A stretch of 58,933 bases of DNA, filler included. It is 7 parts of 7 records of this genome, joined end to end, with 100 filler letters (N's around TTAATTAATTAA, not from the genome) between each part and the next. Parts side by side here need not be neighbours in the genome. Positions count along the whole stretch, not along the records: positions 41,228 to 47,907 come from SRR31156797_49679; 6 more parts are not named here. The stretch is one strand, 5' to 3'. The position numbers and the translations under genes were made by a program. The notes under the pieces are model-generated. The model was not told the DNA's origin. It saw only the letters and a list, made by a program, of their open reading frames with translations, and searched no databases. Positions within the stretch are counted from its first letter, which is position 1. Every line of letters begins with the position of its first letter. Shown one piece after another: positions 1 through 58,933 of the stretch.

Positions 1-1677
1 TATCAGATCAATAAAAGCAATTTGATCGAAAGAATTGCTCAATTGGTTCAAAGCAAAGTGCTTGAAGGTATCAGCGATCTTCGTGATGAATCCGACAAAG
101 AAGGTATTCGTGTTGTCGTTGAATTGAAACGCGATTTCGAACCTCAGGTCGTATTGAATAATTTATATAAGCATACGCAACTTCAAGGTACCTTCGGTAT
201 CAATATGCTGGCGCTTGTTGATGGTCAACCTAAAGTGCTTCCTTTGAAGAGAATGTTGCAATTATTCATTGACTATCGTCATGAAGTGATCGTACGTCGA
301 ACACAGTACGAATTGAATAAAGCTGAAGCCAGAGCGCATATCTTGGAAGGTTTCAAGATTGCCTTGGATAACATTGATGAAGTGATCGAATTGATCAAGG
401 CTTCATCCTCAACGGCTGCCGCTCGCCAGGCTTTAATGCAACGTTTTGAATTCTCAGAGATCCAGGCAAATGCGATCCTTGAGATGAAATTACAGAAACT
501 AACCGGTCTGGAACGTGAAAAGATCATCCAGGAATACATTGATATTCTTAAGTTGATCGAAAAACTCAAATTCATTTTAGATAATAGAAGCAAACGTATG
601 GAGATCCTTGTAAGTGAAACTCGCGAGATCCAGGAAAAATACGGTGACGAACGTCGTACCGAAATGGTTGCTGATGCAGGTGATTTTTCTGTTGAAGATA
701 TGATCGCCGACGAAGAAATGGCGATTACCATCACTCATAACGGTTTCATCAAACGCACACCGGTCAACGTTTATCATGCGCAACGTCGCGGAGGTGTTGG
801 TAAGAAAGGTGCTACGGCAAAAGATGATGATTTTATTGAAAATCTTTTCATCGCTTCCACACATGATTACCTCATGTTCTTTACCAATTTGGGTAAGGTA
901 TACTGGTTGAAAGTACACGAGTTACCACAAGCCGGCCGTGCAACACGCGGACGTGCAATTGTTAATCTTCTTGAATGTGAAAAGAACGAAAAAGTACGCG
1001 CATTCTTGAATGTCCGCGATTTTTCAGAAGATAAGTACGTTGTTGCCGCTACTCGTAAAGGAACGATCAAAAAGACAAAACTCGAAGCCTACAGTCGTCC
1101 CCGCCGTACCGGGATCATTGCAATCAATCTTGCCGAAGGCGATGACATCATCGGTGTTGATATGACCAACGGTGAACAGGATATTATTCTTGGAACACGT
1201 AAGGGTAAAGCGATCCGCTTCAATGAAACACATGTTCGCGATATGGGTCGTTCGGCAACCGGAGTTCGCGGTGTGACCCTTGACGGTCCCGATGATGCGG
1301 TTGTCGACATGGTCGTTGTCAAGCGTGAAGGCGCTACCGTTTTGGCGGTAAGTGACAAAGGTTACGGCAAGCGTTCCGATATCATGGATTACCGTATTAC
1401 CAATCGTGGCGGTAAAGGTGTGATCACCATAAAAACCACCGATAAGGTTGGTCAGATGGTCGCACTGAAAGAAGTTGTCGATTCCGATGACCTGATGATC
1501 ATTACGACCAGCGGTCTGCTGATCCGTCAGCACATCAATCGTATCAACACACTTTCAAGAAATACCCAGGGTGTCCGTTTGATCAATCTCCATGAACAGG
1601 ATCAGATCTCTGCGATCCGCTACGTCATGGAATCTGATGAAAAAGAAGACGAACTGCAGGAAATGAAAAGTGAATAA
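1..1677 (+). CDS. gyrA: DNA gyrase subunit A (5'-truncated at window edge)
   Basis: Frame is open from base 1 (YQINKSNLIER). It contains LRDESDKEGIRVV, the GyrA-box QRRGGVG, beta-pinwheel repeats and an acidic tail. Confidence 0.97.
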   Translation, partial: YQINKSNLIERIAQLVQSKVLEGISDLRDESDKEGIRVVVELKRDFEPQVVLNNLYKHTQLQGTFGINMLALVDGQPKVLPLKRMLQLFIDYRHEVIVRRTQYELNKAEARAHILEGFKIALDNIDEVIELIKASSSTAAARQALMQRFEFSEIQANAILEMKLQKLTGLEREKIIQEYIDILKLIEKLKFILDNRSKRMEILVSETREIQEKYGDERRTEMVADAGDFSVEDMIADEEMAITITHNGFIKRTPVNVYHAQRRGGVGKKGATAKDDDFIENLFIASTHDYLMFFTNLGKVYWLKVHELPQAGRATRGRAIVNLLECEKNEKVRAFLNVRDFSEDKYVVAATRKGTIKKTKLEAYSRPRRTGIIAINLAEGDDIIGVDMTNGEQDIILGTRKGKAIRFNETHVRDMGRSATGVRGVTLDGPDDAVVDMVVVKREGATVLAVSDKGYGKRSDIMDYRITNRGGKGVITIKTTDKVGQMVALKEVVDSDDLMIITTSGLLIRQHINRINTLSRNTQGVRLINLHEQDQISAIRYVMESDEKEDELQEMKSE

Positions 1678-1683
1678 ATAACA

Positions 1684-1751
1684 GTTTAGAAGTTTAGGGT
1701 TTAGAGGTTTAAGGGCTGTGAATTTAGTTCTAAACCACTAAACCACTAAAC
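1684..1751. repeat. Short tandem ~8-bp repeats in inverted arrangement (GTTTAG x3-4 ... CTAAAC x3)
   Basis: GTTTAG at 1684, 1692 and 1699 (GTTTAA at 1707); complementary CTAAAC at 1730, 1738 and 1746. Confidence 0.75.
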
Positions 1752-1761
1752 GTCTTTTATT

Positions 1762-2430
1762 ATGATAAATGACAGACTTACAGCTATCAGACAAGATGTT
1801 CAACGCTACTCTCCTTATCCGGATCGAGTGCGGATCGTAGCTGTTAGCAAAAAACAGCCCATTGACAAGATGCTTGAAGGCATTGAAGCCGGAATTACAG
1901 ATATCGGAGAGAATCGAATTCAAGATGCTTTGGATAAATTTGCCATTGAACCTTTTACGGGTGTTACACGGCATTTTATCGGATACCTGCAATCAAACAA
2001 AGTAAATAAATGCTTGCAGAATTTTGATTGGCTTCATAGTTTGCAATCAGAGAAACTTGCAAAGCTAATTGCGAACAGCGAACTCCGGTTAAAATGTTTA
2101 CTAGAAGTTAACGTGTCCGGAGAAGAAAATAAGTCCGGTCTGCAGCCGGATGAGCTTTCTGCCTTTGTAAAAAAGCTCAGAGAGTTCAAGGGTTTGGACA
2201 TACGCGGATTGATGGGAATGGCCGCATTCACACAAGATGGAACAGCCGTTCGTAGTTCTTTCAAACTGTTAAGTCAACTGGCGAATGATTGTAAGAACCT
2301 TGAAACGGAAAGTCTGAGAATGGATGAACTGTCCATGGGTATGACCAACGATTACCGGATCGCTCTCGAAGAGGGGAGCACGATGATCCGTGTAGGGACC
2401 GGTATTTTTGGTCCAAGGAGTATAAATTGA
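1762..2430 (+). CDS. yggS: YggS/PLPBP pyridoxal phosphate homeostasis protein
   Basis: Motifs VAVSK, GENRIQ, HFIGYLQSNK, GLMGM, LSMGMTNDY and IRVGTGIFG. Confidence 0.95.
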   Translation: MINDRLTAIRQDVQRYSPYPDRVRIVAVSKKQPIDKMLEGIEAGITDIGENRIQDALDKFAIEPFTGVTRHFIGYLQSNKVNKCLQNFDWLHSLQSEKLAKLIANSELRLKCLLEVNVSGEENKSGLQPDELSAFVKKLREFKGLDIRGLMGMAAFTQDGTAVRSSFKLLSQLANDCKNLETESLRMDELSMGMTNDYRIALEEGSTMIRVGTGIFGPRSIN

Positions 2431-2885
2431 TGAATTGGATAGATCTTTCGGGAATGAAAGCACCTTCGGCACTGCCGGCAGGCTGGAAATTTCGTTCTTT
2501 AACGAAACATATGGAAGATGAAGAGATCGCCAAATGCGGTGACACCATACTTGTTACCATGTGTTCGAAAGAAATAAAAAAGGGACATGTTGTTGCAGTG
2601 CGTGACCATGTAAATATGTCCGGAAAAAACCCTTTACGGGGTCACAACAATGAAGAATTCGGGGTCAGGTTTCCCGATATGTCGCATCCATATGCTATTC
2701 CAAATGGATTCGAAGGTGAAAGCGTTGTGATACGGGCCGGACAAAATGAGGAGCATCCTTTTGATGCTATTGATGCATCCGAGATCGTATATCAAACGAT
2801 CCTGGCAAAGCATCAGCTTAAAACGGTCTATGCGCTGATCTATGGAGAAGACAGCGGAGCCGGTGAAATTTTAAAATTATTTTAG
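2427..2885 (+). CDS. Short protein with a purine nucleoside phosphorylase-like internal segment
   Basis: DHVNMSGKNPLRGHNNEEFGVRFPDMSHPY matches the trimeric PNP segment DHIN..G.NPL.G.N...FG.RFPDMS..Y. The ORF is only 152 aa and overlaps the yggS stop. Confidence 0.6.
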   Translation: MMNWIDLSGMKAPSALPAGWKFRSLTKHMEDEEIAKCGDTILVTMCSKEIKKGHVVAVRDHVNMSGKNPLRGHNNEEFGVRFPDMSHPYAIPNGFEGESVVIRAGQNEEHPFDAIDASEIVYQTILAKHQLKTVYALIYGEDSGAGEILKLF

Positions 2886-2895
2886 GGAGACTAAC

Positions 2896-3363
2896 ATGCA
2901 TAAAAATTCAATGAACAAAGTGGTATTGGTCGGACGTTTGGGACAGAACCCGGAACAGCGCGCAACGCCCAGTGGAACCGCAGTGACCAATTTATCCGTA
3001 GCTACGAATGAAACTTACAAGAATCAAAGTGGTGAATACCAGGATTCAACCGAATGGCACCGCTGTGTAGCTTTTGGAAAAACCGCTGAATATATCGGCA
3101 ACTTTTTTACAAAGGGCCGCTTGGTCTATATTGACGGTCGTTTGCGTACACGTAAATGGCAAGACAATAATAATGCCACCCATTATACCACAGAGATCAT
3201 GGTTGATACGGCTATGTTGCTGGATCGTGCTCAGCAGTCAGACGGTGCCGGCGGTGGCGGGGTTTATGCTCCGGCTCAAAACAACAGCCGCCCTGCAGCA
3301 CAACAGAAACAAGCAGCACCCGAACCCGCTATGCCTGAAAATGAAGAAGAACTGCCCTTCTAA
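2896..3363 (+). CDS. ssb: Single-stranded DNA-binding protein
   Basis: NKVVLVGRLGQNPE, TEWHR, GRLRTRKW and an acidic EEELPF tail. Confidence 0.97.
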   Translation: MHKNSMNKVVLVGRLGQNPEQRATPSGTAVTNLSVATNETYKNQSGEYQDSTEWHRCVAFGKTAEYIGNFFTKGRLVYIDGRLRTRKWQDNNNATHYTTEIMVDTAMLLDRAQQSDGAGGGGVYAPAQNNSRPAAQQKQAAPEPAMPENEEELPF

Positions 3364-3372
3364 GGAAAATAA

Positions 3373-4068
3373 ATGAACGATCGCGAATTTGAAAATACGA
3401 CATTGGAACAAGAAGAGGAACAATTAGCCGCTGTGCTTTGTCCCGTTTGCGGTAATCCCGTAAACAATCATCCGGCAGAGGAGCTTTACACCGTTGATCT
3501 GGTTGAAAGTGACTTCCGTGTAAGGACCCTTGATGATGATATCCTTGATACATGGTTGGTATTCTGTCATCATTGTTTCTTTGTTACACATGATTTTAAG
3601 CAGATCCCGGACGATATTGAAAAAGTTCAGGATGTGGTTGAATCTGAAGATTATAAAATAAGATTCGCTGATACTAATCCAACAACCTTGGAACTATTTG
3701 AACATTATTTGTATATGCTTGAACAGGTCAAAGCTTTGCCAATGGTCTTTGCAGACACCTACCTGAGGATCTCCTGGCTTTATGAAGATGACGGCGATAT
3801 CGCCGCAGCTGATGAATGTCGTGAAAAGGCCATAGTACATTTTGCAAAAGCGTTGCTGCTTGGTAATCTTGATGATAAAGAAATATCAATGATCTATTAT
3901 TACATTGCCGAGCTTAGCAGGCGTAAGGGTGAATTTGACCGGGCAAAGAAAACATTGTTCAAGATGGATATGCAGATCCCGATGATCAAGCGTTTGTTCG
4001 ATATGCAATCGGTGCTGATAAGGGATGAGAATAAATCGGCGGTAGCCATGCCGCGAGAGGAGAATTAG
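3373..4068 (+). CDS. DUF2225-like protein (Zn-finger plus TPR-like helices)
   Basis: CPVC...CHHC pairs, followed by YLRISWLY and YYIAELSRRKGEFDRA helical repeats. Confidence 0.65.
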   Translation: MNDREFENTTLEQEEEQLAAVLCPVCGNPVNNHPAEELYTVDLVESDFRVRTLDDDILDTWLVFCHHCFFVTHDFKQIPDDIEKVQDVVESEDYKIRFADTNPTTLELFEHYLYMLEQVKALPMVFADTYLRISWLYEDDGDIAAADECREKAIVHFAKALLLGNLDDKEISMIYYYIAELSRRKGEFDRAKKTLFKMDMQIPMIKRLFDMQSVLIRDENKSAVAMPREEN

Positions 4069-4070
4069 AT

Positions 4071-4931
4071 ATGATGATCAATTACCCTGAATTCGAGGCG
4101 ATGCTTCTGGAACAGGAAGCGGGAGCTACGACAATTCTCTTCAAATATATTCACATTTTAAATCGTTATTTTTCAGAGAACAATGAGCTTTCTTCCGATG
4201 CACAACGAGAAGCTCTGGATTATATCTATGAAGAAGCAAGAGCGGCACATCCACTGATCGCGATCTTTCCGAATCTTCAAGATTACCTGGTAAAGGAAAT
4301 ATCCGAAGGTAAAAATATTCCGGAGATCCTTCAGGAATTCGGTACAAAGATCAAAGCAAATAACGATAAAACAATTAATACCACGATAAATAAATTGATC
4401 AAGGACGGCTCAAAGATATTCACTTTTTCGCACAGTTCGGTCGTTCGAAAAGCAATTATGGAAGCTGCGAAAACAGGAAAGCGTTTTGAAGTGATCCTGA
4501 CAGAAGCACGACCCGTAGGTGAGGGCCTTGCTTTAGCAAAATTCCTGGGCAGAGCCGGTATCCCCGTTTCACTTTACACCGATGCTGCAATGGAATTGGC
4601 GATCTCCAGATGCGATATGGTACTGGTCGGTACGGACTGGTACTGGCATCGTGGATTTATTAACAAGATCGGAACGCACTCCGCGCTTAGAATTGCCGAT
4701 GAACGCGAGAAAGAATTCTATGTCTTAAGTGACAGCAGCAAATATATTGATACGCCGCCCTCGGATTGGTCGCGTGATAAACATCCCGCTTCGCAGATCC
4801 TGATGGAGCAGATCGAGAACGTTACTGTTCATAACCCATACTTTGAATCTATTTGGTTCAAGGGTGTCAGCAATATCATTGTTGACGGCCAGATGAAAAA
4901 ATTTAATAAGAAGTACGAGATCATCATGTAG
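4071..4931 (+). CDS. IF-2B family protein (eIF2B-alpha/ribose-1,5-bisphosphate isomerase-like)
   Basis: IFTFSHSSVV, VILTEARPVGEG, DMVLVGTD, INKIGT and NPYFE. Confidence 0.85.
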   Translation: MMINYPEFEAMLLEQEAGATTILFKYIHILNRYFSENNELSSDAQREALDYIYEEARAAHPLIAIFPNLQDYLVKEISEGKNIPEILQEFGTKIKANNDKTINTTINKLIKDGSKIFTFSHSSVVRKAIMEAAKTGKRFEVILTEARPVGEGLALAKFLGRAGIPVSLYTDAAMELAISRCDMVLVGTDWYWHRGFINKIGTHSALRIADEREKEFYVLSDSSKYIDTPPSDWSRDKHPASQILMEQIENVTVHNPYFESIWFKGVSNIIVDGQMKKFNKKYEIIM

Positions 4932-4941
4932 GAGAATTATC

Positions 4942-5751
4942 ATGTCCACTTACTACAATTACAGAACCGCCCTGTTGATATTGTTCATGAGCCTTGTCGC
5001 CTATTTAATTCTAATATTAGGATTTTATTATAACGATGCTCTGATGGGGGACACCCCTCAGGCAGCCAGGTATATTGTCCTAGGTGTTTTTGAAGCACTA
5101 TTATTGGTTCCTTTGCTATTGTATGTGATCGGAAATGGAAAATCCGTTAAGCATGCTTTCCGACTTCGTTTTGTTTCCATGAGAGCTTTGAAGGATATCC
5201 TCTTTATTGCTGTCGGAATGTTCGTTGTCCTGGAGTTTTTTCAATATCTCCTTGAAATGTTGTATGGCGGTGAGGTTTTTGTCAGCCAGGATCTGAAGGT
5301 TCTTTATCCTTTGAACTATATTCTGCTTGTTCCGGTAGTCGGTATTATAACCCCAATAGTAGAGGAAGCTGTATTCAGGGGATATTTATTGCGGATAATG
5401 ACAAGAAATAAAATGTCACCTGTTATATCGGTAGTTTTACAGGCTTTATTGTTTACTGTCGTTCATTTAAGTTTTAGAAATGCACCGGTCGTTTTTATTG
5501 CCGGAATCATTCTAGGTTATCTGGCATATTCCTTTCATTCTATCGTTCCGGGTATTATTATTCACAGTATTTTTAATATTCTTGCCCTGGTCAATATCAA
5601 TGCTCCACAGATCAAGGAAAACATTATTCACAGTCAGGACTATGTTCCCTGGTTAATTATTGGCATTGGAACATTATTGTTAATATTTGGGCTTGCAAGT
5701 ATAAGAAAAAATGTGCATGTTCATCGTCATAAACACAGAGAAGAAACATAA
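4942..5751 (+). CDS. CPBP (CAAX/Abi) family intramembrane glutamic endopeptidase
   Basis: EEAVFRG, FTVVH and HSIFN motifs in a multi-TM protein. Confidence 0.9.
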   Translation: MSTYYNYRTALLILFMSLVAYLILILGFYYNDALMGDTPQAARYIVLGVFEALLLVPLLLYVIGNGKSVKHAFRLRFVSMRALKDILFIAVGMFVVLEFFQYLLEMLYGGEVFVSQDLKVLYPLNYILLVPVVGIITPIVEEAVFRGYLLRIMTRNKMSPVISVVLQALLFTVVHLSFRNAPVVFIAGIILGYLAYSFHSIVPGIIIHSIFNILALVNINAPQIKENIIHSQDYVPWLIIGIGTLLLIFGLASIRKNVHVHRHKHREET

Positions 5752-5768
5752 GGAAGGAGGTGTAGGCC

Positions 5769-7160
5769 ATGAGAAACAACGAAGTGATCCTGCTTGTAGA
5801 TACTTATCGCAAACTACATCGTCGTGGCGCAAAGTCTAATCTGGTCAATATCATTGACAAAACACACCCGGCAGACCTTGCCCTTTTATTTCGCTCCTTT
5901 ACTCAGCATGAGCGCCTGTATTTCTTTTCTTTAATAAAAACGAATGAGCAAAAAGCAGAGGTATTGTCCGAAGTTGACGATAATATCATTGTAGAAATAT
6001 TACATTCACTAAAACGTGACGAAGTCATTCATATTTTCCGGGAAATGGATTATGATGATGAGACCAGTATTCTTCGACTTTTACCGGAAGAGGAACAGCA
6101 GGAACTCATCAAGCTTATGAAGGACGAAGAATCCCGCGAAGTTGAAGCCCTCATGGAATATGATGAAGAGACCGCCGGTAGTATCATGAACCCGGAAGTG
6201 TTTCATCTTCCTGAAGATATTTCTGTGGGCGATGCCACAAAAGAAATTCAAAGCAATGTTGATACCGAGATGGTATTCTACATATATGTCACAGATGAAC
6301 GTTCTCACTTGATCGGTGTGGTCTCTTTGCGACAACTGATCTTGAACGACCCCCAGAAAAAACTTTCCGGCATCATGGTAGAAGATGTGGTAAGCATACG
6401 ACCTGAAACGGATCAGGAAGAAGTTGCAAGACTGGCATCCCGATATAATTTTGTTGCCGTTCCGGTGGTTGATGATGAAAACAAACTCATCGGTGTGGTT
6501 ACCGTTGACGATATTATTGACGTTCTTAGAGAAGAGGCTACCGAGGATTTACTCCAAATGGCCGGTTTAGGGCGTGATACAGACATTATCTTGAAATCTG
6601 CATGGGAAACAACCAAACAACGTTTTCCGTGGCTACTGGCCACCTATATCGGCGGTTTGATAGCAGCAATGGTCATCGGAGCTTTTCATGATCTCTTGGG
6701 AGCATTTGTGATCTTAACATCTTTCATTCCCATTATCGCGGGTATGGGGGGAAATATTGGGACACAAAGTTCAACCATCATTACCCGTGGATTGTTGACA
6801 GGCCGGGTCAATCCGGATACCACATGGAAGATCGTAGGCAAAGAATTAAGAGTAGGCATTACGCTTGGCTTGATCTATGGTATCGCATTGGGGGGCATTG
6901 CCTTCCTGATGACCTACGTCATTAAATCCAGCGGTTATTCTTATGAATTGACTCATTGTATTGAGCTGAGCATTGCTATCGCCATTGGTATTGTGATCGC
7001 CATGTCCCTGGCAACTTTTACCGGAACTGTCGCACCGATCGTTTTTAATAAATTAAAGATCGATCCGGCAATTGCCACCGGTCCGCTGGTGACGACAACG
7101 ATAGATATCCTGGGTATTCTTATCTACCTTGTGATCGCAACCGCACTCGTACAGCTATAA
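5769..7160 (+). CDS. mgtE: Magnesium transporter MgtE
   Basis: N-domain, CBS pair, RFPWLL, GGNIGTQ and DPAIATGPLVTTTIDI. Confidence 0.96.
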   Translation: MRNNEVILLVDTYRKLHRRGAKSNLVNIIDKTHPADLALLFRSFTQHERLYFFSLIKTNEQKAEVLSEVDDNIIVEILHSLKRDEVIHIFREMDYDDETSILRLLPEEEQQELIKLMKDEESREVEALMEYDEETAGSIMNPEVFHLPEDISVGDATKEIQSNVDTEMVFYIYVTDERSHLIGVVSLRQLILNDPQKKLSGIMVEDVVSIRPETDQEEVARLASRYNFVAVPVVDDENKLIGVVTVDDIIDVLREEATEDLLQMAGLGRDTDIILKSAWETTKQRFPWLLATYIGGLIAAMVIGAFHDLLGAFVILTSFIPIIAGMGGNIGTQSSTIITRGLLTGRVNPDTTWKIVGKELRVGITLGLIYGIALGGIAFLMTYVIKSSGYSYELTHCIELSIAIAIGIVIAMSLATFTGTVAPIVFNKLKIDPAIATGPLVTTTIDILGILIYLVIATALVQL

Positions 7161-7164
7161 CGGT

Positions 7165-7866
7165 ATGAAGAAATTATCCTTAATTATAATATTATTCCTG
7201 ATAGCGGGAGTTCTAAGCGCTTCCGATACGCTATTTTTTAAAGTGAGTTTATTGGGGCTTCATTGCGCAAGTGTTGAAGTGACCGAGAACCGTATCAGCG
7301 ATGAAGTGACCGAGATCGTATATCATGCTTTTACAGTTGGTGGATTTCATAAGATCTATAAAATTGAAAATTGGTATTACTATTACACGGATCCAGAATT
7401 ATCCCATGTGGATTCACTAAAAAAAGATATTACCAATCGAAATATGAAGCAATTGTATCGCGAAGATATATATGATGGAAATATTCATTATTCAGACTCA
7501 TTGTCACTTGAAACACCTGAACCGGTGCATCATATTTTATCGGCTCTGGTCTATTTTATCCATTATCCCGAATACCGTGTAAGCGCTTATTCTTTTCCTT
7601 ATCTGATCACGGATGAAGGTGATTTGTATGATATCGGTATCACGGTTAAAAAGAACGATAAAAAAAGACAAGATGAGGTTTCTTTTACCTTCGAACATAT
7701 AGCCGGCGAAGAGATCCTGGAGCCCACAGACGTTTTCAACTGGATGATATGTGCGGGCAAGGGGACGCGAATGCTGGCATATTCCTACGATGACAATACC
7801 ATTACCGAAGGAGTTTTTTCTTTGGGGTTCGGTGGTTTGCATCTAAGAGCGAAACGCGTGCGATAG
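7165..7866 (+). CDS. Exported hypothetical protein (possibly DUF3108-like)
   Basis: Signal peptide MKKLSLIIILFLIAGVLSA; beta-rich composition; 4 nt after the mgtE stop. Confidence 0.6.
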   Translation: MKKLSLIIILFLIAGVLSASDTLFFKVSLLGLHCASVEVTENRISDEVTEIVYHAFTVGGFHKIYKIENWYYYYTDPELSHVDSLKKDITNRNMKQLYREDIYDGNIHYSDSLSLETPEPVHHILSALVYFIHYPEYRVSAYSFPYLITDEGDLYDIGITVKKNDKKRQDEVSFTFEHIAGEEILEPTDVFNWMICAGKGTRMLAYSYDDNTITEGVFSLGFGGLHLRAKRVR

Positions 7867-7931
7867 AGCACGGGCGTGGTAGCGCAATAGTGCGATGTAG
7901 TGGGAACGTAATTGTAAACTATTGAAAAATA

Positions 7932-8018
7932 TTAATCAACTTTCCATTTATCGGCGCTTAGGCGCATATTTACCAACATTCCAATAATTCCATCGTATTC
8001 TTTATCAAAATATTCAAA
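7932..8018 (-). CDS. C-terminal fragment of a probable four-helix-bundle (23S rRNA IVP-like) protein
   Basis: The minus strand reads FEYFDKEYDGIIGMLVNMRLSADKWKVD* from the contig edge, resembling the family's Y..I.GML..M....KW end. It is absent from the ORF track. Confidence 0.5.
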   Translation of the reverse strand, partial: FEYFDKEYDGIIGMLVNMRLSADKWKVD

Positions 8019-8019
8019 T

Positions 8020-8119
8020 NNNNNNNNNNNNNNNNNNNNNNNNNNNNNNNNNNNNNNNNNNNNTTAATTAATTAANNNNNNNNNNNNNNNNNNNNNNNNN
8101 NNNNNNNNNNNNNNNNNNN
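8020..8119. other. Artificial contig spacer
   Basis: N44-TTAATTAATTAA-N44, giving stops in all six frames. Confidence 0.98.
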
Positions 8120-9012
8120 TCCCAGAATTTCCCTTCCCAGGCATCGGATTTGGGATTGTTCACATCCCAACACCAGTCGGAGGTGCCGAAGATACCGATG
8201 CAGGCATCGCCGCCGGCTTCCAGTTCCACGGGACCGGGCGCCGCACCGGATACGATCCGGGCATATTTCTGAATACCGAAATCATAGGCCTGTTTGGCGA
8301 AAACCGGAATCACATTGGTAATGAGAGCGATATAAATGCCGTCCGCGCCGGAAGCTTTGATCTTGCTGATGTAAGAGGACCAGTCCTTGGTTTTGATGGG
8401 GGCTCGATCAAATTTTTCGTTGTAAATCTTGATGCCGTTTTCCTTGGCCAGTTTGATGAACCGCTGGGCCGCATCGTGGCCCCAGGCGTAATCGTGGACC
8501 AGCACATAGTAGGTCCTTTTTTTCAGGTCCGGTGTTGCCAGAATACCTTTGACGTTCCCCACAGCGGTCTGGTCGTTGGCCAGCTGTCCGGAGCGGAATA
8601 CCAACGGGTTGAGACCGTAAAACTTGGTGGTCATCACATGGGTGGACAGAAAGGGTACATTGAGTTTGTTGATATTTTTTGCCAGCGCCAGGCCTACGCC
8701 ACTTGAAAAAACGCCGATCAAGGCCTTGCAGTCATCCTTGAATACCAGTTTTTCCGCCTTGCTCACGGCAATGGGAGGTTTGACACGGGTATCTTCAACG
8801 ATAAGATTGATGGGACGACCCAGGATGGTCTTTTTTTCCTCGGCAGCCATCTGGATGCCCATTTTCATTTCTTCACCACCCTGCGCCACAATACCTGAGA
8901 GGGGAACCAGCACGCCGATATTAATCGGTTTTTCAGCCATGGAATTCAGTGGAAAAGCAAATAATACGACCGCCAATACACATAAAAATATCATACGGAA
9001 CCGCTTTTTCAT
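8120..9012 (-). CDS. Branched-chain amino acid (LivJ-like) ABC transporter substrate-binding protein, 3'-truncated
   Basis: Signal peptide, INIGVLVPLSG, HDYAWG and DWSSYISKIKASGAD. ATG at 9012 follows an AGGAG SD. Confidence 0.9.
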
Positions 9013-9104
9013 CTTTCTCCTCCTTCTCTTCACCCTTAGACTCTGATTATTGGCAAATTCATTCCGACCAGATCTTTTCTATCACCCCCCTTAATGCCGA
9101 ATTG

Positions 9105-10427
9105 CTACTCCTGCTCCGCGATCACCTGATCCATCAACTCCACCAGATCCACCAGCTTCATCCCGCTGTTGATCCGTCTTGCGCCTTCATTCAGGTTGTA
9201 ATGGCAGAACGGACAGATGGAAACCATTTTTTCCGCCCCCGTCCGCATCCCCTCCTCGATCCGTTTGGAGGCGTTCTTGGAGGCCCAGTCTCCGTACCCG
9301 GTCATGACACCCCCTCCCCCGCCACAGCAGTAGGAGTTATCCCGGATCCTCTCCATTTCCGTGAGTTCAACACCGGGGATGGCCTGGAGGAGTTCTCTGG
9401 GGATATCGTAAAGGCACTCTTCCTCGTTCATCCCCACATAAGCCCCTTTCCAGAGCTTTGACCCGTCCTCATCCACCTCGAATTTGTTCAGATGCCTCCC
9501 CGTATGGCAGGGGTCGTGGTAGGTCACCTTCATGGGCAATTCACCGGTAAATTTGAGTTTGCCTTCCTTGAAAAGATCATACAGAAAATCGGTGGTGTGT
9601 ATGACCTTGATCCCCGCCATCATTTTATCATAATCCGCCGCCAGGATGTAATCCTTCTTGATGGCCCGGTAGCAACCGGCACAGGATGTGACAATGGTAT
9701 TCACGCCTCTTTCTTCGTGGAGCCGATGAAACGTTTCCAGGTTCGCTTCAGCCACCCGTTTGAATTCCTCGGCATCACCGATCCGCATGGCGGTGGAACC
9801 GCAGCAGATTTCTTTCTCCCCAAGGATCCCGAAGTCAAGTCCCAGTTTTTGAAATATGGAAGCCGTGGCCGTGGGAACGCCTCTGGCAGGCAGGTTGAAA
9901 GCGCCGGTACACCCCACATAATAAAGGATATCTGCCGGTTTTTTATTAATATTTTTAATCGGTTTTTTGGCTTTTTTAAAAGGACGGGTCCAGTCGGTAC
10001 GGACCCTTCTGGGGCCTTGGTAGGGATTGTTGTAATCCCTCAGGGACTGGGTAATTTTTCTCTGGCTCGGCATGGGACCAACGCCGTCCTGAACAGCCTT
10101 TCGACGCATGGCTTCCATGATTTCAGGAATAAAGGGCTTGTGATCAAGTTCGCATTGATTCTGACAGCCGCCGCAGATGGTGCACTTATACATGGCGTCC
10201 AGGAAATCCTCGGTCCATTCCAGTTCCCCATCCAGTATGCCTCTGGCAAAGGCGATCTTTCCCTTGGAAGCCATCATGCCGTCAAAACCGAACTCCACTC
10301 CGGCAGGACAGATTTCTCCATATTGTGGTGGCGGACCGAACTTATAGGCTGTTTTGCAGTTTCCACAGGCGGTGCAGCGCCATATTTTATCTTCCAACTC
10401 TTCAAGGGTGGATATGTCCCATTCCAT
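9105..10427 (-). CDS. Fe-S oxidoreductase (GlcF/HdrD-like, two CCG domains)
   Basis: CTACGNC..CP and CTICGGCQNQC ferredoxin motifs; ICCGS, CAGC, HDPCH, YCCGGGGG and CPFC. Confidence 0.92.
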   Translation of the reverse strand: MEWDISTLEELEDKIWRCTACGNCKTAYKFGPPPQYGEICPAGVEFGFDGMMASKGKIAFARGILDGELEWTEDFLDAMYKCTICGGCQNQCELDHKPFIPEIMEAMRRKAVQDGVGPMPSQRKITQSLRDYNNPYQGPRRVRTDWTRPFKKAKKPIKNINKKPADILYYVGCTGAFNLPARGVPTATASIFQKLGLDFGILGEKEICCGSTAMRIGDAEEFKRVAEANLETFHRLHEERGVNTIVTSCAGCYRAIKKDYILAADYDKMMAGIKVIHTTDFLYDLFKEGKLKFTGELPMKVTYHDPCHTGRHLNKFEVDEDGSKLWKGAYVGMNEEECLYDIPRELLQAIPGVELTEMERIRDNSYCCGGGGGVMTGYGDWASKNASKRIEEGMRTGAEKMVSICPFCHYNLNEGARRINSGMKLVDLVELMDQVIAEQE

Positions 10428-10442
10428 ATTGACCTCCTTGTA

Positions 10443-10514
10443 AGGGGGACGTTCTTAACTTATTAACTTTTGGACAATACTATTAAAAAGTTAATAAGTT
10501 AAGAACGTCCCCCT
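10443..10514. repeat. Perfect 29-bp inverted repeat (REPIN/MITE-like)
   Basis: AGGGGGACGTTCTTAACTTATTAACTTTT (10443-10471), a 14-nt spacer, then its exact reverse complement (10486-10514). Confidence 0.9.
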
Positions 10515-10520
10515 GAACCG

Positions 10521-11951
10521 TCATATGCCCAGTTTGCCTGAATTCATTATATCGTTGGGATCCAGCAAGTTCTTCACCTGTCTTAATAGGGACAGGTACC
10601 CGGGATGCGCCCGCTTATTGATCTCGGCGGCAAAATCCACAGGCGGTTTGTACGGGATTCCACCTGCATCCAGATCCACTTTGAGACATTCGATAATCGC
10701 CTCTCTCGCGTTTTCCGTTGCCTCTGGACTCTTTTTGTTGAAAGGGATCATGGCCCTCAGCATACCGTAGTGGACCCCTCGATAATTGGTCGCCCGCACG
10801 GAAGGAGAAAGGTTATGATCAATGAGGATCTTTTTCCATTCATTATACACGGGCGCCCATTTGTTTACGGGGGTAAAGGTACCCGGCCAGGAAATGCCGC
10901 CGCCGGCCATTTTGGTATAGTTCTTGGTGGATCCCACAATCTGGCTGGGGAGCTGCGTTCTGGCCTTCAAGGCCTCCTCCGGGTATTCGGCGTATTGGAT
11001 GGAGGTGCCTTTTTTCTGCTCTTCATCCAAGGCCATTTGCCAAATCTCTTCCCGGGCCTCCTTCTCTTTTTCCGTCCACGAAAAGGTCGTGCCGAAGCAG
11101 AACCATTCGGGTGCTCCGTCCGGTTTCGGTATGTAAGGAGAAGGGATGGGAACCTGGGCAAGCCACCAGGAAACAGCGGTCAAATCATCACAGATTTCAT
11201 AATTGCCAAGGTTTCTCATGTACGAAACCATATCCTCGATGTCCCGGGTAGAAACGGTAAATACTTTTAAAACCGGCGGAATGGGGTGAACCCGCAACCC
11301 GATCTTTGTCACCACGCCGCTGGTACCGAGCCATCCCTTGAAAAGCCCGTCCAACTGGGGAAGGGGTAGCACACTGTGCCAGGCATCTTCCTGTATGGCA
11401 CAGGAACCCACACGCACCAGTTCACCGGTGGGCAAAACCACCTCCATGCTGGTAATCTCTTCACTGTTTAATCCGTATCGGCCGCTCAGCCCACCGATGC
11501 CGTGGCTGATGGCGCAGGAGGAAGATGAAGCCGAAGGCGGCCCCACGGGCCAACTCCACCTGAGATTGTACTTGTACAGTTCGGTTGCCAGTTGCGCGTG
11601 TGAGACGCCGGGTTCTATGACGGCGTAATGGCTTTCGTCGTCAATCCTGACAATCTTGTTCATGCGCTTGAGATCCAGGAGAATGCCGCCCTGCTCGGGG
11701 ATACATAATCCGCCGATGTTGGTGCCGGCGGTATAGGGGACAACGGGGATTTTTTCCCGGTTGGCAAACTTCATGATGTTTTGAATCTGTTCAACCGTTG
11801 TGGCCATGACCACATAGTCCGGCAATTTCGGTTTCACAAAGGAAAGGTCATAGGAGTAGGCGTAACGGATATGCTTCGCCGCGGTGGCATTCTCCTTTCC
11901 AACAATCGAAACGAGTTCTTCTAAAATTTTATCTTCTCCCTTAGCAACCAT
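10521..11951 (-). CDS. FAD-binding oxidoreductase (GlcD/VAO-PCMH superfamily)
   Basis: PDYVV..TTVEQI, AGTNIGG, VIEPGV, GTSGVVTK and LDPNDIMNSGKL. ATG at 11951 follows GGAGG. Confidence 0.9.
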   Translation of the reverse strand: MVAKGEDKILEELVSIVGKENATAAKHIRYAYSYDLSFVKPKLPDYVVMATTVEQIQNIMKFANREKIPVVPYTAGTNIGGLCIPEQGGILLDLKRMNKIVRIDDESHYAVIEPGVSHAQLATELYKYNLRWSWPVGPPSASSSSCAISHGIGGLSGRYGLNSEEITSMEVVLPTGELVRVGSCAIQEDAWHSVLPLPQLDGLFKGWLGTSGVVTKIGLRVHPIPPVLKVFTVSTRDIEDMVSYMRNLGNYEICDDLTAVSWWLAQVPIPSPYIPKPDGAPEWFCFGTTFSWTEKEKEAREEIWQMALDEEQKKGTSIQYAEYPEEALKARTQLPSQIVGSTKNYTKMAGGGISWPGTFTPVNKWAPVYNEWKKILIDHNLSPSVRATNYRGVHYGMLRAMIPFNKKSPEATENAREAIIECLKVDLDAGGIPYKPPVDFAAEINKRAHPGYLSLLRQVKNLLDPNDIMNSGKLGI

Positions 11952-12015
11952 CGAACACACCCTCCGTAAATTTTTTCAACCTGTGCCATTGGCAAGGATG
12001 CCGGATTATGGGTAA

Positions 12016-13554
12016 TTATTTAGTATTTTCCGGCATGGAAGAGATGGTTCCGTCCCAGGTATCCACCTTCCCGGTTACTTCCGTATCCTCCGGAAACCAG
12101 GTGGCGGTGACGTTTTTCTGCTCCGTAAAAAAGCGGACCCCATCCATCCCCATGACGTGGAGATCGCCGAAAAAGGAATCCTTGTGGCCGGTAAATCCAA
12201 AGATACCGAGAGGTACCGGAATCCCCACATTAATCCCCACCATCCCCGCATGGGTCCTTTTTGAAAATTCCCGGGCATAATAGCCGTTTTGCGTATAGAT
12301 CACGGAACCGTTGGCAAATGGACTCGCGTTCATGATGGCAAGCCCCTCTTCAAAGTCTTTCACCCTTTTGATACAGAGGACCGGCCCAAAAATTTCATCA
12401 TGGCCCACGGACATCTCCTCCGTCACATGATCAAAAATGGAAGGCGCCAGGAAAAACCCGTTTTCATATCCGGGGACCACGGGATTCCTGCCGTCCACGA
12501 TGAGTTCGGCGCCTTCGTCCACACCTTTCTGGATCCAGTCGGTGACGAACTTCAGGTGCCCTTCATTCATGATGGGGCCCATTCCCGTTTCAGGATCGTA
12601 AGCCGGACCCAAATTTAATTCGCCCACGAATTTCTTGAGGAGCACGATGAGATCATCGGCGATACAATCCTCCACCACAACCACCGGACAGGCCATGCAT
12701 CGGGCCCCGGCGCATCCACAGTAGGCGTTGATAATACCCCTTGCGGTCCTTTCCAGTTTACAGTCCCGAAGCACCAGGGCATGGTTTTTGGCCTCGGTCA
12801 ATGCCTGAACGCGTTTCCCGTTGGCCGCCGCCGTGGCGTAGATGTGTCTGCCCACCTTGGTTGAACCCACAAAGGAGACCCCCTTAATGTCAGGATGTTT
12901 CAGAAGGATTTCCGCTTCATTCCGGCTTGTGGTGACCAGATTGATCACCCCGTCCGGAAGCCCTGCTTCCTGCCAGAGTTCCAGCAGACGCATGGAAGTT
13001 TCGGGAACAAAACTGGCCGCCTTCAGAACAATGGTATTTCCCGTGGCGATACAGAGCGGCGTCATCCAGCCGTGGGGGATCATGGCCGGAAAGTTCCAGG
13101 GGGCAATACCTGCAAAAACACCCAAAGGATGATTGTACATGACCGTGTCATACCCCGAACTCACGTTCATGCCCGAAACGCCTTTCATGAGGTGAGGGAT
13201 ACCGCAGGCAAACTCCACAACCTCGTTCACCTTCAGGACATCCCCCATGGACTCACTCCAGTTTTTACCCTCTTCCTTGCACAACAGATGGGTCAGCTCT
13301 TCCAGGTGTTTATCCACCAGGGCCTTCATGCGATACAGTACCTGCACACGCTTGGATGCAGGCGTCTCGGACCATCCGGGAAAAGCCGCTTTGGCGGCTG
13401 CGATGGCCGATTCCACCTCTTCGGAGGTACAACACGGCGCTTTTGCGATAACCTCACCCGTGGAAGGGTTATAGCAATCCATGTATTTTTCGGTTTTGGA
13501 CTCCAGCCATTGACCACCGACACAATATTTCAATTTTTTGGGTTCTTCGGACAT
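12016..13554 (-). CDS. mmsA: CoA-acylating (methyl)malonate-semialdehyde dehydrogenase
   Basis: PWNFPAMIP, SFVGST, KRVQALTEAKNH, catalytic GARCMA, EIFGPV, GINVGIPVP and SFFGDLH. Confidence 0.92.
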   Translation of the reverse strand: MSEEPKKLKYCVGGQWLESKTEKYMDCYNPSTGEVIAKAPCCTSEEVESAIAAAKAAFPGWSETPASKRVQVLYRMKALVDKHLEELTHLLCKEEGKNWSESMGDVLKVNEVVEFACGIPHLMKGVSGMNVSSGYDTVMYNHPLGVFAGIAPWNFPAMIPHGWMTPLCIATGNTIVLKAASFVPETSMRLLELWQEAGLPDGVINLVTTSRNEAEILLKHPDIKGVSFVGSTKVGRHIYATAAANGKRVQALTEAKNHALVLRDCKLERTARGIINAYCGCAGARCMACPVVVVEDCIADDLIVLLKKFVGELNLGPAYDPETGMGPIMNEGHLKFVTDWIQKGVDEGAELIVDGRNPVVPGYENGFFLAPSIFDHVTEEMSVGHDEIFGPVLCIKRVKDFEEGLAIMNASPFANGSVIYTQNGYYAREFSKRTHAGMVGINVGIPVPLGIFGFTGHKDSFFGDLHVMGMDGVRFFTEQKNVTATWFPEDTEVTGKVDTWDGTISSMPENTK

Positions 13555-13609
13555 GGTCTTCTCCTTAAAAAGTATTTATTTACAAGTGCTCACGGGCCCC
13601 ATGCTCGGC

Positions 13610-14485
13610 CTAATGACCGCCGTCCCTGTCCACCACAAGACAGAGCTTTCCCGATCCTACTCTTTTTAGCAACGCCCCTTCCCTCTTAAGGCAGGGGTCG
13701 GTCTCGTCCACAAAACGCGCCTTCATGTTCAATCCCAGGTGAAGACCGCTGAGGGAAATATTCTTCCTCAACTCCAGGGAATCGAAAGGGATGCTGCCAT
13801 CCACCTTGCATAGCTGTTCTCCCACGTGCAGAAGATCGTTTGTCATGGCAATCCCGGCCGCGACCGGATCCTTTTGAATCAGGCATTCCAGGATAATCTC
13901 ATGCGCTTCTCGAACTTCAGTGTAAAATTCAGGTCCCAGATCGAGACGGCCCTTTATGTCTTCCAGAAGATTATCGATAAAATCAATGATCAGAATAAGA
14001 AGCGTGTTTCCCGCCATTCTGGCCACATACCGATGAAATCCGATCTCCTTGGAAAGCTCGGATCCGGCGGGCTCGATCGGTCCTCCTATGATTTCCTTTA
14101 GTTTCAGCACATCTTTATCGGTTATCACGGATGCGGCAATCTGCGCCACGGCCGGTTCGATCAAATAACGGAGCATGGTGATTTCCCGGATGGAAACCGG
14201 TTGGAAATGGACAAAATTGATGAGGCTGTGAATGGTGGTCCGCATGTCCACTTTCGCAACAAATGCCCCGCCGGCAATCCCTTTCCGCACTTCAATCAGC
14301 CCGAGGACCTCCAGCACACGGAGCGCTTCCCGCATGGTCGCCTTGCTCACCTCGAATTGCCCCATGAGTTCTTTTTCCGAGGCCAGTTTGTCCCCGGGTT
14401 TAAGCTGCCCCGAAAGGATCGCATCCCGGATCTGGGCGATGATTTTATCGGATACTTTTTCAGATTTGCTGGCGGTCTTGAACAT
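13610..14485 (-). CDS. GntR/FadR family transcriptional regulator
   Basis: wHTH GQLKPGDKLASEKELMGQFEVSKATMREALRVLE plus an FCD domain (FHRYVA..AGN). Confidence 0.93.
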   Translation of the reverse strand: MFKTASKSEKVSDKIIAQIRDAILSGQLKPGDKLASEKELMGQFEVSKATMREALRVLEVLGLIEVRKGIAGGAFVAKVDMRTTIHSLINFVHFQPVSIREITMLRYLIEPAVAQIAASVITDKDVLKLKEIIGGPIEPAGSELSKEIGFHRYVARMAGNTLLILIIDFIDNLLEDIKGRLDLGPEFYTEVREAHEIILECLIQKDPVAAGIAMTNDLLHVGEQLCKVDGSIPFDSLELRKNISLSGLHLGLNMKARFVDETDPCLKREGALLKRVGSGKLCLVVDRDGGH

Positions 14486-14524
14486 AATGGCGATTGCGCA
14501 AAAACGGGTTTCTAATTACTCCCA

Positions 14525-14639
14525 TGAATACAGAAGTGAAAAAGTCGTGTCAAGGAAAATATTATAATATTTGCAATATACTAAATATTGTAAATGTTAT
14601 AAAATATCATTTGACTTTCTTCCGAACCCCATATATGAA
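14525..14639. promoter_or_regulatory. Divergent sigma70-like promoters around an AT-rich palindrome
   Basis: Minus strand: TTGACA (14553-14548)-17-TATTCA. Plus strand: TTGACT (14611)-17-TATGAA. 18-bp arms at 14562-14579 and 14585-14602 pair at 16/18. Confidence 0.55.
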
Positions 14640-14728
14640 TATATGCTAAAAATAAGGGAATAATATTTTTTTCACGTCATATCAGGGATATAAACAGGAC
14701 ACCTTTTACACTAGGGAGGGATCTTTTT

Positions 14729-15082
14729 ATGGGAATACAGATAGACGCGTTAAAATGTACCGCCTGCATGGCCTGTGAGCTGGCCTGCGGATATCACCGG
14801 GACGACGCCTTCGCCCTTCTCTCATCATGCATCGTGCCTTACCGGGGACGTGAGAAGAAGAATTATGTGGGTATCATCTTAAAAGAGGAGGACAGCCTGG
14901 TGGCTGCCCGCCCCGAAGGTATTGAAATCAACCGGATCGGCGAAGAACAGGATCCTGATAAAGAGGCGGATGCTTCCGCAAAACCGATGTTGCTTCGTGA
15001 ATCGTGCGATCTCTGCGATGATGTGGACGATGGCCCGCTATGCATTGTATTCTGTCCAACAGGTGCCATTTCCATGGCCTAA
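14729..15082 (+). CDS. 4Fe-4S dicluster ferredoxin-like protein
   Basis: CTACMACELAC and CDLC...PLCIVFCP; GGAGG SD. Confidence 0.85.
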   Translation: MGIQIDALKCTACMACELACGYHRDDAFALLSSCIVPYRGREKKNYVGIILKEEDSLVAARPEGIEINRIGEEQDPDKEADASAKPMLLRESCDLCDDVDDGPLCIVFCPTGAISMA

Positions 15083-15107
15083 ACATAGGGAGAAAGGAGA
15101 TACATTA

Positions 15108-16406
15108 ATGGAATATCTGGCATCCGACAAAATCGCCATCGTGGACCTGGGTACCCGAAATATCACCGAAGAGGAACTGGACGAGGATCTCGTTCTGGAT
15201 AAAATCGGAGGGGCCGGCATCACGAAATATCTCTATGATCAACATGCATCCGACCATCCTACGGGAAATGGGCCCATTGTCCTGGGAACCGGGTTACTGA
15301 CCGGGACACTGGTTCCCGGCGCATCCTTAGGCGTCATAACCGCCAAAAGCCCTTCAACGGGAAAAATCTCCCATGTCCCCTTGAATCTGGATGCGGGCAT
15401 GGAGCTGAAATATTCCGGTTTTGACTATATGGTCATCAAAGGGAGCGCCGACAAACCCGTATACTTGTGGATTCATGACGGCATATTGGACATTAACGAC
15501 GCGGATGACCTATGGGGAAAAGATACCTGGGCCGCCACGGATCATATCCGCAGTGAAATGGGAGACGACCTGATCCAGGTCATCGGCATCGGTCAGGCCG
15601 GGGAAAACGGCTCGGATCTGGCCCAGATCGGCATTAACTACTGGCAAAGCGCGGACAGGATGGGTTTCGGAAAATTATTCGGCGAAAAAAACCTGAAACT
15701 CATGGCCATTCGCGGAATGGGACTTCTGGAAATATCCGAACCTGAAGATTTCATGGAAGAGTGCGCGGAACTGATTGCCGCCGTTCGCGCCAACCCCACC
15801 ACCCAGCAGGGGATTGCCGCGGCAGCCGCAGCACTGGGGGAAGAAGATCTGAGCGACTGGCTCGATCCGTTGACCCACCGTCACATGGCCTGTTTTAACA
15901 CGCCCGTGGCCACCAACACCTTTATTTTTACCCATGAGGACCCTTCCCTTCTGAAAGAAACCGCCGTAACGGAACCGGGGTTTCTGCTCACCGACATATT
16001 TCCCCTGGTCACGTTCAAAAAAGCGGGACTTTCCGCAAAAGACGCAGGAATGGTTCTCAAGGCCTGTGCCAAATACGGAATTGACGGGGCCGCCGTGGCG
16101 GAACTGAGCGCAAAATCCGGCCTCACGGACCCTGCGGAAATTGAAAAGACTTTTCCGAATCTTACGGGTCCCGTGGAAAGCAGCGGTGGAAGCGTCTTCA
16201 GTCCCTGGGCCGCCGTGGGCCGGGACATTAACGAAAACTGGGAAAGACGCCAGGCGGTGGCCTATATCCTGGGACTTCACCCCCTATGGCTTCAAATGGC
16301 CACCGAACTCACGGAAGATAAGCTTTTGGATCTGGCGGGACTCGGTACGGAAATGGAGTTCACCCCTGACACGCTGGATGAAGTAATAGGGGATATCTTG
16401 GCTTAA
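15108..16406 (+). CDS. Aldehyde:ferredoxin oxidoreductase-like protein (shortened, Fe-S ligands degenerate)
   Basis: ATG at 15108 after AAGGAG. AOR N-domain motifs IGGAG, GLLTGT, KSPSTG, ELKYSGFD, IGQAGENG and GEKNLK. 432 aa. Confidence 0.8.
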   Translation: MEYLASDKIAIVDLGTRNITEEELDEDLVLDKIGGAGITKYLYDQHASDHPTGNGPIVLGTGLLTGTLVPGASLGVITAKSPSTGKISHVPLNLDAGMELKYSGFDYMVIKGSADKPVYLWIHDGILDINDADDLWGKDTWAATDHIRSEMGDDLIQVIGIGQAGENGSDLAQIGINYWQSADRMGFGKLFGEKNLKLMAIRGMGLLEISEPEDFMEECAELIAAVRANPTTQQGIAAAAAALGEEDLSDWLDPLTHRHMACFNTPVATNTFIFTHEDPSLLKETAVTEPGFLLTDIFPLVTFKKAGLSAKDAGMVLKACAKYGIDGAAVAELSAKSGLTDPAEIEKTFPNLTGPVESSGGSVFSPWAAVGRDINENWERRQAVAYILGLHPLWLQMATELTEDKLLDLAGLGTEMEFTPDTLDEVIGDILA

Positions 16407-16467
16407 AAATTTCGGAAAATCCAAACGCAAAGCAGCTCTAATTTGGGCTTCACGGCGACTAAAACAG

Positions 16468-17694
16468 ATGGAATCCAGGCGTCAGGAGACAGAATTCAGA
16501 ATTCCGAGAATCGGGGTCTACACCGGCAAAGGCGCTTCCCATTCATGGCTCTGGTTCGTTGAGGTCTTTGAGCGGCTGGGATTCTACCATCTCCGCTTTT
16601 TGACGGAAACGGACCTGGCGTGCGGTGGTCTTGAGGATGTGGATGTTCTGGCGGTTTCCGGAGGCGACACATTTGCCATCGCAGAAGCCCTGGGACCCCA
16701 AGGCGCAGACAGGCTCAAAACATTTATCACCCGGGGAGGCCTATATGTGGGATCCTGCGCGGGCGCCTATCTGCCCCTCAATTCTTCCAAGGAACATTTG
16801 AATCACTTTAATTTTGTTTCCGCCAAGATTACCAATCTGACCAAGACCCTCCCCCGAGCCCACGGCATGAAGGAAAAATTCTGCACCTGTTACGGGTGTT
16901 CCTTTATTTTCCACGCCGTGAGAGAGGCGGTGGAAGTCACCACCACCGGCATCCCCCCTTTCGGAACACCCACGACCTTTACGGCACCCCTCTACGGGGG
17001 ACCTCCCATGACCGCCACCAACCCTGCATCCATTCTCGCCACCTACACCGACTTCACCCATAAAACACTTTTCCTGGTGGATCGAACCCTTGCGGAAAAG
17101 ACCCTTTTGGGAAACGCCGCAGTCATCCGGGAAAAAATGGGACACGGGCACCTTCATCTGTTCGGACCCCATTTTGAACATCCCCATTTTGGGGAAGCCA
17201 ATCTTTTTTTGGCAAATGCCATGATGTGGGATCTGCCCCATCAAAGGGTCCCTGTGGAAAACCCGGAAGATGGGATATCCATTCTCGCGGGTTCGGAGAA
17301 AAAAGGATTCATCCGGAATCTTAAAAGGGAATTGAGCAATTCAAGAATTGTGGCGGCAGGGCTTGAAATGATCCCCCTCAAATGGACCATCGGCAACAAA
17401 GTCTACGAAACCGGTAAGATCCGCGTGTTCCTGGAAGCCCTGTGGCAACGCATCAGATCCTTTGATAAGGGCGCATATATTCTGGTACGTGCGGGTGAGG
17501 ATGACAATCTGGTTCACACGGCCTTGCAGGTTACGGAAAACATCCGACAAATCAAAAAAGGGTGGGACCGAAAAACGGACACCCTGGAAAGTGCCACGGC
17601 GCTGTTTGGGCTTTTGAACAAAACCAGCGCCCTTTTTCTGGAAATTTACTTCAGAAGCAAATTATTTCATCCAGTTCGGGAAAATCGAATATGA
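16468..17694 (+). CDS. BPL-N domain (class I glutamine amidotransferase-like) protein
   Basis: IGVYTGKGA, VSGGD, YVGSCAGAY nucleophile elbow and GPHFE. Confidence 0.8.
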   Translation: MESRRQETEFRIPRIGVYTGKGASHSWLWFVEVFERLGFYHLRFLTETDLACGGLEDVDVLAVSGGDTFAIAEALGPQGADRLKTFITRGGLYVGSCAGAYLPLNSSKEHLNHFNFVSAKITNLTKTLPRAHGMKEKFCTCYGCSFIFHAVREAVEVTTTGIPPFGTPTTFTAPLYGGPPMTATNPASILATYTDFTHKTLFLVDRTLAEKTLLGNAAVIREKMGHGHLHLFGPHFEHPHFGEANLFLANAMMWDLPHQRVPVENPEDGISILAGSEKKGFIRNLKRELSNSRIVAAGLEMIPLKWTIGNKVYETGKIRVFLEALWQRIRSFDKGAYILVRAGEDDNLVHTALQVTENIRQIKKGWDRKTDTLESATALFGLLNKTSALFLEIYFRSKLFHPVRENRI

Positions 17695-18593
17695 ACGTTT
17701 TCATGGTAAAATTAAAAAAATGGTTGCCGGAACAGAAACCGTTCGGGCGGAAGCTCCTTTTTTGTTTGACGCTTTCCGTGGCCCTGCTGGGCTCCCCATC
17801 CCCTGAAGCCGCCGTCACACCGGATGAACAACCGGGATGGTTTGTCAATATGAATCGTTTTGCCGCGTCCGCCCATGGCACATTTTCCTGTGAACAATGT
17901 CACGGGGATATGAAACAGGGTACCACCATGCATCCCGACTCGGAAGACCCCGCTTTTCTGAAGATGGATGCCAACCGCCAATACGACTACCAGCGCTGCA
18001 AATCCTGCCACAATCCTTCATATGAGCAATACCTTCAGGGGGCTCACGCAAAGGCGCTCTTAAAACAACGGACCGATTCCACCGCCGCATCCGGTGAACT
18101 CCCTGAAGGCAAAAGAGCACCCACCTGCGGCAATTGTCATTCGGGCCATTACGTCAAAAGTCACCTGTCCCGCGTTGAAATCGGTCGTGAAATGGTTTCC
18201 GTCTGCGGCGCGTGCCACCCGGCCCAGGCTGCCACATACCTGGATAACTACCACGGCAAAGCCGCCGTGAACCTGGGGGATAAAAATGCGGCCCTCTGCA
18301 CCGATTGCCACGGCGCGCACCACTGCCGATCCCTCAAAGATAAAAAAGAAGCCCTTGCCGCCTGCAAGCGGTGTCACCCCGGGGCAACGGAAGGATTTAC
18401 CCAGGTGGTCATCCATAACACCACCCGGGATCTGCCTGAAAACGACAGGGAGAAAAGAGCCAAGGTAGCCCTTATCCGGGTGGTTACCGTGTTCATGACC
18501 ATCCTGGTGATCCTGGTGGTGGGCTTCTTTTACGGCCACAGCTTCATCTGGATTTTACGGGAACTTCACGAAAAATTGAGGAAACATAAATGA
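17691..18593 (+). CDS. Membrane-anchored hexaheme cytochrome c
   Basis: Six CxxCH motifs (CEQCH, CKSCH, CGNCH, CGACH, CTDCH, CKRCH), a signal peptide and a C-terminal TM helix. ATGA overlap at 17691. Confidence 0.9.
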   Translation: MNVFMVKLKKWLPEQKPFGRKLLFCLTLSVALLGSPSPEAAVTPDEQPGWFVNMNRFAASAHGTFSCEQCHGDMKQGTTMHPDSEDPAFLKMDANRQYDYQRCKSCHNPSYEQYLQGAHAKALLKQRTDSTAASGELPEGKRAPTCGNCHSGHYVKSHLSRVEIGREMVSVCGACHPAQAATYLDNYHGKAAVNLGDKNAALCTDCHGAHHCRSLKDKKEALAACKRCHPGATEGFTQVVIHNTTRDLPENDREKRAKVALIRVVTVFMTILVILVVGFFYGHSFIWILRELHEKLRKHK

Positions 18594-19285
18594 AAGCTCA
18601 GGAAAAACAGACTCCGGAAACGGTTATCCGTTTCTCACCCCTTCAGCGCCTGTTGCATCTGGTGGTGATGGTCGGGTTTACCGGACTTGCGGCGACCGGA
18701 TTTTCCCTCAAATTCAGCGCCCAGTGGTGGGCCCACGGCTTCGCCTGGCTGGTTGGGGGCGCCGGACACCTGGCCTATTTACATCGATTCTTCGCGGTCA
18801 TCACTTATGGGTGCGTGGTGGTGCACATTATCTGGCTCTTTTATTTCAAGCTGGCGCTCAAAGGGAGCATCACGGGTCCCCAGTCCCTTTTTCCAAGGAT
18901 CCGGGACATCCGGGATATGTTTCAGCATATGGGGTATTTTTTCGGCAAGCGCGGCATCCCCCGTTTCAACCGCTTTACCTATTGGGAAAAATTCGATTAT
19001 CTGGCCCTCTTCCTGGGTATGAACACCATGGGACTCACCGGACTCTTTCTGTGGTTTCCGGAATTTTTCACCACCTTTCTGCCGGGATATTTCATCAACC
19101 TGGCCCAGGTGCTGCATCTCTATGAAGCCATTTTGGCCGTGGCTTTGAAATTCGTGGTTCACATTGTAACCACCCACCTGAGGCCGGAAATATTTCCCGT
19201 TGAAAAAACCATTTTTCACGGCAAAACCACCCGGGAGAAGATGATGCATGAACATCCCGGGGAACTGGACAGCATTGAAGCGTAA
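18590..19285 (+). CDS. Cytochrome b subunit (FdnI/Ni-hydrogenase cytochrome b-like)
   Basis: RFSPLQRLLH, LHR, RFTYWEKFDY, LHLYEA and VVH; four TM helices with heme-ligand histidines. Confidence 0.88.
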   Translation: MKAQEKQTPETVIRFSPLQRLLHLVVMVGFTGLAATGFSLKFSAQWWAHGFAWLVGGAGHLAYLHRFFAVITYGCVVVHIIWLFYFKLALKGSITGPQSLFPRIRDIRDMFQHMGYFFGKRGIPRFNRFTYWEKFDYLALFLGMNTMGLTGLFLWFPEFFTTFLPGYFINLAQVLHLYEAILAVALKFVVHIVTTHLRPEIFPVEKTIFHGKTTREKMMHEHPGELDSIEA

Positions 19286-19305
19286 TCGGAAAAGACAGGG
19301 ATAAC

Positions 19306-20412
19306 ATGGGAAAACGATGGGTTAAGCGGTTCATTAAGAGGATGTTGTATCTGAGCATTTTTCTGGGATCACTCTTTTTGGCGTGGCAGGTAAATGCCGG
19401 GGAAATCAAACCCATGATGCCCCCGCAACTGGAAGGGAAAACGCGGGATTGTCTGGACTGTCACCGGTATCCCAATGTGGAGACCAATGCCGGCGCCTTT
19501 GCTTCCCAGGCTTTCTGTCTGGAGTGCCACGGAAAAGACACATGCATCAAAACCGTCGGCAAAGAAAAAGTTTCCCTGAAAATCGATCCCATGGAGATCC
19601 GAAAGGGGCGTCATGCCTTTGTGGGCTGCATTCAGTGCCACAGGGATGTGGCGCGTTCCCCACACCGGTCCAAAACAGGCGCCCAATGCCTGGAATGCCA
19701 TCCGTTCCATAATGGTGCAGGAGAAATCCATGCGCCACACTTGAGGGTTCAATGCCAGGCTTGCCACGGTGTTTCCAAGTATGTTTATCTGGATAAAGAA
19801 AATAACGCGGTTCGGCCTGCCCACACAAATAAAAAAAACATGCCCATCGGCCTCACCGATCATACCCTCCAAGACACCCGCAGGGCCGATTTCTGCAAGC
19901 GGTGCCACACCCCGGGAAATGCCGTGGGCGCAGCCGATGCGGTCCTTCCCTCCAAAAGCTTCATTTGTATCATGTGCCATGATGTATCGCTCACCATGGG
20001 CGGTCCTGTTTTCTGGGTGGCTTTCATTCTGTTAACGCTGGGGATTCTTTTTACGGTTCTCTTCTGGTTCCAGGGGAGCGTACAGGGTGAAGAAAAATCA
20101 ATGCACCGCAAAATCGGCCTTGCATCCGAATCCATTTGGGGCACATTCTTTTCAAGGGATTTCTTCACCATCCTGAAAACCGTGTTGCTGGACGTGATCC
20201 TTCAGCGGCGGCTCCTTCAGGAAAGTGTCAAACGATGGTTCATACACTCCCTCATCTTTTTACCCATCCTTTGCCGTTTCCTGTTGAGCATATTTACCTT
20301 TTTTGTATCACGTATGGGACCTGAAAGCTCCCTTGCCGTCATCCTCATTGACAAAAACAGCGGGTTCACGGCATTTGTAAATGACCTGTGCGGCGTTTTG
20401 ATCCTTTTGGGA
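19306..20412 (+). CDS. Heptaheme cytochrome c fused to a membrane domain, 3'-truncated
   Basis: Seven CxxCH motifs (CLDCH, CLECH, CIQCH, CLECH, CQACH, CKRCH, CIMCH), then TM helices including RWFIHSLIF. Confidence 0.85.
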
Positions 20413-20512
20413 NNNNNNNNNNNNNNNNNNNNNNNNNNNNNNNNNNNNNNNNNNNNTTAATTAATTAANNNNNNNNNNNNNNNNNNNNNNNNNNNNNNNN
20501 NNNNNNNNNNNN
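20413..20512. other. Artificial contig spacer
   Basis: N44-TTAATTAATTAA-N44. Confidence 0.98.
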
Positions 20513-20562
20513 CTTTCTGAAACCTTAAGTTTACAAGTATGATATCGATACGCCCTATATTT

Positions 20563-22671
20563 TTACCCCATTTGTTGTGAGCACATATATGCGAATAAAC
20601 CGTCATTTTCTAATAATTTTTCTTTCTTATCGAACTCTACTACCTCTCCTTTATCAAGAGACAATACGAGATCAACATCACGAAGAGTAGACATCCTGTG
20701 TGCGATTATTAGTACTGTTCTTCCATTTAGTATTTTCTTCATATTTCTCTGAATAATACTCTCAGATTCATAATCAAGAGCGGATGTGGCTTCATCAAAT
20801 ATCAGTATTCGGGGATTACTAACAAGCGCTCTTGCTATCGCTATTCGCTGCTTTTGCCCGCCTGATAGCAGATTTCCCTTTTCACCGACTATAGTGTTAT
20901 AGCCCTGCGGTAGTTCTGATATAAATTCATGCGCTCCGGCTAGTTCCGCAGCATTCATGATCTCTTCATCTGTATAACCGTGATTAGCTATATCTATATT
21001 TTCTTTGATAGTAGCGTTGAACATATAGTTGTCTTGAAGGACTACTCCTATCTGTCTACGTATCCAGTTAGGATCAACCAATGTTGTATCAATTCCATCA
21101 ACCAGAACTTTTCCTTTATTAATTCCGTATAGTTTTTGTATAAGTTTTGAAACTGTACTTTTCCCAGAGCCGCTTCTACCTATTATTCCTACAGAATTAC
21201 CGGCTTGAATCTTAAATGAGACATCCTTTAAAATCTCCTGCCCGTCAGGATCATATTTGAAATTAACTTTATTAAATTCAATATCTCCTTTGATACTTGG
21301 AAGAACTGTTTTCGTTTTGCTTAGATCCGTCTCAGGGTTTTCATCAAATATATCCTTTAGATTATTTACTGCCACTCCGGTTTGTTGAAATGTCTGCCAT
21401 AATTGAAGGGTTCTGATTATTGGCATAATTATGTGAGACGAATACATCCTAAATGCGATGAATGCTCCCACAGTTAAATTTCCGTTTAAAACTTCTTTTG
21501 TCCCGGTCCATAAAATTAGCAGATTTAGCAAATCCTGTATCAGTTTTGCAATTGAATTTGTCACATTTCCCAGAAATTTAGTTTTATAACTTGCAATTAC
21601 ATAATTAGATAGTTTATTCTCCCACTTTTTCTCAAATATCTTTTCAGCTGCCATACCCTTCAGAGTCCCTATTCCTGATATACACTCTACAAGATAACCG
21701 GTTAGCTCTGAATTTTTCTCAAATCTATTCTTAACATTTTGTTTGAACATAGGAGTAACTATTGCTGACAGTAGAACAAATGCAGGTAATAATAATAGAA
21801 CTTGAGTACTTAGCTTAATGCTATAGAAAAACATTATTATTAGGTAGATTACTATAAAGACCATATCTATCACTGTAGTAACAGGTGTTCCTGTTAGAAA
21901 TGATCTGATTTTTTCCGTTTCTCTAATTCTATTGGTTATCTCTCCCACTTTTCTATTCTCAAAATATTTAATTGGTAATGAGTGCAGGTGCCCAAATAAT
22001 TTTGAATTAAACAAGACATCTATTCTGTTTGTCATATGAGTGAATATCAGCATTCTACCTATACTCAGTATCCATTCGAAACCGATTGTAAACAGCAAGC
22101 AAATAGCAACAATCCAAAGTGTAGATACAGTACTGTGTACTAAGACTTTATCAATAATTATCTGCATAATTGCAGGTGATACCAGTCCAAGAAGCTGTAA
22201 AAAAAGTGATGAAAACAAAACTTCTTTTAATGGCTTATTAAAACTAAATATAATCTTAGCAAACCATATAAGGCCAAACTTTTTGTCTTCTTCCGTAGCT
22301 TCTCTGTATGTAAATAAAATAATTTCATTATCCCAACTACTTATTAACTCATTAATATTTCCACTTGCCTGTGTCATTAAGTTCAAGTCCAGATATTTAA
22401 ACTCTTCACTATTCATCTCAGTTAGAATAATATATCCGAATTCTTCTGTATGAATTATTGCAGGAAATCTCATTTTTTGTAGCTTAGTTAAATTAATTCG
22501 AACTAATTTAGCTTTTAAACCTATCTGTTTTGCTGCCCGAACTATATTTATTTTTGAAATTTCATCATTATTAAATGTAAAATTATGTTTAATCTGATTA
22601 TATTCACTCTTTAATCCGTAATGATTCGCTATCAAAATCAATGCCCGGATACCTTTATCTGTTTGTTGCAT
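20563..22671 (-). CDS. HlyB-family type I secretion ABC transporter (C39-like domain, TMD, NBD)
   Basis: IIDKVLVH, GRSGSGKST, LSGGQKQRIAIARAL, IFDEATSALDYESE and IAHR. Confidence 0.93.
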   Translation of the reverse strand: MQQTDKGIRALILIANHYGLKSEYNQIKHNFTFNNDEISKINIVRAAKQIGLKAKLVRINLTKLQKMRFPAIIHTEEFGYIILTEMNSEEFKYLDLNLMTQASGNINELISSWDNEIILFTYREATEEDKKFGLIWFAKIIFSFNKPLKEVLFSSLFLQLLGLVSPAIMQIIIDKVLVHSTVSTLWIVAICLLFTIGFEWILSIGRMLIFTHMTNRIDVLFNSKLFGHLHSLPIKYFENRKVGEITNRIRETEKIRSFLTGTPVTTVIDMVFIVIYLIIMFFYSIKLSTQVLLLLPAFVLLSAIVTPMFKQNVKNRFEKNSELTGYLVECISGIGTLKGMAAEKIFEKKWENKLSNYVIASYKTKFLGNVTNSIAKLIQDLLNLLILWTGTKEVLNGNLTVGAFIAFRMYSSHIIMPIIRTLQLWQTFQQTGVAVNNLKDIFDENPETDLSKTKTVLPSIKGDIEFNKVNFKYDPDGQEILKDVSFKIQAGNSVGIIGRSGSGKSTVSKLIQKLYGINKGKVLVDGIDTTLVDPNWIRRQIGVVLQDNYMFNATIKENIDIANHGYTDEEIMNAAELAGAHEFISELPQGYNTIVGEKGNLLSGGQKQRIAIARALVSNPRILIFDEATSALDYESESIIQRNMKKILNGRTVLIIAHRMSTLRDVDLVLSLDKGEVVEFDKKEKLLENDGLFAYMCSQQMG

Positions 22672-22685
22672 TTGAACCTCCTAAA

Positions 22686-22761
22686 AAATCCCCTAAATCC
22701 CCTTTGTTAAAGGGGACTTCTATTCCTCCTATTTATTAAAGAGGGGGCTAGGGGGTGATTT
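22686..22761. repeat. REP-like nested palindrome
   Basis: AAATCCCCTAAATCCCCTTTGTTAAAGGGGA...AGGGGGCTAGGGGGTGATTT, with an inner perfect 8-bp stem TCCCCTTT-gtt-AAAGGGGA at 22698-22716. Confidence 0.7.
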
Positions 22762-22771
22762 GATTTTAATT

Positions 22772-24922
22772 TTACACACCTCTCTGTAAATCATGCAGAT
22801 ATTCATAAAAGCCTTTTTTATCAAGTAAGTCCTGATGGGTTCCGGACTCAAGAACAGTACCTTTTTCAACTACATAAATCCTATCGCAATCCTTTATAGT
22901 TGATAATCTGTGTGCAATCATAATAACGGTTCTTCCTTTACATATTTCTTTTAAATTATCTTTAATAATTTTCTCTGATTCATAATCCAGTGCTGAAGTT
23001 GCTTCATCAAATATAATTATCTTAGGATTAGTCAGTAGTGCTCTGGCTATCGATATTCTTTGTTTCTGACCACCGGATAAACCTGTACCTCTCTCTCCAA
23101 CCATCGTGTCATAAGCATCAGGTAACTCTAATATGAAGTCATGTGCTCCTGCTAATTTTGCTGCATTTATTACCGCCTCTATATTTGCTCCCGGTTGCTT
23201 TAGAGCAATATTGTCGCGAATAGTTCCGTTAAACAGATAATTCTCCTGCATAACTACTCCAATATTCTCTCTTAAACCATTAGCGTTTAATATTTTGATG
23301 TTATGACCGTTTATTAAAACTTCTCCCTCTTCTGTCGTGTACATCTTCTGTACTAGTTTTGTTACAGTACTTTTACCTGATCCGCTTCTTCCGACAAAAG
23401 CTACAACTTCATTATTTTTAATTTCAAAATTCATATTCTTAATTACATAATCTCCCTCAAGAGAGTATCTGAAATTTATATTTTTAAACTGTATATTTGC
23501 TTCTTTTAACTTAATTCCCTTTTCTTCTCTCTTAATTTCAATAGGTGTATTTAATATCTCTCCTAAATTAGAAATAGATATCTTTACCTGCTCAAAATCT
23601 CTTATCAACTCTACAAGTTTCAGTAGCGGATTCATCAAATTGGCAGATATCATTCTGAAAGCAATAAGCTGACCAATTGACATCTCTTTGTTAATAACAA
23701 GAAATGAGCCGACTATTAATAAAAGTAAATTTAGAAATCTCTGGAATTTTTCATTTGTAATTCCGTAAATAACACCTATGGTACTTGATTTGAATCCTAC
23801 ACCTGTGGATTCAGCTTGATAATTATTCCATCTATTTCTAATATTTGCTTCCAGTGCAAAAGATTTAACAGCATTAACACCAGTCAGACTTTCGATTAGA
23901 AATGCTTCCATTTTGGCTGCATTTTTTGATTTTTCCTCAATATAACCTTTATATTTGGGGATCATTATATATGAAAAGAGCATCATAACCGGTATAAGTG
24001 TTAAAATAATACCTGTTAATATCGGACTGTATATCCACAGAAATATCAGGTATAAACCTATAAAAAACAGATCAAAGAATGAATTCAAAGGAGTTCCTGT
24101 TAAAAACTCTCTGACATTTTCCATTTCTTTTATTCTATTTGAGATAATTCCAACACTTCTATTTTCAAAATATGCTATTGGCAGATGAAACAAATGTTTA
24201 AAAAGTTTCGTTCCCAATATCAGATCAATTTTCGTTGAAGTGAATAACAGTAGGTAATCCTTTGCTAATTTAACAAAAAATTCAAGGAAAATTGATAGTA
24301 AAAATATCAAAGTTAATACATTCAATGTAGACAAACCATTGTGAACCAAAACTTTGTCTACTATGGTTTGTGTAACTAAAGGTAAAATCAAACTAAAAAG
24401 CAAAATAGAAAAATTTCCAATGAGTACATTTGCAAACTCCCTTTTATAAACTCTGAAAATACTAAAGAACCATTTCAAACCAAATTCAACTGATTTACTC
24501 AAAATATTCTTATTTTCAATTAATAATATTTTGCTGTTCCAGTTAATTAAAAACTCTTCTCTTTCAACTATTCCATTTTCCTGCTTTTGAGGGCAAAATC
24601 TTAACACACGTTCCTCATCAATTTTCCCTATGACGATATACTCATTATCAATATTCTGCGCAATAAATGGTTGTTTTAGTTTCAATAAAAAGTCATAATC
24701 AACTTTTTTAGTATTAAATTTTAGCTTAATCGAATTTGAAACTTTCTTCAGCTCCTTTTCACCGACATTTCTCTCACCAAACAGGTCTTTAATCTTTTTA
24801 ATTGCCAATTGATCTTTCTCATGTAGCTTGCATAACATCAGGTAACAATTCAGTAAAGTATTACTTTTAATTCCTAAATCCAAAACCATCCTCCTATAAA
24901 ACAATTTGTTTCTATTTTTCAC
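22772..24922 (-). CDS. Second HlyB-family type I secretion ABC transporter
   Basis: IVDKVLVH, GRSGSGKST, LSGGQKQRISIARAL, FDEATSALDYESE and IAHRLST. Confidence 0.93.
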   Translation of the reverse strand: MKNRNKLFYRRMVLDLGIKSNTLLNCYLMLCKLHEKDQLAIKKIKDLFGERNVGEKELKKVSNSIKLKFNTKKVDYDFLLKLKQPFIAQNIDNEYIVIGKIDEERVLRFCPQKQENGIVEREEFLINWNSKILLIENKNILSKSVEFGLKWFFSIFRVYKREFANVLIGNFSILLFSLILPLVTQTIVDKVLVHNGLSTLNVLTLIFLLSIFLEFFVKLAKDYLLLFTSTKIDLILGTKLFKHLFHLPIAYFENRSVGIISNRIKEMENVREFLTGTPLNSFFDLFFIGLYLIFLWIYSPILTGIILTLIPVMMLFSYIMIPKYKGYIEEKSKNAAKMEAFLIESLTGVNAVKSFALEANIRNRWNNYQAESTGVGFKSSTIGVIYGITNEKFQRFLNLLLLIVGSFLVINKEMSIGQLIAFRMISANLMNPLLKLVELIRDFEQVKISISNLGEILNTPIEIKREEKGIKLKEANIQFKNINFRYSLEGDYVIKNMNFEIKNNEVVAFVGRSGSGKSTVTKLVQKMYTTEEGEVLINGHNIKILNANGLRENIGVVMQENYLFNGTIRDNIALKQPGANIEAVINAAKLAGAHDFILELPDAYDTMVGERGTGLSGGQKQRISIARALLTNPKIIIFDEATSALDYESEKIIKDNLKEICKGRTVIMIAHRLSTIKDCDRIYVVEKGTVLESGTHQDLLDKKGFYEYLHDLQRGV

Positions 24923-25178
24923 ATACTAAATCCTTATTAATTCCCTTATTTCATGTTTCTTTACACTCTTTAACAGTGGACAGAGTGTTATTGTATATGA
25001 TTTAGTTATACTTTCTTAGCAAAAACAGTTAGTTATATTATATCAACTCAAGCATAGCAAGGCAAAATAACACCAACTTACAGCTGTGTTTTCTTACTGA
25101 AAACCAGTTCTTTTTCCGACATCACCCCCCACAGTCTTCACACACTCTTCTACAACTCAATAAAATCAAAGTAATCAC

Positions 25179-25197
25179 TTGGTAACTATTTGGTAAC
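25179..25197. promoter_or_regulatory. Tandem direct repeat, candidate transcription factor site upstream of the transporter genes
   Basis: TTGGTAAC at 25179 and 25190 (11-bp period). Confidence 0.35.
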
Positions 25198-25396
25198 CTC
25201 TAAATCGATGATTTAAATATATGTTTCAACTGGTTTATTATATATAATTTCTATGTCACGATTTGTTATGACTTCGATTTTTTGGTGTTATTTTGGCCTT
25301 AAAATGCATAAAATTGCAAAAAACGGCCTTTTTATGAAAAAAGCATGTTTGGCTAAAGAAAAATAATTTTCACGAACACTTCAAAATAATTTTAAG

Positions 25397-25433
25397 TCAA
25401 AAAATAGAAATAGAAGGTCAAATCGACCTTCTA
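25397..25433 (-). terminator. Intrinsic terminator of the RTX gene
   Basis: TAGAAGGTC-5nt-GACCTTCTA (25411-25433) followed on the minus strand by TTTCTATTTTTT. Confidence 0.75.
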
Positions 25434-25456
25434 CTCATAAGCTAAACTTTATTATT

Positions 25457-26011
25457 CTATTTTTGTTGATAGTAACTACTAACTAATAAATCTACTTCAT
25501 CTTTCTTCTCTTCCAGAGCTGTTTCCCAGCTGATACCTTCATTTTGCGCACTAAATGTTGACATTGCCTGAATTAATTCATCAACTTTATCACTCAAAAT
25601 AAATTGATCATCACTTACCGAAATTTCTTCGATAGTTCCATTTGAATCCCAGTCATTAATTGTTATCTTATCATCTGATCCATTTATCAACATTTCAAGT
25701 GTATCATCTGATTTATTAAATATGATATCAAGTGGATTTATGTTCGTTACAAGTTTATCATTTCCAGATTCATCAAAGATAATATCCTGACCATCTCCAG
25801 AGTTGAATACATAGGTATCATCTCCAGCTCCACCATTAATTAAGTCATTACCCAATCCTGCTGTGATAGTATCGTTACCTTCGTTTGTGAAGATTAGGTT
25901 GTCGTTAGCATTGGCAGTGATTGTGTCATTGGATGTTGCTGTGACAAATAGGTTGTTTGTGTTTAGAGTTGTTCCATCAGAAAATTCAAAGTACTCTATT
26001 CTAGCATTGAC
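25457..26011 (-). CDS. RTX calcium-binding secreted protein, C-terminal part (5'-truncated)
   Basis: Frame is open from the contig edge: IEYFEFSDG...EGNDTITAGLGNDLINGGAGDDTYVFNSGDGQDII..., with C-terminal VDELIQAMSTF. Confidence 0.9.
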   Translation of the reverse strand, partial: VNARIEYFEFSDGTTLNTNNLFVTATSNDTITANANDNLIFTNEGNDTITAGLGNDLINGGAGDDTYVFNSGDGQDIIFDESGNDKLVTNINPLDIIFNKSDDTLEMLINGSDDKITINDWDSNGTIEEISVSDDQFILSDKVDELIQAMSTFSAQNEGISWETALEEKKDEVDLLVSSYYQQK

Positions 26012-26111
26012 NNNNNNNNNNNNNNNNNNNNNNNNNNNNNNNNNNNNNNNNNNNNTTAATTAATTAANNNNNNNNNNNNNNNNNNNNNNNNNNNNNNNNN
26101 NNNNNNNNNNN
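26012..26111. other. Artificial contig spacer
   Basis: N44-TTAATTAATTAA-N44. Confidence 0.98.
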
Positions 26112-26118
26112 GTATCAT

Positions 26119-28401
26119 TCAATTTTTATCGTTTTTTGCCTGTTGATATAAATCGTTCCTATCTCGCTTTTTCAAGATCAGTTGATTGCCTGTTTTATCG
26201 ACAATAATTTGGGATAGATTTAAAAACTTATGTTCGTCAGCAGTAATAGTTCCGGATTGAATTGTACTTCTTTTTGAATCTATGTTTTTCCAATCAATAT
26301 TTTCTCCAGATAAAACTTTAAAATGCTGAAGTCTTCTGGGGGTGACATCCACTGTACATGTATCCTCAGGGCTTTTTTTAGTCAGATATAAATTTATAGC
26401 ATATACATCTTTTGTATCCTTGATGTGGTTTGGATTCCATCTTAGATACCCGTTGATCTGGCCCGAAGGGTCCCCATCGTTAGGATCACCGTTTCCCATA
26501 TTATCATCAAGAGAACAATTTGAAAACGCAGGCAAACTCCGGTTTAAACGAATATCCAACTCAGGTTTATTCGGTTTGTCGCAAAAGGTAGCTATAGCAG
26601 AAAAATCAGCTCTTTCGCCATGACCATGCTGGCCCCAGTTAAACATAAAAGGCCGTTTTGTTCGCCATAGTGCATGAACAAATTCAACGGCTTGTTGCCA
26701 ACCTATAGCGCCGTCATTTTTACCATTTCCAAAGGTGAGAAAAGAGGGCTCTTTTTCAATGAATTTTTCGACATACCAGGTTAAATCAACCCAGTTTCTG
26801 ACAAGCTGATTGTGATTATTTTTTATAGCCATCTGAGGCGGTCCTATTAAATGGCGAAATCCGTTAGTGAACTGGGGACTGTTGTTAAAATTATGAATGC
26901 CAACCCATGAAATGCCAAAAGAAAATACATCGGACAATCTTGTGGTCATGGATGAGGCCCCAGCCCCCCCCATTGAATTTCCTGCCACAAAGACTTTATT
27001 TTCATCAATTTCCCACTGAGTCTTAACCCAGTCCATCATAGTCAGTACTCGCTGTTCGGTATAATTGCATACTTTTCCCTGCGGCCAGAATTTAAGCGTA
27101 TCATAAAATTCATGATACCCATACCACCAGGTCTGAGGAGGATAGTCGTTTGTAGCCATTAAAATGGTGCCATGTTTAGAATTATACCACCATCCATACC
27201 CCCGCCACGGGTCTCCTCCCCAAGCATGGAGTCCGACTTGGAGTGGTGCAGGAGTTTTTTTGTTATTAGGGAGTGCGACAATCCAGTTAAAATACTGGCC
27301 TGGAAAATTATGCAAAGGAGGTGCAACCCATCTTACATAATGCCTGATATTTCCTTGCCCGTATAAAACAGTTCCTTGTTTCTTGGATTGCAAAACAGGA
27401 ACATGACGTTTGGAATGAAATTCAGAAACAGGTCCAAATGCTTTTAAACTTTTTAAATTTTCGGTGCCGTTAATTGATACCACAACCGCGTAATAGGACT
27501 TCGAATCTGCTTTTACATGATGAACATATAAACCCGTATTGGCCGGTAAAGGGTTATCCTTCTTTTCAATGACAAACGTTTTTACCGGATTCGTATGAGC
27601 AGGCGGTTTTTGCCAATACAGGCCGTAAATATTTGTGTTATACCCTGACAATGGTTTTATTGAAGCTAAACGAACCGCCTGATGAAAGTTTCTCTGGTCT
27701 ATAGGGCTATCTGATCGGTAAATATTGTACCGAACAATAAAAGGAGATGTTTGGGCCTTTTCTCTTTGGCGGATTATCTTCTGGGCTTTGACAATATCCC
27801 CTATTTTAGGGTCTGATTCGGGTATCAGATCTTCTATCTCTTTAAATGTAATGAAGGTGTCGCCATTACTATGAATAACTCTTATTGCTGTAACTGATGA
27901 TGTCTGTACAGGAAGAGATGCATTGCAGGTAATCTCGAACCACGACTGCTTTGGTGTCCAATGTTTTATAAAAGGATCAATAGAAAAATAGATGACTTTT
28001 TTATTTTCTTTTAATGCATTGTTGATTGCCGAAGTAATATTAAAAGATTCATACCAAGGCGGATCAAGACTTAACGATGTTGCCTTGTTTGTTTGCAACG
28101 AAATTTTGAAATTGGCAGGGTTGATAACGTTAGTAGATGGTACAGTCACGGTAGGAGAAACAGGATGAAACAATGCTCGACTCACCCTATCCGATTCTAT
28201 AAAATTTAAATCCAGTTTTATCTGCCAATTTGAACCATGTTTTGAAATTGTTACATTTTTTTTATGGCTACAAAAAGTCTGGGCTCCCAACGAATAGGTT
28301 TTCAAATCTGCTGAAGCTACCGTTCCAAGGGACAAGAAACTCACAATAAAAATCGCCCCTACTAAAAAAATACGGGGTTTAATTTTCTTTAAGTAAACCA
28401 T
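26119..28401 (-). CDS. Large exported alpha/beta-hydrolase (esterase-like) with an N-terminal beta-rich region
   Basis: Signal peptide after ATG 28401; LHAWGG, EIDENKVFVAGNSMGG nucleophile elbow, GKND and HGH. Confidence 0.7.
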   Translation of the reverse strand: MVYLKKIKPRIFLVGAIFIVSFLSLGTVASADLKTYSLGAQTFCSHKKNVTISKHGSNWQIKLDLNFIESDRVSRALFHPVSPTVTVPSTNVINPANFKISLQTNKATSLSLDPPWYESFNITSAINNALKENKKVIYFSIDPFIKHWTPKQSWFEITCNASLPVQTSSVTAIRVIHSNGDTFITFKEIEDLIPESDPKIGDIVKAQKIIRQREKAQTSPFIVRYNIYRSDSPIDQRNFHQAVRLASIKPLSGYNTNIYGLYWQKPPAHTNPVKTFVIEKKDNPLPANTGLYVHHVKADSKSYYAVVVSINGTENLKSLKAFGPVSEFHSKRHVPVLQSKKQGTVLYGQGNIRHYVRWVAPPLHNFPGQYFNWIVALPNNKKTPAPLQVGLHAWGGDPWRGYGWWYNSKHGTILMATNDYPPQTWWYGYHEFYDTLKFWPQGKVCNYTEQRVLTMMDWVKTQWEIDENKVFVAGNSMGGAGASSMTTRLSDVFSFGISWVGIHNFNNSPQFTNGFRHLIGPPQMAIKNNHNQLVRNWVDLTWYVEKFIEKEPSFLTFGNGKNDGAIGWQQAVEFVHALWRTKRPFMFNWGQHGHGERADFSAIATFCDKPNKPELDIRLNRSLPAFSNCSLDDNMGNGDPNDGDPSGQINGYLRWNPNHIKDTKDVYAINLYLTKKSPEDTCTVDVTPRRLQHFKVLSGENIDWKNIDSKRSTIQSGTITADEHKFLNLSQIIVDKTGNQLILKKRDRNDLYQQAKNDKN

Positions 28402-28408
28402 ATTATTT

Positions 28409-29314
28409 TCAAGGATGCTTTTTAATTGTCTTTGCATAGAGTGAAAGCTCTTTATTTGTCAGGTGGTCTCTCCATTTTTCATCATGCTTATGAATAACAC
28501 CATTAAATTTGTGTCGAATATCATTGCCGACGATATGAAAACGCTTTTTATCAGAGAAGTCTAAAACTGGGTCAGGGGCTATTCCTATAAAATAATAAAG
28601 TTGCTTAAGCACTTTTTCAGGAGTCTCGCATAAATCTTCCAACCGCAATTTAAAAACATTTTCCTTTGATATATAGCCGTTTTCAATGGTTCTTTGCAAA
28701 TTTCGATTCGCCCATACCCATGCTTCTATCGCTGATCTTGGTGTGTACACTTTTTCCTTTGTTAACAGAGAGCACATTACTGCTCTGCCGTCCCTTTTTA
28801 GATCAATCACTTTCAATCTGATCCCTGGATGTCGTGCTAAGAATTTAATCTGAAGCGGATTTTTAGTCGTATCAAGAAAGTTTTTGGTCCCTTCTTTCTG
28901 GCACAACAGTTTGGCCAGCGCGATTGATTTTTCGATTTTTTTATTGATCTCTTTGTCTTTTTGCGGATGTGTTAAATGAAAAAAACAATCTCTGATTCTA
29001 TTTACACCTCTATTTTTGAATAAATAATAAAAGGCCGAATCTATCAAGTTTCCGTGCCGTGGAGCAACATTTATGCCTAAGTTCCCAAGGTCAAAATTCA
29101 ATCCAATTTCATTTGCGAGCAATGCCCATTCTTTCCAAAAATTGCATTCATAATAAAATTGTCCACAAGAACATCTTCCAATTTGGGAAAAATCAGTTCC
29201 AAACTCCCCTACAGTTGAAATTTCAGGATGTGCACCCAGAAGGCATGCTAATAAAGTGGACCCGCTGTGTGGGGCCGAGGTTAGATAAATGTAATTTAGT
29301 TTTTTCCCATTCAT
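28409..29314 (-). CDS. Sulfotransferase
   Basis: PAPS-binding SAPHSGSTLL, RDGRAV..S and RLEDLCETP; likely ATG at 29314. Confidence 0.9.
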   Translation of the reverse strand: MNGKKLNYIYLTSAPHSGSTLLACLLGAHPEISTVGEFGTDFSQIGRCSCGQFYYECNFWKEWALLANEIGLNFDLGNLGINVAPRHGNLIDSAFYYLFKNRGVNRIRDCFFHLTHPQKDKEINKKIEKSIALAKLLCQKEGTKNFLDTTKNPLQIKFLARHPGIRLKVIDLKRDGRAVMCSLLTKEKVYTPRSAIEAWVWANRNLQRTIENGYISKENVFKLRLEDLCETPEKVLKQLYYFIGIAPDPVLDFSDKKRFHIVGNDIRHKFNGVIHKHDEKWRDHLTNKELSLYAKTIKKHP

Positions 29315-29443
29315 GTCTTTTTCCGCTTTATATAAAGCTATAGTCAACGCTTAGACAAAAGTTTCCATATTTGTTGAGACCAAGATAAAGCAAATATAGG
29401 TCTGCCCGTAACGGTTCTATAAAAACTTTCAGTTCAGCACTAT

Positions 29444-30628
29444 TTATAAAATTTTTTCGAATGCTCTAATTTTATTTTCCCAAGAATTTTTCCTTGCCCA
29501 CATCCTTGCATTCTTTCCCATTTCCAATTTTTTTTTAGAATTTTTGATAAGCATTTCCAGACGATGGTATAACTCATCAATGGACCGACCATCGACCACA
29601 TATCCAGTTTCGCCGTCAATGACCGCTTCGGGTTGCCCCCCGTTATTTCCAGAGATTGAGGGGATACCTGCTGCTGCTGCTTCCAAAAAGACGATGCCAA
29701 ATCCCTCTATCATTGGTCCAACCTGGATGGAGGCCATAACATGGATATCGCAGGAGGCAAAAGCTAAGCGTTTATCCATATCATCCATTACCCCCTCAAA
29801 AATAACGTAATTTTTAAGATCCAGGTTTTTAGCCATTTGCTTTAATCGACCTTCCTCGTCACCTGTCCCGCCGATAACATATTTTACTGGATAGCCATTT
29901 TGAATTAATTTTGAAATTACTTTTAAAATCGTGTGATGGTTTTTCCTTTTCTCAAGCCTGGCGACACTGAAAACAACAATATCATCGTTTAAAGCGCCCC
30001 AAACTTCACGCTTTTTTTCTATTACTTGTTGCTCGAAACAATAACCCTGATAATCGATTCCTGGGGTAAGCACTTCAATTTTTGAGTGGCCAAAACAGCG
30101 CCCAATAATTTTTTGAGTTGATGTACTATTAGCAATAATCACATCAGAAACCCAAAGAGCAATCTTGGTCAGCACTTTCAGTTCAACGCTACTTAGCCCT
30201 ACGAAATACTCTTCGCCATGGGCAAAGCATACAATTTTTACCTTTTTTCCAAAGACCAGCTTCAGTGGTAGAAGACAGGCGGCCTCGGGAACCGCCTTTA
30301 AGCAATATATTATGTTTTGCCGGTCTTTTTCTACTTCAGTCCATATTGACTTCAGCATCCTATAGTATGCAGCAACCTGACTAAGAGAGCATATCCCCCA
30401 ATTTTGCAGTCCAAAATCAATACGGGATATCAATAAATTACCGGTCTTGTGACTGCTGTCAAAATCAGACTGTTCTTTTTTTTCGTCATCAGAATCCATA
30501 TAAGTTCGGGCTATAATCTGCACAGGAATTCCTGAACGACGAAATAATTCATACAACCAGAGATGCGCCCCACCAAGCTTGGGGAAAAACATACTCGTAA
30601 GAACAATGTGCTTGGGTCGTCGCTTCAT
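29444..30628 (-). CDS. Glycosyltransferase family 4 (PimB-like)
   Basis: FFPKLGG, HGEE, VARLEKRKNH, EGFGIVFLEAAAAG and GETGYVV. Confidence 0.92.
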   Translation of the reverse strand: MKRRPKHIVLTSMFFPKLGGAHLWLYELFRRSGIPVQIIARTYMDSDDEKKEQSDFDSSHKTGNLLISRIDFGLQNWGICSLSQVAAYYRMLKSIWTEVEKDRQNIIYCLKAVPEAACLLPLKLVFGKKVKIVCFAHGEEYFVGLSSVELKVLTKIALWVSDVIIANSTSTQKIIGRCFGHSKIEVLTPGIDYQGYCFEQQVIEKKREVWGALNDDIVVFSVARLEKRKNHHTILKVISKLIQNGYPVKYVIGGTGDEEGRLKQMAKNLDLKNYVIFEGVMDDMDKRLAFASCDIHVMASIQVGPMIEGFGIVFLEAAAAGIPSISGNNGGQPEAVIDGETGYVVDGRSIDELYHRLEMLIKNSKKKLEMGKNARMWARKNSWENKIRAFEKIL

Positions 30629-30647
30629 AGCCGCTCAACCAATTCCA

Positions 30648-32267
30648 TTAAATGCCTCCCTCACATAGAAACCTCTCCAACTCCATGGCACTTTCAAACC
30701 GATCTTCCGGCCGCAAGCTTGTACATCTCAAAAGTATCGGTAAAACATTTTTCTCTTTAAACTGAGGATTCAGGTTCCCCGTCCGTCCCAAATGCCACTT
30801 GCCTTTTTGTTTTTCCAATTGATCCATTGATTCAATATCGCCATGAATATAAGTAAGCAGTGCCGAGCCAACTGCATATATATCTGATTGGAAATTTGGA
30901 ACCCCACCCTTCATGACTTCAGGAGGGATGGTTTCAAGAAAACGTACAGCGAATTTTTCCCTGATGGTATAATCGGCTCGATCATCTATTTTATTGCTGA
31001 ACATTGCGATTAGCTCATTTTTTGAAAGAGGAAGTGTCTTTATTTCCGGTATTTCTACCCCAAACCAGGCCAACGGTATATCCTCATCTATTGTATCAAT
31101 AAAAATATTCTCTACTCTGATTTTATTGTGAACAACTCCTTTGCGGTGAAAGCGGCTTAATTGGCTTGTAAGTGCTTTTAAAATCCGGGTAGCCGAATAT
31201 TTCTCGTAGGGATTGCCTGACATTTTCTTATATTCCCGCAGGGAGGGCAAAAACTGCCAATTGAAATTAAGTACAGTCACGTCTCCTTTCAGATTTTTAC
31301 ATATTTTCTCTAAACGAAACCGCATGTTCCTGTCTGCCTGAGCGACTTGTTTCACTCGTTTGGCGAAGGCTTTTTGATGCCACCCCATTTGCTGGGAATC
31401 ATTAAATAGGCAAAACGCCACCCGGTCTCCAGAGGTCACACTCCCTTCATACACCATTTCAGCGCCCCACCTGATGGGAAAGACATCAGAAATCCGGTTC
31501 CGGCGTATCAGGATAGAACTGATTTTATTTGCCCAGTCCAGCAGTTGCTGTTTAAGTCCTCGGTGTTTGATATTAGGATTGTCCAAAAAGTCCTCGGCAG
31601 TTGTGGTATTGTCTTTAGAATAAGCCCCTAATTCACCAATATTTTGAACATAGCTTGGTTTCAAACATATCACCGGAAATCCGAAAATCCTCATCCAATG
31701 GGAAAAAACCGTATCGTATGCAATCCCCTGGTCCTCAAAACCGCCTATTTTCTCGTATATAAATTTTGGCACAAGCCAGTTGAGTGCAGGCTGTTTGTAT
31801 TTCAGCAAACAAGAAATATCATCAAACAAAGGAACTATCTTAAACGCACTTCTATAAGGCATGTTGAGTGCTGAAAAAACGCCCTCAATGCCTTTTTCTT
31901 CCATTTGGCGTTTTGCTTTTAAAAGTATTTTAAGCCAGTATTTGCTATAAATAACATCGTCATCACAGTTGATGTAGAAAGGGGCGTCGGGATATTCTTT
32001 CTCAATAATTTTATATACAGCAACCTGGGCGCCGTTTGGTCCAAGATTCGACTTGCCCCATATAACCCTCACTCTATCATGACGGGCTTCAAAATTTTTC
32101 AAAAAATTAATAAGATCGACTGAGGTAGATGCATCATCATATATAACAATTTCAACCCAATCGGGCAGCCAACTTTTCATAAGGCTTGGTAGGCTGGATG
32201 TAATATATTGGATGTCATAATCAAAATCACCAGCCCAGGTTTTAATGACGAGCGGTATTTTTTTCAT
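30648..32267 (-). CDS. GT2-like glycosyltransferase fused to a Ser/Thr-kinase-like (pseudokinase) domain
   Basis: N-terminal IVIYDDAS and INCDDDVIY (GT-A fold). C-terminal HRKGVVHNKIRVENIFI, WFG, IPPEV, SDIYAVG and RPEDRF. Confidence 0.75.
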   Translation of the reverse strand: MKKIPLVIKTWAGDFDYDIQYITSSLPSLMKSWLPDWVEIVIYDDASTSVDLINFLKNFEARHDRVRVIWGKSNLGPNGAQVAVYKIIEKEYPDAPFYINCDDDVIYSKYWLKILLKAKRQMEEKGIEGVFSALNMPYRSAFKIVPLFDDISCLLKYKQPALNWLVPKFIYEKIGGFEDQGIAYDTVFSHWMRIFGFPVICLKPSYVQNIGELGAYSKDNTTTAEDFLDNPNIKHRGLKQQLLDWANKISSILIRRNRISDVFPIRWGAEMVYEGSVTSGDRVAFCLFNDSQQMGWHQKAFAKRVKQVAQADRNMRFRLEKICKNLKGDVTVLNFNWQFLPSLREYKKMSGNPYEKYSATRILKALTSQLSRFHRKGVVHNKIRVENIFIDTIDEDIPLAWFGVEIPEIKTLPLSKNELIAMFSNKIDDRADYTIREKFAVRFLETIPPEVMKGGVPNFQSDIYAVGSALLTYIHGDIESMDQLEKQKGKWHLGRTGNLNPQFKEKNVLPILLRCTSLRPEDRFESAMELERFLCEGGI

Positions 32268-32354
32268 CTTCTTTTATGTATCTTCCCTATATTTAAACAG
32301 GTAAGCATCGAACAATTATACCTAACTTAAAATGAAAAGTATCTAATTTCAAAT

Positions 32355-32963
32355 TTATTTTTTAGGTTGAAGAATATACCTGATCTGCCTAGCATGGATG
32401 AGGGTCGAAAAATAGGACTCATATAAATCCTGCCAGTAGATATTCCGGTTGAATAGTTTAGAGGCAACAGGATTTAAAATTTTATCAAAGAATCTTTTAT
32501 TAAAATACTCAATGGTAATCTTTTTAATGATAAACCTGATGTCTGAATAAAAATTTGGCGTTTGGCGAACAGACGGCTGATTCTCAATTGATACAAAATA
32601 ATAGAAACTATACAAACCAAAAAATCGTTTATGCGTTGGATCTGAATATCCGTAATGATTTGAAAAATGTGGAACAACTATGTCTATTATACCATCGGGC
32701 TTTGTAATTCTATATATTTCCTGCATAAGCGGTAGAAAGTTATGAATATGTTCGAAAACATGATTACTATAAATATAATCAATCGTATCGTCTTTTATAA
32801 GGGATAGTGGTTCCTCCAAGTCGGCTACAATATCAACACCGTCCAATTTCTTGATATCAAGGGAATAGAATCCAGGTCGTTTGAGAGTTCCGCTCCCCAA
32901 ATTCAGATAGATGGCATTTTGACTTTCCATATCGTTAAGGAAAGCATGGTTTCTAATCTCCAT
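32355..32963 (-). CDS. Class I SAM-dependent methyltransferase (type 11)
   Basis: LNLGSG, HVFEHI, EIYRITKPDG and DPTH. Confidence 0.85.
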   Translation of the reverse strand: MEIRNHAFLNDMESQNAIYLNLGSGTLKRPGFYSLDIKKLDGVDIVADLEEPLSLIKDDTIDYIYSNHVFEHIHNFLPLMQEIYRITKPDGIIDIVVPHFSNHYGYSDPTHKRFFGLYSFYYFVSIENQPSVRQTPNFYSDIRFIIKKITIEYFNKRFFDKILNPVASKLFNRNIYWQDLYESYFSTLIHARQIRYILQPKK

Positions 32964-33131
32964 TTTTTACCCCGCAGATGATAAAATAATTTTTAAGGCG
33001 CTCGCTCCTTGACCCGACACATTATATCAAATGGCTAAATATTCAGTAGTGCCGATAACAAAATGAAAGCCAAAAGAAGGCTTGCTCATTGATGGAAATT
33101 CTTTTCATTCCCCTGGAATAAGGTTTTGAAT

Positions 33132-33231
33132 NNNNNNNNNNNNNNNNNNNNNNNNNNNNNNNNNNNNNNNNNNNNTTAATTAATTAANNNNNNNNNNNNN
33201 NNNNNNNNNNNNNNNNNNNNNNNNNNNNNNN
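33132..33231. other. Artificial contig spacer
   Basis: N44-TTAATTAATTAA-N44. Confidence 0.98.
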
Positions 33232-33232
33232 A

Positions 33233-33454
33233 ATTTTAGGACATACAAGATTAGTTGTAGTATTAATTGCCTCTGGTATTTTAATGTATAACCATAGAAA
33301 AAAGAGTAAATCAGTAGCCAAATTCTTTAAAGAAAGAGAAGCAAATTTAGATAAATTAATCAATGCAAATTTAACTGACGAAAAGATGAAAAGAGCTTTA
33401 CAAGAAGTTGTAGATAATCTAAAAAAAGAAATTAACGACGCATTAGAGGGATAA
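33233..33454 (+). CDS. C-terminal fragment of an upstream gene (possibly an ankyrin-repeat protein)
   Basis: Open frame ILGHTRLVVVLIASG...EINDALEG* ending 6 nt before glmU. LGH..V..LI..G resembles an ankyrin repeat. Confidence 0.5.
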   Translation: MLGHTRLVVVLIASGILMYNHRKKSKSVAKFFKEREANLDKLINANLTDEKMKRALQEVVDNLKKEINDALEG

Positions 33455-33460
33455 TAATAA

Positions 33461-34765
33461 ATGTCAAATAAATCAATTATAATTTTAGCAGCTGGAGCTG
33501 GAACTAGAATGAAATCAACAACACCAAAGGTTTTACATAAAATCTCTGGTAAACCTATGTTATATTATTCGATAAAAGAAGCTTTAACAATTAGTGATGA
33601 TGTGACAGTTGTACTTTACCACCAAGCACAAAGAGTTCAAGAAGAGATGGAAAAGTATTTTACAAATATTAATTTTGTAATTCAAGACCACGAAAACTAT
33701 CCAGGTACTGGTGGGGCAGTTATGAATATAACTCCTAAGTATGAACAAACACTAGTTTTAAATGGAGATATGCCTTTAATTCAAGCTAGCGAATTAGAAA
33801 AATTTGATATAGATGCAATTATTGTTATGTCAGTACTTGAACTAGAAGATGCAAATGGATATGGTAGAGTTGTAATTGAAAATGATAATGTTCAAAAAAT
33901 AGTTGAACAAAAAGATGCAAATGAAGCTGAACTTAAAATTACAACAGCAAATGCTGGAATTTACCAATTTGATACGAAATTTTTATTAGAAAACTTACCA
34001 AAACTTTCAAACGATAATGCTCAAAAAGAGTACTATATTACTGATTTAATAGAAATGGCAATCTCTCAAGGAAAAGTTTTAAAACCAATTGTAGTAAGTG
34101 AAGAGAACTTTAAAGGGGTTAACTCTAAAGTTGAACTAGCTGATGCCGAAGTAATTCACCAAAATAGAATCAAAAAAGCTTTTATGGCTGAGGGTGTGAT
34201 TATGAGACTACCTGATACTATTTATATAGAAGAGGGTGTTCAAATTGAAGGTGAGTCTATCTTAGAAAATGGAGTTACTCTTTTAGGAAACTCTAAAATA
34301 GTTAATTGTCATATTAAAACAAATACAGTAATCGAAGACTCTATTTTAGTAGATTCTGATGCTGGACCAATGGCAAGAATTAGACCAGGAAGTGAACTTG
34401 ATTCAACTCATATTGGAAACTTTGTAGAGACAAAAAAAGCAAAATTAAATGGTGTAAAAGCAGGACACTTAGCATATCTTGGTGATTGTGAAATTGATGA
34501 GGGTACAAATATTGGTTGTGGAACAATTACTTGTAATTATGATGGAATCAATAAGTATAAAACAATCATAGGGAAAAATGTATTTGTAGGAAGTGATACA
34601 CAATTTGTAGCTCCAATAACAGTTGAAGATGATGTTCTTATTGGTGCAGGAAGTACTGTAACAAGTGATTTAAAAAAAGGACAACTTTATACAACTAGAG
34701 CTAAAAAAAGAGTTGTTGAGGGGTACTTTTATAAACATTTTAATCAAGAAAAGATAGAAAAGTAG
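33461..34765 (+). CDS. glmU: Bifunctional GlmU
   Basis: LAAGAGTRMKS..PKVLH, GYGRVV, EYYITD, GNFVETK, HLAYLGD and TCNYDG. Confidence 0.97.
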   Translation: MSNKSIIILAAGAGTRMKSTTPKVLHKISGKPMLYYSIKEALTISDDVTVVLYHQAQRVQEEMEKYFTNINFVIQDHENYPGTGGAVMNITPKYEQTLVLNGDMPLIQASELEKFDIDAIIVMSVLELEDANGYGRVVIENDNVQKIVEQKDANEAELKITTANAGIYQFDTKFLLENLPKLSNDNAQKEYYITDLIEMAISQGKVLKPIVVSEENFKGVNSKVELADAEVIHQNRIKKAFMAEGVIMRLPDTIYIEEGVQIEGESILENGVTLLGNSKIVNCHIKTNTVIEDSILVDSDAGPMARIRPGSELDSTHIGNFVETKKAKLNGVKAGHLAYLGDCEIDEGTNIGCGTITCNYDGINKYKTIIGKNVFVGSDTQFVAPITVEDDVLIGAGSTVTSDLKKGQLYTTRAKKRVVEGYFYKHFNQEKIEK

Positions 34766-34769
34766 AGCC

Positions 34770-36008
34770 ATGCTTTTAAAAAATAAAAACATTTTACTTT
34801 GCATTACAGGTTCTATTGCTGTATATAAAGCTTTAGAGTTAGTAAGGCTTTATATAAAAAGTGGTGCAAATGTAAAAGTTCTTATGACTGAAGCTTCTCA
34901 AAGATTTGTAACAAAACTATCTTTTGAAGCAATCTCTCAAAACAAAGTTTTAGATGAATCTTCTGAGTCATGGGAGAAAAATCAAGATTATAATCATATT
35001 GATATTGGAAAGTGGGCTGATATTTTAGTAGTAGCTCCTTGTAGTGCAAATACAATAAATAAATTAGCAAATGGAATTGCAGATAATCTATTAACACAAA
35101 CTGTTTTAGCATATAAGGGCAAAAAAGTTATAGCCCCAGCAGCAAATACAAATATGATTGAAAATCAAATTACAGTAAAAAGCATAAAAAAGCTAAAAAA
35201 ACTAGGGCTTGAGCTTATAAATTCACAAGTAAAAGAACTAGCTTGTAAAGATGTGGGAAATGGAGCTTTAGCAGAACCTGAAACTATTTTTTATAAAACA
35301 GTAAGAGAACTTTTAAAAGAAAAGTATTGGCAAAGTAGATCTGTTGTTTTAAGTGGTGGTGGAACTGTTGAAAAGATTGATGATGTAAGATATATTTCAA
35401 ACTATTCATCTGGAAAAATGGCTTCTTCATTAGCCCTTGCTTTATATTTAAAGGGTGCAGATGTAAATCTAGTTAGCACAAGAGGCCATGAAAACTTAGA
35501 AAGTTCTCTTCCTGAGATTAATACTCTTACGGTTCAAAGCTCATACCAAATGTATGAAGATTTAGAAATCTTAATAAAAAAAGCAAAAAAAACTAGTGAA
35601 AAAGCTAAAAAACCATATCTTTTTATGGTAGCAGCAGTAAGTGATTATGTACCAAGTGAAGACTTTGATGGTAAACTAAAAAAAGAGATGGTAGGACAAG
35701 CTTGGAACTTGAAGCTAAAACAAAATATTGATATCTTAAACTCTTTAGATAAAAAAGCTTTAATTTCAATTGGCTTTAAAGCAGAGATGGATGAAGTTGT
35801 AGCAAATGAGAATGCAACAAAAATGCTTGAAAAGAAAAACCTTGATGCTGTGTGCTTAAATATATTAAAAGATAAAAACTCTTTTGGAACAAGTGATAAT
35901 GCAATAGAGCTTATATTTGAGAATGAAAGCTTCTCTTTTGAAGGTCAAAAAGATGAAATCTCATTTGATATAATAGAGAAGTTAGCCCAAAAGTTTGCCA
36001 ATGAGTAA
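34770..36008 (+). CDS. coaBC: Phosphopantothenoylcysteine decarboxylase/ligase
   Basis: TGSIAVYK, APAANTNM, LACKDVGNG, DDVRYISNYSSGKM, AAVSDY and GFKAE. Confidence 0.96.
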   Translation: MLLKNKNILLCITGSIAVYKALELVRLYIKSGANVKVLMTEASQRFVTKLSFEAISQNKVLDESSESWEKNQDYNHIDIGKWADILVVAPCSANTINKLANGIADNLLTQTVLAYKGKKVIAPAANTNMIENQITVKSIKKLKKLGLELINSQVKELACKDVGNGALAEPETIFYKTVRELLKEKYWQSRSVVLSGGGTVEKIDDVRYISNYSSGKMASSLALALYLKGADVNLVSTRGHENLESSLPEINTLTVQSSYQMYEDLEILIKKAKKTSEKAKKPYLFMVAAVSDYVPSEDFDGKLKKEMVGQAWNLKLKQNIDILNSLDKKALISIGFKAEMDEVVANENATKMLEKKNLDAVCLNILKDKNSFGTSDNAIELIFENESFSFEGQKDEISFDIIEKLAQKFANE

Positions 36009-36693
36009 AACAAAAAAACAAAATCCTGTACATATTGCTATGATAATGGATGGTAATGGTAGATGGGCAGAAGAGAAAGGCTTAAAAAGAACAGCTGGAC
36101 ATGAAGAAGGTGCAAAAACAGTTAGAAGAATAACTAAGCATTGTTCAGAACTTGGAGTAAAATATTTAACTCTTTATGCTTTTTCCACTGAAAATTGGGC
36201 CAGACCAAAACTTGAAGTTGAATTTTTAATGAAGCTTTTAGAGAAGTATTTAAAAAGTGAACTTCAAGTTTATTTAGAAAATTCTATTAGATTTAAAGCA
36301 ATTGGAGACTTATCAAAGTTTTCAAAATCTTTACAAAAGATTATTAAGCAAACAGAAGAAAAAACGGCAAATGGAAAAAATCTTACTCAAGTTTTAGCCC
36401 TAAATTATGGTTCTCAAGATGAAATCTTAAGAGCAATAAAGAAGTTAAATGAAAAGCAATTAGAAGTTACAAAAGAGAATTTTGAATCTTGCCTTGATAC
36501 AGCTAATATTCCAGATGTGGATATGTTAATTCGTACAAGTGGTGAAATTAGATTATCTAACTACCTTCTTTGGCAAAATGCCTATGCTGAACTATTTTTT
36601 ACAAATACATATTGGCCAGAGTTTTCAACGTCAGAATTAGATGATATGGTAAGTGATTTTGTAAATAGAGAACGAAGATTTGGAGCTATTTAG
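36001..36693 (+). CDS. uppS: Undecaprenyl diphosphate synthase
   Basis: HIAMIMDGNGRWA, FSTENW, RTSGEIRLSN and RRFG. Confidence 0.96.
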   Translation: MSKTKKQNPVHIAMIMDGNGRWAEEKGLKRTAGHEEGAKTVRRITKHCSELGVKYLTLYAFSTENWARPKLEVEFLMKLLEKYLKSELQVYLENSIRFKAIGDLSKFSKSLQKIIKQTEEKTANGKNLTQVLALNYGSQDEILRAIKKLNEKQLEVTKENFESCLDTANIPDVDMLIRTSGEIRLSNYLLWQNAYAELFFTNTYWPEFSTSELDDMVSDFVNRERRFGAI

Positions 36694-37438
36694 TTTTATA
36701 ATTGGAGCTATATTTGGCTCTTTTTTAAATGTTCTTATATTAAGGTTACCACAAGGACAATCCTTACTTACAAGAAGTACTTGCCCAAACTGTAATGAAA
36801 AAATTGCTTGGTATAATAATATTCCTATAATATCTTTTTTAATTTTGAAAGCTAAAAGTTCATGTTGTAATAAAAAAATATCTTTTCAGTATTTTATTGT
36901 TGAAGTTTTAGCTGCATTAGTGACTTTTGCTCTTTTTATAAAATTTGATTTTACTTTAGAGCTATTTTTCTCTGCTATCTTTTTTTATACATTAATTGTT
37001 TTATCTTTTATAGATTTTAAATACAAAGCAGTTCCTGATTACTTATTAATTATCTTATTTGTTTTTTCTTTTTTTATAAAAGAGGGTAGTTTCATTGATG
37101 CTTTAAAAGCTGCCTGTATTTTAAGTGGAGCTTTTGTTTTATTAAATTTTTTAGTGACTTTTTATATTCAAAATATAAAAGCAAGACTTTTTAAAGATGA
37201 TTCATTAAAAACACAAGAGGCATTAGGAGAAGGAGATATTCCTGTGATTGCTAGTTTTGCAATCATTCTTGGAACTTTAGGTTCCTTTGTTGCTATATTT
37301 TTTGCTTCAATTTTTGCTATAATAGCAAGTTTATATTATAGGTACAAAAATAAAGAGTTAGAAATACCATTTATACCATTTTTATCATTAGGCTTTTTAT
37401 TTGAATACTTTTTTGAGATTACAAAGGTTATTTTTTGA
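36680..37438 (+). CDS. Prepilin peptidase (A24)
   Basis: GSFLNV, CPNC, FID, LGEGD and IPFIPFL. Confidence 0.9.
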   Translation: MELFSFIIGAIFGSFLNVLILRLPQGQSLLTRSTCPNCNEKIAWYNNIPIISFLILKAKSSCCNKKISFQYFIVEVLAALVTFALFIKFDFTLELFFSAIFFYTLIVLSFIDFKYKAVPDYLLIILFVFSFFIKEGSFIDALKAACILSGAFVLLNFLVTFYIQNIKARLFKDDSLKTQEALGEGDIPVIASFAIILGTLGSFVAIFFASIFAIIASLYYRYKNKELEIPFIPFLSLGFLFEYFFEITKVIF

Positions 37439-38451
37439 AATTAAAACACTATTTACTTAATCAATTTGCACATACTTTTTTACCTATCTTTTTAGGTCTT
37501 TATTTTATTACATCAATTATTTTCTTAGTAAAAATTGCTGCTTTAACATCAGTAATTACAATGAATGTATTAGAGCTTCTAAGACTGTATATGTATGTTA
37601 TTCCAACAATTATTTTTTATACTCTTCCTATATCATTTTTTGTTTCTTTAGTTATTACTCTAGGAAAACTGTCAAGTGAGTATGAACTTATTGTTATTAC
37701 TTCCTTTGGACTAAATCCATTGAGAATTTTAAGAATATTTTTACCAATAACATTAATTCTATCTATTTCTTTAATATTTGTCTCTGTTGGTCTTATTCCT
37801 AAAGCAAAGTTTTTAAATGAAAGGTTTTTAGACCAAAAACAAAAAGAAGCAAACTTTAATATCAAAGCTTCAGAGTTTGGGCAGAAATTTGGTAACTGGT
37901 TAATTTATATTGATGAAAAAAATGATAAAACATATAAAGAAGTAAAACTATTTAAAACTGAAAACAATAAAGACCAATTTATTATTTCAAAAAGTGCGAA
38001 GCTTGTAAATGAAGAGGGTGAACTTAGTTTTAAACTTTATAATGGAAAATCATTTTTAATTGATCAAGAAGAGTTAAATCAAATTGATTATAAAAGGCTT
38101 GATATTAATGATTCAGTTTCAAAAAACAATCAAAGTTTTTTTACTGATAGTTATAGTTTCTGGGTTAAAGAACTTAATGCAAATGAGCAAGAAGATAAGT
38201 TCTCTTTTTATATTTTAACTTCTCTTTTCCCTTTAATGTCACTATTTCTAGTTGTTGCCTTTGGATATTTCAATCCAAGGTATGATAAGAATAAAGCTGT
38301 ATCTTATGCAATGGTTTCTGTTGTAGTTTTTTATATTCTTTTAGAACTTTTAACAGATAAATTTTTATTAAATTCACTATTTATATTACCAGTAATTTGG
38401 ATTATAGGTACGTATTTAGTATATACAAGAACAGTAAAACAACAATATTAA
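37435..38451 (+). CDS. LptF/LptG family permease
   Basis: KLSSEYELIVITSFG; three TM helices, a periplasmic domain, then three TM helices. Confidence 0.85.
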   Translation: MKLKHYLLNQFAHTFLPIFLGLYFITSIIFLVKIAALTSVITMNVLELLRLYMYVIPTIIFYTLPISFFVSLVITLGKLSSEYELIVITSFGLNPLRILRIFLPITLILSISLIFVSVGLIPKAKFLNERFLDQKQKEANFNIKASEFGQKFGNWLIYIDEKNDKTYKEVKLFKTENNKDQFIISKSAKLVNEEGELSFKLYNGKSFLIDQEELNQIDYKRLDINDSVSKNNQSFFTDSYSFWVKELNANEQEDKFSFYILTSLFPLMSLFLVVAFGYFNPRYDKNKAVSYAMVSVVVFYILLELLTDKFLLNSLFILPVIWIIGTYLVYTRTVKQQY

Positions 38452-38452
38452 A

Positions 38453-39175
38453 ATGAATGCGAAATTTGTAATATCCTATGATGGAACAAAGTTTCAAGGA
38501 AGTCAAACTCAACCAAATGGCTTAAGTGTAGAAGATGCACTACTAAAAGCTTTTAAGCAAATAAATATAGAAACAAAAATTGTTCTTAGTGGTAGAACGG
38601 ATAAAGATGTTCATGCTACAGGACAAGTTTTTAATTGTATTATTCCTTCTTTTTGGTTTGATTTAAAAAAGCTAAAAAAAGTACTTAATCATCAGCTTCC
38701 TTCTTCTATTTCTATAAAATCTATTCATCAAATAAGTGAAGAGTTTCACTCAAGATTTCATGCTAGAAAAAGAGTTTACAGATATTTAGTTACAACAAAA
38801 AAACCTACAGTTTTTAGTGCTGATTATATCTCTTACCATAAAAATATTGATGAAAAAAAAATAAAAGAGGCTATCAAACTTTTTGAAGGAGTTCATGATT
38901 TTGAGTATTTCCATAAAAAAGGAAGTGATAAAGATAATACAGTAAGAGAAGTATTTTCTACAAAGTTTTATAAGTATAAAGATATTTATGTTTTTAACTT
39001 TTGTGCAAACTCTTATTTAAGGTCTCAAATTAGACTTATGGTTGGCATACTTCTTAAAATATCTGATGGGAAACTCACCCTTGAAGATTTAAAAAAACAA
39101 CTTGATAAAAAACAACACAAGTTTAAAACTCCTGCTAGTCCATATGGTCTTTATCTTGCAAAGGTATACTACTAA
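38453..39175 (+). CDS. truA: tRNA pseudouridine(38-40) synthase
   Basis: SYDGT.FQG.Q, SGRTDKDVHA, FHSRFHA and GLYL. Confidence 0.96.
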   Translation: MNAKFVISYDGTKFQGSQTQPNGLSVEDALLKAFKQINIETKIVLSGRTDKDVHATGQVFNCIIPSFWFDLKKLKKVLNHQLPSSISIKSIHQISEEFHSRFHARKRVYRYLVTTKKPTVFSADYISYHKNIDEKKIKEAIKLFEGVHDFEYFHKKGSDKDNTVREVFSTKFYKYKDIYVFNFCANSYLRSQIRLMVGILLKISDGKLTLEDLKKQLDKKQHKFKTPASPYGLYLAKVYY

Positions 39176-41127
39176 TGCTTACTAAAAGGAAGTTCTATAC
39201 TCTTAGTGATATAAAAAAACACCTTGTATATACTCCTTTAATCTTTGTATTTGTTACAGCTATTATCTCAATGGTAGTTATTGTTTCTGTTTTAGAAGTA
39301 AAGCAGAAAAATGAAGAGAAACTACTAACTCAAAAAGAACAATTTGAAAAAAGAAATATTTTAAATCAGTATATAAATGACATAAAATTTAAAGCAAACT
39401 CCTCTTTTGATGGAGAAGAAGTTGCTCTAAATGATGCGGTTACTTCTTTAAGTGGGTTTCTAAAGTATTCAAAAAATCAAGCTGGATTAAATGATATTAA
39501 AAGTTTTATTCAAGACCTTGAAAAAAACAGTAACTTTGAGTTTGTAATTTTTGATAAAAAGAAATTAAATATTATCTATGGAGAAGATGTAATTAACTAT
39601 CTGCAAGTTATTACTGATTCTAAGATTGAGATAAAAAGATTTCAAAAACATATGTTAGAAAATATCCTTTATATTGGAGATGATAATTTAATCTATTGGA
39701 TTGATAAGACTAATCACAAAATTAGACTTAGTTATTTTAAAGATATAGAAAATAAAAATTGGTATCTAGGGGCTTTTTCTAAAATAGATGATATGGAAGA
39801 CTCTATTAGAAAAGTTATTATTAACTCAATAGTTCAAAAAAGTAAATACTATTCTGATAGCTACTTTTGGTTTTATGATTATAATCAAGGTTATGTATAT
39901 AACTACTATAATAAGGGACAAAAATTAAATGCTAAGTATATTTTAGAGCAAGATAGATTTGATAGCTCAAGTCAGATTTTAAGAAAATATATAACTGACA
40001 ATGAAGTAAACAAAAGTCATAAAACATATAATTTCACAAAATACAATTTTTTAGTTTCTATTAAAAGTTATACTCTTCCAAGTAAACTATCAAACTTAGA
40101 TTATAAATACAATTCTAAACTATCTGTCTCAATTGCCATTGTTATTTTAATATCACTTTTTTTAATTTTAGCATCAACTGTATTTACAAAGTTTATTAAC
40201 TCTATTTTCCACAGATACAATAAAAGATTAGAGACTAGAAATAAGATGTATAAAAAATGGAAAGATAGATATGAGCTTGCTATTATTGCATCAAATGATG
40301 GACTTTGGGATATTGATTTAGAGACTGATAATATCTTTTTCTCTAAAAAATGGCTTGAGATGTTTGGCTATAAAAAAGGTGAAATAAAAAGTTTACAAGA
40401 GTGGCTAAACATAATCCATCAAGAAGATAGACCAATTGTTGAAAATAGATTAAAAACTCATTTAGATGGTAAAACAGAACACTTTATTAGTGAGTATAGA
40501 ATCAAAAATAAGTGGAATGAATATAAATGGGTATTAGTTAGAGGTAAAGCCTTTAGAGATAAAGAGAAGAACCCAAAACGTATGCTTATGATGTCAATGG
40601 ATATTGAAAGAAGAAAAAGGCTTTCTAAAGAGCTTCAATATGTTGATTTATTAGTTGAGTATGGAAGAATTGTAATCTTTAAATGGAAGAATGATAATTT
40701 CTTAACTCCAGAATATGTATCTAAATCAATTAGTTCCTTTGGTTATTCAACAAAAGGCTTTGAAAATAAAAAAGATAGCTTCTTAAACTTTGTTCATAAA
40801 GATGATGCAAAAGAGTTAAAAGTAGAGTTAAAAGAGGCCATAAAAAAAGATTCAAAATCTTTTACCAAAGTCTTCAGAGTGATTGAGAAAGATGGAACTA
40901 TAAGATGGGTATTTAATAGAACAATCTTCTTAAAAGATGACTTTGGAAATGTAACTCACCTTTATGGATATATTACTGATATTACACAAATGAAGTTAAC
41001 AGAAGAAGAGTTAAAATCTAAAGTTGAAGAAGAGTTAGCTAAAAATATAGAAAAAGATAGATTATTGGTTCATCAAAGTAAGTTAGCTGCTATGGGTGAG
41101 ATGCTTGGAAATATTGCTCACCAATGG
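39175..41127 (+). CDS. Membrane PAS-domain sensor histidine kinase, 3'-truncated
   Basis: Two TM helices, two PAS/PAC domains, and an H-box start QSKLAAMGEMLGNIAHQW at the contig end. Confidence 0.88.
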
Positions 41128-41227
41128 NNNNNNNNNNNNNNNNNNNNNNNNNNNNNNNNNNNNNNNNNNNNTTAATTAATTAANNNNNNNNNNNNNNNNN
41201 NNNNNNNNNNNNNNNNNNNNNNNNNNN
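41128..41227. other. Artificial contig spacer
   Basis: N44-TTAATTAATTAA-N44. Confidence 0.98.
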
Positions 41228-41228
41228 A

Positions 41229-42224
41229 TTAAAAAGGCTTAAGTCAAACAATCCACTAAACCTGGTTTTGGTGCCGATAGCTGCAGTGCTATTTTGGCTT
41301 AAAAGTCTTATGCAGCCTTTTACATATGATTTTTATCCCGGAGAAACCGATAACGTTCTGTTTGCTCCGGTTTATGGTTTATTGGGAAGTAGTCCGTTGG
41401 TGCAGGTAATTTCCAGTGTTTTTTTAGTTGTAGCACTTTCTTTAATAATACAACTGGTAAACGACAGGTATTTGTTTATCCGCATTAAAAGCAAGTTGCC
41501 ATCTATATTGTTTGTAATTATTGTAGGAGGGTTTACAAAATTACACACCTTGCATCCGGTTTATTTTGGTGTTATTTTTCTTCTTTTTGCGCTATTTCGT
41601 CTTTTCACCACTTTCGAAAAAAAGAAAGCTTATTCAGCCATTTTCGATTCCGGTTTTTTACTTGGCGTGGGTGCTCTTTTTTACCTGAATCTCTTGGTGT
41701 TTGTACCTGCATTTCTTATAAGTGTTGTTATACTAAGCCGGGAAACACGTTGGCGTGAATTTGTAATCTTATTAATCGGTTTTATTTTGCCTCTTGGTTT
41801 TGCTCTTTCGTATGCAACACTAACCGGACAATTTTTGGAGACACTGGATATTTTTCGTCAAAACATAGTTCCTCCGGTTAATCACTTTTACGAAAATTTA
41901 CCACTTCACGGCTATTTGGCATTTTTAATTTTATTTACAGTGGTGGGTAGCATTACAATGTTTCAGCAATATGATACTAAAAAGATCAGTTCGCGAAAAT
42001 ATTTCTCCGTCTTTTTCTGGATCTTTATTTTTTCATTGATCAGCTTCTCTTTTATACCGGTATCATCTCAGGAAATGTTAGTTATCACTGCAATTCCGGT
42101 AACCTATCTGATAGCAAACCTTCTGGTGTTTATGCGAAGTCGTTTCTGGAGCGAGTTGCTTTTTATTCTTTTACTTGGCTTTGCTATTTTAATGCAGTTT
42201 ACGCAAGAATTATTTAATGCATAG
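41229..42224 (+). CDS. Polytopic membrane protein (DUF6427-like), 5'-truncated
   Basis: Frame open from the contig edge; many TM helices; IFDSGFLLGVGALFY. Confidence 0.65.
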   Translation, partial: LKRLKSNNPLNLVLVPIAAVLFWLKSLMQPFTYDFYPGETDNVLFAPVYGLLGSSPLVQVISSVFLVVALSLIIQLVNDRYLFIRIKSKLPSILFVIIVGGFTKLHTLHPVYFGVIFLLFALFRLFTTFEKKKAYSAIFDSGFLLGVGALFYLNLLVFVPAFLISVVILSRETRWREFVILLIGFILPLGFALSYATLTGQFLETLDIFRQNIVPPVNHFYENLPLHGYLAFLILFTVVGSITMFQQYDTKKISSRKYFSVFFWIFIFSLISFSFIPVSSQEMLVITAIPVTYLIANLLVFMRSRFWSELLFILLLGFAILMQFTQELFNA

Positions 42225-43866
42225 CAACAAACCAACACTGGCTATATACGGTATTCAGGATCGTTACAATTATGATCATCCTTTTTATGTGCACGATCAT
42301 AACCTGGCGTTGATGCAGGAAGGCAGGGTGAAATATTTTTTACAACAGGAACGAACATCGCGTAGAAAGCGTGATAATACATTGCATCTTCATCTAAAAG
42401 AGATTTTGAAAGAAAAAAAATTACTTGGTACTGATTATGATCTTGTATTTGTTGACAATGTAGTGGGACGTACTTTTTTGCAATACAATGGCGAAGTACG
42501 TTTTGAGGCACCTTTAAACCATAAATTATCAGTTGGGCCGGAAAAAGGTAAGTGTTGGTGGTTTGGAGAGGAAAAAGAGGCCTATGCGCTAAATCATGAG
42601 TTGGCACACATGTTTTCCTGTTTACCCTTTTGGGGTGACTTAAAAGAAAATAGTTTATTGGTTCATTTTGATGGTGGAGCAAGCCTAAGTAATTTTTCGG
42701 CTGCCCTTTATAAGGATAAAGCGTTGGAATGGCTTGAATATCACTGGGATTTAAAACCTTATTCGAGCATTTTTAATGCAAATGCCCTCGTGTTTGCTAT
42801 ACTTGGAGCAAAACTTCCTGAGCAGAATGCTGTTCCGGGCAAGTTTATGGGATTTGCAGGACTTGGAACTTATCGCAGCGATTTGGAGGAGTGGCTAACG
42901 AAAAATAACTTTTTTCAGGATATTTGGGGGAAAACCTCACTGTTTTTAAAAGCTGCAGAAACAGACTTTGGAGTAAAAACGGGTTCCTTCAATCAGAAGG
43001 ATAAATTTATTCAGGATGTTGCTGCTACTTTACAAGAAATCTTTATAAGTAAGATATTACAGAAATTAAAAAGGCTTCAACATAAAACCGGGACTGAAAA
43101 TCTTTATTACACAGGAGGTTCTGCCTTAAATATTGTGGCGAATACCCGTATTGTTGACAGCAAAATATTTAAAAATGTATTTATTCCTCCTTGCACCGAA
43201 GATTCGGGTTTAGCACTTGGTGCCGCTGCTTTTGTAGAGTGGAAAAAGCACGGAAAGGTAAAAGCACATTCGGCCTATCTAAATAACTGGGGGATTGAGA
43301 AGTATGTATGTAGCTATTCTGATAAAACGATTACAGAAGTGGCGCAACAATTGGTAGATAAGAAGTTGATTGGATTGTGTAGTAATTACGGGGAAGCCGG
43401 GCCCAGGGCACTGGGAAACAGAAGTATTTTAAGTATTGCATCCTCAAAACAGCTGGCTGAAATTCTAAGTATGGAAAAAAAAGGCCGGGAATGGTATCGC
43501 CCGCTTGCTCCCATTGCTTTGGCAAAAAATGTAAAACATTTTACAGGTTTACACCATATTCATCACCTTGCAAAATTTATGTTGCTCGATTTTAAGGTGC
43601 AAAATATACATCAAAAAGAGATTGCAGGAGCAATTCATGCCGATGGAACAGCTCGTTTCCAAACTATTTTTTCGCGCGATGAGAATCCTTTTGTTTTTGA
43701 TTTGCTTACCTGTTTAGACGAAAAGTTTGGGATAAAAGCTTTGATAAATACTTCTTTTAATTCGGGAGGAGAGCCCATTGTTCATACAGAGGAAGATGCC
43801 GTTTGTGCTGCTAAATCTATGAAACTTGATGCGGTAGTTTTAAATGGCAAGTTAATAAAGCTTTAA
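42217..43866 (+). CDS. Carbamoyltransferase (NodU/CmcH/TobZ family)
   Basis: QERTSRRK, HELAH, DGG, GKFMG, GGSALN, EDSG, EAGPRALGNRSIL, REWYRPLAP, HADGTARFQT and NTSFN..GEPIV. Confidence 0.92.
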   Translation: MHSNKPTLAIYGIQDRYNYDHPFYVHDHNLALMQEGRVKYFLQQERTSRRKRDNTLHLHLKEILKEKKLLGTDYDLVFVDNVVGRTFLQYNGEVRFEAPLNHKLSVGPEKGKCWWFGEEKEAYALNHELAHMFSCLPFWGDLKENSLLVHFDGGASLSNFSAALYKDKALEWLEYHWDLKPYSSIFNANALVFAILGAKLPEQNAVPGKFMGFAGLGTYRSDLEEWLTKNNFFQDIWGKTSLFLKAAETDFGVKTGSFNQKDKFIQDVAATLQEIFISKILQKLKRLQHKTGTENLYYTGGSALNIVANTRIVDSKIFKNVFIPPCTEDSGLALGAAAFVEWKKHGKVKAHSAYLNNWGIEKYVCSYSDKTITEVAQQLVDKKLIGLCSNYGEAGPRALGNRSILSIASSKQLAEILSMEKKGREWYRPLAPIALAKNVKHFTGLHHIHHLAKFMLLDFKVQNIHQKEIAGAIHADGTARFQTIFSRDENPFVFDLLTCLDEKFGIKALINTSFNSGGEPIVHTEEDAVCAAKSMKLDAVVLNGKLIKL

Positions 43867-43867
43867 C

Positions 43868-43875
43868 TATTTTTG
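43868..43875 (+). promoter_or_regulatory. Bacteroidota -7 promoter element for tsaB
   Basis: TATTTTTG matches TAnnTTTG, 24 nt upstream of the tsaB ATG. Confidence 0.55.
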
Positions 43876-43899
43876 CGGAAGATTGTTTAAAGGTATCAA

Positions 43900-44607
43900 A
43901 TGGCTAAAATATTAAATATAGAAACTTCAACCGAAGTGTGTTCAGTGTCGTTGGCAGAGAATGGAAAAACACTTTTTATAAAGGAAAGTACTGAAGGACT
44001 AAATCATTCCGAACTGCTTACCGTATTTATTCAGGATCTTTTTCAAGAGAATAAGATAGACTTAAGTAGTATTGATGCTGTAGCTGTTAGTAAAGGGCCA
44101 GGTTCATACACCGGATTACGAATAGGTGTTTCGGTAGCCAAAGGACTGTGTTATGGCTTAAATAAACCATTAATTGGCGTTGGATCGATTGAAGCTATGG
44201 GAAATTATGTAGCAGGCAATACCACAGAATTTTATAGGATAGAAGACAATTTACTGTTCTGCCCAATGATTGATGCCCGTAGAATGGAAGTTTATACTGC
44301 ACTTTATGATATGGCCGGAAAAGAACTTGTTCCGGTTACTGCTGAAATTATTGACGAGAATTCTTTTGATGCTCATCTTCAACAAAGTAAGATACTGTTT
44401 TTTGGAAACGGAGCAGAAAAATGCAAGGAAAAAATAATTCACACAAATGCCTTGTTTGTTGGACCACCAAAAACCTCGGCACGATTTATGCAAAATCTTG
44501 CAGAAAGTAAGTACAACAAAAAACAGTTTGAGGACGTTGCATATTTCGAACCTTTTTATTTGAAAGATTTTGTGGCAACAATTCCGAAAAACAAGGTGTT
44601 AAAATGA
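43900..44607 (+). CDS. tsaB: t6A biosynthesis protein TsaB
   Basis: IETSTEVCSV, HSE, GPGSYTGLRIG, IDARRMEVY and EPFYLK. Confidence 0.96.
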   Translation: MAKILNIETSTEVCSVSLAENGKTLFIKESTEGLNHSELLTVFIQDLFQENKIDLSSIDAVAVSKGPGSYTGLRIGVSVAKGLCYGLNKPLIGVGSIEAMGNYVAGNTTEFYRIEDNLLFCPMIDARRMEVYTALYDMAGKELVPVTAEIIDENSFDAHLQQSKILFFGNGAEKCKEKIIHTNALFVGPPKTSARFMQNLAESKYNKKQFEDVAYFEPFYLKDFVATIPKNKVLK

Positions 44608-44684
44608 ATTGAGCATGATTATAAGAATATCTTCTGAAATTAGCTGAGATAAATCTGAAGCCATATAAAAACAATAGTAATACA

Positions 44685-45419
44685 ATGAGACGAATAATTC
44701 CCATACTCCTGATCTTGTTACTGTCGATAAATCTACTGTCGGCAAAAGAAGTAAAACTAAAGCTACACCTTAAGTTTGGTTTTGTAAAAGGTGGAGAAGC
44801 TGAAATGACCATTTACGACACTGTTTTTAACGGACAACCGGCACTACATTATCATGTAATGGGCAGAACTACCGGTTTGGCCAATAAACTTTACGGCGTT
44901 TACGATATCTACGAAACAACGGTCGACGCCAATTCGAGGTTGCCGGTAAAAACTATTCGAAACGTTAAAGAGGGGAGTTACCGACGATATACAGAAACTT
45001 TGTTTTATCACGATATTGACTCGATTAATAGTTCGCGTAGTGGTTGGAGAGAGGTTCCGGATAACCTGCTCGATATTATATCGGTCTTCTTTTATTTTGT
45101 GGAAAAGAATCCATTCGACAATCTTCAGCCGGGCGATGCGGTTGTGTATCCAACAATAAATGCCGATAAGATATCTGATGTTTCGGTACGTTACCTGCGC
45201 GATGAGACCATTAAAACCAGCCTTGGGAAAGTGGAGTGCCATGTGTTGGTTCCTACAGTGCGTAAGGGAAAGGTGTTGCAAAAATCGGATGGGGTTAGGT
45301 TTTACCTTTCAAAAGAACATAAGGTACCGGTGTATATCGAGTTTGATATGCGCGTTGGTGCATTAAAAGCAGTTATAAAAGAGTTTAGTGTTGCCGGTGA
45401 GCGGAAGAAATTCAATTAA
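44685..45419 (+). CDS. DUF3108-like exported protein
   Basis: Signal peptide; FGFVKGGEA, G.TTG...KLYGVYD, RNVKEGSY and VPVYIEFDMRVG. Confidence 0.7.
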   Translation: MRRIIPILLILLLSINLLSAKEVKLKLHLKFGFVKGGEAEMTIYDTVFNGQPALHYHVMGRTTGLANKLYGVYDIYETTVDANSRLPVKTIRNVKEGSYRRYTETLFYHDIDSINSSRSGWREVPDNLLDIISVFFYFVEKNPFDNLQPGDAVVYPTINADKISDVSVRYLRDETIKTSLGKVECHVLVPTVRKGKVLQKSDGVRFYLSKEHKVPVYIEFDMRVGALKAVIKEFSVAGERKKFN

Positions 45420-45455
45420 AGAATTGGTTAAACTGGCAAAAGAGCCATGAAATGC

Positions 45456-45484
45456 TTGATTTTTAATGGATTTAATTATTTTTG
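45456..45484 (+). promoter_or_regulatory. Bacteroidota -33/-7 promoter for efp
   Basis: TTG at 45456 and TATTTTTG at 45477-45484. Confidence 0.6.
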
Positions 45485-45513
45485 CACCGGATAAAACAAG
45501 TAAAAGATTAGAC

Positions 45514-46083
45514 ATGGCTTCTACAGCAGATTTTAAAAACGGGATGTGTATAATATTCAAAGGTGATATTTATACGATTGTATCATTCCTTCATGTAAAA
45601 CCGGGTAAAGGTCCGGCTTTTGTACGTACCAAACTTAAAAATGTTAAAACCGGAAGGGTTGTCGAGAATACATTTAATTCAGGAGTAAAAGTTGACGAAG
45701 TTCGTGTTGAACGTCGTTCATATCAGTTTTTGTATCGCGATGATATGGGATTGAATGTGATGAATACGGAAACCTACGAACAGGTTTCAATTCCTGAAAC
45801 AATGGTTGAAAATGACGACCTGATGAAAGAAGGTCAGGTTATTGAAATTCAGTTTCATGCAGAGGAAGAATTACCTTTAACTGCAGAAATGCCGGACAAG
45901 GTTGAATTAACCATAACCTCCACTATTGAGGGAGAAAAAGGAAACACTGCCAGTTCAACAGCCTTAAAACCAGCTACGGTTGAAACAGGGGCAGAAATTA
46001 TGGTTCCAATGTTTATTAACGAAGGAGATATTATTCGTGTAAGTACTGCCGACCGTTCATACAGCGAACGCGTTAAGCAGTAG
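45514..46083 (+). CDS. efp: Elongation factor P
   Basis: True start MASTADFKNG at 45514; HVKPGKGPAFVR, KPATVETG and VPMFINEGD. Confidence 0.97.
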   Translation: MASTADFKNGMCIIFKGDIYTIVSFLHVKPGKGPAFVRTKLKNVKTGRVVENTFNSGVKVDEVRVERRSYQFLYRDDMGLNVMNTETYEQVSIPETMVENDDLMKEGQVIEIQFHAEEELPLTAEMPDKVELTITSTIEGEKGNTASSTALKPATVETGAEIMVPMFINEGDIIRVSTADRSYSERVKQ

Positions 46084-46104
46084 ACAGACGTTAAAAGATA
46101 TTTC

Positions 46105-46138
46105 AGCCGGTTTGGGATTGTCTAAACCGGCTTTTTTT
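46105..46138 (+). terminator. Intrinsic terminator after efp
   Basis: AGCCGGTTT...AAACCGGCT followed by a T run. Confidence 0.85.
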
Positions 46139-46142
46139 ATTG

Positions 46143-46799
46143 TTATTTTTGAGGAAAAGTATATTTAAACACACCAAACACCGAAAGGTTGTGATCCTTA
46201 TCATCGCTTGAATAGGTGTCGGTACCTTCGGTATTTATATTTGTTAATCCGTATACTGCACGAACACCTAAACTAATGTTGTCGTTAAGCTTATAGCCTG
46301 CACCAACAGGAACTCCAAGATCAAATGTTTTAATGTAATCTTTAAAATCATAACTGTCGGCATCGTCAACTTTATCCTTGGCACTTAGCAAAAAAGATGG
46401 CTGGAGGCCCGCTTCAGCGTAAAATCCGGTGTTTCCCTGGTAGCGATAAAGTAAAGGGACGTTCAAATACGATAAGCTTATTTTTCCGGAATAAGCACTG
46501 CCATCCTGTGCACTTTTTAGTCCATATACGTAATAATCACTTATGGTTTCTTCGTAATTGGCGCCCTGAAACGAAACGTTAAGACCGAAAATAAGAGAGG
46601 AGATTCCAGGGCATTCAAGAACTTTTATTTCTGCTCCGGCAGCTGCTCCAACTGCAGGGTTGTAACTTTTTCCTCCATCAATATGTGTCATTCCGGCACT
46701 TGCAACAGCAGCTATCTCTTTTTGAGTAGCTAATTTCCACTGGCACTTACATGAGCCTAACAAAGATGTGATGATTAATAACAAGAAAAGATTTTTCAT
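46143..46799 (-). CDS. Outer-membrane beta-barrel (porin family/OMP_b-brl_2-like) protein
   Basis: Signal peptide; LSYLNVPLLYRY, FYAEAGLQPSFLLSAK and aromatic C-terminus FKYTF. Confidence 0.85.
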   Translation of the reverse strand: MKNLFLLLIITSLLGSCKCQWKLATQKEIAAVASAGMTHIDGGKSYNPAVGAAAGAEIKVLECPGISSLIFGLNVSFQGANYEETISDYYVYGLKSAQDGSAYSGKISLSYLNVPLLYRYQGNTGFYAEAGLQPSFLLSAKDKVDDADSYDFKDYIKTFDLGVPVGAGYKLNDNISLGVRAVYGLTNINTEGTDTYSSDDKDHNLSVFGVFKYTFPQK

Positions 46800-46851
46800 G
46801 ATAATTGACTTTTAGGTTAAACAAAAGATGGTTCAATTATCAATCAACGAT

Positions 46852-46859
46852 CAAATTTA
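46852..46859 (-). promoter_or_regulatory. Bacteroidota -7 promoter element for the 46143-46799 OMP gene
   Basis: Minus-strand TAAATTTG (TAnnTTTG) about 50 nt upstream of the ATG. Confidence 0.55.
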
Positions 46860-46944
46860 TCGTCCTGTTTTTCCAACGATTTTGTTTAGTTCTTACAGAT
46901 TCATACGGTGTTCTTATAAAAAAGATGCACTTGTTAGGAACAGG

Positions 46945-46973
46945 GCAACTCTGAGTATTGGTTTTACGTATAA
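46945..46973 (+). promoter_or_regulatory. ECF-sigma-type promoter for the candidate sRNA
   Basis: GCAAC (46945-46949)-N17-CGTATAA (46967-46973), matching the AAC-N16/17-CGT ECF consensus. Confidence 0.55.
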
Positions 46974-46976
46974 ACA

Positions 46977-47072
46977 AACACTACTCTAAGCAAAGGCGGG
47001 GTAGGCAGTTTTTTCATAGGACCTAGTTAGTTAGGTGAGTATCCCGGCACAGGAGGGCCGGGATACTTTTTT
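46977..47072 (+). ncRNA. Candidate trans-acting small RNA (~95 nt)
   Basis: Upstream ECF-like promoter; 5' hairpin; unpaired AGTTTTTTCATAGG (47007-47020); ACCTA/TAGGT hairpin; 11-bp terminator stem (47038-47067) plus a T run on the plus strand, opposite to both flanking genes. The 5' end is estimated. Confidence 0.6.
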
Positions 47073-47093
47073 ATGTTCTGTGGTAATAATACT

Positions 47094-47717
47094 CTAATTC
47101 CCGGTCTTTTTGTTAAAACTGTAACGAATCAATCCGGTTACAATAAAATTTTGGTGACTACCTTCGTTTGACACCCAATCCAGTCCATCGTTACTCATAT
47201 TGGTCAGTCCAAAAACTGCACGTGCTCCAATACTTAGCCGGTTCGAAAACCAATAGCCCAAACCTACGGGTATCCCGATGTTGACAAATTTTACATGCTT
47301 TTTAAAGTCTGAGTTTTCTCCGTTGTCCTGATCGTTTTGGGCATTAAGCATAAATCCGGTTTGAAATCCAGCTTCAAGAAATAAACCATTTGGATTTTGA
47401 TACCGATATAAAACAGGCATGTTGATGTAGGAAAACTTTAACGTTCCGGTTAGGATTTCATTATTTACTAAAACGCTGTAATCGGCGCCTTGCAGGGTGT
47501 AGTTTATTCCTACATTTAGCAAAGAGCTGCCGGTAAAATGATGAACGTTACTTTCCAGACCAACCATATAGCCGGTAGTGGTGCTTAAATTAATACCACT
47601 AAAAACATGGGTTAGCCCGGCTCCCCCAAACAGGCATAAGCCTTCGGTAGCCTTATTTTTTTGGCTCCACCCGGTAAACGACAATAAAACAAAAAGTAGA
47701 ATGTTTAGTTTTTTCAT
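47094..47717 (-). CDS. Outer-membrane beta-barrel (porin family) protein, paralogue of 46143-46799
   Basis: True start MKKLNILLF (ATG 47717); FSYINMPVLYRYQ, LFLEAGFQ, SIGARAVFGLTN and IRYSF. Confidence 0.85.
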   Translation of the reverse strand: MKKLNILLFVLLSFTGWSQKNKATEGLCLFGGAGLTHVFSGINLSTTTGYMVGLESNVHHFTGSSLLNVGINYTLQGADYSVLVNNEILTGTLKFSYINMPVLYRYQNPNGLFLEAGFQTGFMLNAQNDQDNGENSDFKKHVKFVNIGIPVGLGYWFSNRLSIGARAVFGLTNMSNDGLDWVSNEGSHQNFIVTGLIRYSFNKKTGN

Positions 47718-47907
47718 AGGTACAACAGTTGGTGTTATCCTTTCTATTAACAGGAAATAATACCAGCTAAAGGTACAAGAATGATTTGAAAAATTATTTT
47801 GATGGTGAAAGTTTATCCGAATATAGTATTGTTCTGAGTAAACTGTGTCTATGCTAGGGATCAGTTTAGATATCAAGGGGAGTATAATCTTTTGTATCGA
47901 TTTGTTT

Positions 47908-48007
47908 NNNNNNNNNNNNNNNNNNNNNNNNNNNNNNNNNNNNNNNNNNNNTTAATTAATTAANNNNNNNNNNNNNNNNNNNNNNNNNNNNNNNNNNNNN
48001 NNNNNNN
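47908..48007. other. Artificial contig spacer
   Basis: N44-TTAATTAATTAA-N44. Confidence 0.98.
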
Positions 48008-48009
48008 GC

Positions 48010-48342
48010 ATTGCCCTTGGCATTGTTACCTTCAGCAGACCCGTCATGGAGACCGTGGGCAAGCGCCTGGTGAGCCTGGATCCGTTTTCAGCCCTGGTGG
48101 TCTCCCTGGCCCTGGCCCTGACCATTCATTTTTTTACCCTGATGGGGGTGCCGGTGTCCAGCAGCCAGGCCGTCATCGGCAGCGTGCTGGGCATTGGCAT
48201 CGTAAAAGGGTCAAACACCGTGAGCCGAAAGACCCTGAAGCGGATACTGGTGGCGTGGTTCCTGACGCCGGTTGTGGCCTGCTTCATCTCCCTGGCCCTC
48301 ACGGTGGCGTCCCGCCTTCAGTATATCCATCCAGTGGGTTAG
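48010..48342 (+). CDS. Inorganic phosphate transporter (PiT family), C-terminal part
   Basis: VMETVGKRL, GVPVSSSQAVIGSVLGIG and AWFLTP. Confidence 0.88.
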   Translation: MALGIVTFSRPVMETVGKRLVSLDPFSALVVSLALALTIHFFTLMGVPVSSSQAVIGSVLGIGIVKGSNTVSRKTLKRILVAWFLTPVVACFISLALTVASRLQYIHPVG

Positions 48343-49238
48343 ATTTCCCGGTTGGCTCCAAGGATCGCCAGGACCTCTTCCAGGATCCTGTCGGCATCCC
48401 GGGCATCCAGGCTGCATCCGCCCGCACCGGCATGGCCGCCGCCGCCATAGGTGGAAAGCAGCTTGCCCACGTTGACCCGGCAGGCCGGGTTGAAGATGGA
48501 ATGACCGATGCTCAGGAGCACCACCTTTTTATCCGGATTGGCATACCGGATCTTGACGCTGGCATGGGTCTGGGGAAAGAGGGAGTAGGTGAGGAACCGG
48601 TTGCCCGAGGGCACGGTCTCCATGGACCGGAAATCGGCAATGGAGACGGTCTCCTGGTGGATGACGGTGTGCTGCTTCAGGATATCCACATAGAGGCGGT
48701 TCTCCTCCACCACTTCGTCACACCGCTGTTTCACCTCGGGATCCGCCATCACCTCGAGGATGGTCTGCTCCCGCAGCATGGCGACAAGCTTGTTCCAATA
48801 GGGCGGATCGGAGTCGTCACGGTTTTTCACGGTCATGGAAAGAAGGATGTAGGGGTAGGCCTCGGGGTGCAGGACCTGGTCCTCGTTGAGCTCGGCCGCA
48901 TCGATGATGTCGGTCCAGCGGATCAGCTCGTCATAGTCCAGGGGCAGCCGCCCGGCGTTTTTGTAGTACTCATAGGCGACCCCGGCCGCAGAGGGGGCGA
49001 TCTTGAAGGCGCCTTCGATCTTCTCCGCAGTTTTGTTGGAGAAGTGGTGGTCAAACCAGACAGAGCAGCGGGGATCATGGGGCAGGTTTGCCATGATGTC
49101 ACCCTCCCGGATCTCGGCTTCCCTGTTCTGAACCTGGCTCGGTTCGATCCAGAGCGTCGGGGCGTTGATCTCTTCGGCTTCCTGGATGATCACGGCGCTG
49201 ACAATGCCATCAAAATCGGGTCTTGTTACGATTCTCAT
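48339..49238 (-). CDS. DHH-family phosphoesterase (nanoRNase/exopolyphosphatase-like)
   Basis: RPDFDG, WFDHH, APSAA and the DHHA1 motif GGGGHAGAG. Confidence 0.85.
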   Translation of the reverse strand: MRIVTRPDFDGIVSAVIIQEAEEINAPTLWIEPSQVQNREAEIREGDIMANLPHDPRCSVWFDHHFSNKTAEKIEGAFKIAPSAAGVAYEYYKNAGRLPLDYDELIRWTDIIDAAELNEDQVLHPEAYPYILLSMTVKNRDDSDPPYWNKLVAMLREQTILEVMADPEVKQRCDEVVEENRLYVDILKQHTVIHQETVSIADFRSMETVPSGNRFLTYSLFPQTHASVKIRYANPDKKVVLLSIGHSIFNPACRVNVGKLLSTYGGGGHAGAGGCSLDARDADRILEEVLAILGANREI

Positions 49239-49446
49239 AATAAAATGTACCGTTTGGGATTTTAGGGTAGCATGGTAACAGGATATACCTTTACCATGAT
49301 AAAAGATTCAATTTTTATCACACCCGCTTTTCTTTCTCAAGGAGAACCTGGCCATTCCCCGGGAGGAAACCCTTGACACCGGCACGGATTTGGTTAAGAA
49401 AAGGGAAGGGAGTATTACCTATACCTTCAAACTGGAATGGATAATT

Positions 49447-51702
49447 GTGAAACAGAGCCCGGATGTTCCCACCATGGGAGAGTTAGCCCTCCAATACGGT
49501 ACCATAGACAGACGACAGCTGGATCGCCTCCTTGTCCTGGAAACCCGGACCGGTCTTTCCTGTATCCAGCTCTTGAAGCAGGAGAAGATGGCCACCGAGT
49601 ACCAGATCAGCCTGCTGTCCCTCATACAGGAGTTTCTGGTCATCCAGAAGCAGGGGGAGAAATTCGGCCAGCTGGCGATTGAAAGGGGATTTACCACAAG
49701 GGAGCATGTGGACGCGGCCCTGAAGGAACAGCTCCAGGAGTTCAGAAAGGCCAAGGTCAAGCGGCTGATCGGTGACATCCTTGTGGAATCCGGGGTGATC
49801 ACCCCGGAGCAGAAGGAGATCATCGCCCGGGAGCAAAAGCTCCTGGACGTTCGAGCCGCCATGGCCGAGGAGACGCCTGCGCCCCTGGAACTGAGCCCTG
49901 AAGTGCGGCATTTCCTTAAAATACGGGACCTGGACAAGGTTTTTGCCGCCACCGTGGTTGAAAACGGGTTTGCCACCAGGGAACAGGTGGACGCCGCCCT
50001 CAAGAGCCAGGTGGTTGAGTTCAAGCGCCAGGGGACCATCCGCCTGCTTGGGGACATCATGGTTGCCAAGGGAGTGCTGACCCAGGGGCAGCGGGACCTG
50101 ATCCTTGCCGAACAGAACCGGATGGAGGCGGCGCCGGTCCGGGAGGCGCCTGATGCCGCCCCTGGCCCCGGGATCGACATCTTCATCGTCGATGATGCCA
50201 TGGCGGCGTGGGTCGAGATGCCGAAAACCAAGGAGCCCGGCCTGACCCTGGCCGAGCTCAAAGCGGCCCTGGCAGGGAAGGGCGTCACCCACGGGGTGCT
50301 GAGCGATCCCCTGCTTCAGTGCTGCATGGACAAAAAAATGCCCCGGTTCATGGCGGCTAAGGGCGATTTGCCGGTGCTGCCGGGAGAGAACCGGGCGGAC
50401 TACCTCTTTGCGACCCAACCCGGGGAGACCGGGGAGGTCCGGCCCGAACCCAGGGTGGAACGGGGGGAGGCCCTGGCCGAGTTGGGACGGGTTGAAACCA
50501 CGACCCAGGGAAGGGATGTCCTTGGCAACAGCGTGTCAAAGGCGCTGCCCCACAGGATTCCCGCTTTCACCTGTGGCAGTGGGGCCCGGCTCTCCCGGGA
50601 GAATCACAAGGTGTTTGCCGGCACCCGGGGCATCCCTTTTTTATCCCTTTGGGGGCGGCTTTACGTCTTTCCCGAGGTCCATGTGCTTGATGATGCCGAC
50701 CTGAAGTTCGGCCCCATCCAGGAGTTCTCCGCCATCAAGGTGTCGGGCATCCTGACCGGAGCCTATCCGGTTCAGGCCGGCAGGGTCGATGCCCGGGAAA
50801 TCCGGGGGGCCGATATTGTGAGCCTCGGCGATATCTCTGTCTCCATCGGCATCACCAATGCCGTCATCAAAACCCAGGGCAGTGTCCGGGCAAGGTACAT
50901 CCACAATTCCACCATCGAGGCCTTTGGGGACGTCATCGTGGACCATGAGATCCTGGATTCCACCATCACCATCAGCGGTCGCTGCTCGGCCGAAAACAGC
51001 CGGATCATCGCCTCCGATATTTCGGCAAAGGGGGGCGTTGCGGCCGGGGCCGTGGGAAGTGATGTCACCGTGCCCTGCCGTATCAGCGCCGGCAGGGAGG
51101 ATCACCTGGTGATCGAGCTTGAACGGATCGATACCCGGATGGACCAGGTGACCGAAAAGCTGGATAAACTCGTAAACAGGGTCGGGGAGCTTGAGGGTGA
51201 GAGCAAGCGGCTCTTTGAGAAGATGGTGGACCTCAAACGCTTCCATGACGCGGCCGAACAGGAAAGGGAGAGGACCCGGCAGCACCTGGAAAACATCAAT
51301 GGCACAGGCACGGACCAGGAGAGGGAGAAGACCGCCAGGCTTGTGAGGGCCCTTGACAAGCGGCTTGCGTCCACCTTCAACGCACTCAGGGATCTCAATT
51401 CCCGGAAAAAGGTCCTTGCTAAAAAGCTGGCCGCCATACGGGAGAAGGAGGCGGCGGTAAGGCCGGTGGTGGAGGCCGAGTTGCAGACCCTTGAACAAAA
51501 GCGGTTTGCCCTGATTGAGTGGAGCCGGAAGCGCCCGGGGGGTGCCGAGATTGCCGTCAAGGGGACCATGGCCCAGGAAACGGTGCTGACCGGGCCGTTC
51601 AGTTCAACAACGGTTCAGAAACCCTGCCGGGGGGTGAAAATCCGCGAGAGGAGAAAAAACGGGACGCCTGACCAATTTGAGTTAGTCTTGAAAAAGCTGT
51701 AA
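49447..51702 (+). CDS. FapA/DUF342 family protein with N-terminal MshEN-like repeats
   Basis: Repeats such as RLIGDILVESGVIT..Q and RLLGDIMVAKGVLT..Q, then DUF342-like beta-helix and coiled coil. The start is uncertain; GTG 49447 is preferred because TTGACA at 49373 suggests the promoter overlaps 49390. Confidence 0.75.
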   Translation: MKQSPDVPTMGELALQYGTIDRRQLDRLLVLETRTGLSCIQLLKQEKMATEYQISLLSLIQEFLVIQKQGEKFGQLAIERGFTTREHVDAALKEQLQEFRKAKVKRLIGDILVESGVITPEQKEIIAREQKLLDVRAAMAEETPAPLELSPEVRHFLKIRDLDKVFAATVVENGFATREQVDAALKSQVVEFKRQGTIRLLGDIMVAKGVLTQGQRDLILAEQNRMEAAPVREAPDAAPGPGIDIFIVDDAMAAWVEMPKTKEPGLTLAELKAALAGKGVTHGVLSDPLLQCCMDKKMPRFMAAKGDLPVLPGENRADYLFATQPGETGEVRPEPRVERGEALAELGRVETTTQGRDVLGNSVSKALPHRIPAFTCGSGARLSRENHKVFAGTRGIPFLSLWGRLYVFPEVHVLDDADLKFGPIQEFSAIKVSGILTGAYPVQAGRVDAREIRGADIVSLGDISVSIGITNAVIKTQGSVRARYIHNSTIEAFGDVIVDHEILDSTITISGRCSAENSRIIASDISAKGGVAAGAVGSDVTVPCRISAGREDHLVIELERIDTRMDQVTEKLDKLVNRVGELEGESKRLFEKMVDLKRFHDAAEQERERTRQHLENINGTGTDQEREKTARLVRALDKRLASTFNALRDLNSRKKVLAKKLAAIREKEAAVRPVVEAELQTLEQKRFALIEWSRKRPGGAEIAVKGTMAQETVLTGPFSSTTVQKPCRGVKIRERRKNGTPDQFELVLKKL

Positions 51703-51886
51703 AATTCCGAACTCAATGCCCCTGTCCCCCCATTGACAACAGGCTGATTCCCATTAATCGTATAAAACCATGAGTGGTTATAGTCGGTTTCATTGGAATT
51801 GAGACCCGCGTGAGTTATTATTTATACTAAATGGCGCAATTCATATGTGACAAGCCGGAATCCTTTAGCCTGTTGGGAGGGGCGTT

Positions 51887-52948
51887 ATGTCAAACCGTAC
51901 ACCCGCCGGTGCCGCCGGACTTTTTATTGCCACCCTTTGCCTGACCCTTCTTGTGTTGGGAACAGCCCTTTCTTCCAAAGCCGGGACGATCAAGCGGATT
52001 ATTCTCATGGAAACCATGCCCGTACCGGTGGTGCTTGAGCACAGCCGTTGGTTTCTTGCCCAGCTTTCGGAGATGGGATACAAAGAGGGGGAAAACATGC
52101 GGCTTTCGATCCTTCAACCCAATGGTGACAGGAAACGGGCGGAACGCCTGCTGAAAGAGGCCCTGGCCGGGGGCGCCCCGGATCTTGTGGTGACCAATGC
52201 CACCCTGGCGTCCCAGACCGCGGCCAGAGTCCTGAAAGGCACGGGCATACCGATTCTTTTCATGACGGTCTCCGATCCGGTGGGGGCCGGCCTGATCCGG
52301 AAGGTGGGGACCCCCACCGGCACGAACATTACCGGAAAGGTGCATATGATCTCCAGGGAAACCCGGATCAATATGGTGATGGGGCTCATTGGGAACACGG
52401 TTTCACGAAAGCCGGTCCGGATCGGCTTTGTTCATTCCTCCTACCCCTCCTCGGTGGGGGATTTCAGGGCATTGTCCGCCTTTGCCGAAAGCCGGGATGA
52501 CATCCGGTTTGTTCCCTTCCGGGTGGATTACCGGAAAGTCCCCCAGGGCCTGCCCGCCATGCTCAAGGACGCCATCCGGGGGATCGAAACCCTCCGGGAC
52601 CAGGTGGATTTCTGGTGGGAGCCCTCCGGGCCCCTGGGGGAGGTGGGGGCGTATACAACGGCGCTGTTGGAACATTCCGCCGTACCGGTTGTGATGGGCA
52701 CCAAGCTGGAAAGTGTCAAACTGGGGGCGCTGCTTCATCTCACCCCCAGCATCGAGGCCAGCGGCCGGGAGACCGCCATGCTGGCGGACGCCATTCTGAA
52801 AGGGGCGGATCCGGGGGGGATACCTGCCTCCCCGCCCACCGCCTTTGAACTGGGGATCAACCTGACCACCGCCCTGGAGAACAGGATTGTCGTGCCCCCG
52901 GAGCTGCTGGAACTTGCCGGAGAGCATGTTTACAGACAGGAGCAATGA
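51887..52948 (+). CDS. ABC-type substrate-binding protein (ABC_sub_bind family), no permease adjacent
   Basis: Signal peptide; PILFMTVSDPVGAGL, TGTNITG, ILKGADPG and INLTTA. Confidence 0.85.
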   Translation: MSNRTPAGAAGLFIATLCLTLLVLGTALSSKAGTIKRIILMETMPVPVVLEHSRWFLAQLSEMGYKEGENMRLSILQPNGDRKRAERLLKEALAGGAPDLVVTNATLASQTAARVLKGTGIPILFMTVSDPVGAGLIRKVGTPTGTNITGKVHMISRETRINMVMGLIGNTVSRKPVRIGFVHSSYPSSVGDFRALSAFAESRDDIRFVPFRVDYRKVPQGLPAMLKDAIRGIETLRDQVDFWWEPSGPLGEVGAYTTALLEHSAVPVVMGTKLESVKLGALLHLTPSIEASGRETAMLADAILKGADPGGIPASPPTAFELGINLTTALENRIVVPPELLELAGEHVYRQEQ

Positions 52949-54471
52949 TGCGGCTTCAAACCAAAACCAGCCTGGCCATCCTGCCCATGGTCTCCCTGGC
53001 GATTCTCTTTCTTGGCACATGGTCTGTGATCACCGCAACCCAAAGCCTGCGAAAATCCATGGATGTTGTCATGACCCTGGAGCTGGAAGATTTCATGGAC
53101 CATTCGTTAAAACGGATGCATGGGGTGCTGGAGAAGAACCGGCTGACCCAGGTGGCCTCTTTTGTGGAAAAATACCAGGCCCTTGCCCTGGCCGAGGCCA
53201 AAGCGATTCACTATTTGCAATCGGCCCGCCTGTTGATCCTGGCCCCCTCCGGCAGGGCGATCTTCAGCAGCCGGCAGGAGGAACAGGGGGTGGATCCCCA
53301 GTGGGGGGATGTGGCGGCCCGGATCGCTTCCCGGCCCCATGGTGAGGTCAAGGGAGAGCTCAGGACCCGCCAGGGGAAGGAGATCTACCTGGGGCGCTAT
53401 TTTGAGCCCTGGCGCTGGTCCGTGATCTATGCCGTCTCAGCGGACGAGGTGGAGGCGTCGGCCCGGAGTATCCGCAACGCCACCTTCGGGGTGGCAGGGA
53501 TATGTATCGTAGCGGGATTTGTTATGATTTTTCTCATCTTCAGGCGTTTCCTTATCTCCCCGGTCTCCCTTCTCAAGGATGCGGCCAGGGCCATTGCCGG
53601 CCAGGAGGATGTGGAGCGGATCGATATCCGGTCCAGGGATGAGCTCGGGGAGCTTGCCCGCAGCATGGAGGAGATGGCAGGATCGATCCAGCGTTACCGG
53701 GTCCGGCAGGCAAACTGGCAAAACCACCTTGAGGCGGAGATCCGGGCCCGCACCGAGGACCTGAACAAAACCAACGCCGCCCTGGAGAGAAGCAACCGGG
53801 AGCTGGATGATTTTGCGTATATCGCCTCCCACGACCTGAAGGAGCCCCTCCGGGGCATTGCCAACTATTCGGCGTTTCTCATGGAGGATTACGGGGAGAT
53901 CCTGGATGATGGCGGCCGGGCAAAGCTGCAAACCCTGATCCGCCTGGCCCGGCGGGAAGAATCCCTGATTGAGTCCCTGCTGGAGTATTCCCGGGTGGGC
54001 CGGACCGAGCTTGCCTTTGAACCGGTGGACCTGAACGTTGTGGTCCGGGAGGTGATTGAGGCGATCATGCCCTCCTTTGAAGGGGAGAAGATCGATATCC
54101 GGGTGCCGGAGCCGCTACCGGTGATCCACTGCGACAGTGTGCGCATCAATGACGTGTTTTACAATCTTGTCACCAATGCCATAAAATACAATGACAAGCC
54201 TGAGAAGCGGATCGAAACCGGGGTTCAAACAGCGGCCGGCCAATACATCTTTTATGTGAAGGATAACGGGATCGGCATTCCGGAAAAACACCATGATAAG
54301 ATCTTCACCATCTTCAAGCGGTTGCACGGCAGGGACAAGTTTGGGGGCGGGACCGGGGCCGGGCTCACCATTGTGAAAAAAATCGTGGAACACCACGGGG
54401 GAAAGATCTGGGTGGAATCCCGCCCGGGGGAAGGCACCACCTTTTATTTTACCCTGAAGCAAGGAGAATAG
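52945..54471 (+). CDS. HAMP-domain sensor histidine kinase
   Basis: Two TM helices, HAMP (RDELGELA), H-box FAYIASHDLKEPLR, NAIKY, DNGIGI and GAGLTIVKKIV. Confidence 0.95.
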   Translation: MMRLQTKTSLAILPMVSLAILFLGTWSVITATQSLRKSMDVVMTLELEDFMDHSLKRMHGVLEKNRLTQVASFVEKYQALALAEAKAIHYLQSARLLILAPSGRAIFSSRQEEQGVDPQWGDVAARIASRPHGEVKGELRTRQGKEIYLGRYFEPWRWSVIYAVSADEVEASARSIRNATFGVAGICIVAGFVMIFLIFRRFLISPVSLLKDAARAIAGQEDVERIDIRSRDELGELARSMEEMAGSIQRYRVRQANWQNHLEAEIRARTEDLNKTNAALERSNRELDDFAYIASHDLKEPLRGIANYSAFLMEDYGEILDDGGRAKLQTLIRLARREESLIESLLEYSRVGRTELAFEPVDLNVVVREVIEAIMPSFEGEKIDIRVPEPLPVIHCDSVRINDVFYNLVTNAIKYNDKPEKRIETGVQTAAGQYIFYVKDNGIGIPEKHHDKIFTIFKRLHGRDKFGGGTGAGLTIVKKIVEHHGGKIWVESRPGEGTTFYFTLKQGE

Positions 54472-54472
54472 C

Positions 54473-54919
54473 ATGGTCACGTCCAGGCAACCGATTCTGA
54501 TTGTTGAAGACAGTCCCGAAGATTATGAGGCCACCCTGCGGGCCTTCAAGAAATCGGGGCTCGCTAACCCCGTGTTCCGGTGCGAAGACGGGGATGAGGC
54601 CCTGGATTACCTGTTCCGGCGCGGCGACTATCGGGACAGGGAAAAATCCCCCCGTCCCGGCATCATTCTTCTGGATCTGAACCTGCCGGGCACGGACGGC
54701 CGGGAGGTGTTGAGGGAGATCAAAAAAGACGAGACCCTGAAAACGATTCCCGTGGTCGTTTTAACCACATCCACCAATGAGAAGGATATCGAGGACTGTT
54801 ATGCGGCGGGGGCCAGCAGTTATCTGTCCAAGCCGGTGGATCTTACCGGATTTATGGCGTCGATCCAGAGACTGACAGACTACTGGTTTGAGATCGTCAT
54901 CCTTCCCAGGGGAGAGTGA
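54473..54919 (+). CDS. Single-domain response regulator (Rcp1-like)
   Basis: ILIVED, ILLDLNLP, VLTTS and YLSKP. Confidence 0.95.
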   Translation: MVTSRQPILIVEDSPEDYEATLRAFKKSGLANPVFRCEDGDEALDYLFRRGDYRDREKSPRPGIILLDLNLPGTDGREVLREIKKDETLKTIPVVVLTTSTNEKDIEDCYAAGASSYLSKPVDLTGFMASIQRLTDYWFEIVILPRGE

Positions 54920-56949
54920 ACACCATGGGAACCACCCCTCTCAAAATTCTGATCATAGATGACAGCCCTGAAGATCAGGCCACCTACCAGCGACTGCTCA
55001 AGCGGGACCGGGAGCGGGAATATTGTTTCATGGAGGCCGAGACCGGTGAGGACGGCCTGGATATTCTCCGGCAAACCCCGGTGGACGGCATTCTTCTGGA
55101 TTACAACCTGCCGGACATGGACGGCCTGGAGGTGCTCGAGGAACTTTCCAAGGACCCGCACCTCACCAAGATCCCGGTGATTTTCCTGACCGGCCAGGGC
55201 AGTGAAATGGTGGCGGTGTGCGCCATGAAAAGCGGTGCCACCGATTATCTCATCAAAACCGTATTGACCACGGAGCTCCTTGTCCGAACCGTTCACCATG
55301 CCATGGAAAAGATCGAGGCGGAAAGGGCCCTTCAGGAAAGCCATGCTTTTCTCAATACCCTGATCGAGACCATCCCGGATTCGATCTTCTATAAGGATAC
55401 GGAAGGGAGATGCACCGGATGTAACAAGGCGTTTGAGGACTTTCTCGGTATTCCCCGGGAGAAGATCGTGGGAAAGCGCTTCCATGAAATTGTTTCTGAT
55501 GATGCCGGGGACAGGTATGACCGGCTCGACCGCCAGCTGATCCAGCGGCCGGGGGCCCTCACCATTGAAACCGCCATACGGGACAAGGCCGGCCGGCAAC
55601 GGGAGATCATCCTGAATCAGGCGTCGTACCAGGATACGGAGGGCCGGGTGATCGGATTTGTGGGCAGCATGGTTGACATCACCCAGAGAAAGGAGATGGA
55701 GGAGCTGCTCAAGAAAACCGCCCTGGAACTGGAAAAGGCCAACCGCCGGATTCTCCGGCAGCATGAGGCCATGATCGAGGAGGAGCGGCTCAAGGTGCTG
55801 TTGCAGATGGCCGGGGCCACGGCCCATGGCATTATTCAGCCCTTGTCCCAGCTGTTGGAGAATATCCGGTTGATCCAGCAGCACCGGGACGATCCCGAAA
55901 CCATGGACCGCCATATTGCCAGGGTTGAAACCGCCGGGGAACGGATCGCCGGGATGGTCCGGAAAATTCAGACCATTCCCCATTTTGAGGTCGACCCTTC
56001 CCCCGGAGAACCTGCCCCCATTGATTTTGCTGCTTCCATCTCCGTCCTGTGCGTGGACGCCGATGAAGCCGCCGGTAAACGGATCCGGGAGCTGCTTCTG
56101 GATAAAGGGGATATCCGGGTGTTCCATGTCAGGGACCTCGAGGACGCCTTTGAGGTGATCAAGACCATCGGGGTGGATATCATCCTCATGGACTATGTCC
56201 TTCCCTCCGGAACCGCCCTTGATTTTCTCACTGCCATGGCATCACGGGGGATCGATATTCCCGTTGCCGTGATCACGGGAAGGGGGGATGACATGGTCGC
56301 CTCCCAGACCATAAAGTCCGGTGCCTATGATTATCTGGCAAAGGCACGGCTCTCCCGGGAGTCTCTCTACAGGGTGATCTCCAATGCCCTTGAGAAGCAC
56401 CGCCTGAATCAGGAGATGCGCCTGGCCGTGAAACGAATGACGGAAATGTCCACCCGGGACGAGTTGACTTGCCTGTACAACCGGCGATACTTCATGGACG
56501 TGCTGGAACGGGAGATGAAGGCCGCCAAACGGTATGACCGGCACCTTGCCCTCTGTTTGATGGATCTGGATTTTTTCAAGAAAATAAACGACACCCATGG
56601 GCATCCGGCGGGGGATGAGGTGCTGAGGGCGGTGGCCGGGCTTCTCCGGGAGTTTTCCAGGGATTCGGACATTCCCTGCCGCTACGGGGGGGAGGAGTTT
56701 GTGGTGGTGATCCCCGACACCGCCATGGAAGATGCCCGGTCATTCTGTGAAAGGTTCCGGAAAAAATTGGAAACCCATGTTATTCAATACCAGGCGCTTT
56801 CCCTCCGGGTGACGGTCAGTATCGGGCTCGCAGGGTTTTCGTCCACCTCGGACCAATCCATTACAACCTTTATCAGTCAGGCGGACAAGGCCCTCTATTC
56901 CGCCAAAGAGCAGGGAAGAAACCGCGTTATTGCCGTGGATGAAAAATGA
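54916..56949 (+). CDS. Diguanylate cyclase with REC-PAS-DHp-like-REC-GGDEF architecture
   Basis: REC (LLDYNLP), PAS (IFYKDTEG), AGATAHGIIQPL, REC (LMDYVLP), DLDFFKKIND, I-site RDSD and A-site GGEEF. Confidence 0.93.
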   Translation: MNTMGTTPLKILIIDDSPEDQATYQRLLKRDREREYCFMEAETGEDGLDILRQTPVDGILLDYNLPDMDGLEVLEELSKDPHLTKIPVIFLTGQGSEMVAVCAMKSGATDYLIKTVLTTELLVRTVHHAMEKIEAERALQESHAFLNTLIETIPDSIFYKDTEGRCTGCNKAFEDFLGIPREKIVGKRFHEIVSDDAGDRYDRLDRQLIQRPGALTIETAIRDKAGRQREIILNQASYQDTEGRVIGFVGSMVDITQRKEMEELLKKTALELEKANRRILRQHEAMIEEERLKVLLQMAGATAHGIIQPLSQLLENIRLIQQHRDDPETMDRHIARVETAGERIAGMVRKIQTIPHFEVDPSPGEPAPIDFAASISVLCVDADEAAGKRIRELLLDKGDIRVFHVRDLEDAFEVIKTIGVDIILMDYVLPSGTALDFLTAMASRGIDIPVAVITGRGDDMVASQTIKSGAYDYLAKARLSRESLYRVISNALEKHRLNQEMRLAVKRMTEMSTRDELTCLYNRRYFMDVLEREMKAAKRYDRHLALCLMDLDFFKKINDTHGHPAGDEVLRAVAGLLREFSRDSDIPCRYGGEEFVVVIPDTAMEDARSFCERFRKKLETHVIQYQALSLRVTVSIGLAGFSSTSDQSITTFISQADKALYSAKEQGRNRVIAVDEK

Positions 56950-56967
56950 TGTTCTCCCGTGTGCTAA

Positions 56968-57576
56968 TTAACTGGTCTTTTGCCCGAGTTTTTGCCCTAA
57001 TTCTGCCCGGAACAGCCGGGTATGAACGGCCCGGGAGGGCGTGAGAACGCTTTGGTACAGATCCAGGCAGGCGCACTCAAACTTCTTGGATTCCGCCTTC
57101 TGGAATTCCTGTATCACCTCCAGCATCTGCCGGCTGTCCGCCCGGGTCTTGAGCCGGGCCAGGGTCAGGTGGGGGGAGAACCGCTTTTTCTCCCGGGGAA
57201 TCCCCGCCTTTTCAAGATTCATGTCCAGGGTCCGGAAGAGGGCCGACAGGACCTCGTTTTCCGATCTCACCCCTGACCAGATCACCCTGGCCTTTTTCAC
57301 CGTCGGAAACACCCCCACCCCCCGGGCCCTCAATTCAAACGGTTCATGGGCCGCCGCCGTTTGCTCGAGGGCCGCCATGATGGCATCCACCTTTTCAGGC
57401 GGGGTGTCCCCCATGAATTTCAGGGTGAGATGCAGGGTGTCCATCCGGGTCCAGGACGCCTTGAACCCCTTTTTTTTCAATGCGGTCTGAACCCCTTCGA
57501 GGAACAGGACCACCTTTTCCGGCACGGGCACAGCCACAAAGAGCCGCAGGGTTTTGTTGTTATTTTTAGTGTCCAC
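56968..57576 (-). CDS. thpR: RNA 2',3'-cyclic phosphodiesterase (2H family)
   Basis: RLFVAV and two HxT motifs (LHLTLKF, PHLTLAR). Confidence 0.93.
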   Translation of the reverse strand: MDTKNNNKTLRLFVAVPVPEKVVLFLEGVQTALKKKGFKASWTRMDTLHLTLKFMGDTPPEKVDAIMAALEQTAAAHEPFELRARGVGVFPTVKKARVIWSGVRSENEVLSALFRTLDMNLEKAGIPREKKRFSPHLTLARLKTRADSRQMLEVIQEFQKAESKKFECACLDLYQSVLTPSRAVHTRLFRAELGQKLGQKTS

Positions 57577-57678
57577 TGGTTATTCCTTTACAGAGTACCT
57601 GTTGTTTTTTATAATGCCCCCAAGTTGGAGTAAAACGATGGTCGTATACAAGTTTACCGAGTTTGTAACGGGAACTCA

Positions 57679-58872
57679 ATGAAAGAAGAAAACACAACCG
57701 GTTCCGCCGCTCCCTATGTCATCTGGGGTGAAAACCTTGATCCTGCTGCCGTGCAGCAGATGGACCATGCCTGTGCGCTGCCCATATCGATCCGGGGGGC
57801 ACTCATGCCCGACGCCCACAAGGGGTACGGCCTTCCCATCGGCGGGGTCCTGGCTGTGAGAAACGCTGTGATTCCCTATGCCGTGGGCGTGGACATCGCC
57901 TGCCGGGTGAAGATGAGCGTCCTGGATATACGGTTTGACTGGTACGAGGCCCATAAGACACGGTTTGAGCTCGCCCTGGAGCAGGAGACACGGTTTGGTG
58001 TGGGCGCATCCTTTCGCCGGCCAAAGACCCACCGGATTATGGACGAAGACTGGTGCTTCAGTTCCACCATGGGGGCGCTCAAGGACACGGCCTGGCGGCA
58101 GCTGGGGACCAGCGGTTCGGGCAACCATTTTGCCGAGTTCGGCAGCCTGGTCCTGGACCGGGCGACCCTGGGACTCCAACCGGGCAGGTACCTTGCCCTT
58201 TTGACACACAGCGGAAGCAGGGGGCCGGGCGCCGCCGTGGCCAAGCACTACAGCACCCTTGCCAAGCGGCTCCATCCGGAGCTTCCCAAATATCTTAACA
58301 ACCTTGCCTGGCTCGACCTTGACCGGCCGGAAGGGCTTGAATATTGGAAATCAATGGAACTCATGGGCAGATATGCATCTGCAAATCATGATATCATCCA
58401 TCAGAGTGTGTTGAAGCATCTGGGGGCAGTGTCTGTCCTGACCCTGGAGAACCATCATAACTTTGCATGGAAAATGCAGTGTGGGGATGAGGAGGTGATC
58501 GTTCACCGCAAAGGAGCGACTCCCGCAGATAAGGGAGTTATTGGAGTTATACCGGGATCCATGGCGACCCCCGCCTTTGTCGTAAGGGGCCGGGGAAACC
58601 GTCTATCCCTCAATTCCGCAGCCCACGGGGCTGGAAGGAGCATGAGCCGCAATGCCGCCTTGAAGCGGTTCCAGTGGCAGGACCTCGATCGACTGCTCAC
58701 GGAAAAGGGGGTCACGCTGATGTCAGCCGGACTGGATGAAGTTCCCATGGCGTACAAGGATATCTTTGATGTCATGGCGCAGCAGAAGGATCTCGTAGAA
58801 GTCGTTGCCAGGTTTGACCCGAAGCTGGTCAAGATGGCGCCTCCCGACAGACGCAAAAGAAGAAAGCGATAG
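57679..58872 (+). CDS. rtcB: RtcB family RNA ligase
   Basis: MPDAHKGYGLPIGG, VGVDIAC, GSGNHF, HSGSR, HHN, HRKGA, PGSM, HGAGR and DEVPMAYK. Confidence 0.95.
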   Translation: MKEENTTGSAAPYVIWGENLDPAAVQQMDHACALPISIRGALMPDAHKGYGLPIGGVLAVRNAVIPYAVGVDIACRVKMSVLDIRFDWYEAHKTRFELALEQETRFGVGASFRRPKTHRIMDEDWCFSSTMGALKDTAWRQLGTSGSGNHFAEFGSLVLDRATLGLQPGRYLALLTHSGSRGPGAAVAKHYSTLAKRLHPELPKYLNNLAWLDLDRPEGLEYWKSMELMGRYASANHDIIHQSVLKHLGAVSVLTLENHHNFAWKMQCGDEEVIVHRKGATPADKGVIGVIPGSMATPAFVVRGRGNRLSLNSAAHGAGRSMSRNAALKRFQWQDLDRLLTEKGVTLMSAGLDEVPMAYKDIFDVMAQQKDLVEVVARFDPKLVKMAPPDRRKRRKR

Positions 58873-58902
58873 TTTCCAAGCAATAAAGTTCAAGGAGATA
58901 CC

Positions 58903-58933
58903 ATGTCAAAAATACTGAGAATCAATACAAAGA
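58903..58933 (+). CDS. Start of a gene, possibly an aldehyde:ferredoxin oxidoreductase (truncated)
   Basis: AAGGAG SD followed by MSKILRINTK. KILRIN resembles AOR N-termini, but only 10 codons are visible. Confidence 0.35.
   Translation, partial: MSKILRINTK

Follow-up and report, generated by a model that had tools for sequence, protein, structure and literature searches.

Comparison with related genomes indicates that positions 46945–47074 of the window, i.e., the whole 58.9-kb stretch of DNA analysed here, are a conserved gene and not a chance arrangement of motifs. The comparison supports a self-contained RNA gene on the plus strand, with a conserved promoter motif, seed and terminator and with covarying stems; its anatomy, conservation, covariation and complementarity to gene starts are directly visible. 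The stretch is probably an independent gene for a trans-acting sRNA of ~95 nt that pairs with start codons and has an ECF-type promoter and its own terminator. An ECF-sigma-type promoter, AAC-N17-CGTATAA, would drive transcription, which the intrinsic terminator would end, and the transcript would expose a single-stranded seed between the 5′ hairpin and a small central hairpin. The seed core UUUUUUCAUAG would then pair with CUAUGAAAAAA, i.e., an ATG with two Lys codons after it. Exported and outer-membrane proteins of this group typically begin in this way. With its start codon covered by the RNA, the mRNA would be closed to the 30S subunit, and its translation would be repressed. Transcription, sigma factor, repression and stress signal are what we infer, and repression at the start codon is modelled by analogy on FopS-10 and susC in Bacteroides thetaiotaomicron, as far as that system is described in PMC11697453.

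The RNA gene and its setting

The window consists of seven unrelated metagenome contigs joined via N44-TTAATTAATTAA-N44 linkers, and the contig at 41228–47907 (6,680 bp, 37.7% GC) is its sole part from the organism of the sRNA. The RNA gene lies between two β-barrel genes whose products are 33% identical; OMP1 is divergent from it and OMP2 is convergent with it (Table 1). Its upstream neighbours, according to Pfam, are the tsaB-like, DUF3108 and efp genes. A likely −7 box of OMP1, TAAATTTG, is read from the sequence at 46852–46859 on the minus strand. A homologue of OMP2 in a Draconibacterium MAG is 72% identical and aligned over residues 1–207, and this alignment from residue 1 supports the ATG at 47717 as the predicted OMP2 start. 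In G294, the closest sRNA-bearing genome, the search for an OMP2 orthologue returned just the 41%-identical neighbour OMP there. The OMP1 protein query against the genome contigs found no relative, and metagenome scans with the OMP2 protein query and with the seed pattern gave no match.

Table 1. Positions in the window of the RNA gene, its parts and the neighbouring genes.
Feature	Position	Strand	Basis
efp, syntenic anchor of the sRNA locus	45466–46083	+	Pfam EFP_N, EFP, Elong-fact-P_C
OMP1, OMP_b-brl_2 protein, 218 aa	46143–46799	−	Pfam PF13568, E 7.6e-18
−35 element GCAAC of the putative ECF-type promoter	46945–46949	+	AAC 16–17 nt upstream of CGT box, 13/13 aligned members
−10 element CGTATAA (CGT box)	46967–46973	+	CGTATA(A/C) in 13/13 members
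Predicted sRNA, about 92–98 nt	46977–47074	+	Fold z = −4.32; covariance model R1
5′ hairpin	46981–47004	+	Helices 1 and 2 88% paired
Unpaired seed region	47005–47020	+	Single-stranded in MFE and consensus structures
Small hairpin ACCUA/UAGGU	47021–47036	+	Helices 3 and 4 92–96% paired
Rho-independent terminator: 12-bp GC-rich stem, 8-nt loop, T run	47037–47074	+	Terminator scan
OMP2, OMP_b-brl_2 protein, 207 aa	47094–47717	−	Pfam PF13568, E 8.4e-14
Candidate target site CCUAUGAAAAAACU, −3 to +11 of OMP2 mRNA	47707–47720	−	Perfect 14-nt complement of 47007–47020

The spacer between GCAAC and CGTATAA is 17 nt. The 5′ end of the predicted sRNA is placed by promoter geometry (±3 nt) and its 3′ end falls within the T run. 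The RNA folds into three hairpins with an MFE of −35.5 kcal/mol, and none of 200 shuffles is as stable as the native fold. Model R1 scores the predicted sRNA at 88.2 bits (E 2e-15), and its sense strand has no ATG upstream of the T run. The sequence check, the fold and the terminator scan find the promoter, hairpins, seed and terminator where the original prediction had placed them. That prediction had also assigned the terminator to the plus strand, and a T run follows the stem on this strand alone, with none after the stem on the minus strand.

Conservation and covariation

Genome searches were centred on the Draconibacterium MAG, which was reached through the OMP2 protein match. When the 294-nt spacer was compared by BLAST with 301 genomes from the bacterial family of this MAG, 54 genomes matched (E ≤ 0.01). 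As counted by us from the listing, the seed region (query 191–280) is included in 38 of them, and by the same kind of count six of the 38 match the whole RNA, from the promoter-proximal hairpin to the terminator. The remaining 16 genomes matched in other short parts and were taken as noise. One layout, class A, is found in 22 loci, the window included, and comprises an AAC-N16/17-CGTATA(A/C) promoter, a 5′ hairpin, the unpaired invariant UUUUUUCAUAG, a small hairpin and a terminator. The class A loci that are named, 14 in number, are titled Draconibacterium without exception. The gene order DUF3108-efp precedes the sRNA gene in six relatives, as in the window, and stands directly before it in L011–L015; in L010, the closest relative, an OMP_b-brl_2 gene lies between efp and the sRNA, like in the window.

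The covariance model of class A, R1, has 13 members among the loci examined and detected additional copies, two of them in the Draconibacterium MAG. In the alignment of the 13 sequences, which was fitted to R1 and so favours the structure, standard pairs make up 92.2% of the pair cells, and at 11 of the 24 pairs both sides have changed. No shuffle out of 500 attains these values, and slid controls give 37–49%. Changes on both sides affect four of the seven pairs of helices 1 and 2 in the 5′ hairpin, two of the four pairs of helices 3 and 4 in the small hairpin, and five of the 13 pairs of helix 5 in the terminator stem (47037–47068; 94% paired). An independent MAFFT/RNAalifold analysis of nine sequences gives the same three hairpins, with compensatory changes in 8 of 24 pairs. 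None of the 13 aligned members lacks the seed core or the promoter boxes; the core, the 11-mer at 47009–47019, is invariant in them and is also present in class B relatives. A covariance search for a conserved promoter, seed and terminator had been proposed with the original prediction, and its outcome, in 22 loci and with these compensatory pairs, is in favour of the RNA.

A pattern scan (CGTATAA, gap, TTTTTTCATAG, gap, TTAGG) of one genome per species, covering 185,579 species, returned 45 stretches. R1 (E ≤ 0.01) confirms 14 of them, all titled Draconibacterium, and none of the other 31. The confirmed stretches belong to D. orientale, D. aestuarii (2), D. mangrovi (2), D. sediminis, Draconibacterium sp. 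IB214405 and MAGs; the cultured strain D. orientale DSM 25947 has the gene (L105). Matches of the scan in Flavobacterium, Pelagibacteraceae and others were rejected as chance, being without a terminator or antisense within coding regions, with R1 E > 0.01. As far as seen, the class A family is confined to Draconibacterium, with two copies each in G001, G041, D. aestuarii and D. mangrovi.

Class B is a sister class from the same bacterial family, with the same seed, a housekeeping promoter and a terminator. Its −7 box is the Bacteroidota housekeeping TAnnTTTG or cAnnTTTG, followed by a short leader, GUUUUUUCAUAGGA, UUAGG repeats and the terminator. Class B elements are often in tandem, with up to 3–4 copies per 3-kb locus. 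The two classes have a stretch of 26–33 nt in common at 88–96% identity. Class B matches the Rfam FopS model (RF04319) over its full length at 29.4–41.7 bits (E 0.0034–0.8), against a gathering score of 56. Genome-wide searches with RF04319 gave E 0.001 and 0.004 in two of four genomes, both of them class B-bearing, and the genome-wide control gave a signal only in B. thetaiotaomicron. Over the window RNA itself, Rfam 15 has no family at E ≤ 10, FopS and GibS included. RF04319 has no match at E ≤ 5 on the class A loci L010, L011, L019 and L028, and none at E ≤ 0.01 in the Draconibacterium genomes G001 and G294. A weak FopS match at 46788–46874 (E 8.3) was rejected as insignificant; it is antisense of the OMP1 start.

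Complementary gene starts

The seed core is the exact complement of the start codon and two Lys codons of CUAUGAAAAAA. The window has two copies, and no more, of the 14-mer AGTTTTTTCATAGG that contains it, one at 47007 and the other at 47707, each on the plus strand. The 14-nt complement claimed for the start of the neighbouring OMP gene is therefore exact (47007–47020 against 47707–47720), and the 8-nt match claimed for the start of its paralogue is also present, as TTTTTCAT at 46792 over the OMP1 gene start. Of all 73 ORF start regions in the window, that of OMP2 forms the strongest duplex with the seed (−19.9 kcal/mol), in a ranking whose controls come mostly from unrelated contigs of other organisms. 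Its cofold ddG is −13.2 kcal/mol, against −5.7 ± 2.6 kcal/mol for 200 shuffled leaders, one of which beats the native value (minimum −15.7 kcal/mol). OMP1, with 8 nt complementary to the seed, has a cofold ddG of −5.5 kcal/mol, which is background level. The match between the seed and OMP2 is more than chance, and this adjacent β-barrel gene would be the best visible target in the organism of the window, pairing over 14 nt from −3 to +11.

At the 21 other class A loci, complementarity to the gene starts nearby is limited to the generic ATGAAAAAA and does not exceed 9 nt. The 14-nt match to a neighbour is specific to this window, and the RNA is therefore probably trans-acting, while the adjacency of OMP2 is read as a lineage-specific case or a coincidence. 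Complementarity to the neighbouring gene, as first proposed, holds for the window, by length and rank of the match, and does not extend to the other loci.

G001, a complete genome, has the 11-mer target CTATGAAAAAA 35 times, compared with 21 for the reversed control. Among the 30 such sites that were examined, 17 coincide with the start of an ORF of 60 aa or more. CarbopepD_reg_2 and Plug domains (SusC-type) are found in six of these 17 ORFs, a share that stands without a background of MKK-start genes, and CarbopepD_reg_2 matches number 86 over the full 6 Mb of the genome; one further ORF is a weak OMP_b-brl match. Four of the 13 sites without an ORF are such RNA genes or look-alikes (L077, L082, L066 and L087), and in L087 a terminator comes after what resembles a SusC 5′ end cut short. 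The class A RNA L034 of this genome has contiguous complementarity of 17 and 16 nt to two SusC starts, and members of the family may in this related genome pair with the starts of SusC-type transporters over 16–17 nt.

Alternative readings and known counterparts

It is very improbable that the locus holds no regulator and consists of a terminator of convergent genes beside a leftover gene start, be it that of a mini-ORF on the minus strand or that of a third OMP paralogue now decayed. The hairpin does lie 22 nt behind the OMP2 stop codon, the minus strand encodes MKKLPTPPLLRVVFVYT*, and L087 has the look of a truncated SusC 5′ end with a terminator. However, the full unit from promoter to terminator is kept in 21 other loci without an adjoining OMP2, the stems covary, and the T run is on the plus strand only. 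The mini-ORF, of 17 aa here, differs in two relatives both in length (12 and 36 aa) and in its sequence, which is unrelated, and tblastn of OMP1 and OMP2 against the 294-nt spacer finds nothing (best E 0.26); both origins of the 14-mer had been raised in the original prediction, and the evidence goes against each. A further reading takes the RNA as real and has it mainly bind or titrate a protein, e.g., an RRM-type RbpB homologue, with the U-rich box as the protein site. RbpB is described as binding the 5′ portion of FopS and GibS (PMC11697453), G001 encodes two RRM_1 proteins, and a common ligand, either a protein or something ribosome-like, would explain the strict invariance of 11 nt among diverged copies as well as common targets would. 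Such a main role is nonetheless improbable, since the invariant box is exactly antisense to the start codon and Lys codons, and its variable flanks extend the complementarity to specific starts, over 14 nt here and 16–17 nt in G001. In the FopS system, moreover, protein binding and base-pairing coexist according to the same description.

The promoter bears on another alternative. The window motif fits the ECF class definition, i.e., AAC at −35, a 16–17 nt spacer and a CGT(A/C) −10 box. ECF-class promoters of B. subtilis are described with a CGT(A/C) −10 and a tgaAAC −35 (PMC5758882), and a CGT box at −10 in Flavobacterium psychrophilum is read as sigma-ECF in the account consulted (PMC9723704). 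It is the conserved motif by itself that suggests an ECF-type promoter, with the sigma factor and the stress signal presumed behind it. The ECF claim thus keeps the motif, found in 13 of 13 members, and loses the genome-wide side, since AAC-N16/17-CGTATAA is not enriched in G001 (23 matches versus 60 for the reversed control). None of these 23 matches is directly upstream of an ECF sigma gene. A single class A locus, the copy L030, is near an ECF-type sigma gene (~840 nt off), and the motif is absent from the upstream region of that gene. A literature search of limited coverage, in main texts, found no ECF-driven sRNA in Bacteroidota. The RNA might then be an sRNA with the seed mechanism whose promoter is served by another regulator, or is an unusual housekeeping promoter, with no envelope-stress link. 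The lack of a cognate sigma factor among the findings, the missing enrichment and the lone nearby sigma gene fit this, as does the related GibS, described with another non-canonical promoter, PM2 (PMC7366714). It is still unlikely, although not far-fetched, because AAC, 16–17 nt and CGTA are the ECF-class signature in the cited descriptions and recur in 13 of 13 copies, and the housekeeping TAnnTTTG motif is absent from the window locus yet present in class B. As a separate observation, one match of the motif in G001 is upstream of what looks like tmRNA.

The preferred reading of a start-codon-pairing sRNA has described counterparts in Bacteroides. The FopS family of B. thetaiotaomicron, as described by Ruttiger et al. 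(2025, PMC11697453), has 14 paralogues that measure 65–70 nt and have a sigma-ABfr promoter; the seed at their 5′ end is single-stranded, and a terminator completes them. In that description OMPs, SusC above all, are over-represented among the predicted targets, which begin with MKK; FopS-10 binds beside the start codon of susC and prevents translation in vitro, with proof by compensatory mutations; expression goes up with bile salts; and conservation is reported within Bacteroidaceae. Ryan et al. (2020, PMC7366714) describe GibS of Bacteroides (RF04182) as driven by PM2, a non-housekeeping and near-palindromic promoter whose boxes lie at −10 and −30. Both FopS and GibS are said to mask the start codons of SusC/OMP mRNAs (PMC11697453).

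The two class A copies in each of four relatives may correspond to the multiple paralogues of FopS. In contrast to FopS, the window RNA is below the RF04319 gathering score (56 bits), with no match at all. It has an unpaired seed and a terminator, and the seed is internal, behind a 24-nt 5′ hairpin and with another hairpin before the terminator. Going by the text descriptions of FopS, so that the actual similarity might be closer, the promoter of class A is of ECF type, where that of FopS is sigma-ABfr (TAnnTTTG at −7), and the window seed has CAUAG where FopS has CAUGG. The window RNA is also longer (~95 nt versus 65–70 nt), and its host is Draconibacterium (Prolixibacteraceae) and not a member of Bacteroidaceae, where FopS is reported. 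GibS, as described, is alike in that it combines the FopS seed, named R1 there, with a non-housekeeping promoter, extra structure and pairing across start codons. The relation of GibS to FopS (same seed, different promoter) parallels that of class A to class B. However, the best RF04182 match in the relatives has 27.7 bits, against a gathering score of 115, and falls on a class B element; GibS is longer (142 positions in the Rfam model), and its description gives it a second seed, R2, and PM2 in place of AAC/CGT, a contrast again drawn from text that might understate the similarity.

Since class A has no match to the FopS or GibS models, homology to FopS rests on a chain of short similarities, i.e., the stretch common to class A and class B and then the sub-threshold FopS scores of class B. 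The likeness of class A to FopS could be convergence and not diverged homology. On present evidence the window RNA would work like FopS and GibS, yet it stands outside them in model score and promoter type, and perhaps in the position of the seed relative to the 5′ end. Start-codon masking is plausible for it, but is already described in kind for FopS and GibS; the variant features are the ECF-type promoter, the extra 5′ hairpin and another bacterial order.

MicA and RybB of enterobacteria are sigma-E-driven sRNAs that lower OMP synthesis by pairing near the mRNA 5′ end. The logic proposed here, from an envelope-stress ECF sigma factor to an OMP-repressing sRNA, is like theirs and like that of FoxI/FoxJ of Fusobacterium, as far as the latter are described. 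The comparison with MicA and RybB made in the original prediction stands as functional analogy only; there is no sequence or structure relation, no Rfam family was found at E ≤ 10, and Hfq dependence is not applicable.

To our knowledge, post-transcriptional control in Bacteroidota is known almost solely from gut Bacteroides, and the gut-type Bacteroidota that we know of are without Hfq and ProQ and mostly without Shine-Dalgarno sequences. Given the lack of these proteins and the scarcity of Shine-Dalgarno sequences, start-codon masking may be a general mode of RNA control in this phylum. The analysis places a FopS/GibS-like RNA in environmental Draconibacterium (Prolixibacteraceae), with one branch that has an ECF-type promoter, and model R1 describes a covarying, alignable family that is absent from Rfam. 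If the ECF link is true, it would provide a testable route from envelope stress to OMP and SusC synthesis in Bacteroidota. It is possible, although doubtful, that Bacteroidota have in class A a first example of an ECF-sigma-driven sRNA silencing the mRNAs of OMPs and SusC, as a counterpart of the feedback loop of sigma-E with MicA and RybB. In that case class A would have its conserved home beside efp in Draconibacterium, and together with class B it would make FopS-type start-codon-masking RNAs an old, phylum-wide device whose transcription was rewired from one sigma factor to another.

Upstream region of the OMP2 gene

The region upstream of OMP2, the 207-aa OMP_b-brl_2 gene with a candidate sRNA target site over its start codon, spans window 47725-47800 (AAAGGTACAAGAATGATTTG) and, as read by eye, is conserved with respect to the Draconibacterium homologue at L001:2920-2990. 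The -7 box within it implies that the OMP2 mRNA has a predicted 5' UTR of ~50 nt, and the candidate sRNA target site would lie inside this leader. The seven contigs of the window differ widely in GC content (0.28-0.58), and its adjacent stretches are from different genomes.

Features of the window and of loci in relatives' genomes (G001, a relative with class A sRNA copies)
Feature	Location	Strand	Description
-7 box upstream of OMP2	within window 47725-47800	minus	near-consensus TACCTTTA, read by eye
Linkers	window 8020-8119, 20413-20512, 26012-26111, 33132-33231, 41128-41227, 47908-48007		N44-TTAATTAATTAA-N44
Exported-protein gene	L010:1686-2096; L014; L015; L001:3888-4289	minus (L010)	~135 aa (MKT..KQ..)
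Class B sRNA tandem arrays	L022:1444-2338; L016:1315-1577; L023; L025	minus (L022); plus (L016)	2-4 genes
L054	G001:C1:2702283 region		AAC-N17-CGTATAA ~60 nt upstream of putative tmRNA 5' end
L072	G001:C1:1317408		CTATGAAAAAA start with 20-aa ORF only
L087	G001:C1:3369408 region		shortened SusC-like 5' end (MKKIALFVSFH*) adjoining terminator

Gene neighbours and class B arrays

The exported protein is conserved across several Draconibacterium loci, where its gene is convergent to the sRNA or adjoins the OMP2 homologue; no Pfam family was found for it. A creatininase-family gene is convergent with the arrays of class B, the sister sRNA type with the same seed. Each array unit runs from TTAAC-type repeats upstream and a cAnnTTTG promoter through the seed and UUAGG repeats to the terminator.

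Single loci in G001 and a possible gene origin

The putative tmRNA downstream of the ECF-type motif at L054, identified as such by eye, has a TAnnTTTG box of its own. At L072, a CarbopepD_reg_2 domain lies on the same strand ~520 nt downstream of the short ORF's start; the arrangement may reflect a uORF, a frameshift or a wrongly assigned start of a SusC/STN gene. At L087, the antisense of the truncated 5' end has matches of 15-20 nt to each of three SusC start regions, and this locus may exemplify how sRNA genes of such a kind arise from duplicated gene starts.
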